NCBI GenBank assembly: GCA_949296295.1
Contig: CASFOM010000103.1
Location: 1-43,041 of the forward strand
Source: an uncultured Alistipes sp.
GTDB taxonomy: Bacteria; Bacteroidota; Bacteroidia; Bacteroidales; Rikenellaceae
Direction: 5' to 3'
DNA length: 43,041 bases
This document shows, piece after piece, positions 1-43,041 of the stretch. Below the pieces are notes generated by a model that ran no database searches, was not told the DNA's origin, and was given only the letters and a program-made list of their open reading frames with translations. The position numbers and the translations under genes were made by a program. How positions within the stretch are numbered: the stretch's first letter is position 1; each line of letters begins with the position of its first letter.

Positions 1-177
1 GATTTTGGTGATACGACAATAAGGAACCGAGTGGTAGAAAGAGCGGTAGAACGGGGAATTGTTACGGAGGGGTTCTTGTTTTGCAATACAGCAATGAGAG
101 TCGCTCCTCCCTTGATAATTACCGAACAACAAATTGAAGAAACTTGTGAAGTCCTGATGGAGGCCGCTAATTTTTGA
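1..177 (+). CDS. PLP-dependent class-III aminotransferase, 3' end only (gene starts upstream of the window)
   Basis: Frame 1 is open from base 1 to TGA at 175-177. My translation ends ...GFLFCNTAMRVAPPLIITEQQIEETCEVLMEAANF*, which is the conserved C-terminal 'R-x-APPL-(I/V)-I' block of acetylornithine/ornithine/GABA-type aminotransferases. Confidence 0.6.
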   Translation, partial: DFGDTTIRNRVVERAVERGIVTEGFLFCNTAMRVAPPLIITEQQIEETCEVLMEAANF

Positions 178-310
178 TGGAATCGTCTAGAATTATTGAT
201 TGTCACTACCCTATCTATTGATTGACACTTACCTTATCTTATGAACTTGTATTGTTGAATGTATTGAAAAAGAAAGGGCTGTTAAAGCAGGGGTGAAAAT
301 AAGGAAAAAT

Positions 311-346
311 AAAAAATCCGGAGAAAAATTTTTCTCCGGATTTTTT
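311..346. terminator. bidirectional rho-independent terminator between convergent genes
   Basis: Perfect 36-nt palindrome AAAAAATCCGGAGAAAAA/TTTTTCTCCGGATTTTTT. The core stem is TCCGGAG/CTCCGGA, with a T-run available on either strand. It lies between the aminotransferase stop (177) and the pckA stop (365). Confidence 0.8.
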
Positions 347-364
347 ATTGGTATGGATAAATGA

Positions 365-1972
365 TTACAGTTGAGGACCTGCTTTTACAAGGTTCTGTCC
401 TTCTTCATTATCAGTGTATTTTTCGAAGTTCTTGATAAAGCGGGAAGCCAAATCTTTTGCTTTTGTTTCCCATTCTGCTGCAGAAGCATAAGTATCTCTT
501 GGGTCAAGAATCTTAGGATCTACTCCAGGTAATGCAGTAGGTACGGAGAAGTTGAAGTAAGGAATGTTTTTGCATTCTGCTTTTTCAATAGAACCGTCCA
601 AAATAGCATCGATAATTCCACGGGTGTCTTTAATCGAAATACGTTTTCCGGTTCCGTTCCAGCCCGTATTGACCATATAAGCGGTAGCTCCTGATGCATT
701 CATCCGTTTTACTAATTCCTGTGCATATTTTGTCGGATGCAAGGAAAGGAAGGCTGCTCCAAAGCATGCAGAGAAAGTAGGGGTAGGTTCCGTTACTCCT
801 CGTTCTGTCCCTGCCAATTTTGCCGTAAAACCTGACAAGAAGTAATATTTGGTTTGTTCCGGAGTTAGTTTGGATACTGGAGGCATTACTCCGAAAGCGT
901 CTGCTGTCAAGAAAATTACTTTCTGCGCAGGACCTCCTTTGGATACCGGTTTTACGATATTTTCAATGTGGTAAATAGGATAAGAAACACGTGTATTTTC
1001 CGTTTTTGATCCATCGCTGAAATCTACTTTCCCGTCAGGCAATACCGTTACATTTTCCAACAAAGCATCCCGTTTGATTGCTGCATAGATATCAGGTTCT
1101 GATTTAGGATCAAGGTTGATGGTTTTGGCATAGCAACCGCCTTCAAAGTTGAATACTCCTGCATCATCCCATCCATGTTCGTCGTCTCCTATCAATTCCC
1201 GTTTGGGATCTGTGGACAACGTAGTCTTTCCTGTTCCTGACAGACCGAAGAAAATAGCTACGTCTTTCTTTTCTTTTCCCATATTCGCAGAACAGTGCAT
1301 GGAGGCAATTCCTTTCAGAGGCAAAAAGTAGTTCATCATGGAGAACATACCTTTTTTCATTTCTCCCCCGTACCAGGTTCCGCCGATAACTTGTATCTTT
1401 TCCGTCAGGTTAAATGCTACGAAGTTTTCAGAGTTCAAACCTTGTTCCTTCCAATTCGGATTGGTGGTTTTTGAACCATTCATGACTACAAAGTCAGGTT
1501 CTCCGTAGTTCGCCAACTCTTCTTCTGTCGGACGAATGAACATGTTTTTTACAAAATGAGCCTGCCATGCTACTTCTACGATGAAACGAACTTTCATCCG
1601 ACTGTCTGCATTAGCTCCACAGAAAGTATCTACTACATACAGTTTCTTGTTTGATAACTCTTTGGCTACCAATGCTTTCAAACTGTTCCATACTTCTTGG
1701 CTAATGGGTTTGTTGTCATTTTTTGCTTTGTCTGAAGTCCACCAAATCGTATTTTCGGTGGTAGCGTCTTTGACAATGTATTTATCTTTAGGTGAACGTC
1801 CTGTAAATACCCCTGTATCTACCGCTACTGCACCTAATTCTGTTACTACTCCCTTGTCAAATCCTGTTAATGAAGGATCGGTTTCGGCTTTGAATAGTTC
1901 TTCGTAGGACGGATTGTAGGATATTTCCGTTACTCCGGTAATACCATACTTACTCAAATCAATTGTTGCCAT
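365..1972 (-). CDS. pckA: phosphoenolpyruvate carboxykinase (ATP)
   Basis: The 535-aa ORF is full-length ATP-PEPCK-like. It has the kinase-1a P-loop '[13 protein letters not shown]', 'IGDDEHGW', 'NFEGGCYAK' and the C-terminal '[17 protein letters not shown]' block. Confidence 0.95.
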
Positions 1973-2025
1973 AATAAAAATTTATTAAGTTTTTTAATGC
2001 TGTATTTCCACAGTTTTCCATATTG

Positions 2026-2033
2026 CAAAGATA
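2026..2033 (-). promoter_or_regulatory. candidate Bacteroidetes -7 promoter box for pckA
   Basis: The plus strand CAAAGATA reads TATCTTTG (TAnnTTTG) on the minus strand, about 54 nt upstream of the pckA ATG. Confidence 0.35.
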
Positions 2034-2222
2034 AAATAAATTTTTGTATTGTTAATTAAATCACAGTAAAATATTTTATGAAAATAACGGAAATACAAAG
2101 AATGCTTTGTGATAGATTATTATTAATAATGGCTATATGATTTTGGATTTGTTCTTGTGTAGCCTGTTTCTTGTGTGAAAAATAGATTTTGAATTCATTT
2201 GTTTTGATGGTTTGGGAGAAAT

Positions 2223-2253
2223 AAAAAAACCGGAATTCTTTTATGAATTCCGG
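2223..2253 (-). terminator. rho-independent terminator downstream of the GH97 gene
   Basis: The minus strand reads CCGGAATTC-ATAAAA-GAATTCCGG followed by TTTTTTT: a 9-bp perfect stem (2230-2238 / 2245-2253) plus a U-tract. It lies about 110 nt after the GH97 stop. Confidence 0.7.
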
Positions 2254-2365
2254 AAATGAATGATGCGAAAATAGCTTCAAATGGTTTGTGAGGAGATTAA
2301 TTTTGATTCCCTGCTACTAAAATAAGGGATGAAGCCATATTTTCTATTTTTAAAATTAGGATGAA

Positions 2366-4270
2366 CTATTTGGTTTGAACAACTAATGTAAAACCTCCCC
2401 GAGGAAGACAAGAGATCTTGATATCACGTGTTTCCGGTGAGATATTTTCTATATGAAATTCTTGAGAAGTTGTCCCGTCAGAAAAAAGTGTCATTTGCTG
2501 AATAGAAGAAGGTATGAAATCCAAATTAAAGGAAAAATCCCGGTTATTGTTTGTCCCGTTCAAACCTCCTATATACCATTTATTCCCACTTTGTCTTGCT
2601 ATGATAATATGATCCGAAGGATAACCGCTGATTAATCGGGTATCATCCCATACAGTTGGAAGGGTGGAAAGGAAAGATTGTACCTCTGCAGGTTGCATCT
2701 TGTAGCCTTCCGGTCGATCTGCCAAATGTTGCAAGGAAGATTCAAAAACTACCAATAACGCCAATTCATGACCATTGGAAGTTATGTGAGGATGTTGTGA
2801 ATCGGTAAAGGTGCATGGAGTGTAATCCATCGGACCTACTACATTGCGTGTAAAAGGCAAGGTACAGTTGTGCCATGCGGCCTGATCCGTCAAAGTCGCA
2901 TTGTTGTTGTACCACTCTGCCCCATATACCCCTTCTACGCTCATCATATGTGGATAGGTTCTTTGCCAGCCTCGGGGAATCGTCGCTCCGTGAAAATTAA
3001 TCAATAAATGATTTTCTGCCGCATCTTCCAAAATGTCTATAAAGTAGTTCATGGTGGATAAACTGTCCTGGTTGAAAAAGTCAACTTTAATCCCTTTTAC
3101 TCCTTGAGATTCCAACCAGGAAAATTCTTTCTTTCGTGATTCTGGACTGTTTAAGCGGTACAAGGGCCCTGCCCCACACCACGCCGTAGAAGAATTATAC
3201 CATAACAACGGAGAAATTCCCTTTTCTTTTGCATAACGCAAGGCGTCACTTAAATCGCCTCCGTTTCCCATTTCATCCCATTCCCAATCGATTAAAACAT
3301 AGGGAAGATGAAAATCTACTGCAAAATCAATGAATTTTTTGACAATTTGATAATCCTTTGAACCATGATTGTAGGCCCAATATATCCACGATACCAAACC
3401 CGGTTTTATCCAGGAGGTATCTTTTATTTTACAGGGATCGCTCACATCCGTTATCAAGGTGGAAGAAACAATATCTCCCAAGGAGCCAATCATTGCTGTT
3501 CGCCATGCGGAACTCCACGTCTTGTCGCAGGTCAATTTCTTTTCCGACATCTCTATCTTGTACGCGGATCTATTCTCTTTATTCGTTAACCATGAACCGC
3601 AGTTCCCTTTCCTGATATTGGCTTCCGACAGAAGAACATATACCGAATCGCTAATCTCAAATAAGGCCGGAAAACCCCACTGACCTCCTTCATTGTTTCC
3701 TATCCCGTCCGTATTCATCGGATAAAAATCTTCATAAGCTGAATTTAGTTTTTGGGTCCACCGTTTCACGCCTTCCGGAACTCTGAATGTTGTTGTTTCA
3801 TTTGTGATATCCAATGTTTTTGTGATTTCAGGAAATGCATAGCGGAAGGCAATCCCGTCATTATATACCCGAAAAATAAGGTCCATACGGATATTGTCGG
3901 AATTTGTAAAATGATAAGTGCGTTCTGTCCCTTCATTTGTGCAGTTTTTCCGTTTCCCGCTCAACATGGTATAGCTTTCATGAACAGGTGTCGCATCCGT
4001 GGAAGAAACAAGTTTGAAATCATTGGCTCCTTCTGATAAGGACAATCCTAAGTCGGAAAGAGTTAGAACGGATGTCGTTCGGTCTCCTCCATGGTAAGTA
4101 ACGACAAAGCCTTCAGGCTCTTCATAAGTGACCGAAATTTTATTGTTGGGAGAATTTATCTGTAAACTGTTGCTACATGCAGTGAGTAGGAAAAAACATA
4201 CAATCACCCATGTATAGGAAAAGAACGGTCTTTTTAAAGATTTTTTCAAGGTAATAGTTTTTTGTTTCAT
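2366..4270 (-). CDS. glycoside hydrolase family 97-like lipoprotein (alpha-glucosidase/alpha-galactosidase type)
   Basis: 634-aa ORF with a lipoprotein signal peptide ending 'FFLLTAC'. The N-terminal 'SPNNKISVTYEE...VLTLSDLGLSL' resembles the GH97 N-domain, and the TIM-barrel region has 'VLIDWEWD' and 'KGIKVDFFNQD', as in SusB-type GH97 enzymes. The family call is from recalled motifs, not a search. Confidence 0.7.
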   Translation of the reverse strand: MKQKTITLKKSLKRPFFSYTWVIVCFFLLTACSNSLQINSPNNKISVTYEEPEGFVVTYHGGDRTTSVLTLSDLGLSLSEGANDFKLVSSTDATPVHESYTMLSGKRKNCTNEGTERTYHFTNSDNIRMDLIFRVYNDGIAFRYAFPEITKTLDITNETTTFRVPEGVKRWTQKLNSAYEDFYPMNTDGIGNNEGGQWGFPALFEISDSVYVLLSEANIRKGNCGSWLTNKENRSAYKIEMSEKKLTCDKTWSSAWRTAMIGSLGDIVSSTLITDVSDPCKIKDTSWIKPGLVSWIYWAYNHGSKDYQIVKKFIDFAVDFHLPYVLIDWEWDEMGNGGDLSDALRYAKEKGISPLLWYNSSTAWCGAGPLYRLNSPESRKKEFSWLESQGVKGIKVDFFNQDSLSTMNYFIDILEDAAENHLLINFHGATIPRGWQRTYPHMMSVEGVYGAEWYNNNATLTDQAAWHNCTLPFTRNVVGPMDYTPCTFTDSQHPHITSNGHELALLVVFESSLQHLADRPEGYKMQPAEVQSFLSTLPTVWDDTRLISGYPSDHIIIARQSGNKWYIGGLNGTNNNRDFSFNLDFIPSSIQQMTLFSDGTTSQEFHIENISPETRDIKISCLPRGGFTLVVQTK

Positions 4271-4558
4271 AATAGATGTTTCAATTGGTTAGTTGTTTTT
4301 GTGCCTTGTTTTTAAAGCTTCTATGACAGACAAAGATAGAAAAAGATTTAGAAAAGAGGAGAGATGAAAATAAATCAGAGAATTATCAGCGCTTCTTTAT
4401 TATAAATCCTTTTCACGATTATATCCGGTTAAGATGGACGTAAAATGAATGCTTTTAACCTATTTCCATTCAACAATTGATTGTGAGAATAATAAAAACT
4501 GGAATACACGACTGTTTTTCTTATCTTTAGGGCATCCGTATTATTTTTATTTTTTATG

Positions 4559-4566
4559 TACCTTTG
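4559..4566 (+). promoter_or_regulatory. candidate -7 promoter box for folE
   Basis: TACCTTTG matches TAnnTTTG and lies 28 nt upstream of the ATG at 4594. The same octamer precedes dnaX. Confidence 0.5.
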
Positions 4567-4593
4567 TGCCGAATCAGGAGAAAAATAAGGTTT

Positions 4594-5208
4594 ATGGGGA
4601 ATATCGATATATCAGAAACTCCCGTTTATTTGCAGGAGGAGAAGTATCAAGAATCGGTAATCGGTTCACTCGAAGAACATTATCGTGCTATTTTGGAGTT
4701 ATTGGGAGAGAATCCGGCTCGGGAAGGTCTGTTGAAAACCCCCCAACGAGCTGCTAAAGCAATGGCCTTCCTTACTCAGGGATACCAACAGGACCCAAAA
4801 AGTATTTTGTTGTCGGCTAAATTTAACGAAGATTACCGACACATGGTGATTGTAAAGGATATTGAACTTTATTCTTTGTGTGAACATCACTTATTGCCTT
4901 TTTATGGGAAGGCCCACGTCGCTTATATCCCCAATGGATGTATTACCGGACTTTCCAAAATTGCCCGGGTGGTAGAGGCTTATGCCCGACGTCTTCAGGT
5001 TCAGGAACGGTTAACCGTACAGATACGTGATTGTATTCAAGAGGCTCTCGATCCTATGGGAGTGGCCGTAGTAATAGAAGCATCCCATATGTGTATGCAA
5101 ATGAGGGGGGTGCAGAAACAAAATTCATTAACTACTACCTCTGCTTTTACCGGAGTCTTTTTAAGTCAGCAAAAAACAAGGGAAGAGTTTATTGCTCTCA
5201 TTAAATAA
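4594..5208 (+). CDS. folE: GTP cyclohydrolase I (type 1, FolE)
   Basis: The ORF track starts at 4564. I prefer the internal ATG at 4594 (MGNIDISE...) because it lies downstream of the -7 box. Diagnostic 'LCEHHLLPF' (Zn Cys/His) and '[10 protein letters not shown]' motifs are present. Confidence 0.9.
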
Positions 5209-5221
5209 CAGAACGTTTTTA

Positions 5222-5229
5222 TACATTTG
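5222..5229 (+). promoter_or_regulatory. candidate -7 promoter box for the PurF-like gene
   Basis: TACATTTG (TAnnTTTG) lies 66 nt upstream of the ATG at 5295. Confidence 0.35.
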
Positions 5230-5294
5230 CTCGAAATCTTCTGAAAAGGAAGGAAATATGAACGAGCAATGAAACTTTCAAATACAAAACAGGA

Positions 5295-6713
5295 ATGAGT
5301 GGTTTTTTTGGTTGCGTTTCACGCAGAGAATGTGTCGGGGATGTCTTTTATGGGACGGACTATCATTCTCATTTGGGTACAAAACGGGCCGGTATGGCCT
5401 TTTTTGACGGAGAAAAGTTTGTAAGGTCGATACATAGTATCGAAAATGCCTATTTCCGAAATAAATTTGAACCTGATCTTGACCGGTTCGAGGGTTCTAA
5501 GCTTGGAATAGGGGTTATCTCCGATAATGAGTCGCAACCCATTACCATAACATCCCGGATAGGACGATTCTCTTTGGTAACGGTAGGACGTGTGGATAAT
5601 TTGGAAACGCTGGCCAAGGAAATTCTTGCTGAACGGATGCATTTTGCTGAATTGTCCGGATCTACTTACAACGCCACAGAATTGGTCGCTATTTTGATTG
5701 CCCGCTCAAACTCTTTTGAGGAAGGAATACGAAAGGTACAGGAGCTGGTGAAAGGGTCTTGCAGTATGTTGATCCTTACGGAAACGGGGATTTATGCTGC
5801 CCGGGACAAGTATGGAAGAACACCCATTGTGCTTGGACGAAATGAGGATGGCTATGTCGCGGCCTTTGAATCCTCTTCGTTTACCAATTTGGGATATGAC
5901 CGGGTACGGGATCTGGGACCGGGAGAGGCTGTATATATTACAGATACCGGTGTTGCTCAGGTAATTGCTCCGGGACCTAAAAAACAAATCTGCTCGTTCC
6001 TTTGGGTGTATTACGGTTATCCTTCTTCCTATTATGAAGGGGTTAATGTAGAGGCATCCCGATACCGTTGTGGAGAAGTATTGGCCGAGAGAGATGTTGA
6101 GACAAATCCTGATTTTGTTGCCGGAATACCCGACTCCGGGGTGGGACATGCTATCGGATACAGCAACGGGAAAAGAATTCCCTATAAACGTTCATTTGTA
6201 AAATATACACCTACCTGGCCGCGGAGCTTTATGCCTCAAAATCAAAAGATGAGGGACTTGGTAGCTAAAATGAAATTGATTCCCAACAAGGAATTGACAG
6301 AAGGGAAAAGCGTCGTATTTCTTGATGATTCCATTGTGCGGGGAACCCAATTAAAGGACAATGTGGTTAAGTTGATTGACAGTGGTATTCGTGAAATTCA
6401 TATGCGGATTGCTTGTCCGCCTTTGGTATTCCCCTGTTGCTTCCTGAATTTTTCTTCTTCCCGTTCTTCGTTTGATTTATTTACCCGGCGTATTATCCGG
6501 GATATTGAAGGAACAGAAAATTTAACCGACGAGTTGCTGGCTGAATATACTCGTCCTGATTCGAAAAAATATAAAGTGATGGTGGAACGGATGCGGGAAC
6601 ACCTGAAATTGACAACTTTAAAATTTCAACATATTGAGGATTTGGTGAAAGCCATTGGATTGCCCAAGGAACAATTGTGTACACATTGTTTCGATAATTC
6701 CAGCTATATGTAA
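5295..6713 (+). CDS. amidophosphoribosyltransferase-like protein (class-II Gn-AT domain + PRTase domain, Fe-S type)
   Basis: 472 aa. The N-terminal 'MSGFFGCVS...YHSHLGTKRAGMA' aligns by eye with the PurF 'MCG(I/V)(V/F)G...LQHRGQ..AG' region. The PRPP loop 'VVFLDDSIVRGTQ' is present. The Cys pattern (CSFLWVYYGYP, CPPLVFPCC, CTHCF) resembles the [4Fe-4S] ligands of B. subtilis-type PurF. Residue 2 is Ser, not Cys (see findings). Confidence 0.7.
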   Translation: MSGFFGCVSRRECVGDVFYGTDYHSHLGTKRAGMAFFDGEKFVRSIHSIENAYFRNKFEPDLDRFEGSKLGIGVISDNESQPITITSRIGRFSLVTVGRVDNLETLAKEILAERMHFAELSGSTYNATELVAILIARSNSFEEGIRKVQELVKGSCSMLILTETGIYAARDKYGRTPIVLGRNEDGYVAAFESSSFTNLGYDRVRDLGPGEAVYITDTGVAQVIAPGPKKQICSFLWVYYGYPSSYYEGVNVEASRYRCGEVLAERDVETNPDFVAGIPDSGVGHAIGYSNGKRIPYKRSFVKYTPTWPRSFMPQNQKMRDLVAKMKLIPNKELTEGKSVVFLDDSIVRGTQLKDNVVKLIDSGIREIHMRIACPPLVFPCCFLNFSSSRSSFDLFTRRIIRDIEGTENLTDELLAEYTRPDSKKYKVMVERMREHLKLTTLKFQHIEDLVKAIGLPKEQLCTHCFDNSSYM

Positions 6714-6747
6714 TAACACCTTATTCCTTGTTGTTAAAAAATATTGT

Positions 6748-7884
6748 ATGACATTTTCTCTGGAACATACTTCGAAAGAGACTGCTACGAAGGCCCGTGC
6801 AGGTGTGATAAAAACGGAGCATGGGATGATTCATACTCCTATATTCATGCCGGTAGGTACTGCCGCTACGGTAAAGGGTGTGTTTCACCGTGATTTGGTA
6901 GAACAAGTAGGGGCTGAGATTATTTTGGGAAATACTTATCACCTTTATTTACGCCCTGGATTGGAGGTTTTGGAACAGGCTGGAGGACTTCATAAATTCG
7001 CCTCCTGGAATCGCCCTGTCTTGACGGACAGTGGTGGGTTTCAGGTATTCTCATTGGCCTCCAATAGAAAACTTACGGAAGAAGGATGTCGTTTTAGCTC
7101 CCATATTGATGGATCAAAACATTGGTTTACCCCTGAAAACGTTATTGATACGCAACGTGTTATTGGCGCAGATATCATGATGGCTTTTGATGAGTGTCCG
7201 CCTGGAACAGCTGAGTTCCGATACGCTGAAAAATCATTGTCTTTGACTTGTCGCTGGTTGGAACGTTGCTTTGAACGCTATCATCAGACAGAACCTAAAT
7301 ATGGTCACTATCAATCCCTGTTCCCCATTGTTCAAGGATGTACTTATCCGGACTTACGAATTCGTGCCGCAGAATTTGCCAAGCAATTCGATGCAGACGG
7401 TTATGCCATTGGTGGATTGGCGGTAGGAGAACCGGCCCCTGTGATGTATGATATGATTGAGGTGGTGAATGCTATTCTTCCTGAAGAACGCCCCCGGTAC
7501 CTTATGGGAGTGGGGACGCCGGTCAACATCCTGGAAGCCATAGATCGCGGAGTAGACATGTTTGATTGTGTCATGCCTACCCGTAACGGCCGGAACGGAA
7601 TGCTGTTCTCTTGGAACGGAATAATCAATATCCGCAATAAAAAGTGGCAGTATGATTTTTCTCCTATTGATGAACAGAGCGATTGTTTCGTTGATCGTAC
7701 ATACAGCAAGGCTTATTTGCGCCATTTGACCATTGCTGGTGAAATGTTGGCAGCTCAAATCGCTTCCTTGCATAATCTCGCTTTCTATTTACAATTAGTC
7801 AGAGAAGCACGAAAACAAATTATGGCAGGTACTTTTAAGCCTTGGAAAGAGCAGATGGTACAGCAATTGTCGAATCGACTTTAA
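6748..7884 (+). CDS. tgt: tRNA-guanine(34) transglycosylase (queuine tRNA-ribosyltransferase)
   Basis: I trimmed the start to the ATG at 6748 (MTFSLEHTSKE...). The ORF-track start at 6655 overlaps the preceding gene. Motifs: 'TPIFMPVGT', 'LTDSGGFQV' (catalytic Asp), 'MAFDEC', 'YLMGVGTP', 'GVDMFDCVMPTRNGRNG'. Confidence 0.9.
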   Translation: MTFSLEHTSKETATKARAGVIKTEHGMIHTPIFMPVGTAATVKGVFHRDLVEQVGAEIILGNTYHLYLRPGLEVLEQAGGLHKFASWNRPVLTDSGGFQVFSLASNRKLTEEGCRFSSHIDGSKHWFTPENVIDTQRVIGADIMMAFDECPPGTAEFRYAEKSLSLTCRWLERCFERYHQTEPKYGHYQSLFPIVQGCTYPDLRIRAAEFAKQFDADGYAIGGLAVGEPAPVMYDMIEVVNAILPEERPRYLMGVGTPVNILEAIDRGVDMFDCVMPTRNGRNGMLFSWNGIINIRNKKWQYDFSPIDEQSDCFVDRTYSKAYLRHLTIAGEMLAAQIASLHNLAFYLQLVREARKQIMAGTFKPWKEQMVQQLSNRL

Positions 7885-7894
7885 AAATAAGCCA

Positions 7895-8995
7895 ATGAAT
7901 ATCAGAAAATTGAAAATAGGAATATTGGACTGGTATATCATCCGGAAATTTATCGGAACCTATGCCTTTGCCATTCTATTGATTGTCGTTATTCTGGTAG
8001 TCTTCGATGCTGTCGAAAAGATGGATGATTTTATGGAGTTGGATGCCCCTCTTTCTAAAATAGCATTCTCTTACTATCTTAATTTCGTCCCTTATTTTAT
8101 CAATCAGTTCAGTGGACTGATTACTTTTATCTCGGTGATATTCTTTACTTCAAAGATGGCCTATAATACCGAGATAATCGCTATTCTGTCCGGTGGGGTC
8201 AGTTTCGCCCGGGTCATGTGGCCCTATTTTGTCTCGGCACTCTTCATAACTCTGGTCAGTCTGATCCTTAATCTTTTTATTATTCCCGGAGCCAATCAAA
8301 GACGTATTGATTTCGAAAGTGAGTACTTGAAGAAAGGATTGAAAAACAATTATGAAGAACATACTTATCGACAAATTACTCCGGATACCTATATCTATAT
8401 TCAAGGATATAACAACATTGGAAAAAATGCCGATTTTTTAGTCCTCGAAACTTATGATAGCGGACAAATCGTCTCCAGCTTGGCAGCAAAGAATCCTTCT
8501 TTTGATACCAAAACCCGTCGTTGGAAGGCCTCAAAATATATCGAGACGATTTACGAGGGAGATTCTGCCTATTTGTATAAAAAACAAAAACTCGATACGT
8601 TGATTAATTTGTCCGATAATGAAATTGGCAAGGTTGAAAATTACATACAAACTTTAAATATTTCACGGTTGCGTGATTTTATCGATGAACAGGAACGAAA
8701 AGGGTCTGATATGATTGCCGTATTCAAGGTAGAAGAACATAATCGTTATGCTTATCCCATGTCCACCTTTATTCTTACGCTGATTGGAGTGTCACTTTCT
8801 TCCAGAAAAGTGAGGGGAGGAACAGGGCTTCATATCGGTATCGGTATTACATTGTGTTTCTCTTTTATTTTGTTTATGAGATTTGCCAATGAATTTGCTA
8901 AAAATGGTGTTTTGAATCCTGGATTGGCAGTATGGACTCCTAATTTACTGTTTGCAATTATTGCTATTTATTTGTATAAAAAAGCCCCAAAATAG
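7895..8995 (+). CDS. LptF/LptG (YjgP/YjgQ) family LPS export permease
   Basis: 366 aa. The N-terminal 'LDWYIIRKFIGTYAFAILLIVVILVVFD' is typical of the family, as is the layout of 3 + 3 TM segments around a large periplasmic loop. It starts 10 nt after the tgt stop. Confidence 0.8.
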   Translation: MNIRKLKIGILDWYIIRKFIGTYAFAILLIVVILVVFDAVEKMDDFMELDAPLSKIAFSYYLNFVPYFINQFSGLITFISVIFFTSKMAYNTEIIAILSGGVSFARVMWPYFVSALFITLVSLILNLFIIPGANQRRIDFESEYLKKGLKNNYEEHTYRQITPDTYIYIQGYNNIGKNADFLVLETYDSGQIVSSLAAKNPSFDTKTRRWKASKYIETIYEGDSAYLYKKQKLDTLINLSDNEIGKVENYIQTLNISRLRDFIDEQERKGSDMIAVFKVEEHNRYAYPMSTFILTLIGVSLSSRKVRGGTGLHIGIGITLCFSFILFMRFANEFAKNGVLNPGLAVWTPNLLFAIIAIYLYKKAPK

Positions 8996-9153
8996 AAATT
9001 AAAGGTTTTAGGCAGATTTGTTGCTGTCCGTACAGTGAGAAATTATTTGAAAAGGGGATTGAATGAAAATTTTTCGGAAACGGGGAATAAGTATATCTAA
9101 AATAGTATAAAATAGAGTGTCATAAAGAACACTGTGATTAAAAATCAAAAGTT

Positions 9154-10581
9154 ATGTTGAGTTTGATGGTGATTGTTTTTCTCGTGGGATATGCATTAAT
9201 CGCGTTGGAAAATAAGATTCGTGTGAATAAGGCTGCTACGGCTTTATTGGTCGGGACCTTGCTTTGGGTGATTTATGTTCTGACCGCTCCTTTATTAGTC
9301 CCCCAGATGAACGGAGAGGCTTTCCGGTTTTTCCTCTCGGAACATCCTGATATAGCAGCACTCCCTTTGGTGGAGCAATGCGTCCGGTTTATTACGGATG
9401 TTCAGGTGGTTGAACATTTGGGCGAAATTTCGGAAACTCTCTTCTTCCTGATTGGTGCCATGACCATTGTAGAATTGGTGGACGTACATGGTGGATTCTC
9501 TTTTGTTACCAATAGAATCAAGACAAGAGATAAAAACAGATTGCTTTGGATGGTCGCATTCATCACATTCTTTATGTCGGCCATACTGGATAATATGACT
9601 ACGGCAATTGTTATGGTCATGCTTGTTCGACGGATTATTTCCAACTATAAGGAACGCTGGATTTATGCGTCAATCATTATTATTGCCGCCAATAGCGGTG
9701 GTGCATGGTCTCCAATCGGTGATATTACTACCATTATGTTATGGGTAAACGGAAATGTGACTACCAATGCGCTGATTCCTGCTTTGATTTTGCCTTGTTT
9801 GGTCTCTTTGGTTATCCCGTTGTTAATTGCTTCCCGGTTATTGCATGGAGTAATTCGAAAACAACATCAGGAGACAGGGTCTGAATCTGCTATTATGCGT
9901 ATCGTTACCCGGAAAGAAAGAATCTCTATATTTTTATTGGGGGTAGGGTGTTTAATGGTGGTCCCTTTGTTTAAAATGGTTACTCACCTGCCTCCTTTTA
10001 TGGGAATTTTAATGGCTTTGGGGATTATGTGGCTATATACCGAAATTATGTATGGACGGATGAAGTGTATTGATGAATCATTGAAACATCGTGTCCCTCG
10101 GGTAATACGTCGTATTGATATCCCGACGATTTTGTTCTTTTTGGGGATATTATTGGCTGTTGCTGCCTTGCAAATGACCGGGGTGTTGGATGCTGCCGCT
10201 ACTTTCCTCGATAAGAATGTCCACAATGTTTATTTGATTAATTTATTTATCGGAGTATTGTCTTCGGTGGTGGATAATGTACCGTTGGTGGCCGGAGCTA
10301 TGGGGATGTATCCTATTGAAAGTGCCTCTGCTGTCGCAGCTTCTCCTGATGCCGCTTATTTGGCCCATTTTATACAAGATGGCTCTTTCTGGGAATTCCT
10401 GGCTTATTGTGCGGGAGTAGGCGGAAGCATATTGATTATTGGTTCTGTGGCAGGTGTGGTTATTATGGGGATTGAAAAAATTAGTTTTATCTGGTATGTC
10501 AAGAATATCTCTTTAATGGCGTTTATTGGATATTTGGCCGGAGCTGCTGTTTATATTGTCCAGAACTTGTTGTTGGGATAA
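9154..10581 (+). CDS. NhaD/ArsB-superfamily Na+/H+ antiporter-like membrane transporter
   Basis: 475-aa polytopic membrane protein. The N-terminal 'FLVGYALIALENKIRVNKAATALL', 'SAILDNMTTAIVM' and 'SSVVDNVPLV' repeats are characteristic of the NhaD/CitMHS ion-transporter fold. Confidence 0.65.
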   Translation: MLSLMVIVFLVGYALIALENKIRVNKAATALLVGTLLWVIYVLTAPLLVPQMNGEAFRFFLSEHPDIAALPLVEQCVRFITDVQVVEHLGEISETLFFLIGAMTIVELVDVHGGFSFVTNRIKTRDKNRLLWMVAFITFFMSAILDNMTTAIVMVMLVRRIISNYKERWIYASIIIIAANSGGAWSPIGDITTIMLWVNGNVTTNALIPALILPCLVSLVIPLLIASRLLHGVIRKQHQETGSESAIMRIVTRKERISIFLLGVGCLMVVPLFKMVTHLPPFMGILMALGIMWLYTEIMYGRMKCIDESLKHRVPRVIRRIDIPTILFFLGILLAVAALQMTGVLDAAATFLDKNVHNVYLINLFIGVLSSVVDNVPLVAGAMGMYPIESASAVAASPDAAYLAHFIQDGSFWEFLAYCAGVGGSILIIGSVAGVVIMGIEKISFIWYVKNISLMAFIGYLAGAAVYIVQNLLLG

Positions 10582-11112
10582 TTTGAGAATCCGCAAGTTT
10601 TCTTGAATATAAATTCTGTCTGATATCCTGGTTTGGGGGAGGTAGGGGCTTGTTTAATGAAAAATCAAATTGTCTGATGACGGAAGCAAGCCTTGTTGTC
10701 TTTTATTTATTGGAAAATCAATAGAGGAGTCTTTTGATAAAAAGGATAAATGGAAATTCAATATTGAGACAAAAGGCTTCAGTATATTGGGAATGAGAAA
10801 TCGGCAGTCTCTTTCTGAAAAGAGAACAAGTATATGGGGGAGGGAAAACAAAACGGATGTGATGGAAATTGATATATACGATTGTATATCAGGAAATAAA
10901 GAAAAAAATCCCAAAAATTAAGTTAGTAATTTTTACGAAAAAATCATTGGCGATATACCATAAGAAAGAAAAAAACGTACTATTATTAGTGATTGGCTCT
11001 TTATTGAATACATTTTGCATAAAAGTTGTACTCTATTGGAGTACGGTATGACGAAATGGAACAGAGCTTTGTCATAACGCAAAATAATGGAGTATTTACT
11101 AAAAATGGTATC

Positions 11113-11727
11113 ATGAAAAAATTATTCTTGTCTGCATGTTTGCTTGTATTCGCAACAGCTGCTTTTTCTCAGGCTCAATGGGGATATGGGGTACGAGCCG
11201 GGATGAACTTATCGGAAATAATCGCTACCTTGAATAAGGATATTACGACGGTATGGCGTGTCGGATTTACCGCTGGGGTTTTCGGAGATGTGCGTTTTAA
11301 TGAAAATTTTGCCTTGGAAGCCGATGTCCTTTACTCTCAACAAGGGGTACATAAATTTCGGGCAAGACATGCCGGAAGCGATGCCCCCGGATTTAAAACC
11401 AATATGAATTACATTAACATTCCTTTGTTGGCTAAATTTTATTTAACTAAAGGTTTTAATGTAGTAATCGGTCCACAGGGGTCGTTCTTAGTTAAGAAAA
11501 AGGTTGAAGGAGACCTGGATGCCGATGCATATAATTATGTGAAAAACTCAATGAACAGAGCAAATATTGATTTGCTTCTGGGGTTGGGGTATGAATTTCA
11601 GAATGGATTAATGCTTGATTTGCGTTATCATGTAGGGCTTACTCAGCCGTTTGAAAAAACAGATAATATTCGTTTAACTAATGGCCATAACAGTGTTATT
11701 CAATTGACTGCTGCCTGGAGATTCTGA
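11113..11727 (+). CDS. outer-membrane beta-barrel (porin-family, OMP_b-brl_2-like) protein
   Basis: I trimmed the start to MKKLFLSACLLVFATAAFSQAQ (signal peptide) at 11113. The ORF shows alternating amphipathic beta-strands and the terminal '...LTAAWRF' with an aromatic last residue typical of OMPs. Confidence 0.7.
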   Translation: MKKLFLSACLLVFATAAFSQAQWGYGVRAGMNLSEIIATLNKDITTVWRVGFTAGVFGDVRFNENFALEADVLYSQQGVHKFRARHAGSDAPGFKTNMNYINIPLLAKFYLTKGFNVVIGPQGSFLVKKKVEGDLDADAYNYVKNSMNRANIDLLLGLGYEFQNGLMLDLRYHVGLTQPFEKTDNIRLTNGHNSVIQLTAAWRF

Positions 11728-11760
11728 TAAAAATATTTCTGTAAAACAGATAAATGTTGA

Positions 11761-11800
11761 ACAGGGGTTGTGTCGAAAGGAAAATTGACACAATCCCTGT
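11761..11800 (+). terminator. terminator hairpin after the OMP gene
   Basis: ACAGGGGTTGTGTC (11761-11774) pairs with GACACAATCCCTGT (11787-11800): 14 bp with one G-U, a 12-nt loop, followed by TTATATTTG. Confidence 0.6.
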
Positions 11801-12261
11801 TTATATTTGTAATGAAAAACATTGAATATGAGATAGAAAGGTCCTTGCTTGTATAAATGGCTTAGCCATAATCAAGCAGTTAGTTTGTAATTATGGCATC
11901 TCTCTTTTGCTGGGTATTGAAGTAAATAAAATCGGGAGGTGAGAATAACAGAAGTCGGTTCCGGAAAATGTCTAAGTCCGGATTTTGAAAATAATGCGGT
12001 TAAGGGTAAGAGGGGGAGTTGTTTGAAATAAAAGAAAGGTGTAAAATGTGTTTACGAGATTATTATTATAATAATCCGGGAAATAATGACTCCATCGGTT
12101 GAGAAGGGTTCCTGTTTTCAGTCAGGATTGAAATAGTTTGATATGGAATTCTGATATTTGATGAAGTTAATGAATGAATTATCTCTTGTTGTTTTAATTT
12201 CAAAATAAAAGGGTTAGTTGAAAAAATATCTTAAAAATGGTCGTGATAAAAATGAAATTTT

Positions 12262-12269
12262 TAATTTTG
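12262..12269 (+). promoter_or_regulatory. candidate -7 promoter box for the 930-aa gene
   Basis: TAATTTTG (TAnnTTTG) lies 57 nt upstream of the ATG at 12326. Confidence 0.3.
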
Positions 12270-12325
12270 TAAAATATGATTTAATCTTGTGAATGTTTGA
12301 TAATAATTGAAAAACGATGATTTAT

Positions 12326-15118
12326 ATGAAGAACCTGCGTTTTGTTGTGACTCTCTCTCTCTTTTTCCCATTGGTTGCTCAGGCTCAAAATGATTGGCTC
12401 GTGGATGAAATCAATGCAAAAACACAAGTGGAAAAGACAGAGGAAGGCTATTTGACTCTTTCCAATGGATTGGTTAATAGAACTTTTACTCTTTCCCCCA
12501 ATACTGCAACGATTGCTTTGGAAGAGATGAGGGGGAAGAATTCTTTTTTGCGTTCCGTTCGTCCTGAAGCAACATTGACTATTGATGGGTATACTGTTGA
12601 TGTTGGAGGATTGAGTGGTCAGCCCATACATAATTATTTGTTGAAGGAGTGGATTCCGGAATTGAAAACGATTCCCGGCTCTCTTAAAATGACCGATTAT
12701 CGGGTGGAAGATATCAAGGAACGGTTCCCTTGGAAAAAGCGTTTGGAATGGATGCCTCGGGATCTCCCTTGGCCATTGCCGGGAAAGGAATTGATATTCA
12801 CTTATCGGTTGGATGATGAAGTAATTGATGTATTGGCAGCCAAGAGTATGCAGGATGACCAGCGGAAAATCCTGTTTGAGGATGACTTTAGACAAATCTC
12901 TCCAGGCTGGTCTTTGGAAGAATCCGATGCTCATGACAGAAACTCTTTTGTGAATGAAGGGAAACCGGGGGAGATCATGGCTTTGGCAAATACGGCGGTT
13001 TATGCTGAACGGGATTTTGTAGATGGTACGAAAGTGGTTTTGGTGCGGGTAGTGCCTGGAACTGACCGTTCTGCCTCATGGGGGCCTGGATTGGCACTAT
13101 GCTTTGAGAACAGAACCGTAAAAATGAATGTTCGGACTGATGAGGGGAAGATAGGATTCTTTAATGGAGAAAAGGAAACTTTGACAGGAGATGTGAAGGA
13201 GGCCTCTGCTGTTTGGTTGCGTATGGAACTGAAAGAAGATTGTTTGGAGGCTGCCGTTTCTTTGAATGGGAAGGAATGGCAATCTGTGGGAACAACCTCT
13301 TTGGCTTCGGGAGAACACCCCTGGAAGGTAAGGATTGGGAAAATGGGACCTAAAGGGGGAAAAGAAGACGCGGATAATAAAGGGTCTGAAGGGCGTTCGC
13401 GAATAGAAGCATTCCGTATGTTGGGGGAATTGCCTGCTCAAGTTTCCCCGAATGATATGCGTGAAAAGTTGGCTTATTTGAAAGATATAGCTGTTCAGGT
13501 ACACTATGAACTGTATGATGGAATGCCGGTCTTTTGTAAATGGATTACTGTGGAAAACCATTCCGGTCAGGAGATTGTAATCGATCGGTTTATTAGTGAG
13601 ATATTGGCAGCAACAGAACCTGAAAGCAGTGTAGATAGTCGTGAACGATGGCTGTATCCCAATATTACTTTGGAAACGGATTATAATTTTGGAGGAATGA
13701 GTGAGGAGAATCTTTTTGCCTCAAGTTTGGAATGGAAGGAAGATCCGTTGTATTTGTCGCAGGTGAATTATGAACGTACTACTCCTTGTCTGTTGGAGGT
13801 AGCTCCTAAAAAAGGTCCGAAACAAATTGTAGCTCCGGGAAACAGCTTCCAGAGTTATCGGGTTTGGGAATTGTTGAATGATAGTTGGGATCGCGAACGA
13901 AAATCATTGGCTTATAGACGTATGATGAGAGCAATAGCTCCTTGGGTGACTGAAAATCCAATTCTCATGCATGTCCGAAGTTCCGATAATGAATCGGTAA
14001 AAAAAGCAATAGATCAGTGCGCTAATGTAGGATTTGAAATGGTTATCATGACTTTTTGGAGTGGATTCAATGCAGAGGATGATTCTCCGGAAAACATAGC
14101 CAGAATGAAAGAACTGGCCGATTATGCGGCAAAAAAGAATATTGCTTTAGGAGGATACTCTCTGTTGGCCAGCAGACATATAGATGCCGAGAATGATGTC
14201 GTTTTGCCTGAAGGAATGCATCCGCGCTTCGGTAGTTCTCCTTGTGTCGAAAGCCGGTGGGGACAGGAATATTTCCGTAAGTTATACCAGTTGTATGAAC
14301 AGACCGGATTGTCCGTTTTTGAACATGACGGTTCTTATCCCGGTGATTGGTGTTATTCTGAGGTTCATCCCGGACATCAGGGCGTTGAAGATTCTCAATG
14401 GAATCAGTTTAAAAGAGTATCGGATTTTTATAAATGGTGTAGGGGAAAAGGAATTTATTTAAATGTCCCCGACATCTATTTCTTGAATGGAAGCAATAAA
14501 ACAGGTATGGGGTATCGTGAGGTAAACTGGTCGTTGCCTCGTGCTCAACAAGAGATTATTGAACGACAGAATATTTATGATGGAACATGGAACAAGACTC
14601 CTTCTATGGGTTGGATGTTTGTCCCTTTGGTTGAATATCAGGGAGGAGGAGAAGCCGCTACCATTGAACCTTTAAAGGAACATTTGCCTCATTATGGACA
14701 GCGACTGGCCAATCTATTCGGTGCAGGTGTACAGGCTTGTTATCGTGGTCCACAATTGTATGATGCTCCGGAAACGGAAGCGTTGGTGCGCAAATGGGTG
14801 GACTTTTACAAAAAACATCGTGAAGTGTTGGATGGAGATATTATTCATATACGTCGTCCGGACGGATGCGATTATGATGCGATTCTTCATGTTAATCCTA
14901 TGGGACAGGAAAAAGGTTTGCTGATGGTATATAATCCGTTGGAGGAACCTATAAAACGTCAAATTACCGTGAATCTCTATTATACCGGACTGAAAGATAA
15001 GGTGGTCTTGTCTGAACAGGATGGGAAAAGCCGTACTCTGAAATTAACGAGGGATTATAATGTGGTCATTGATGTTGAGATTCCCGCTAAGAGTCAAACC
15101 TGGTTTGTGATGAGGTAA
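12326..15118 (+). CDS. secreted ~930-aa protein of unclear family; probable glycoside-hydrolase-like TIM barrel with a ConA/LamG-like insertion
   Basis: The long uninterrupted ORF has coding-like composition. The signal peptide is MKNLRFVVTLSLFFPLVAQAQ (start trimmed to 12326). Its middle region is jelly-roll-like ('FEDDFRQISPGWSL...VWLRMELKEDCLEAAVSLNGKEW'). The C-terminal half ('GFEMVIMTFWSGF...FEHDGSYPGDWC...') is reminiscent of an (alpha/beta)8 hydrolase. The CDS is secure; the function is a guess. Confidence 0.5.
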   Translation: MKNLRFVVTLSLFFPLVAQAQNDWLVDEINAKTQVEKTEEGYLTLSNGLVNRTFTLSPNTATIALEEMRGKNSFLRSVRPEATLTIDGYTVDVGGLSGQPIHNYLLKEWIPELKTIPGSLKMTDYRVEDIKERFPWKKRLEWMPRDLPWPLPGKELIFTYRLDDEVIDVLAAKSMQDDQRKILFEDDFRQISPGWSLEESDAHDRNSFVNEGKPGEIMALANTAVYAERDFVDGTKVVLVRVVPGTDRSASWGPGLALCFENRTVKMNVRTDEGKIGFFNGEKETLTGDVKEASAVWLRMELKEDCLEAAVSLNGKEWQSVGTTSLASGEHPWKVRIGKMGPKGGKEDADNKGSEGRSRIEAFRMLGELPAQVSPNDMREKLAYLKDIAVQVHYELYDGMPVFCKWITVENHSGQEIVIDRFISEILAATEPESSVDSRERWLYPNITLETDYNFGGMSEENLFASSLEWKEDPLYLSQVNYERTTPCLLEVAPKKGPKQIVAPGNSFQSYRVWELLNDSWDRERKSLAYRRMMRAIAPWVTENPILMHVRSSDNESVKKAIDQCANVGFEMVIMTFWSGFNAEDDSPENIARMKELADYAAKKNIALGGYSLLASRHIDAENDVVLPEGMHPRFGSSPCVESRWGQEYFRKLYQLYEQTGLSVFEHDGSYPGDWCYSEVHPGHQGVEDSQWNQFKRVSDFYKWCRGKGIYLNVPDIYFLNGSNKTGMGYREVNWSLPRAQQEIIERQNIYDGTWNKTPSMGWMFVPLVEYQGGGEAATIEPLKEHLPHYGQRLANLFGAGVQACYRGPQLYDAPETEALVRKWVDFYKKHREVLDGDIIHIRRPDGCDYDAILHVNPMGQEKGLLMVYNPLEEPIKRQITVNLYYTGLKDKVVLSEQDGKSRTLKLTRDYNVVIDVEIPAKSQTWFVMR

Positions 15119-15160
15119 GGTATATTCGTCTGATGGAATGACAGGCTGGGATTAAATAGC

Positions 15161-15168
15161 TATATTTG
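15161..15168 (+). promoter_or_regulatory. candidate -7 promoter box directly abutting the pabB start codon
   Basis: TATATTTG (TAnnTTTG) ends 4 nt before the ATG at 15173. Confidence 0.35.
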
Positions 15169-15172
15169 CGGT

Positions 15173-16141
15173 ATGATTGCAGTTGATGAAGTGAGGCAGA
15201 GAATCAATCGCGCGGTATCTGCCCGGATTCCCTGTCTGTTTGGAGTGGATTACGAGTTGTCGGAAGGGTTCTTTACTGAGCAACCGTTGGAGCAACAGGA
15301 CTATTTATTCCGAATGGGAGATGTTTCGAATTATCAATCCAGACAGAGTCCTCGACAACTCTTGTGGAAAGCATTTCCTGAATCTTATCAAATCTATGCC
15401 CGCCGGTTCGATACTGTGATGTCCGGTTTGCGGCGAGGAAATTCTTTCCTGGCCAATTTGACCGTTTGTACCCCTTTGTCTGTGAATATGACGTTGGAGG
15501 AGTTGTTTCGTTCCTCCCGGTCTTATTATGGGTTGTTAATCCCCGGACGAATGGCCTGTTTTTCTCCGGAACGGTTTGTTCGTATCGCTGGAGACTGTGT
15601 ATCTTCAAATCCGATGAAAGGAACCATTGATGCGGCTTGTCCCGATGCTGAGACACTCATATTAAATGATTATAAAGAGACAGCGGAACATTGTACGATT
15701 GTGGATTTGATACGTAATGACATGAGTCGGATTGCAAACAGGGTAGAGGTAAAACGGTTTCGATACATAGATCGGATTAATACGGGGAAAGGAGCGATTT
15801 TACAGGTTAGTTCGGAGATAGAAGGACGTTTATTGCCTGAGTATGTAGAGAAAGTAGGAGATGCCCTTTTCGAGATGTTGCCTGCCGGTTCTATTTCCGG
15901 AGCTCCTAAAGAGGCTACCGTGAGGTTGATTGCTCAGGCTGAAGGGAGAACCCGGGGCTTTTATACCGGAATATTCGGTTATTATGATGGACAGGTGTTG
16001 GATACGGCTGTATTGATTCGGTATGTGGAACAGACGGAGAATGGATTGGTTTTTCGTAGTGGAGGGGGGATTACAGCTAATAGTGTTTGCAGTCATGAAT
16101 ATCGAGAGGTGTGTCAAAAAGTGTATTTTCCTGTTTTTTAA
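15173..16141 (+). CDS. pabB: aminodeoxychorismate synthase component I (short chorismate-binding enzyme)
   Basis: 322 aa carrying the chorismate-utilising enzyme signatures 'SNPMKGTI', 'DLIRNDMSRI', 'MLPAGSISGAPK', 'RGFYTGIFGY' and 'GGGITANS'. Confidence 0.8.
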   Translation: MIAVDEVRQRINRAVSARIPCLFGVDYELSEGFFTEQPLEQQDYLFRMGDVSNYQSRQSPRQLLWKAFPESYQIYARRFDTVMSGLRRGNSFLANLTVCTPLSVNMTLEELFRSSRSYYGLLIPGRMACFSPERFVRIAGDCVSSNPMKGTIDAACPDAETLILNDYKETAEHCTIVDLIRNDMSRIANRVEVKRFRYIDRINTGKGAILQVSSEIEGRLLPEYVEKVGDALFEMLPAGSISGAPKEATVRLIAQAEGRTRGFYTGIFGYYDGQVLDTAVLIRYVEQTENGLVFRSGGGITANSVCSHEYREVCQKVYFPVF

Positions 16142-16719
16142 TGACTTTCATAGAAACCATAAAAGTAAAAGAAGGCCGATTTTTTAATCTGGAATATCAT
16201 CGGCGACGGATGGAGCGTACTGCTCTTCATTTTTTTGGTACGGCTCCTGAGTTACCTCTTGATATACCTGTTCCTGATGAAGGGCTTTTCAAGTATCGAG
16301 TGGAGTATGGGAAAACTGTATTGGGAACTTCTCTGCTCCCTTATCGGTTTCGTTGGGTCCATTCCTTGCGTAAAGTGGATGGTACGGGGATTGACTATCG
16401 GTTTAAAAAAGCGGATAGAACTCAACTGGAGCAGTTGTTCGCTTTACGAGATGGATGTGATGATGTCTTGATAATATCGAATGGATGGGTAACCGACACT
16501 TCCATAGCTAATGTCGTGTTGTTTGATGGACAGGGGTATTATACGCCCGAACATCCTTTATTGTATGGTACGAAACGGGAACAACTTTTGGAACAGGGAA
16601 AAATCCGAAAAGCAGGAATACGGGTTACCGATTTAACTGCTTTCGAACGGATTTTCCTTATTAATGCAATGATTGATTTGGAAGACAATATCTCTCTTCC
16701 CATGTCTGCTGTGTGGTAA
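16141..16719 (+). CDS. pabC: aminodeoxychorismate lyase-like (fold-type IV PLP enzyme)
   Basis: The start is trimmed to the ATG at 16141, which overlaps the pabB TAA by 1 nt (TAATG). The protein is small and class-IV-aminotransferase-like ('NLEYHRRRM', 'ANVVLFDGQGYYTP', 'LYGTKRE'), and it is translationally coupled to pabB. Confidence 0.6.
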   Translation: MTFIETIKVKEGRFFNLEYHRRRMERTALHFFGTAPELPLDIPVPDEGLFKYRVEYGKTVLGTSLLPYRFRWVHSLRKVDGTGIDYRFKKADRTQLEQLFALRDGCDDVLIISNGWVTDTSIANVVLFDGQGYYTPEHPLLYGTKREQLLEQGKIRKAGIRVTDLTAFERIFLINAMIDLEDNISLPMSAVW

Positions 16720-16794
16720 TATACTTTGAGGTAAAAACGCGGAGTTGTTGAAGATGTAATGCCTTTATTTTTTTGATTAATAATAGGTTATTTT

Positions 16795-17583
16795 TTAAAA
16801 TCCAAAAAATATTTCCGGCTCTTTTCTCAAACTGAAATTTTGGTAAAGATAATCGGTGAATGGAGTTTCGAACAGACGGGCTTCATTGGGGCAGAATTTT
16901 ACACAAGCGCAACACTTGATGCATTTCAGTGAATCGCTTACGATTTCTTCTTTTAATGAAATGGCTTGGGTAGGGCATATCTCGATGCAATAACCGCATT
17001 GGGTACAAAGGTCTGGATTGGTTTCCGGGGATTGAGGAGTTTGAGGTTTCCGTTCTTTATACGGGTGGTTTCCTGGAACGAGAAGGGAGATTCCCGATAG
17101 GTTTGCTCGGGTATTTAATCGGTTGATGACTTCTTTCCCGAATTTTTCCGCTTCTTTTAAATCATTTGAATCTGGTCGCCCCGCAGCAACAGGACGATCG
17201 GGTTTGCTGTAAGAGTGCTCTCCAATAAATGCTGCCCCTGCTATGGGAATGAAATTCCTGCCGGTGGCCCAGTCGGTCAATTCCAGTAAAGCATCTTCAT
17301 AAGCCCGATTCCCATAAGTGACTACCGTAATTATCGGACCTCCTGAGCCTTGTAATGAATTCATCCGTTCCATGGCTGTACAGGCTATGCGTCCCGCATA
17401 AACCGGAACGGCGATAAGTGTCAGGGTGTCTGCAGAAACTTGTATGGGATGTTCGGGGGATTCATAAGTGAGGTCTGTTTCGACAATTTCAGCAATCCCT
17501 GTCCCGCGAGCTATGGCCAAGGAGACAGTTTGGGAGTTGTGGGTAGGAGAGAACCAGATGAGATGAATGGTATGAATCGTCAT
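16795..17583 (-). CDS. flavodoxin-like domain fused to a 2x[4Fe-4S] ferredoxin domain (EFR1-type)
   Basis: 262 aa. The N-terminal flavodoxin-like fold is followed by two CxxCxxCxxxCP motifs ('CTQCGYCIEICP', 'CIKCCACVKFCP'). Confidence 0.7.
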   Translation of the reverse strand: MTIHTIHLIWFSPTHNSQTVSLAIARGTGIAEIVETDLTYESPEHPIQVSADTLTLIAVPVYAGRIACTAMERMNSLQGSGGPIITVVTYGNRAYEDALLELTDWATGRNFIPIAGAAFIGEHSYSKPDRPVAAGRPDSNDLKEAEKFGKEVINRLNTRANLSGISLLVPGNHPYKERKPQTPQSPETNPDLCTQCGYCIEICPTQAISLKEEIVSDSLKCIKCCACVKFCPNEARLFETPFTDYLYQNFSLRKEPEIFFGF

Positions 17584-17634
17584 GTGTCTTAGATTTTAGA
17601 AATTTTGTGAATGTAAAAAATATTTGAAAATTAT

Positions 17635-18984
17635 CTATATGATTTTTTTCAATAGCTTCAGATATTTGTAAGGAGGATATCGCAATGGGATATCAATTCG
17701 GGTGGAGGAACTGAGGGCTGCCCGAGGACGACTGAAGGTCTCAAAGCTATATTGTCCGTGGTAATGGCCCAGTCCGCTGTTTCCTTGTCCTCCGAAAGGT
17801 AAGTGAAGATTGGCTAAATGAAGAATGGTGTCATTGATGCAGACTCCTCCGGATTGTGTCTGTCGGATGATTTCCCGGGCTCCTGATTCCTTCCCGAAAT
17901 AATAGAGAGCCAAAGGAGAAGGACGGGCAGTGACAAATTGTATCGCTTCTGCTCTTGAAGAAAAGGTCAATATGGGTAACAGCGGCCCGAATATCTCTTC
18001 TTGCATCAAAGGGGAATCCGGAGACAAATCATCCAATAGAGTAGGGGATACATAACGTTCTGACCGGTTGACTGTCCCTCCACAGAAAATGTGTCCTGAC
18101 TGCATCAGTCGTTCCATGCGGATGACTGCTTCCGAGGTAATCATTCGGGGATAATCGGGACTTTTCTCCGGTGTATTGCCGAAAAAACGTGTAATGTATT
18201 GAGCCATCTTTTCTTTCAAGGCGGTTTCTTGACTTACGTGTACCAATACGTAATCGGGAGCAACGCAGGTTTGTCCCGCATTCAGAAATTTTCCCCATAC
18301 AATTCGTCGTGCAGCAAGCTCTATATTGGCTTCGGCATCTACTATACACGGACTTTTCCCTCCTAATTCCAAAGTGACGGGAATGAGACGCTCTGCTGCT
18401 GCCTGCATGACCTCTCTGCCCGTTTGAGGACTGCCGGTGAAAAAAATGTAGTCAAAAGATTCCTGTAATAATTGACGGGCTATTTCAGGACCTCCCGGTA
18501 AAAGGGTTACATGTTCCGGAACAAAGGCTTCCCGAATGATTTGTTCCGTAACTTTGGTCGTTGCCGGTGCTAAGGGGCTCGGTTTCAATAAAACACAGTT
18601 TCCCGCTGCTACCGCTCCTATCAAAGGAACCAATTGCAATTGGAACGGGTAATTCCATGGAGCCATGATCAGTACCGTCCCGTAAGGTTCCCGAAAAACC
18701 CTGCTGCGGGAACCAAACAGAAAGAAAGGAGTCCTTTTGTGTTGAGGCCGGCTCCAACGATTCATGTGCCGCAACTGTATTTTCAGTTCCTGAAGAACCA
18801 TCCCTATTTCTGTCATCTGACTTTCATAAGCCGATTTATGCAAATCTTTCTGTAAGGCTGCAACAATAGCTGCATCATGTGTTATAATCGCTTGTCGTAG
18901 CCGTTTTAAAGACTCCCGACGAAACTTGATGTCCCGAGTATGTCCCGATGCAAAAAAATGGCGTAATTTATCCGTCGACTCCAT
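17635..18984 (-). CDS. NAD(P)+-dependent aldehyde dehydrogenase (class-3-like)
   Basis: 449 aa. It has 'TLELGGKSP' (catalytic Glu), 'NAGQTCVAPDY' (catalytic Cys), 'EEIFGPLLPI' and the 'APWNYPF' cofactor region. Confidence 0.85.
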   Translation of the reverse strand: MESTDKLRHFFASGHTRDIKFRRESLKRLRQAIITHDAAIVAALQKDLHKSAYESQMTEIGMVLQELKIQLRHMNRWSRPQHKRTPFFLFGSRSRVFREPYGTVLIMAPWNYPFQLQLVPLIGAVAAGNCVLLKPSPLAPATTKVTEQIIREAFVPEHVTLLPGGPEIARQLLQESFDYIFFTGSPQTGREVMQAAAERLIPVTLELGGKSPCIVDAEANIELAARRIVWGKFLNAGQTCVAPDYVLVHVSQETALKEKMAQYITRFFGNTPEKSPDYPRMITSEAVIRMERLMQSGHIFCGGTVNRSERYVSPTLLDDLSPDSPLMQEEIFGPLLPILTFSSRAEAIQFVTARPSPLALYYFGKESGAREIIRQTQSGGVCINDTILHLANLHLPFGGQGNSGLGHYHGQYSFETFSRPRAALSSSTRIDIPLRYPPYKYLKLLKKII

Positions 18985-19054
18985 AAAATCTCTTTTTCCG
19001 ATAAAAATAATGAAAAAAAATTTCTTAAGATATGGTTATTTTAAAAATAAGTTG

Positions 19055-19062
19055 TACATTTG
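19055..19062 (+). promoter_or_regulatory. candidate -7 promoter box for the LacI-family regulator / kdu operon
   Basis: TACATTTG (TAnnTTTG) lies 33 nt upstream of the ATG at 19095. Confidence 0.45.
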
Positions 19063-19064
19063 AA

Positions 19065-19074
19065 CAATCGATTG
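19065..19074. promoter_or_regulatory. candidate LacI-family operator (perfect CG-centred palindrome)
   Basis: CAATCGATTG is a perfect 10-bp palindrome with a central CG. It lies 3 nt downstream of the -7 box, at the predicted transcription start, and upstream of the regulator's own gene. Confidence 0.35.
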
Positions 19075-19094
19075 CGTAAAGCTGTATGTAATTT

Positions 19095-20123
19095 ATGATC
19101 TCGAAAAAAAAGAAAGTTTCAATATACGATATTGCTCAACGATTAGGAGTATCGGCCTCTACTGTTTCTCGTGCCCTGCAAGATCATCATTCTATTGGTG
19201 CCGAGATGAAACAATTGGTACGGAAAACGGCAGAAGAAATGGATTATAAACCCAATCGGGTAGCGTTGAGCCTGAAATTGGGGAAAAATAATGCCATAGG
19301 AGTATTGGTCCCTCATATCAACCGAAATTTTTTCTCTTCGGTGATTGAAGGAATCCAACAAACCGCTGCTGAAAAAGGATATGATGTGTTGATTTGTCAA
19401 TCGAATGAGTCGTATTCTCGGGAATGTCAGCTCCTGAGTGCTTTGTCTCAAGGGAAAGTGGATGGAGTGATTGCTTCCATTGCTGCCGGAACTCAGGATG
19501 TCGCTCATTTCAACCGTTTGGAACAGTATGGAATTCCATTGGTCTTGTTTGACCGTGTCTCTCCGGAAATTCCTGCTGCTATGAAAGTGGTGGTGAATGA
19601 TTATCGGGGGGCTTATCAGGTGGTAGAACATCTTTATAATCAAGGTTGTCGCAGAATATTTCATTATGCCGGACCCCAGCACGTGAGCGTCTGGAAACAT
19701 CGGTTGGAAGGGTATTGCGATGCCATGAAAGATTTGGGACTGAAAACAGGTCGGGAATCCATTGTATATGGGGAAGATATGGTTCGGGAAGAGGGAGAAC
19801 GACTGATTCGGGAGGTGATGAGGATGAAAAGAAAACCGGATGCGATATTTTTTACCAGTGACTTTGTGGCTTTGGGCGCTTTGGTTGAAATGAAAAAACA
19901 AGGACTTTCCGCTCCCGATGATATTGCTGTGGTGGGTTTTGCCAATGAACCTTTTGATGAATGGATTACCCCTTCTCTGACTTCTGTGGAACAATACAGT
20001 TGCCGGATGGGAGAGTTGGTGGCAAAGATGTTAATAGATAAAATTGATGGGGAAACTCCCGGAGATATTGTTATTGAACCACAGTTGATTGTACGCGAAT
20101 CATCCCGAAAAAATAAAGAATGA
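19095..20123 (+). CDS. LacI-family transcriptional regulator
   Basis: 342 aa. The N-terminal HTH 'VSIYDIAQRLGVSASTVSRAL' is followed by a periplasmic-binding-protein-like sugar-binding core. Confidence 0.9.
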   Translation: MISKKKKVSIYDIAQRLGVSASTVSRALQDHHSIGAEMKQLVRKTAEEMDYKPNRVALSLKLGKNNAIGVLVPHINRNFFSSVIEGIQQTAAEKGYDVLICQSNESYSRECQLLSALSQGKVDGVIASIAAGTQDVAHFNRLEQYGIPLVLFDRVSPEIPAAMKVVVNDYRGAYQVVEHLYNQGCRRIFHYAGPQHVSVWKHRLEGYCDAMKDLGLKTGRESIVYGEDMVREEGERLIREVMRMKRKPDAIFFTSDFVALGALVEMKKQGLSAPDDIAVVGFANEPFDEWITPSLTSVEQYSCRMGELVAKMLIDKIDGETPGDIVIEPQLIVRESSRKNKE

Positions 20124-20150
20124 TTATAGAAACATTTAAAATATACGGAT

Positions 20151-20993
20151 ATGAAAACGAATTATGAAGTGAGGTATGCCTCACATCCCGTGGATGCCAA
20201 ACAATATGATACGGCTCGGTTGCGTCATGAATTTTTGATTGAGCATTTGATGGTTCCCGATGAGGTGAATATGGTTTATACCATGTATGATCGTTTGATT
20301 GTCGGAGGTGCTGTTCCTGTCGCTGAAAAATTGGAATTGGAAGCGATTGATCCTTTGAAAGCTCCTTATTTTCTGCATCGTCGCGAGTTGGGAATAATCA
20401 ATGTAGGTGGCCCCGGTATTGTAGAAGTAGAGGGAACGGTTTATGAATTGGATTATAAGGAAGCCCTTTATATCGGTAAAGGAGATCGGAAAGTGTTTTT
20501 CAGCAGTAAGAATCCTGCTTCTCCCGCTCATTTCTATTTTAATTCCGCCCCTGCTCATGCAACTTTCCCCGATCGTAAGGTGACGAAAAAGGATGCAGTA
20601 GTGGTGGAAATGGGAAGTTTGGAAGAAAGTAATCATCGTGTTATCAATAAATTAATTGTTACCCAGGTTTTGGATACCTGTCAATTGCAGATGGGAATGA
20701 CCGAATTGAAACCGGGTAGCGTATGGAATACCATGCCGGCTCATACTCACGATCGGCGTATGGAAGCGTATTTTTATTTTGAAGTGCCTGAAAATCAGGC
20801 AGTATGTCACTTTATGGGAGAAACCGATGAGACACGTCATATATGGATGAAGAACGAACAGGCCGTAATTTCCCCTGTTTGGTCCATTCATTCTGCCAGC
20901 GCTACCAGCAATTATACCTTTATCTGGGGAATGGCGGGAGAAAATCTGGACTATGGTGATATGGATACCTGTTTGCCTACGGACTTAAAATAA
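20151..20993 (+). CDS. kduI: 5-dehydro-4-deoxy-D-glucuronate isomerase
   Basis: 280 aa with KduI-typical length and N-terminus ('...[13 protein letters not shown]'), plus the cupin His/Glu region '[16 protein letters not shown]'. Confidence 0.9.
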
Positions 20994-21026
20994 AGATGAA
21001 GTAAAAACTTTTAAATACATAAAATC

Positions 21027-21821
21027 ATGAAAGCATTGGAATTATTCGATCTGACCGGAAAAACGGCTTTGGTGACCGGCGGAACACATGGTTTGGGAAT
21101 GGCTATCGCTACTGCTTTGGCTCAGGCTGGGGCTAAATTGGTGATTAATGACGTTTCTGAAGAAAAATTGAAAAATGCTGTTGCAGAATATGCTGCTAAT
21201 GGGATTACTGCTCATGGATATATTTTCGATGTGACCGATGAGGCTGCTGTGGAAAAACATATTGCTCTGATTGAGAAAGAAGTTGCTCCTATCGATATTT
21301 TGGTAAATAATGCCGGAATCATAAAACGGATTCCCGCTATGGAAATGTCTGTGGCCGATTGGCAACAGGTCATTAATATCGATTTGACAGGTCCTTTTAT
21401 TATGTCAAAGGCCGTAGCCAAAGGAATGAAGGAACGCGGATACGGGAAAATTATCAATATGTGCTCGATGATGAGTGAAGTGGGACGGGATACTGTCAGT
21501 GCTTATGCCGCTGCAAAAGGAGGATTGAAAATGCTGACTAAAAACCTGGCTACGGAGTGGGCGCGTTATAATATTCAGGTGAATGCCATTGGCCCCGGAT
21601 ATTTCGCTACCGCTCAAACGGCTCCTATTCGGTATGAAGGGCATCCGTTTAATGATTTTATTATCAAACGGACTCCTGCTATGCGTTGGGGACAACCGGA
21701 GGATTTGGCCGGTACTGCTGTTTATCTCGCTTCTCATGCTTCTGATTTTGTCAGCGGACATGTCGTATATGTTGATGGAGGTATTTTAGCCGCTTTGGGG
21801 AAAGCTTCCAATGAAGAATAA
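21027..21821 (+). CDS. kduD: 2-dehydro-3-deoxy-D-gluconate 5-dehydrogenase / gluconate 5-dehydrogenase-type SDR
   Basis: 264-aa classical SDR with 'TGGTHGLG' (cofactor), 'NNAG' and 'SAYAAAKGG' (YxxxK). It lies immediately after kduI. Confidence 0.8.
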   Translation: MKALELFDLTGKTALVTGGTHGLGMAIATALAQAGAKLVINDVSEEKLKNAVAEYAANGITAHGYIFDVTDEAAVEKHIALIEKEVAPIDILVNNAGIIKRIPAMEMSVADWQQVINIDLTGPFIMSKAVAKGMKERGYGKIINMCSMMSEVGRDTVSAYAAAKGGLKMLTKNLATEWARYNIQVNAIGPGYFATAQTAPIRYEGHPFNDFIIKRTPAMRWGQPEDLAGTAVYLASHASDFVSGHVVYVDGGILAALGKASNEE

Positions 21822-21843
21822 TAATGAGTCGGGGAATAATAAA

Positions 21844-22884
21844 ATGAAAAGAGTAGTTACTTTCGGGGAAATCATGTTGCGTTTGGCAACCCCTGGATAT
21901 CTGCGTTTTTCGCAGGCTAAGGAATTTACCGCTACATTCGGCGGTGGAGAGGCTAACGTAGCGGTTTCGTTGGCGAACTATGGCATTCCTGTCGAATTCG
22001 TTTCCCGTATGCCCCAAAATGATATCGCCAAGTCCTGTATTATGGAGTTGCGTAAATATGGGGTAGGGACTTCAAATATGGTCTATGGCGGGGACCGATT
22101 AGGTATCTATTTTCTGGAAACAGGTGCTGTCGCTCGTGCCAGCAAGGTCGTTTATGACCGGGCTCATTCTGCAATAGCAGAAATTAAACCCGGGATGATT
22201 GACTGGGAAACGGTTTTTCAAGGGGCCGGTTGGTTCCATTGGACAGGAATTACCCCTGCTCTTTCTCAGGGTGCAGCAGATGCTTGTCTGGAAGCCATAC
22301 AGGTAGCTAATAAAATGGGGGTAACCGTATCCTGTGACCTGAACTATCGGAAAAATCTTTGGAAATATGGGAAACAGGCTTCCGAAATAATGCCTCTTCT
22401 GGTAGAGGGATGTGATATTATTCTCGGAAATGAGGAGGATGCTGAAAAAGTATTCGGTATTAAACCGGAAAACTTTGATGTGACAGCTACCGCCGGACAG
22501 GTGAATGCCGGAGAGTTTCAATCCGTATGTACTCAACTGATGACCCGGTTCCCGCGTGCTCGCAAGGTAATCATTACACTTCGCGGTTCCATCAATGCCA
22601 ATCACAATACATGGGGTGGGGTGTTGTTTGATGGGAAACAGCTCTATGAGTCTCCTCGATATGACATTACTCATATTGTTGATCGTGTCGGTGGCGGGGA
22701 TTCTTTTATGGGCGGCTTGATTTATGGCTTGTTGTCCTTCCCGGAAGATGATCAAAAGGCGTTGAATTTTGCTGTGGCTGCCTCTTGCTTGAAACATACG
22801 GTTTACGGTGATTTTAATTTGGTAACCGTAGATGAGGTGGAAAAATTGATGTCAGGAGATGCTTCCGGACGTGTCTCTCGATAA
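21844..22884 (+). CDS. kdgK: 2-dehydro-3-deoxygluconokinase (PfkB family)
   Basis: The start is trimmed to MKRVVTFGEIMLRL at 21844. PfkB signatures 'GGGEANVAVSLA' and 'DRVGGGDSFMGGLIYG' are present. Confidence 0.85.
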   Translation: MKRVVTFGEIMLRLATPGYLRFSQAKEFTATFGGGEANVAVSLANYGIPVEFVSRMPQNDIAKSCIMELRKYGVGTSNMVYGGDRLGIYFLETGAVARASKVVYDRAHSAIAEIKPGMIDWETVFQGAGWFHWTGITPALSQGAADACLEAIQVANKMGVTVSCDLNYRKNLWKYGKQASEIMPLLVEGCDIILGNEEDAEKVFGIKPENFDVTATAGQVNAGEFQSVCTQLMTRFPRARKVIITLRGSINANHNTWGGVLFDGKQLYESPRYDITHIVDRVGGGDSFMGGLIYGLLSFPEDDQKALNFAVAASCLKHTVYGDFNLVTVDEVEKLMSGDASGRVSR

Positions 22885-22915
22885 GATAAGCATCTTTTTA
22901 GAAAAAAGCTTCAAA

Positions 22916-22963
22916 TTCTGTACTGAATGTATCGAAATGCGATTCGATGTATTCGGTACAGAA
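22916..22963 (+). other. 21-bp RNA hairpin in the kdgK-uxuB spacer (terminator without U-tract, or processing/stability element)
   Basis: TTCTGTACTGAATGTATCGAA (22916-22936) pairs with TTCGATGTATTCGGTACAGAA (22943-22963): 18 Watson-Crick and 3 G-U pairs, with a 6-nt loop. The G-U pairs would be A-C mismatches in an antisense transcript. Confidence 0.55.
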
Positions 22964-23018
22964 TAATTAAGATAAAAATTGAAAAACAGGTGCGTAAGTA
23001 CCATAAATAGAAAATATT

Positions 23019-23825
23019 ATGTTTGATTTACAAGGAAGAATTGCCGTAATTACCGGCGGATGTGGTGTATTGGGAACATCAATGGCAAAATGTTTGGCAA
23101 AGATGGGTGTGAAAATCGCCATCCTTGACTTAAACGAAGCAGTAGGTGCTCAACGGGTAGCTGATTTGGAAGCGTTGGGAACAGAAGCGGCCTACTATAA
23201 GGTAAATGTATTGGAAAAAGAGTCTCTGGAAGCTGCTAAAGAGGCCATCGTAGCTCGGTGGGGACGTGTCGATATATTGATTAATGCTGCCGGAGGAAAT
23301 ATGGCGGGAGCAACGATTGGTCCTGATCAAACCATTTTTGATTTGAATATCGATGCTTTCCGTAAAGTATTTGAATTGAATCTTACGGGAACCGTATTGA
23401 CCTCGCTGGTTTTTGCCCCTCAGATGGTAAAACAGAAGAAAGGTTCCATTATCAATATTTCATCCATGTCGGCTCAGACCATATTGACTCGTGTCGTGGG
23501 ATATTCTGCTGCTAAGGCTGGAATAGACAATTTTACAAAATGGTTGTCGGTGGAATTGGCCAAGAAATTTGGAGAAGGAGTACGTGTAAATGCCATTGCT
23601 CCTGGCTTTTTCCTAACGGAACAAAATCGTACTTTAATGACTAATCCGGACGGTTCTTATACCGAACGGGCGAAAGATGTAATTCGCGAAACGCCGTTTG
23701 GCCGCCTCGGAGAACCCGAAGAGTTGAATGGTGCTATTGTGTTCCTGGCAAGTGACGCTTCCAAATTCGTTACGGGAACAATATTGCCTATCGATGGTGG
23801 ATTCAGTGTGTATAGCGGTGTATAA
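23019..23825 (+). CDS. uxuB: SDR-family oxidoreductase, probable D-mannonate (fructuronate) oxidoreductase
   Basis: 268-aa SDR with 'TGGCGVLG', 'NAAGGN' and 'VGYSAAKAG'. The functional call rests on its position immediately upstream of uxuA-uxaC. Confidence 0.6.
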   Translation: MFDLQGRIAVITGGCGVLGTSMAKCLAKMGVKIAILDLNEAVGAQRVADLEALGTEAAYYKVNVLEKESLEAAKEAIVARWGRVDILINAAGGNMAGATIGPDQTIFDLNIDAFRKVFELNLTGTVLTSLVFAPQMVKQKKGSIINISSMSAQTILTRVVGYSAAKAGIDNFTKWLSVELAKKFGEGVRVNAIAPGFFLTEQNRTLMTNPDGSYTERAKDVIRETPFGRLGEPEELNGAIVFLASDASKFVTGTILPIDGGFSVYSGV

Positions 23826-23849
23826 TGCAGCATAAAGAAAGGATATTGT

Positions 23850-25031
23850 ATGGCAAGATATAAATTCGAGCAGACTTTTCGTTGGTACGGACCCAACGAT
23901 GTCGTCTCTTTGGCCGATATTAGACAGGCAGGAGCTACCGGAGTGGTGAATGCTTTGCACCATATTGCTCCCGGAGAGGTCTGGACGGTGGAAGAAATCA
24001 ACAAACGAAAAGCCATGATTGAAGCGGCCGGATTGACCTGGTCCGTAGTGGAAAGTTTACCCGTAAGCGAACAAATCAAAACACAGGCTCCCGGATATCT
24101 CCAACATATTGAAAATTATAAACAGAGTATTCGGAATTTGGCTGCTTGCGGTATTTATGTGATTACCTATAATTTCATGCCTGTTCTTGACTGGACACGT
24201 ACTTCCGTAGTATATGAATTGGAAGACGGTTCAAAAGCATTGCGTTTTGAACGGGCTGCCTTTGTCGCTTTTGACCTGTTTATCCTGAAACGTGAAAATG
24301 CCGAACAGGATTATACGCCTGAAGAAGTGGAACGGGCTAAAGCACGTTATGCTCAAATGAGTGAAACGGATAAAAAAGTCCTTCTGGACAGTATTCTGAT
24401 GGGATTGCCCGGAGCTGATGAAAGTTTTACCGAACGTGAAATCAATGAGGGATTGGCTCTGTATAAAAATATCAGTGAAGAACAGTTGCGCTCCAATCTG
24501 ATTGATTTCTTGAAAGCCGTAACTCCTGTTGCTGATGAATGTGGAGCAAAGTTGGCGATTCATCCCGACGATCCCCCCTATAAACTGTTGGGCTTACCCC
24601 GTATATTGAGTACGGCTGACGATTTTAAAAAATTAATAGCTGCTGTGCCTAATCGTTCAAATGGACTCTGTTTCTGTACAGGTTCGTTCAGTGTTCGGGC
24701 GGATAATAATTTGCCGGTTATGGCAAAAGAGTTTGGGGACCGGATTAATTTCGTCCATTTGAGAAGTACCCAACGAGATACTCAGGGAAATTTTTATGAA
24801 GCCAATCATTTGGAGGGAAGTATTGATATGTATGCCATCATGAAAAATCTGATTGAAGTGATGAATACCAATAAGGTTTCCTTCCCGATGCGTCCCGATC
24901 ATGGACATCAGATGCTTGATGACTTGAAGAAAAAGACCTATCCGGGATATTCGGCAATAGGTCGAGTGAAGGGACTTGCGGAATTGAGAGGTTTGGAATT
25001 GGGTATCGGACGTACTTTGTATGGTGAATAA
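23850..25031 (+). CDS. uxuA: mannonate dehydratase
   Basis: 393 aa with the characteristic N-terminus '[27 protein letters not shown]' and 'HPDDPP'. Confidence 0.9.
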
Positions 25032-25049
25032 CTCTTAAAATCGGAAGTT

Positions 25050-26444
25050 ATGAGTTACATTAATGATGATTTCCTGTTGGGAAATGACGTGGCAAAGGAA
25101 CTTTATGATGGGCATGCTGCCATGATGCCCATCATAGATTATCATAACCATCTCAATCCACGCTGGATTTTTGAGGATTACCGATTCCCTTCCATTACCG
25201 AGGTATGGTTGGGTGGTGACCATTATAAATGGAGGGCTTTACGAGCTAATGGAGTGGATGAACGGTATATTACCGGAGAAGCTGATGATTGGGATAAATT
25301 TTTAGCCTGGGCCCGGACAGTCCCTTATACGATGCGTAACCCGTTGTATCATTGGACGCATTTGGAACTGAAACGTTATTTTGGCATAGATGAGCTGTTG
25401 AATGAAAATTCCGCAGCAGAAATTTATGAACATTGCAACAAACTGTTGGCCCGACCGGAATATTCCGTACGTAACCTGTTACGGATGATGAATGTGGAAC
25501 GTCTTTGTACGACGGATGATCCTGTCGATACACTCGAATATCACAAACGGTTGAGAGAGGAGAAATTCGATATAGAGGTCTTGCCTACCTGGCGTCCCGA
25601 TAAGGTAATGAATGTTGAGTCGGGAGAGGAGTATCAAAAATATATCCAACAGTTGTCTCAGGCAGCCGATGTCGATATTGTATCATTCAATACCTTGTTG
25701 GACGCGTTGAGAAAAAGACAGGCGTATTTTGCTGAAGCCGGTTGCCGCCTTTCCGATCATGGCTTATCCATATTCCCTTCCGGCGATTTTACGGATAAAG
25801 GATTGGAAGTTGTCTTTGCAAAAGCATTGCATGGAGAAGCTATTACTCCGGGTGAGGCTGACTTGTTCAAATCCGGTATGTTGTATTATCTGGCCGTAAT
25901 GAACCATGAACAGGGATGGACTCAACAGTTCCATTTCGGGGCTATCCGGAATAACTCCAAACGTCTTTTTGACCGCTTGGGGCCTGATATAGGATGTGAT
26001 TCTATTGGTGATGACGGGGTGGCTGCTCAAATGTCAAAACTGTTCTCTCGACTGGATAATGAAGGACAATTGGCAAAAACAATCCTGTATAATCTGAATC
26101 CTAAGGATAGTGAGGTATTGGTGTCCATGGCCTATAACTTTAACGACGGATCTGTCCCCGGAAAAATGCAGTACGGGGCTGCCTGGTGGTTCCTCGATCA
26201 AATGGACGGTATGGTAAAGCAGTTGAATGTTTTGTCCAGTTTTGGCCTTCTAAGCCGATTTGTAGGGATGCTGACCGATTCACGAAGTTTCCTCTCTTAT
26301 CCGAGACATGAATATTTCCGTCGAATTCTTTGTAATTTGTTGGGAGAGGATGTGGAAAAAGGATTTTTGCCTGCTTCGGAAATTCCTTTTATAGGTCAAA
26401 TGGTGGAGGATATCTGTTATAATAATGCAAAAAATTATTTCTAA
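25050..26444 (+). CDS. uxaC: glucuronate isomerase
   Basis: 464 aa with 'FLLGNDVAKELY', 'MPIIDYHNHL', 'GDHYKWRALRANG' and 'AWWFLDQ'. Confidence 0.9.
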   Translation: MSYINDDFLLGNDVAKELYDGHAAMMPIIDYHNHLNPRWIFEDYRFPSITEVWLGGDHYKWRALRANGVDERYITGEADDWDKFLAWARTVPYTMRNPLYHWTHLELKRYFGIDELLNENSAAEIYEHCNKLLARPEYSVRNLLRMMNVERLCTTDDPVDTLEYHKRLREEKFDIEVLPTWRPDKVMNVESGEEYQKYIQQLSQAADVDIVSFNTLLDALRKRQAYFAEAGCRLSDHGLSIFPSGDFTDKGLEVVFAKALHGEAITPGEADLFKSGMLYYLAVMNHEQGWTQQFHFGAIRNNSKRLFDRLGPDIGCDSIGDDGVAAQMSKLFSRLDNEGQLAKTILYNLNPKDSEVLVSMAYNFNDGSVPGKMQYGAAWWFLDQMDGMVKQLNVLSSFGLLSRFVGMLTDSRSFLSYPRHEYFRRILCNLLGEDVEKGFLPASEIPFIGQMVEDICYNNAKNYF

Positions 26445-26470
26445 CCATTTTTAGCAAATAGAATTGGAGA

Positions 26471-26549
26471 AATTTTCAAAATCGTTTTATCTGTTCGTAA
26501 GAGATAGTAATTATCAGATAAAACGAACGGATAAAACGGTTTGAAAATT
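26471..26549 (+). terminator. composite inverted repeat downstream of uxaC (probable terminator with two alternative 3' arms)
   Basis: CGTTTTATCTG (26483-26493) is perfectly complementary to CAGATAAAACG (26515-26525). A second GATAAAACG copy (26530-26538) and its flank GTTTGAAAATT are complementary to AATTTTCAAAATCGTTTTATC (26471-26491) apart from one indel. Confidence 0.5.
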
Positions 26550-26925
26550 CTGTCTCTAAGAAAATCAGTTGTTGAGATAATCGTAAAGAATTATCTGCCA
26601 TTTTTATTAATAATAGGGAGCAAAATTCGACCGCTTGAGCTTTTGGAAGAATGTTGGAAAGAAGAGAGGAAATTTTGTGTGAAAATAAGAAGATATACGT
26701 ACATGTACGAAATCAATAAAACATGCTTTTGACCTGTTATTTAAAGATTACAATAACATGAATAGAACCCATATTAAAAAAGTTAGTTTCTCCTGATTCC
26801 GTTTCATTGAAGGAGTAGCGAGTAAAAGTTTGAAAAGTATTGGGGGTAAAGTCTCGTTTAATCTTTTGATGGAATACATAGTTAAATATTTGTTAATTAC
26901 GTGTTTGTAAAGTCGTTTAAATGGA

Positions 26926-28806
26926 ATGAAAATGAAAGGTTTAATGAGAATTATTTTTACCGTCGTGGGGGTGTTGTTGATTTGTAGTTATTCTGCAAGG
27001 GCAGCGGGAACGGTAGAAAAAGAGTTTGTAAACAGTTCTGTAAAACTCCCGGAACATCCCAGACTTTTGCTTTTAAAAGGGGAAGAAAAAAAATTGAAGA
27101 AACAGATTGCCAAAGATTCTGTTTGGACAAAAATACATGGTATTTTGTTGAATGAAGCTGATCGCTATTTGACATTGCCTGTTAATGAAAGAATTAAGGT
27201 AGGACGAAGATTGCTGGATGTTTCCAGAGATAATTTGAAACGCATATTTATTCTTAGTTATGCGTATCGTATGACCAAAGACAAGAAATATGCTGTACGG
27301 GCACAAGAGGAGATGTTAAAAGCCGCGTCTTTTGAGGATTGGAATCCAAGCCATTTCTTGGATGTCGGAGAGATGACAATGGCTTTGGCTATTGGTTATG
27401 ACTGGTTGTACTCTTTCCTGGATTCGGAAACAAGAAACAAGATAGAAAAGGCGATTACGGAACAGGGGTTGAAGCAATCTTTTGATGAAGCCTATAATTG
27501 GTTTATTGATGCAGGGCATAATTGGAATCAGGTCTGCCATGCCGGAATGGCTTATGGAGCATTGGCTATTTGGGAGAAAGATGCTGATTTCGCTTCCAAA
27601 ATAGTTAATCGGGCCATAGATAAAATATCAATCCCTATGAAACATTATGGTCCCGATGGGGCATATCCTGAAGGGGTAGGTTATTGGGATTACGGAACCT
27701 CTTTCAATGTAATGTTTCTTAGTGCGATAGAGAAAATATTTGGTACCGATTACGGTTTGTCCGAAATGCCCGGATTTTTAAAAACAGGAGAATATCTTTT
27801 ACATGCAGTGACCCCTGGATTACGTAATTTCTCTTATTCTGATAATGGTTCCCGTGCAGGAATTTATGCTACTCTATTTTGGTTCTATGATAAAACGAAA
27901 AATCCTGCCATATTATATAATCAAGCACTTTTGTATCAAAAAGAGGGGTTGAGATCCATTGAACGGTTGGCACCTGCCATGTTGATATGGGGCGCTTCCG
28001 CTTCTTTGGGGGTACCTGTAAAACCAACTGAAGTTTTTTGGAAAGCAGGAGGTGACAATCCGGTTTGTTTTATGCGCTCCGGATGGGAAACCAATCAAGA
28101 GACTTATTTGGGAGTTAAGTTGGGTTCGCCGTCAGTGAACCATGGACATATGGATATTGGAAGCTTTATCTTTGAAGCAAATGGAGTGAATTGGGCGATT
28201 GATCTCGGAGCAGATAATTATAATCAACTTGAACAGAAAGGGGTGGATTTATGGAATATGAAACAGGAGTCTCAACGATGGGATGTGTTTCGATACAATA
28301 ATTTTGCTCACAATACTCTTGCCTTTAATGAAAAACGTCAAAATGTGGGAGGAAAGGCCGAGATAGAACGAAGTTCAGATATTCCCGACCATATGTATGT
28401 CGTATCGGATTTAACGCCTGTATATAAGGAGCAGGTTAAGTCTGTAAAACGTTCTTGCTCATTGGTAGATAAAAAATATGGGGTTATTGAAGATGAGATT
28501 GTCTCGAAAAACAGGTTTACTAAGATGACTTGGTCGCTTGTAACTCCTGCTACTGCATCCGTTGTTTCTGACAAAACAATTGTTTTGGAACGAGATGGAA
28601 AAAAATTATATCTCCGGGTAGAAGGTCCTGAAAAGATTAAATGGAATATCCGTCCTGCCGTTTCATCGTTCAGTTATGATTCTCCCAATAAGGGAATTTC
28701 CATTGTCTCTTTCGATACCGATTTAAAACGGGATGCAAAACAAAAAATATATGTATATCTACTGCCGGATGAAGATAAAGAGATTGATTATCAACCGGTA
28801 CTATAA
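26926..28806 (+). CDS. heparinase II/III-family polysaccharide lyase-like protein (secreted)
   Basis: 626 aa with a signal peptide. The N-terminal alpha/alpha-toroid region has 'HPRLLLLKGEEKKLKKQI' and 'HNWNQVCHAGMAYGALAI'. The C-terminal beta-sandwich has 'NHGHMDIGSFIFEANG' and 'FAHNTLAFN', typical of the Heparinase_II_III domain. Confidence 0.7.
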   Translation: MKMKGLMRIIFTVVGVLLICSYSARAAGTVEKEFVNSSVKLPEHPRLLLLKGEEKKLKKQIAKDSVWTKIHGILLNEADRYLTLPVNERIKVGRRLLDVSRDNLKRIFILSYAYRMTKDKKYAVRAQEEMLKAASFEDWNPSHFLDVGEMTMALAIGYDWLYSFLDSETRNKIEKAITEQGLKQSFDEAYNWFIDAGHNWNQVCHAGMAYGALAIWEKDADFASKIVNRAIDKISIPMKHYGPDGAYPEGVGYWDYGTSFNVMFLSAIEKIFGTDYGLSEMPGFLKTGEYLLHAVTPGLRNFSYSDNGSRAGIYATLFWFYDKTKNPAILYNQALLYQKEGLRSIERLAPAMLIWGASASLGVPVKPTEVFWKAGGDNPVCFMRSGWETNQETYLGVKLGSPSVNHGHMDIGSFIFEANGVNWAIDLGADNYNQLEQKGVDLWNMKQESQRWDVFRYNNFAHNTLAFNEKRQNVGGKAEIERSSDIPDHMYVVSDLTPVYKEQVKSVKRSCSLVDKKYGVIEDEIVSKNRFTKMTWSLVTPATASVVSDKTIVLERDGKKLYLRVEGPEKIKWNIRPAVSSFSYDSPNKGISIVSFDTDLKRDAKQKIYVYLLPDEDKEIDYQPVL

Positions 28807-29203
28807 ATCAATCGAAAATAGAATATATTGAAAGTTATCTTTTCTATCCGCTCTTTGGGGGTATGATTATCGGAAGAAAACGAGGATAGGAAGGAATAGA
28901 AACAGACTGTCACAAATATTAATATTGGGAAAGACGATTGCTATTTATCGCCTTAAAGGGGAATTCTGTATTTAAGTGAACAGATTTTATAATCCCTTTT
29001 TGGAAAATGAAAATTATATATGTGATTGATAAACAAGTATGTATGATTTGTTGATAGAACATTGAAAAAGTTAAATAGAATTTGACAGGAAAAAGAACAA
29101 ATACTAGCGGATAGGCTTTACCTGTTAGATTGTTCCCATTCATGATATAGCTTGTTTTAATAAGAAAAATAGATGTTTTATGGATTGATTAAACTTAAAG
29201 GAT

Positions 29204-30745
29204 ATGAAGTTTTTACTCACAAATAATTGGTTAAAAAGGGTTGTTATTATTACAATTTTATTTGGAATGCCCTATTGGCTCCATGCGAAATCAAATGAAG
29301 GGAGCTTTAATGTAAAACATTATGGAGCTAAAGGAGATGGTAAAACTTTGGATAGTCCTGCCATAGACCGGGCTATTGAAGCAGCTTCTAAAGCCGGAGG
29401 CGGAACAGTATTCTTGCCTGCCGGAGTATATTTGAGCGGAAGTATTCATTTGAAAAGTAATATCCATCTTTATTTGGATGCCGGATGTACCATTCTTGCC
29501 TCTTCCGATAACCCTGCGGTATATGATCCTGAGGAGGAACCTCATAATGAAACCGTATATCAGGATGGAGGACATACCTATTTTCATAATTCTTTAATAT
29601 GGGGTAGGGGATTGAATAATGTATCCATCTCGGGGAAAGGAATGATTGATGGAAAGGGATTGGTTAAAACAGGTTCGGAAGTAGGGCAAGGAAAACATGG
29701 TAAGGCCAATAAGGCGATTTGTATTGTAGAAAGTAACCATGTGGAGATTCGGGATATTACGATCTTTCGAGGAGGACATTTCGGTATTCTCCTGACAGGA
29801 TGTAATCTTGTTACATTGGATAATCTGGTTATTGATACCAATCGGGACGGTATCGATATAGATTGTTGTACCAATACGGTGGTTTCCAATTGTAAAGTGA
29901 ATTCCCCTTATGATGACGGAATTTGTCCAAAAAGTTCGTATGCTTTGGGAAGAAAAATAGTTACCGAAAATCTTACCATTACAAACTGTCAGGTCTCTGC
30001 TTTCAAAATGGGTACGTTGATGGATGGAACCATGCAACCTCATCCAAATACCTCCTGGACCTCAAGAAGCGGAAGAATTAAATTCGGTACGGAATCAAAT
30101 GGCGGATTCAGAAACTGTGTGGTATCCAACTGTACGTTCCATTCCTGTAAAGGATTGGCTTTGGAACAAGTGGATGGAGGAGTGTTGGAAAATATAACAA
30201 TTTCCAATATCTCTATGTATAATGTGGATGATTATCCCATTTACATCCAGTTGGGGGAACGGTTGCGCGATCCCGATAAAACATCGCCTTCTGTCGGAAG
30301 GAATATAACAATCTCAAATGTAGTGGCCTATGTCGCTGATTCCCTGAGTGGAATTCATATCTCGGGAACTCCTCGTTTTATCCTAGAAAACATACGTCTT
30401 TCCAACATTAATATTGTTGCAAATGGGGGAGCCTCTGCTGAAGCAGCCAATGTAAAATTTCGTGAAATAGGAGATAAATATCCTGAAATCAGCTATTTTA
30501 AGACAATTGTTCCTTCTTATGGAATTTTTGCTCGTCACGTTAAAAATTTACAGCTCGACAATATCTCTGTGAAGAATATAAATCCGGATATGAGACCGGC
30601 AATCAGAATGAAGAATATTAAAGGTCTTGAAATAGACCGATTCAATGCGGATACTGTAAAAGGTGTCCCGTCCGCAATATTTGAAGAGGTGGAGGAGTAC
30701 GAAATTTATCGTTCTCCTGTGTTGGATAATATGGTAAGGCAATAA
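29204..30745 (+). CDS. glycoside hydrolase family 28 (polygalacturonase/rhamnogalacturonase-like, pectin-lyase fold)
   Basis: 513 aa with a signal peptide. It has 'FNVKHYGAKGDGKTLDSPAIDRAIEAA', the parallel beta-helix repeats 'NRDGIDID' and 'DDGICPKS', and 'GRIKFGTE' (RIK motif). Confidence 0.8.
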   Translation: MKFLLTNNWLKRVVIITILFGMPYWLHAKSNEGSFNVKHYGAKGDGKTLDSPAIDRAIEAASKAGGGTVFLPAGVYLSGSIHLKSNIHLYLDAGCTILASSDNPAVYDPEEEPHNETVYQDGGHTYFHNSLIWGRGLNNVSISGKGMIDGKGLVKTGSEVGQGKHGKANKAICIVESNHVEIRDITIFRGGHFGILLTGCNLVTLDNLVIDTNRDGIDIDCCTNTVVSNCKVNSPYDDGICPKSSYALGRKIVTENLTITNCQVSAFKMGTLMDGTMQPHPNTSWTSRSGRIKFGTESNGGFRNCVVSNCTFHSCKGLALEQVDGGVLENITISNISMYNVDDYPIYIQLGERLRDPDKTSPSVGRNITISNVVAYVADSLSGIHISGTPRFILENIRLSNINIVANGGASAEAANVKFREIGDKYPEISYFKTIVPSYGIFARHVKNLQLDNISVKNINPDMRPAIRMKNIKGLEIDRFNADTVKGVPSAIFEEVEEYEIYRSPVLDNMVRQ

Positions 30746-31026
30746 TCATGATTGATAGAATTGTGTTTTATGGATATTTTCTATTTAGTATGATTGTCTT
30801 TTTACAAATAACAAAGAGAACGAGGTCGCGTTTGACCTGTATGAGAGGATAATTGTTTTTTATGTTAAAGATACTACGTTTTATACTTGTCTCTGATAAG
30901 ATAGAATGTTCAGGGGAAAGGTAATCGATGGAACAGAATGGTTGTCCCTTAAAAAACTTGTTCCCCTTTGCTGAAAGATAGAATGAGAAATAAAATTATA
31001 GTTAGAAACATATTTAAAAAAAGCCG

Positions 31027-33432
31027 ATGAAAAAACTTTTTTTGTACGCAATGGCGTTTATGGTGAGTGGAAATATTCCTGCTTTGGCCAAGGAGGGAAT
31101 TTACCATAAAGATTGGATTGATTTTAATAAAAACGGAGTGAAGGATGTATTTGAGGATCGGTCTCAGGATATATCCAAACGTGTCGATGATTTATTGGCA
31201 CAGATGAGTATTGAAGAAAAAACCTGTCAGCTGGCAACGTTATATGGCTTTGGCAGAGTATTGAAAGATTCTCTACCAACAGAAAGGTGGAAAAATGAAA
31301 TATGGAAAGATGGGATTGCCAATATTGATGAACAGTTGAATGGTGTAGGTAGTTGCTATAAAAGAACGTATAATTTGATTTATCCGTATAAGAATCATGT
31401 AAAGGCCAAGAATCAGATACAAAAATGGTTTATAGAAGAAACTCGTTTGGGAATACCTGTCGAATTTACTAATGAAGGAATACATGGACTTAACCATACG
31501 GGAGCAACGGCTTTACCTGCTCCTATCGGGATTGGTTCTACCTGGAACCGTGAATTGGTTAAAGAGGCCGGGCATATTGTCGGAAAAGAAGCGAAAGCAC
31601 TCAATTATCGTAATGTTTATGCTCCTATTTTGGATGTGGCCAGAGACCAACGTTGGGGACGGGTAGTAGAATGTTATGGAGAAGATCCTTTCCTTATTGC
31701 TGAATTAGGAGGAATGATGGTGGAAGGAATACAGGAAAATGGCATAGCTTCTACATTAAAACATTTTGCGGTGTATAGCGTACCCAAAGGGGGACGAGAC
31801 GGTAGTTGTCGTACAGATCCCCATGTTACGCCAAGAGAGTTGCATGAAATACATTTGTATCCTTTCAGACGGGTAATTAAGGAACACCAACCTTTGGGTG
31901 TCATGAGTAGTTATAACGATTGGGATGGAGTTCCTGTTTCTGCCAGTTATTATTTTTTGACACAACTGCTGCGTCAAGAATACGGCTTTAACGGTTATGT
32001 GGTAAGTGACAGTGAGGCTGTTGAGTTTGTTCATACAAAACATCAGGTGGCAAAAACGTACGACGATGCCGTAAGACAGGTCTTGGAAGCAGGTTTGAAT
32101 GTAAGAACTCATTTCACTCCTCCAAGTGACTTTATTATGGCGGTAAGACGTCTTATTGAAGCTAACAAGATATCTATGGATGTGATCAATCAAAGGGTGA
32201 AAGAGGTCTTAAATGTAAAGTTCCGTTTGGGACTTTTTGACAATCCTTATGGAGAGGACCCTGAAATGGCTGATAAGATAGTCGGTTCCGATAAACACCT
32301 GGATTTTGTGAAAGAGATGCAAAGACAGGCTATTGTCTTGTTGAAAAATGACAATAACATACTGCCTCTTAATAAAGAAAAAATGAATCGGATTCTTATT
32401 ACAGGACCATTGGCCGATGAAGATAATATGATGATTAGTAGATATGGGCCTAATGGATTGCCGTGTGTTACTGTTTTGAAAGGATTGGAAAATTACTTGA
32501 AAGATGAGGTGGAACTTATATATGAAAAGGGGTGTGAGGTAAGGAATCCGGGATGGCCTTATACGGAAATTGTAAATACTCCTTTATCGGAAAAGGAATC
32601 GAGTATGATGAATAAGGCTGTGGAAGCGGCTGAAAATTGTGACCTTATTATTGCTGTGTTGGGAGAGGATGACCATTGTGTCGGAGAGAGTAAATCACGT
32701 ACTTCTTTGGACCTCCCCGGGAGACAACAGCAGTTGCTTGAGAAACTTCACAGTACCGGAAAACCAATCGTTTTGGTATTATTGAATGGTCAGCCTTTGA
32801 CAATAAATTGGGCAGATCAGAATATTGATGGAATTATGGAAGCATGGTTCCCCTCTTTTATTGGAGGAGAAATTATTGCTGAAACCTTATTTGGAGATAA
32901 CAATCCAAGTGGAAAATTGACTGTAACTTTCCCTAAGAGTATTGGACAAATTGAATACAATTTCCCATTTAAAAAAGGATCTCATGGAAAACAACATGTC
33001 TCAGGACCTAACGGTTCTGGAAATACCCGGGTACAGGGAGCATTATATCCTTTCGGATATGGATTGAGTTATACGAATTATGAATACAGCAATCTTGTCA
33101 TTTCTCCAGAGTCCCAATCTTCTCAGGGAATTTATGAAATATCTTGTGATATTAAAAATACTGGAGAAGTAGAAGGGACGGAAATAGTCCAATTATATGT
33201 CAGAGATGTATATAGCAGCGTGGTTACCTATGATGCCATATTGAGGGGATTTGAACGGGTTACTCTGAAACCCGGTGAAACAAAGACGGTTCATTTTGTA
33301 TTGAAACCTTCCGATTTGCAGATTTTGGATAGAAATATGAATTGGACTGTGGAACCCGGAGAATTTAAAATATTGGTCGGAGCCTCTTCTGAAGATATCC
33401 GATTGAAAGGAGATATAACAGTAACGGATTAA
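31027..33432 (+). CDS. glycoside hydrolase family 3 (beta-glucosidase/beta-xylosidase type)
   Basis: 801 aa with a signal peptide. It has 'WGRVVECYGEDP', 'KHFAVYS', 'GYVVSDSEAV' (nucleophile Asp region) and a C-terminal fibronectin-like domain ('VQLYVRD'). Confidence 0.85.
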   Translation: MKKLFLYAMAFMVSGNIPALAKEGIYHKDWIDFNKNGVKDVFEDRSQDISKRVDDLLAQMSIEEKTCQLATLYGFGRVLKDSLPTERWKNEIWKDGIANIDEQLNGVGSCYKRTYNLIYPYKNHVKAKNQIQKWFIEETRLGIPVEFTNEGIHGLNHTGATALPAPIGIGSTWNRELVKEAGHIVGKEAKALNYRNVYAPILDVARDQRWGRVVECYGEDPFLIAELGGMMVEGIQENGIASTLKHFAVYSVPKGGRDGSCRTDPHVTPRELHEIHLYPFRRVIKEHQPLGVMSSYNDWDGVPVSASYYFLTQLLRQEYGFNGYVVSDSEAVEFVHTKHQVAKTYDDAVRQVLEAGLNVRTHFTPPSDFIMAVRRLIEANKISMDVINQRVKEVLNVKFRLGLFDNPYGEDPEMADKIVGSDKHLDFVKEMQRQAIVLLKNDNNILPLNKEKMNRILITGPLADEDNMMISRYGPNGLPCVTVLKGLENYLKDEVELIYEKGCEVRNPGWPYTEIVNTPLSEKESSMMNKAVEAAENCDLIIAVLGEDDHCVGESKSRTSLDLPGRQQQLLEKLHSTGKPIVLVLLNGQPLTINWADQNIDGIMEAWFPSFIGGEIIAETLFGDNNPSGKLTVTFPKSIGQIEYNFPFKKGSHGKQHVSGPNGSGNTRVQGALYPFGYGLSYTNYEYSNLVISPESQSSQGIYEISCDIKNTGEVEGTEIVQLYVRDVYSSVVTYDAILRGFERVTLKPGETKTVHFVLKPSDLQILDRNMNWTVEPGEFKILVGASSEDIRLKGDITVTD

Positions 33433-33442
33433 TGAGGATGAA

Positions 33443-34735
33443 ATGAAATCTATTTTATTGTCTTTTTTGATTTTGTGCTTGTGCCTCAATTCGATGGCTC
33501 AAAGCATCCCGTTTGTCAATGATATGGCTTTTCCTAAAAATACCTATCTCATGCAAGGGTATAATAATGAAATCTATTTCCAACCCTTCCTGAAAAGGTG
33601 GCGCCCTTATGATGATTTTGTCAGATTGGGCAGGATTAAGGGATTGGATTTACATACGGGGAAGAAAGTGGTATTGTCCAATCCCAATGATGCCGATACT
33701 TTAACGGTCAGCTTGATTAATGGGGATAATTTTGATGAATTGAAGAAGATAGAGTCCGTAGTCCGTTTAGGGATACCGGGCGTCGGTGATGATACGGTTA
33801 GGGTTATGTTTTTGGGGGACAGTTTTACTCAGGGACTTTTTTTTAAATGGGCCGTTTTGTCTTCCGGTTATGTTCCTAAGGTTAAGTTGATAGGAACCAG
33901 AAGGGTTAAAGATTGTGAACCCAACGGACATGAAGGACGTGGAGGATGGACGCTGCAACGTTATTTCTCGAATCAATTTGACGATGAATATTTTTATAAT
34001 CCGTTTTGGCAACCTTTGGAAGAGTACCGATATTGGGGAAGTACTGCCTTTTGGAAGAATTGTTTTTTTGTGAGGGATAATGAGGTTGAAACGTTCAGTT
34101 TAAAATATTTTTGTAGCGGTTACGATTTGGAAGGATTCAATAATGAAGGAAAACGTCTCTCGCCTCAAAAAAATGATTTAATGTGGGACGATGACCAAAA
34201 AACATTGATTTATTGGAACGGGAATAAGTGGAAACCAATGGAAAAGAATGATTTACATTGGAATTTTGATTATGGAAAATATTTGGAAATGAATCATTTT
34301 GATTCTCCGGATTTTCTTTTTGTCATGTTGGGTCTTAATGATTTTAGAAATGGATCGTTGAATCCCGATTTTGAAAAATGGAATAATTATATTGAATTGC
34401 TTTTCCAGTCCTATAAAAAAGCTGTTCCCAACGGGAAATTTGTCTTGTGTACGCCTTGTAGCAGTTGTGGCTCTTTGGATAATGCCAATGGCGACTTTAC
34501 TGTCAGACAAAATGCCGTTATGTGGGAGGTCCGGAGAAATATCATAGAACATTTTGACAATAGAACGAATGAGGATTTCTATATTGTGGATACGGCTGTT
34601 ACTATTGATAATGAGAATGGATATAATAAGGAACAGGGTATCCAGACAGGGAACCCCCATCCTTATCCCAATTATCCCCAATTGGGAGTCCCTATTGCCG
34701 CTTTTATTCAATATCATAGGAATTCAACCCATTAG
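33443..34735 (+). CDS. secreted SGNH/GDSL-type hydrolase (putative carbohydrate esterase)
   Basis: 430 aa with signal peptide MKSILLSFLILCLCLNSMAQS. Block I is 'VMFLGDSFTQG' and the later block 'VMLGLNDF' is also present. It starts 10 nt after the GH3 stop. Confidence 0.6.
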   Translation: MKSILLSFLILCLCLNSMAQSIPFVNDMAFPKNTYLMQGYNNEIYFQPFLKRWRPYDDFVRLGRIKGLDLHTGKKVVLSNPNDADTLTVSLINGDNFDELKKIESVVRLGIPGVGDDTVRVMFLGDSFTQGLFFKWAVLSSGYVPKVKLIGTRRVKDCEPNGHEGRGGWTLQRYFSNQFDDEYFYNPFWQPLEEYRYWGSTAFWKNCFFVRDNEVETFSLKYFCSGYDLEGFNNEGKRLSPQKNDLMWDDDQKTLIYWNGNKWKPMEKNDLHWNFDYGKYLEMNHFDSPDFLFVMLGLNDFRNGSLNPDFEKWNNYIELLFQSYKKAVPNGKFVLCTPCSSCGSLDNANGDFTVRQNAVMWEVRRNIIEHFDNRTNEDFYIVDTAVTIDNENGYNKEQGIQTGNPHPYPNYPQLGVPIAAFIQYHRNSTH

Positions 34736-34811
34736 GGAATATAGAAAAGAGAGGACAAGGTAACTTGTCTCCTGAAAAATAAAAGAAGTAGGAATAAAAA
34801 ACATATTTTTG

Positions 34812-34819
34812 TACCTTTG
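34812..34819 (+). promoter_or_regulatory. candidate -7 promoter box for dnaX
   Basis: TACCTTTG (TAnnTTTG) lies 27 nt upstream of the ATG at 34846. Confidence 0.5.
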
Positions 34820-34845
34820 AAATATTGCAGCCAATAACGGGAGAA

Positions 34846-36705
34846 ATGGAAAAATATGTTGTATCGGCCCGAAAATACAGGCCGGTGAATTTCGAATCGG
34901 TAGTCGGACAGTCACACATTACATCTACATTGCGAAATGCCATTATGCGCAATCAACTGGCACATGCTTATCTGTTTTGTGGACCTCGGGGAGTAGGGAA
35001 AACAACTTGTGCCCGCATTCTGGCAAAGGCCGTCAATTGTATGAATCCTGTCTCAAATGCCGAAGCATGTAACGAATGTGAGTCTTGTCGTGCCTTTAAT
35101 GAGGGACGTTCTTATAATATTCATGAATTGGATGCCGCTTCGAACAATTCTGTGGAATATATTAGGACTTTGACCGAACAGGTGCGTATCCCTCCTCAAA
35201 TAGGAAAATATAGCGTTTATATTATTGATGAAGCTCATATGCTTTCAGCAACGGCTTTCAATGCTTTCTTGAAAACATTGGAGGAACCGCCTGCTCATGC
35301 CGTTTTCATATTGGCAACAACGGAAAAACATAAAATATTACCTACCATTCTTTCAAGGTGTCAGATCTATGATTTTAAACGAATCAAAACAGAAGATGTA
35401 GTAGATTACTTGAAAAAAATTTCCGTCGCAGAGCAGGTACAGACGGATGATGAGTCTCTGCATATTATTGCTCGAAAAGCCGATGGATGTATGCGTGATG
35501 CTTTGTCCATGTATGACAAGGTGGTGTCGTTTTGTGGCGGAAACTTGAACTTTAAGGATACTGCTGAAGCATTGAATGTATTAGATTATGATACCTATTT
35601 CCAATTTACGGATATGTTGGCTGCCGGAGATTATGCTTCTGCTTTGGTTGCTTATGACCAGGTTTTGCAAAAGGGATTTGATTCTCAAACTTTTTTGTCG
35701 GGATTAAGTGCTCACTTGCGAAATTTGTTGGTAGCTCTTTCCGGGAATACTCGTTCTCTTTTGGAGGTGACCGGTTCTGTGGCTGAACGATATATGGCTC
35801 AGGCAAAAAGTCTTAAAATTCCTTTTTTGTATGATGGAATGAATATTATTGCTCAAACGGAAACGGTTTTAAGACAGACTTCCAATCTTCGTCTGCACAC
35901 AGAGTTGGCAATTCTGAAATTGTGCAACCTTTCTCCTGTGAAATTATCGGAAGGAGAAAATACGCGAGTATATTCATTACCCAATATATCGGAGGGGAAA
36001 AAAATAACTCCTGTAATAGAAAAAAAAATATCCGAGCCCGTTAAAACTTCTGAGACGAGGAACCCTGAACAGATCACTCCTTCTCAGGTGAAGGAAAAAA
36101 CTTCTGAACCTTCAAAAGTCCCGGACCAATCAGCTGCTGTTGAGGATGTGTCTTCGGTGAAACCTGACCGAACAAAGGAACAACCGAAACCGACTGTTCC
36201 TGCCAAACCTTCTGTTAAGGAACAGGAACCTGCTTCCCATACAGGGGGCTCTCGTTTAGGACTTTCTATAGGAGGCCTGTTAAAACAACAACAGGAAGCA
36301 CAACCCGAGAAAACGGAAAAAGAGTTGGACGAAGTCATATTGATAGCCGATTCAGATCAGGAAAAGGTTTTGGAAGGATGTAGAAATTTTGCTCAGGAAT
36401 TATCAGAAACCCGTCCTCGTTTGGTTACTCCTTTCCGAAAAGCAAAAATTGTTGAGGGAAAGATAGAATTGGTTGTGGCAAACGCTATTTTATCGGATGA
36501 AATATTGAATAATAAACATGAGTTGTTAATACGTCTGGAAGAGTTGTGCGGTATTCCGAAATTGGACGTGAATGTAATAGTAGATAAAAATGCGGAGGAG
36601 GTAAAAAGTGCCCCGGTTCGAGATGAAGATAAATTTAAGGTATTGCTTTCCGTAAACCCAAAACTCAGTGCTTTGTGCAATGCCCTCGATCTTGATTTTA
36701 CTTGA
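34846..36705 (+). CDS. dnaX: DNA polymerase III subunit tau/gamma
   Basis: The start is trimmed to MEKYVVSARKYRP at 34846. The AAA+ clamp-loader motifs 'GPRGVGKTT', the Zn module 'CNECESCRAF', 'IIDEAHML' and 'SRC' are present, followed by a Pro/Glu/Lys-rich linker and a C-terminal tau domain. Confidence 0.9.
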   Translation: MEKYVVSARKYRPVNFESVVGQSHITSTLRNAIMRNQLAHAYLFCGPRGVGKTTCARILAKAVNCMNPVSNAEACNECESCRAFNEGRSYNIHELDAASNNSVEYIRTLTEQVRIPPQIGKYSVYIIDEAHMLSATAFNAFLKTLEEPPAHAVFILATTEKHKILPTILSRCQIYDFKRIKTEDVVDYLKKISVAEQVQTDDESLHIIARKADGCMRDALSMYDKVVSFCGGNLNFKDTAEALNVLDYDTYFQFTDMLAAGDYASALVAYDQVLQKGFDSQTFLSGLSAHLRNLLVALSGNTRSLLEVTGSVAERYMAQAKSLKIPFLYDGMNIIAQTETVLRQTSNLRLHTELAILKLCNLSPVKLSEGENTRVYSLPNISEGKKITPVIEKKISEPVKTSETRNPEQITPSQVKEKTSEPSKVPDQSAAVEDVSSVKPDRTKEQPKPTVPAKPSVKEQEPASHTGGSRLGLSIGGLLKQQQEAQPEKTEKELDEVILIADSDQEKVLEGCRNFAQELSETRPRLVTPFRKAKIVEGKIELVVANAILSDEILNNKHELLIRLEELCGIPKLDVNVIVDKNAEEVKSAPVRDEDKFKVLLSVNPKLSALCNALDLDFT

Positions 36706-36721
36706 TGGTGTGTATATAACT

Positions 36722-36756
36722 AGTTCTAAATAACTGTAACGGTTATATTTAGAACT
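36722..36756 (+). terminator. hairpin after dnaX (probable terminator; marks the left edge of the low-GC islet)
   Basis: AGTTCTAAAT (36722-36731) pairs with ATTTAGAACT (36747-36756), plus further interrupted inner pairs. No clear U-tract follows. Confidence 0.45.
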
Positions 36757-36878
36757 GGTCAGAATGATTTTGCAATAGGTCGGTTTATTGTAATGTAGTA
36801 TTCGTTATCTGCGACTGCATTTATAATTTATTAGTACACTATAGTTATAGTATGTTGAGTACATGCTGTCGTGTTTTT

Positions 36879-36886
36879 TACTTTTG
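36879..36886 (+). promoter_or_regulatory. candidate -7 promoter box for the C-gene/R-gene transcription unit
   Basis: TACTTTTG (TAnnTTTG) lies 24 nt upstream of the ATG at 36910. Confidence 0.4.
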
Positions 36887-36909
36887 TCAAAAGGAAGAAT
36901 TTCTTAATA

Positions 36910-37124
36910 ATGCAAAAAATAAATATCTTGGAGGTATTCGGACATACTCTCTGTAACCTTCGAGTTGAGAAAGGTTTTCTCATGAGTAACTTGCGGATAA
37001 AGTAATTCTCTTCCGAACATATATTCGTATGATAGAGCGTACCGAAAAGAATATTCCTTTATGTAATATTGAAAAAATTTCTAAAGTCTTATGTGTTGGT
37101 CTTTTTGGCTTGGTGAGCGAGTAA
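36910..37124 (+). pseudogene. decayed controller (C-protein-like) XRE-family HTH gene
   Basis: My hand translation from ATG 36910 gives MQKINILEVFGHTLCNLRVEKGF..., which then runs to TAA at 37003-37005. The HTH continues in the next frame as (F)SHE-TAA(36987-36989)-LADKVILFRTYIRMIERTEKNIPLCNIEKISKVLCVGLFGLVSE*, with its stop at 37122-37124. Joining the frames needs 1 nt restored in the T-run at 36975-36978 and read-through of the TAA. The 'RTYIxxIERxxxN...IEKI' block is the signature of R-M controller proteins. Confidence 0.65.
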
Positions 37125-37149
37125 TAATTACAAACTAAAACTGATATTT

Positions 37150-38229
37150 ATGAGCGATCGATTAGAGACAATTGCCAAAGAAAAATTTGGTGTAGATAGT
37201 GAGACGCTACTTGATATTTTAGAATCTAGCCACGGTGCTGATGGTTATATCCTTGGTGCATTGGGAGAGACGAAATTTAAGGAATATGCAGAAAAGAAAG
37301 GTTTTGAAGTCTTGCGTATTAAAGAAAAACCTGAAGGAGCATTTGACTCAAAAAGTGATGATGCAAAAGGGGACTTTTATATCAGAAAAAAAGGTTCTAA
37401 AAAAGACGAATGGTATGTTGTTGAGTGCAAAAGTGTTAAATCAAATGCAGAGGCTCGTACTTCTTTTGGCGATAAGAGGTCATGTGTTGGCGCTTTAAAG
37501 AAACATTCTGTTACAAGAAAAGCTCATATTGAAGGGCTTTATCTTAAAGGAAAAGCTAAATACGAAAAGACTAAAGAAGGATGGCCTACGCCCATCGGAG
37601 ATGTAACTCTCTTCGCTGATTTGAATAGTATGCTTGAGAAAATGAGAGAAAATGGCATCGACGTATCATCTGTAAAAAACTATAGGAACGCTTATAATCT
37701 TGCACAAAAGAGCAACTTAAATTTTGGAATAAAGTTCCCAGACTTTCGTTGGTCGGCAGCGAATCCTGGCCCTTGTGTCCCAGATTTAAGCGGCGTATTT
37801 AAAACAGAACAAGAAATCAATGAGTGGGTATCTCGTTTCTCTGAAGATGATTTTTCAAAAGAGGCTTTTTGGAATTTAAAAGCTCCTTTAAGACTAATTC
37901 AAACCCATATGCCTTCTACTCGAGTTGATGTCCTTGGTATTGAAAGTACAGGCCCACTTGTAACAGAATTTAATATTCTATGCCTTGATTTGTTTATTAG
38001 AACGGGAAAACATGAGCTAGTCTTTGTTAATAGCCAAGATTTGAATCCTCAGGCATCTGCTCCTAACCATCTTCAGCAAAATTATACGGTTGACATTCTT
38101 GTAGAAAAAGACGGTTTTAAACGTCATGAACTTCTTAAACCATGGTATAACGACCTAGATGAGTGTATTACCAGTTCGAAACCTACACCACGAAAAATCG
38201 ATATGACACAGATCGATAATCGAAAATAA
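37150..38229 (+). CDS. PD-(D/E)xK nuclease-fold protein; candidate restriction endonuclease of unknown family
   Basis: The 359-aa ORF starts 25 nt after the C-pseudogene stop. The order E40 ('GALGETKF' helix), D75 ('KGDFYI' strand) and E92-x-K94 ('WYVVECKS' strand) fits the PD-(D/E)xK core. I recognise no motif in residues ~110-359. Confidence 0.6.
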   Translation: MSDRLETIAKEKFGVDSETLLDILESSHGADGYILGALGETKFKEYAEKKGFEVLRIKEKPEGAFDSKSDDAKGDFYIRKKGSKKDEWYVVECKSVKSNAEARTSFGDKRSCVGALKKHSVTRKAHIEGLYLKGKAKYEKTKEGWPTPIGDVTLFADLNSMLEKMRENGIDVSSVKNYRNAYNLAQKSNLNFGIKFPDFRWSAANPGPCVPDLSGVFKTEQEINEWVSRFSEDDFSKEAFWNLKAPLRLIQTHMPSTRVDVLGIESTGPLVTEFNILCLDLFIRTGKHELVFVNSQDLNPQASAPNHLQQNYTVDILVEKDGFKRHELLKPWYNDLDECITSSKPTPRKIDMTQIDNRK

Positions 38230-38254
38230 TAAATACGTGCATTGTTCACTACAC

Positions 38255-38296
38255 AAATGTGTGTTATATTTGTCATTACAATGATAACACACATTT
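38255..38296 (+). terminator. R-gene terminator hairpin with an embedded -7 box for the methyltransferase gene
   Basis: AAATGTGTGTTAT (38255-38267) pairs with ATAACACACATTT (38284-38296): a 13-bp perfect stem with a 16-nt loop, running into a T6 tract (38294-38299). TATATTTG (TAnnTTTG) at 38265-38272 lies at the stem/loop junction, 48 nt upstream of the ATG at 38320. Confidence 0.55.
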
Positions 38297-38319
38297 TTTA
38301 TTGTATAATAAAGAGATAT

Positions 38320-40281
38320 ATGATTTCTATTGATAACCTCCTAAAGAAATTTGAAGAGATTCATAATTTTATTTATGCAAATGATGGTCTTTCTCCTCAG
38401 CAGACTCTCGATGAGTTTTTAAAAATATTATTCATCAAAATATATGATGAAAATAACAGGCTTAGCCAGTTTGCTGTTTCGAAGGAAGAGTTTGCAATGT
38501 CTTCATCGGGTATAGACTCTCCTCTCAATCATCGTATCTCTTCATTGTTTACAAGAACAAAGCAGGAGTATGCAGAAATTTTTGATCCTGATGACAAAAT
38601 AAAACTATCAGGTAAGTCAATAGGATTTGTAGTTAATAAATTGCAAAATATTTCATTAGGCGGTTCATCTACAGACGCTAAAGGATTAGCATTTCAGAAG
38701 TTTCTTACACATCAGGATAAAGAAGGTAGAGGACAATATTTCACTCCAGAACCAGTGATAGACTTTTGTGTCAAAATGATAAAACCAAAATTTGGGGAAA
38801 CAATAGTTGATCCTTGTTGCGGTAGTGGAGGGTTTATTTTTACAGCTTACAATTATATTATTGGTAATGAGCCTCAAACCGATAAGTCTGAATTGATCGC
38901 TAATTATTTGTTTGGAAGTGATATAAGTAAAAGCATTACAAGAATTGCAAAAATGAAATTATTACTTGAGGCTAACGTTCAGAGTAATGTTCACTGCCAG
39001 AATTCACTTGAAGACCTCGACACATTGATGCTTTCTTTTGGCCACGAAAGTCGTTTGCAAGAAGGATTTGATATACTCCTTACAAATCCTCCTTTTGGTA
39101 CTGCTGGGAAAATTATGGATTCTTCATTGTTGTCGAAATATGATTTGGGGCACAAATGGGAAGGCTTAAATGGTAATTTTAAGATGTCTACTGCCATTTG
39201 TAATGCGCAACCAGCCGAAATTTTATTTATTGAAAGGTGTTTGCAGCTGTTAAAAGAAGGTGGTAGAATGGCAATTGTTCTTCCTAATGGCCATTTTGAG
39301 AATCCATCGCTTAATTACTTGCGAGCATATATAAAGGAAAAAGCAAATGTTCTGGCTGTCATTACCCTCCCTCAGGAAACATTCGTTCCTTATGGAACAG
39401 GCGTAAAGACATCCCTTTTGTTTCTTGAGAAAGAGTCAGCTAATACAAAAACAACGTATCCGGTCTTTTTTGGAAAAGTAACCAAACCTGGGTATCAAGG
39501 GAATAAAAATGGTACTCCTATCTACAAAAAAGACAATAATGGATCATTACTATTTGAGAATGGAGTACCTATTATTGACGAGGATTTTTCAGTTGTATTA
39601 AACGATTATCGAGATTTTCAACGAAATGGGAAAGTCGAAACGACCAATTCATATAGTATTGAGTATAGTGAAATGAATGACCGAATGGATTACGACTTTT
39701 ATTCTCCAGCATACAAGTCTATGTTTGATCAGTTGGCAAAGAATTCTGTTAGATTAGGAGATATTGTTGAAATCGTAAAAAAGAAAAGCCCAATACTTAA
39801 AGACAAGACAGCGATAGTTGAATATGTGGAATTATCCGATATAAATGCACATTCATTAGAAATCATAAATTCAACCACTTTTGCCGTGCATGAGTTGCCC
39901 AGTCGAGCTTCATATGAATTAAAAAATGGAGATATTATTACTGCAATAGCAGGAAATTCTGTTGGAACAAGGAAACATGCGACAGCCCTTGTGACAGAAT
40001 CAACTGAAGGTGCAATATGTACAAATGGATTTAGAGTCCTTCGTAATCCGAAAGTTAATCCATATTATTTGTTGTATTATTTCAAAAGTGATTTGTTCTT
40101 GAAACAGATGATGAGATTCCGTACAGGAGCTGCGATACCGAATGTCTCAGATGCAGATTTGATTAATGTGTTGATTTACCTCCCTTCAGAGAGTAAAATT
40201 CAAGATATTGGCAATTCCGTAAAAAGGGCTTTTGAACTCAGAGCTGAGAGTACAAAAATTTTTAATTCAATTACTTTATAA
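38320..40281 (+). CDS. gamma-class (HsdM/Eco57I-like) N6-adenine DNA methyltransferase fused to a single HsdS-like target-recognition domain
   Basis: The start is trimmed from the TTG at 38242 to the ATG at 38320 (MISIDNLLKKFEEIHNFIY...), giving 653 aa. It has 'GQYFTPEPV', motif I 'VDPCCGSGGF' (~38806-38835) and motif IV 'NPPFG' (39085-39099). The C-terminal ~180 aa ('VRLGDIVEI...NGFRVLRNP...YYLLYYFKSDLFLKQMMRFRTGAAIPNVSDADL...LPSESKIQDI') look like one type I S-subunit TRD plus a conserved helix. Confidence 0.85.
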   Translation: MISIDNLLKKFEEIHNFIYANDGLSPQQTLDEFLKILFIKIYDENNRLSQFAVSKEEFAMSSSGIDSPLNHRISSLFTRTKQEYAEIFDPDDKIKLSGKSIGFVVNKLQNISLGGSSTDAKGLAFQKFLTHQDKEGRGQYFTPEPVIDFCVKMIKPKFGETIVDPCCGSGGFIFTAYNYIIGNEPQTDKSELIANYLFGSDISKSITRIAKMKLLLEANVQSNVHCQNSLEDLDTLMLSFGHESRLQEGFDILLTNPPFGTAGKIMDSSLLSKYDLGHKWEGLNGNFKMSTAICNAQPAEILFIERCLQLLKEGGRMAIVLPNGHFENPSLNYLRAYIKEKANVLAVITLPQETFVPYGTGVKTSLLFLEKESANTKTTYPVFFGKVTKPGYQGNKNGTPIYKKDNNGSLLFENGVPIIDEDFSVVLNDYRDFQRNGKVETTNSYSIEYSEMNDRMDYDFYSPAYKSMFDQLAKNSVRLGDIVEIVKKKSPILKDKTAIVEYVELSDINAHSLEIINSTTFAVHELPSRASYELKNGDIITAIAGNSVGTRKHATALVTESTEGAICTNGFRVLRNPKVNPYYLLYYFKSDLFLKQMMRFRTGAAIPNVSDADLINVLIYLPSESKIQDIGNSVKRAFELRAESTKIFNSITL

Positions 40282-40333
40282 TTGGTCAAAAGAAGAGACT
40301 GTTTCAAAATAAACTTTGAGATGGCCTCATTTG

Positions 40334-40374
40334 AATAGAGACTGTATCATAATAGGTGTGATACAGTCTCTATT
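40334..40374. terminator. terminator hairpin shared by the methyltransferase gene and the convergent DUF1080 gene
   Basis: AATAGAGACTGTATCA (40334-40349) pairs with TGATACAGTCTCTATT (40359-40374): a 16-bp perfect stem with a 9-nt loop. It sits 13 nt from the stop of the minus-strand gene at 40387. Confidence 0.7.
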
Positions 40375-40386
40375 TATTAAATCCTT

Positions 40387-41739
40387 TTATAATTCTTTGA
40401 TTTTTATATTTTTAAACCATACTTCATCTCCGTGGTCCTGTAATAGAATATTGCCTTCCGAAGCATTCCCGAAATTAGGCCAGTTCTTATATTTGCTGTA
40501 ATTGACCAAGGCCTGCCACATCTGATTGTTTCGATCGTATTCAAGGAGTTTTCTCCCGTTCAACCAATGTTCTACATGATTGTCTTTTACTACAATCATA
40601 GCCGTATTGAATTCTCCTTTACGGAACCATTTGTCTTCCGGAGCAGGAATTAAGTCATACAATGAACCCAACTTACGGTTGCCGCGAACACCTAATTTGG
40701 CATCCGGATGTTTGGCATCATCCAATATCTGGAATTCACAGCCGATTGCAGACCCTTCTCCTTTGTTCATTGTCGGATCTACAAAATATTTGATTCCACT
40801 ATTGGCTCCTTCGGTAATTTTAAAATCAACCTTCAAAATGAAATTTTTATAGGTACGTGTCGTTACTATATCTCCTCCATTTGTAGATTCTCCTCCGTTC
40901 CCTTTTTGCACTTTCAATATCCCATTTTCAATGGTCCATCCTTTCTCCGGGAAATGATCCAATTTCGCTCCCCGCCATCCTTCTGTGGTCTTGCCATCCC
41001 ACAATAGTTTCCATCCTTCGGCCTTTTCCTTATCTGAAAGAGAGTTCGGAATGGTATTGACTTCCGGAGCTGCCTGTGATTCGGGGGTAAGATATTTTTC
41101 CACATCTTCCGTACAAATACGAAGGTTTCTCCAACGGATGGTTTTCCCTTCATCTTCTGCCTTACTGATTTGATGTACTTGAAGTGCTATAAACCCTTCC
41201 GGAGTCATATCATCCCGTAAATTGGCACAAGGAATTCCGTTAATCCAGGTCCGAATGATCGGTCCAAAAGCTTCTATGCGGGCTTGATTCCATTCCCCTT
41301 TTTTAAAGGCTTTTTTCCCCGGTTCGTTAAGGGTTAGTGGGTAGAGCCATCCTCGCCGGGCTTCGTCATAAATACCGCCTGACCATGCTCGGTCTGAAGG
41401 ATCTATTTCAAATTGATAACCATGGACCCGACCTTTATTATAACTTTCTTTACTTTCACTACGTAATTGTACTCCTGAATTCAGACCGTCATCTACTTTG
41501 AACTCAAATTCAAGAATGAAATCTCCATAAGTCTTCGGGGTTACCAGGAAGGTGTTGGGGGTCCCTCTTTTTGATATTCCCACAATGGCTTTGTCTTCTA
41601 TTTTATATTCTGCTTCTCCATTAAGCACTTTCCACCCTTTGAGGTTCTTCCCGTTAAACAAGGATTCCCATTTCTGGGCTGACACTGTTGTAGTGGCCAA
41701 TAAAAGAGCCCCGCACAACCAAAAATTTTTTATATTCAT
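40387..41739 (-). CDS. secreted protein with two tandem DUF1080 (3-keto-disaccharide hydrolase-like, ConA fold) domains
   Basis: 450 aa with a signal peptide. Each half starts with the 'W(E/K)xLFNGKxLxGW' type motif ('[15 protein letters not shown]', '[15 protein letters not shown]') and ends with the 'I(A/L)LQxH...(W/R)F(K/R)NI' type motif ('FIALQVHQ...IRWRNLRI', '[17 protein letters not shown]'). Confidence 0.75.
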
Positions 41740-41751
41740 TTCCTTTTATCT

Positions 41752-43041
41752 TTATAGTTTATAAAAATCTTCCCAACCTTTGCGAGGAGGCATTCCTGAT
41801 AACATCGCATTTGCGAAATCGTTATTCGTAAAGCGTTTGTTTTTGATGTCGAAAAGAAGTTGCGTATTTAACCGTTGAGCAATGACTCCTAAACAGAACA
41901 CTTGCGTCATAGGACCGAAGATTTCAAATGGAGAACGGGTTTTCTCTTCTCCACAGCAAGCCCGTAAAAAGTTCTCAAAATGATTGGACGGACTTTTCGG
42001 TACCTCGGGTAACTTGCTTGCCATTTCTTTGGCTTTTTCCTCCGGAATAATGGAAAGAGTGCTTCCATGAGTTCCCCCTTTAAAGGTCAAATCACGAGAA
42101 TATATGATTTTCCCTGGATTCAGTTTCGTATCTTTAATGTCTCCCTGACTGCTTGCCGGAATATTCGGATCAAGAGCCGAAATGCCATAACCGTCGGGTA
42201 GAGGAGGAAGATTGTCCAAACCATCGTACCACGTTACATCTACTGGCGGCATCTTTTTTCGTTGTGGAAAACGGAACAGGATGGTGGAAGAGTAAGGGAA
42301 GAAATAATCGTTATGCCCTTCTGCTTTCAACATATTGATTTCGTAAGGCAATCCGAGTTCCAAAAATTCATGTACCGTATCCAAAATATGGGCTCCCCAG
42401 TCTCCTAAAGCTCCCATGCCGAAGTCGTACCAGCAACGCCAATCTCCATAGTGGTATTTCGAATTATAGTCGTGGTATTGGGTAGAGCAAAGCCACGTAT
42501 TCCAGTCCAACGTTTCAGGAATAGCTTGTGCTTCCGGATATTTGTAAATGTCTGCACTCCATTTGTGCCAACGACGGGAGTTGTTCATGTGTGCCGTTAC
42601 GGCTGTTACATCTTTGATAATACCGGCTTCCTGCCATGCCTTGAATTGGAAATAGTTGGCTTCTGAATGTCCTTGATTCCCTACTTGTGTCACTGCTTCC
42701 GGATGTTGCCGGGCAGCTTCCATCATTAACTCCGCTTCTAAAAAAGTACGAGCCATGGGCTTTTCTACGTAAACATGTTTCCCATGAGCAAGTGCCAACA
42801 TGGAAATCGGAAAATGTGAATGGTCCGGGGTGGCTATCGCTACCGCTTCTATTTCATTGCTAATCCGATCAAACATTTGACGAAAATCCTTAAACCGTTT
42901 CGCATTCGGATACATTTTCATAACAGCCTGAGTGTGCTTCGCTCCCATATCTACATCACATAGAGCAACTACATTCACCCGATTCGTTTTGGCAAATTCT
43001 CGAATAATTTGCTCTCCTCGGTTGCCGATACCGCTGTAGGC
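41752..43041 (-). CDS. Gfo/Idh/MocA-family NAD(P)-dependent oxidoreductase (5' end outside the window)
   Basis: The reading frame stays open to the window edge. Upstream of the ORF-track start, the reverse complement translates to AYSGIGNRGEQIIREFAKTNR-VNVVALCDVD, containing the Rossmann 'GIGNRG'. The 'HVYVEKPMA' (EKP) motif is present. The stop lies 12 nt before the DUF1080 gene start, so the two likely form an operon. Confidence 0.85.
   Translation of the reverse strand, partial: AYSGIGNRGEQIIREFAKTNRVNVVALCDVDMGAKHTQAVMKMYPNAKRFKDFRQMFDRISNEIEAVAIATPDHSHFPISMLALAHGKHVYVEKPMARTFLEAELMMEAARQHPEAVTQVGNQGHSEANYFQFKAWQEAGIIKDVTAVTAHMNNSRRWHKWSADIYKYPEAQAIPETLDWNTWLCSTQYHDYNSKYHYGDWRCWYDFGMGALGDWGAHILDTVHEFLELGLPYEINMLKAEGHNDYFFPYSSTILFRFPQRKKMPPVDVTWYDGLDNLPPLPDGYGISALDPNIPASSQGDIKDTKLNPGKIIYSRDLTFKGGTHGSTLSIIPEEKAKEMASKLPEVPKSPSNHFENFLRACCGEEKTRSPFEIFGPMTQVFCLGVIAQRLNTQLLFDIKNKRFTNNDFANAMLSGMPPRKGWEDFYKL

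Follow-up and report, generated by a model that had tools for sequence, protein, structure and literature searches.

An insertion between dnaX and a DUF1080 gene

The window, i.e., the whole stretch of 43,041 nt of uncultured Alistipes DNA that was analysed, contains a segment of about 3.7 kb that is flanked by two host genes, dnaX and a DUF1080 gene. This islet extends on the plus strand from the dnaX stop to the DUF1080 stop (36709–40384), and it is supported as an inserted segment by blastn against the relative L178, by GC content and by the distribution of GAA-N4-TTC sites. It carries three genes, which were found where an earlier note on this DNA had placed them: a controller pseudogene (C, 36910–37124), the gene of a candidate restriction endonuclease (R, 37150–38229) and the gene of a methyltransferase fused to one TRD (M~S, 38320–40281).

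The comparison of the window with L178 revealed homology only at 34772–36708 and at 40385–43041, and these flanks of the islet were 77–78% identical at the nucleotide level. In L178 dnaX and the DUF1080 gene are convergent, the gene order is Gfo-DUF1080-dnaX as in L179, and 106 unalignable nucleotides are present where the window has the islet. The synteny check that had been proposed for this junction thus yielded an empty site, and because the relative has the two genes 106 nt apart without the islet, the islet represents an insertion.

The low GC content that had been estimated for the islet was verified, with 34.8% compared to 40.8% outside. The islet is the lowest-GC part of the window and the minimum among all its 3.6-kb segments (bottom 0.6%), and GC3 is 0.26–0.27 in the islet genes versus 0.35–0.42 in the flanking genes; the drop is real but modest. 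Searches for a tRNA in the window and for a direct repeat flanking the islet found neither, as had been claimed before. The two hairpins described previously are also present, neither with an assigned strand. The one 3′ of dnaX (36719–36759, inverted repeat I16, 14-nt arms, 93%) may be part of either the host or the islet, and the intergenic sequence around it gave no alignment to the empty site. The other, between M~S and the convergent DUF1080 gene (40334–40374, I6 and D4, 16-nt arms, 100%), is probably a bidirectional terminator; a third, partial copy of one of its arms is found at 40294–40311, and the conspecific contig L095 terminates exactly at this hairpin.

The host part of the window is devoid of GAA-N4-TTC (0 sites versus 24.1 expected), with a depletion at spacing 4 only, and the only two sites of the window are located in the islet (2 versus 1.9 expected). 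This exemption from the host's avoidance was counted as support for a foreign origin. Together with the empty site in the relative and the occurrence of the cassette in unrelated neighbourhoods, it bears out the earlier proposal of a horizontally acquired C(pseudo)-R-M~S module.

The cassette family and its three genes

Cassettes with the layout C (HTH), R (about 315 aa) and M~S (about 660 aa) recur in many unrelated genomic contexts, including a Thermus plasmid. Their gene order is essentially invariant. The M~S gene lies directly downstream of R in 68 of 68 loci, so that R, a PD-(D/E)xK-type protein encoded by a separate gene, always adjoins it; the TRD is fused to M in all 59 of 59 family loci, and a C gene is located upstream in 65 of 78 loci, while the other 13 of the 78 related cassettes have no recognisable C gene. 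M~S is 61–68% identical across phyla, and R diverges faster than M~S. Conspecific contigs have intact copies of R and M~S that hardly differ from those of the window, with only two amino acid differences in R.

The C gene (plus strand) encodes an HTH_3/XRE-type protein, and its two halves lie in two frames (36910–37005 and 36993–37124). Alignment to the intact C of sister cassettes revealed two lesions. One changed an ancestral CAA to the nonsense codon TAA (36987–36989); because the conspecific contig L008 has the same codon, it is not a sequencing error. The second is a 1-nt deletion in a T-run (36975–36978), which is the window's own. Even a repaired window C scored only 15.5 bits with HTH_3 (cutoff 23), compared to 59–62 bits in the relatives, whose intact HTH_3 genes encode 76–91 aa and abut or overlap R. 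Judged from its reading frame, C is inactivated in this strain, and because of the nonsense codon and the frameshift R is probably poorly expressed.

Upstream of C, alignment A3 revealed a remnant of a putative controller operator or C-box (36837–36859, plus strand). Its core TTATAGTATGTTGA (36845–36858) is invariant among the sister cassettes; the distal arm, ATACTATAA in L009, L011 and L012, has diverged in the window, and only the proximal part is left. Two putative C-box types are conserved upstream of C in the family, i.e., GGAC-N4-GTCC followed by GTTGTA, and inverted GCTAACTATAGTAT repeats; inverted repeats of ACTATAGTAT also occur upstream of C in a distant clade. The sequence TACTTTTG (36879–36886, plus strand), which is conserved as TACCTTTG in L009, L011 and L012, is a candidate −7 promoter element of the C-R operon, a designation that is based on the Bacteroidota −7 consensus TAnnTTTG. 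Both features of C-dependent Type II systems, a small XRE-type HTH gene just 5′ of R and palindromic C-box candidates, are thus present in the family.

The R gene (37150–38229, plus strand) encodes 359 aa, and its product was characterised via invariant columns, an AF2 model, local Foldseek matches and its linkage to M~S. The putative catalytic residues E40 (37267–37269), D75 (37372–37374), E92 (37423–37425) and K94 (37429–37431) form an E...D...ExK signature, and E40, D75 and E92-C-K94 are invariant in 26 homologues. In the AF2 model (pLDDT 89.6) strands 52–57, 76–80 and 88–95 bear the catalytic residues, in keeping with the alpha-beta-beta-beta-alpha-beta core of PD-(D/E)xK enzymes. Local Foldseek matches included I-Ssp6803I, Hjc, RecU, VRR-NUC and PD(D/E)XK proteins with probabilities of 0.6–0.98. 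Foldseek yielded no significant whole-chain match (best E = 0.2 in PDB), and thus the nuclease assignment rests on the core of about 70 residues and the motif. The C-terminal two-thirds of R are unusually conserved, and no structural neighbour was found for them with Foldseek. A clade-specific insertion of about 45 aa comprises residues ~147–192 (37588–37725). R had no match in Pfam, NCBIfam, PADLOC or PDB. The earlier designation as an orphan-family PD-(D/E)xK nuclease is therefore upheld: R is a PD-(D/E)xK-type protein outside any curated family, with a modelled core that resembles such nucleases.

The M~S gene (38320–40281, plus strand) encodes 653 aa; a longer ORF would start with a TTG at 38242, but homology begins only at 38320. 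Pfam (N6_Mtase 1e-37, Methylase_S 3e-07), PDB sequence matches, AF2 and Foldseek agree on a gamma-class N6-adenine DNA methyltransferase with one Type I-like TRD. Motif I (DPCCGSGGF, residues 164–172, 38809–38835) precedes motif IV (NPPF, 39085–39096, within TNPPFG at residues 255–260) and the TRD is C-terminal, which is the gamma-class order; the N-terminus is an HsdM-like helical domain. A single Methylase_S stretch comprises residues 476–628, the TRD being located at about 39649–40179. The sequence matches in PDB were Type I M and S subunits, the latter over residues 476–631, and the Foldseek matches were Type I M subunits, CamA, PacII and BsaXI. No HTH domain was detected in M~S by Pfam. 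The AF2 model (pLDDT 78.5) ends with a helix of 27 residues (624–650, 40189–40269), which is predicted to be suited to coiled-coil dimerisation.

The M~S promoter and a candidate target sequence

Promoter-like elements, boxes and a hairpin mark the spacer between R and M~S (38230–38319, plus strand) as the M~S promoter region. It contains a −33-like TTG (38242–38244), box 1 with the sequence ACACAAATGTGT (38251–38262), which is the only CAC-N4-GTG of the window, the candidate −7 element TATATTTG (38265–38272) and an inverted copy of box 1, resulting in a hairpin with 19-nt arms (38255–38296). In the family, conserved CAC-N4-GTG palindromes (CACA-WW-TGTG) flank the −7 element of the M~S promoter. 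The spacers of 76 loci (8.8 kb) harbour 110 exact CAC-N4-GTG sites versus 3.6 expected, and 73 of the 76 have at least one. The boxes are present with either C-box type and also in cassettes without a recognisable C.

Elsewhere the motif is rare, with 0 sites versus 4.5 expected in R coding sequences and 3 versus 5.8 in M~S coding sequences, counts that are not independent because the cassette sequences are related. Dereplicated host flanks contain 14 sites versus 24.8 expected, and only 1.3% of 448 comparable motifs match this depletion, which is however only about 2-fold; the unrelated GTC-N4-GAC and CAG-N4-CTG are just as rare. The inner four box positions are constrained (A 93%, T 90%), and in an unbiased alignment all 12 positions are about equally conserved, so that a simple operator for a protein, without relation to the target, would also fit. 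A site of the system's own in the M promoter is a known autoregulatory design (PMC2275141). By analogy to AhdI and from these analyses, the chance that the promoter palindromes represent the system's own target CAC-N4-GTG, i.e., OliI specificity, is put at close to even. The OliI recognition sequence CACNNNNGTG equals the palindrome that the family conserves in its M~S promoters, a link via the inferred target only. AleI is an isoschizomer of OliI.

Class of the system, alternative readings and significance

The islet is a genuine but ordinary R-M defence islet with a nuclease family that has no name, and it very probably represents a Type II C-R-M~S cassette that was inserted here and belongs to the homodimeric gamma-methyltransferase kind. 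The fusion of M to half an S had been regarded as an unusual architecture with AhdI as the sole precedent. [quoted passage not shown] Because fused single-TRD M~S homodimers acting on interrupted palindromes are described, the cassette's kind is already known (PMC3874165). Like XmnI (GAA N4 TTC), DrdI (GAC N6 GTC) and XcmI (CCA N9 TGG), the cassette combines a single-chain gamma m6A domain, a TRD and a C-terminal helix, predicted to dimerise on an interrupted palindrome, with a separate nuclease, a likeness in described architecture. It differs from them in a probably distinct specificity (candidate CAC N4 GTG) and in an R outside any curated family. With AhdI (GAC N5 GTC) it shares a C-controlled C-R operon and a Type I-like methyltransferase in which each M has a single TRD, and for which a symmetric 2M:2TRD assembly is predicted. 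The AhdI system keeps M and S as separate subunits and has two convergent operons, whereas the cassette has an M-S fusion, three co-oriented genes and the M promoter in the R-M spacer and, unlike C.AhdI, the C of the islet is a pseudogene. In the AhdI M promoter a recognition site of the system covers the −10 element, and methylation attenuates the promoter (PMC2275141), while the candidate target palindromes of the cassette bracket the −7 element.

Other classes were rejected. The best NCBIfam matches were to MADS, with the methyltransferase part matching MAD2 (313 bits, cut-off 720) and the TRD part MAD5 (54 bits, cut-off 400); in contrast to MADS both parts are fused in one protein, and the islet has no other mad genes. 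For Type I R-M, an HsdR-like ORF is missing from the islet and the related cassettes, and the TRD is single and fused. For Type IIG/IIB R-M, M~S lacks a nuclease domain, and every locus has R as a gene of its own.

In the proposed mechanism two M~S chains would pair via their terminal helices, by analogy to M.XmnI, M.DrdI, M.XcmI and M.AhdI, and each of the two TRDs in the dimer would recognise one half-site of an interrupted palindrome, with one adenine methylated per strand. R, probably a homodimer, would cut the same site when it is unmethylated. Two regulatory loops are envisaged, as in AhdI: C bound to the C-boxes upstream of its gene would drive C-R transcription late after entry, and binding or methylation of the CACA-WW-TGTG palindromes by M~S would switch off the M~S promoter. 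Given the nonsense codon and the frameshift in C and the divergence of the distal C-box, R is likely to be made in this strain at a basal level only, with M~S still active.

For the boxes, a competing explanation that is a serious possibility, if short of an even chance, is that ACAC-N4-GTGT is an ordinary operator for a regulator, which could be C or a different surface of M~S or R, and that the true target is another interrupted palindrome. The conservation of all 12 positions including the inner A-W-W-T would fit, two palindromes around a −7 element form a generic repressor layout, and according to a passage in PMC3488213 the M promoter of Esp1396I is regulated by the C protein. However, the boxes are the same under two very different C-box types and persist without a recognisable C, CAC-N4-GTG upstream of C never exceeds chance, Pfam detects no HTH domain in M~S, CAC/GTG is retained in L176 although all four inner bases differ there, and the depletion in hosts and cassette coding DNA is specific for N4. 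That the cassette is instead an isoschizomer of XmnI (GAA-N4-TTC) and has itself brought about the total avoidance by the host is very unlikely. The complete lack of sites at spacing 4 and the exactly identical M~S architecture of M.XmnI (PMC3874165) would be explained, but the TRD is conserved in the family, and the flanks of about 80 other hosts are not depleted (166 sites versus 149 expected; dereplicated 148 versus 134). In addition, the islet itself has the expected number of sites, the one at 36894 is not conserved among sister cassettes, and the cassette promoters contain no conserved GAA-N4-TTC element.

As to the state of the module, it is conceivable, though somewhat doubtful, that it is a decaying remnant in this strain, with R effectively silent, M~S an orphan methyltransferase and incoming DNA no longer restricted. 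The two lesions in C, one of them shared with a conspecific contig and hence no sequencing error, and the diverged C-box arm point in this direction, as does the weak CR promoter of AhdI-like C-dependent systems, which needs C for activation (PMC2275141). Yet the R ORF is intact with every family-invariant residue, it differs from conspecific copies at two amino acids only, basal transcription could suffice for enough enzyme, and 13 of the 78 related cassettes do without a recognisable C gene. It is unlikely that R lacks a DNA specificity of its own and depends on docking to (M~S)2 for activity, in the manner of a Type I-like enzyme without a motor or of a split Type IIB-like enzyme. The absolute co-linearity of R and M~S, the conserved C-terminal two-thirds of R without structural neighbour and the high M~S identity across phyla are compatible with docking, and such arrangements occur among Type I relatives (PMC3874165, PMC6158711); but independent Type IIP enzymes typically have this size (315–359 aa) and a C-R-M organisation, XmnI, DrdI, XcmI and AhdI pair such methylases with stand-alone nucleases (PMC3874165), and the faster divergence of R is usual for independent REases.

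Taken together, the preferred reading is that of an inserted Type II C-R-M~S cassette. It is improbable that R founds a structurally new REase family, in which a minimal Hjc/RecU-like PD-(D/E)xK core is joined to about 200 highly conserved residues without a structural neighbour, and which may cut only when docked on (M~S)2, borrowing its Type I-like TRDs. If this were true, the cassette would encode a natural motor-less "Type I-and-a-half" complex, and it would represent a missing link between Type I, Type IIB and Type IIP systems.

Insertion of a restriction-modification cassette between dnaX and the DUF1080 gene

The segment between dnaX and the DUF1080 gene contains a restriction-modification cassette consisting of a controller gene C, a putative nuclease gene R (37150-38229, 359 aa) and a methyltransferase gene fused to a target recognition domain (TRD), M.S (38320-40281, 653 aa; M~S for the family). 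The positions of these open reading frames in the earlier note were correct, with the HTH frame of C split into 36910-37005 and 36993-37124, and the hairpins proposed for the two boundaries are present at 36719-36759 and, on the side of M.S and the DUF1080 gene, at 40334-40374 with perfect 16-nt arms. As had also been noted, a flanking direct repeat was not seen around the islet and a tRNA gene was not found in the window. The claimed drop in G+C content turned out to be real, though modest: the islet has 34.8% G+C versus 40.8% for the remainder and is the lowest 3.6-kb stretch of the window. The G+C content at the third codon position is 0.26-0.27 in the islet genes and 0.35-0.42 in their neighbors. 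Just past the M.S stop codon, 18 nt (40294-40311) repeat one arm of the terminator hairpin (40337-40354) for a third time, in part and with 89% identity; this copy may be an insertion footprint or an alternative pairing partner.

The proposed comparison of the dnaX-DUF1080 junction in relatives revealed an empty site. It was reached via a DUF1080 homolog with 89% identity to the gene in the window, which is found on two contigs of a related species (L178 and L179). Their gene order is Gfo-DUF1080-dnaX, with DUF1080 and dnaX convergent. In a blastn comparison the similarity to the relative (77-78% identity) extends to the dnaX stop codon at 36708 and resumes at the DUF1080 stop codon at 40385, and the distance between the two genes is 106 nt in the relative versus 3,676 nt in the window. 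The insertion point cannot be refined beyond these two positions, because the intergenic sequences of window and relative are unalignable. In species-representative genomes the best match to dnaX (57% identity) has other neighbors and no synteny, and an exact-protein search with the flanking genes retrieved solely conspecific contigs, which break at the islet borders.

Independent support for an insertion came from the avoidance of restriction sites. The host portion of the window (1-36756 plus 40334-43041; 39.5 kb) lacks the sequence GAA-N4-TTC altogether, while 24.1 sites are expected (p = 3e-11). The avoidance is confined to spacing 4, with normal counts for N0-N3 and N5-N9. The only two sites of the window lie within the islet, where 1.9 are expected, and thus the islet has not been exposed to the long-term site avoidance of its host. 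GGATCC is likewise missing from the host DNA (0 versus 17.4 expected). GAA-N4-TTC is the XmnI-type site. Depletion is also seen in conspecific contigs, is only mild in a related species (L177-L179) and is lacking in a distant Rikenellaceae MAG (L013), which implies that other restriction systems, encoded outside of the window, have acted on the host lineage. Reading the GAA-N4-TTC avoidance as the specificity of the cassette itself was rejected, because other hosts of the family and the islet are undepleted. The empty site and the escape of the islet from the site avoidance of its host make it a clean case of recent acquisition.

A putative nuclease family strictly linked to a methyltransferase of a described class

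In Pfam, M.S matches N6_Mtase (1e-37) and a single Methylase_S domain (residues 476-628), and motif I (DPCCGSGGF) precedes motif IV (NPPF), the order of the gamma class. Its neighbors among PDB sequences are Type I M and S subunits and BsaXI. The AF2 model (pLDDT 78.5) comprises an N-terminal helical domain, the methyltransferase core, the TRD and a terminal 27-residue helix (624-650), and Foldseek matched it to Type I M subunits, CamA, PacII and BsaXI. Membership in the MADS systems was rejected on score and gene content, since the NCBIfam matches to MAD2 and MAD5 were far under the cut-offs and the other MADS genes are missing. Across Bacteroidales, Chitinophagales, Saprospiraceae, Kapaibacteria and Nitrospirota, M~S proteins share 61-68% identity, and their annotation does not go beyond "N-6 DNA methylase" or "type I restriction enzyme M protein." Conservation is equally high in the TRD and the catalytic domain (45-71%), suggesting a single specificity for the whole family.

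The fusion of M to a half-S had been regarded as an unusual architecture. This view was not upheld, because the review by Loenen et al. (2014; PMC3874165) already describes such single chains as "homodimeric gamma-MTases," with C-terminal domains that resemble Type I TRDs and carry coiled-coil helices. According to the review, these enzymes are active only as pairs, on interrupted palindromes, and probably underlie most Type II systems with bipartite sites. An engineered fusion of M and half-S likewise dimerizes and methylates a palindrome (PMC6158711).

For R, no match was found in Pfam, NCBIfam, PADLOC or PDB sequences, and a Foldseek search with the whole chain yielded no significant neighbor in PDB or BFVD. 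The fold was modeled with high confidence by AF2 (pLDDT 89.6, pTM 0.86), and its best local matches in both libraries are minimal PD-(D/E)xK nucleases, namely I-Ssp6803I, Hjc, RecU, T7 endonuclease I, VRR-NUC and "PD(D/E)XK endonuclease domain" proteins. E40, D75 (in GDFYI) and E92-C-K94 (in VVECK) are invariant in 26 homologs. The family comprises at least 314 clusters at 90% identity, every one of them unnamed. When 1.84 billion representatives were searched exhaustively with a profile, just 99 proteins were returned, indicating a compact family that no intermediate sequences connect to a larger or known one. Homologs were not found in phage genomes or 2.9 million viral contigs, and thus there is no sign of a phage-borne cassette. 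Relative to the common 315-aa form, R of the window's clade has about 45 extra residues (about 147-192; 37588-37725). They are modeled with high confidence as two helices and are shared by four R proteins (P0001-P0004) and the first R gene of locus L097. At this locus (1326-5678) two R genes in tandem separate C from M~S, a long one (361 aa) and a short one (329 aa). They are 47% identical, both retain the catalytic motifs, and they may encode a heterodimeric nuclease or have arisen by recombination between two cassettes.

The linkage was scored at 85 loci (80 metagenomic and five retrieved earlier). A methyltransferase gene follows directly 3' of R on the same strand at all 68 evaluable loci, the TRD is fused to it in 59/59 loci, and at 65 of 78 loci R directly borders, or overlaps with, a C-like HTH gene. 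Cassettes of this kind were found in Bacteroidota, Kapaibacteria and Nitrospirota as well as on a Thermus plasmid, and the neighborhoods of R are unrelated, e.g., an acyltransferase gene (L001), rpmH (L004-L006), an HhH-GPD gene (L009) or the Thermus thermophilus plasmid. On this plasmid (pTthSNM1-1c, NZ_AP025598.1; L093:5932-8834) a distant R homolog (26% identity, 92% coverage, "hypothetical protein") overlaps the start of a gene for a 658-aa N6_Mtase and Methylase_S protein, and the pair adjoins ParA and a tyrosine recombinase, showing that R-M~S pairs cross phyla and can be plasmid-borne.

The decaying controller gene and the methyltransferase promoter

In the window, C is a pseudogene. 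Intact C proteins of relatives score 59-62 bits against HTH_3, while the repaired window version reaches 15.5 bits (cutoff 23). An alignment with sister cassettes revealed a nonsense change of the ancestral CAA to TAA at 36987-36989, which is shared by a conspecific contig (L008), and a 1-nt deletion in a T-run (36975-36978) that is the window's own, leaving T4 where L008 has T5. Three further conspecific contigs (ERZ17292902/3; ends of L095 and L096, start of L007) break exactly at the islet borders or within the pseudo-C region. Together with the T-run difference, these breaks suggest strain-level heterogeneity at the decaying gene. R and M~S differ from the conspecific copies by only 1-2 residues, and a selection test on R after the loss of C had just 2-4 differing codons to draw on.

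Upstream of C two types of palindromes occur in the family, both of which resemble classical C-boxes. One is GGAC-N4-GTCC with GTTGTA behind it, the other consists of inverted GCTAACTATAGTAT repeats. In the window the distal arm has diverged. The spacer between R and M~S has a different layout, conserved throughout the family: a TTTG element, box 1 (ACACAAATGTGT), a TAnnTTTG element and box 2 (CACAAATGTGT), with the start codon some 10 nt behind. In 8.8 kb of these spacers the exact motif CAC-N4-GTG was counted 110 times versus 3.6 expected, with at least one copy in 73 of 76 spacers, and box 1 of the window (38251-38262) is its sole occurrence in 43 kb. In the window's clade (window, L009 and L011), box 1 and the -7 region are repeated in inverted orientation in place of box 2, which generates a hairpin with 19-nt arms between R and M.S (38255-38296; spacer dG about -19 kcal/mol), which could act as a terminator of R or as an attenuator.

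CAC-N4-GTG is a candidate for the recognition site of the cassette, predicted from sequence alone; CACNNNNGTG is the specificity of OliI (PMC11203417). The motif is absent from R coding DNA (0 versus 4.5 expected), and is less frequent than expected in M~S coding DNA (3 versus 5.8) and in dereplicated host flanks (14 versus 24.8, for spacing 4 specifically), where a mere 1.3% of 448 comparable motifs show such a depletion. In one cassette (L176) the four inner bases of the box are wholly different, while CAC and GTG are retained. A serious rival explanation is that the boxes are a plain operator. The base composition of the inner positions is heavily skewed (A 93%, T 90%), and two unrelated motifs are as depleted as CAC-N4-GTG. 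An operator for C itself is disfavored, because the boxes do not vary with the type of C-box and are also present in cassettes without a recognizable C. Such a gene was not detected with three C queries in 13 of the 78 cassettes (L100, L106, L117, L126, L131, L136, L143, L144, L150, L151, L154, L157 and L176), and in at least L176 a different HTH protein ends just upstream of R. Thus, the controller module seems to be exchangeable while the boxes remain unchanged. In the AhdI system, C controls the CR promoter, and methylation of an AhdI site that covers the -10 element attenuates the MS promoter (PMC2275141). A similar two-loop regulation, with C acting on the CR promoter and the cassette's own site in the M~S promoter, would fit the candidate recognition site and the arrangement found here.

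Taken together, the islet is real and was inserted horizontally; it is a Type II restriction-modification cassette that belongs to a known kind and whose controller gene has been inactivated. A characterized homolog may already exist, and the novelty lies at the level of annotation: a large nuclease family that lacks a curated model and is in strict linkage with its methylase, and a methylase promoter with conserved palindromes that lead to a testable target prediction. The cassette is widespread, yet it is annotated just as "hypothetical protein" plus "N-6 DNA methylase," and a model of the R family would enable defense-system finders to call C-R-M~S loci. The palindromes in the M~S promoter would extend the AhdI-type feedback design, with the own site in the M promoter, to a large family.
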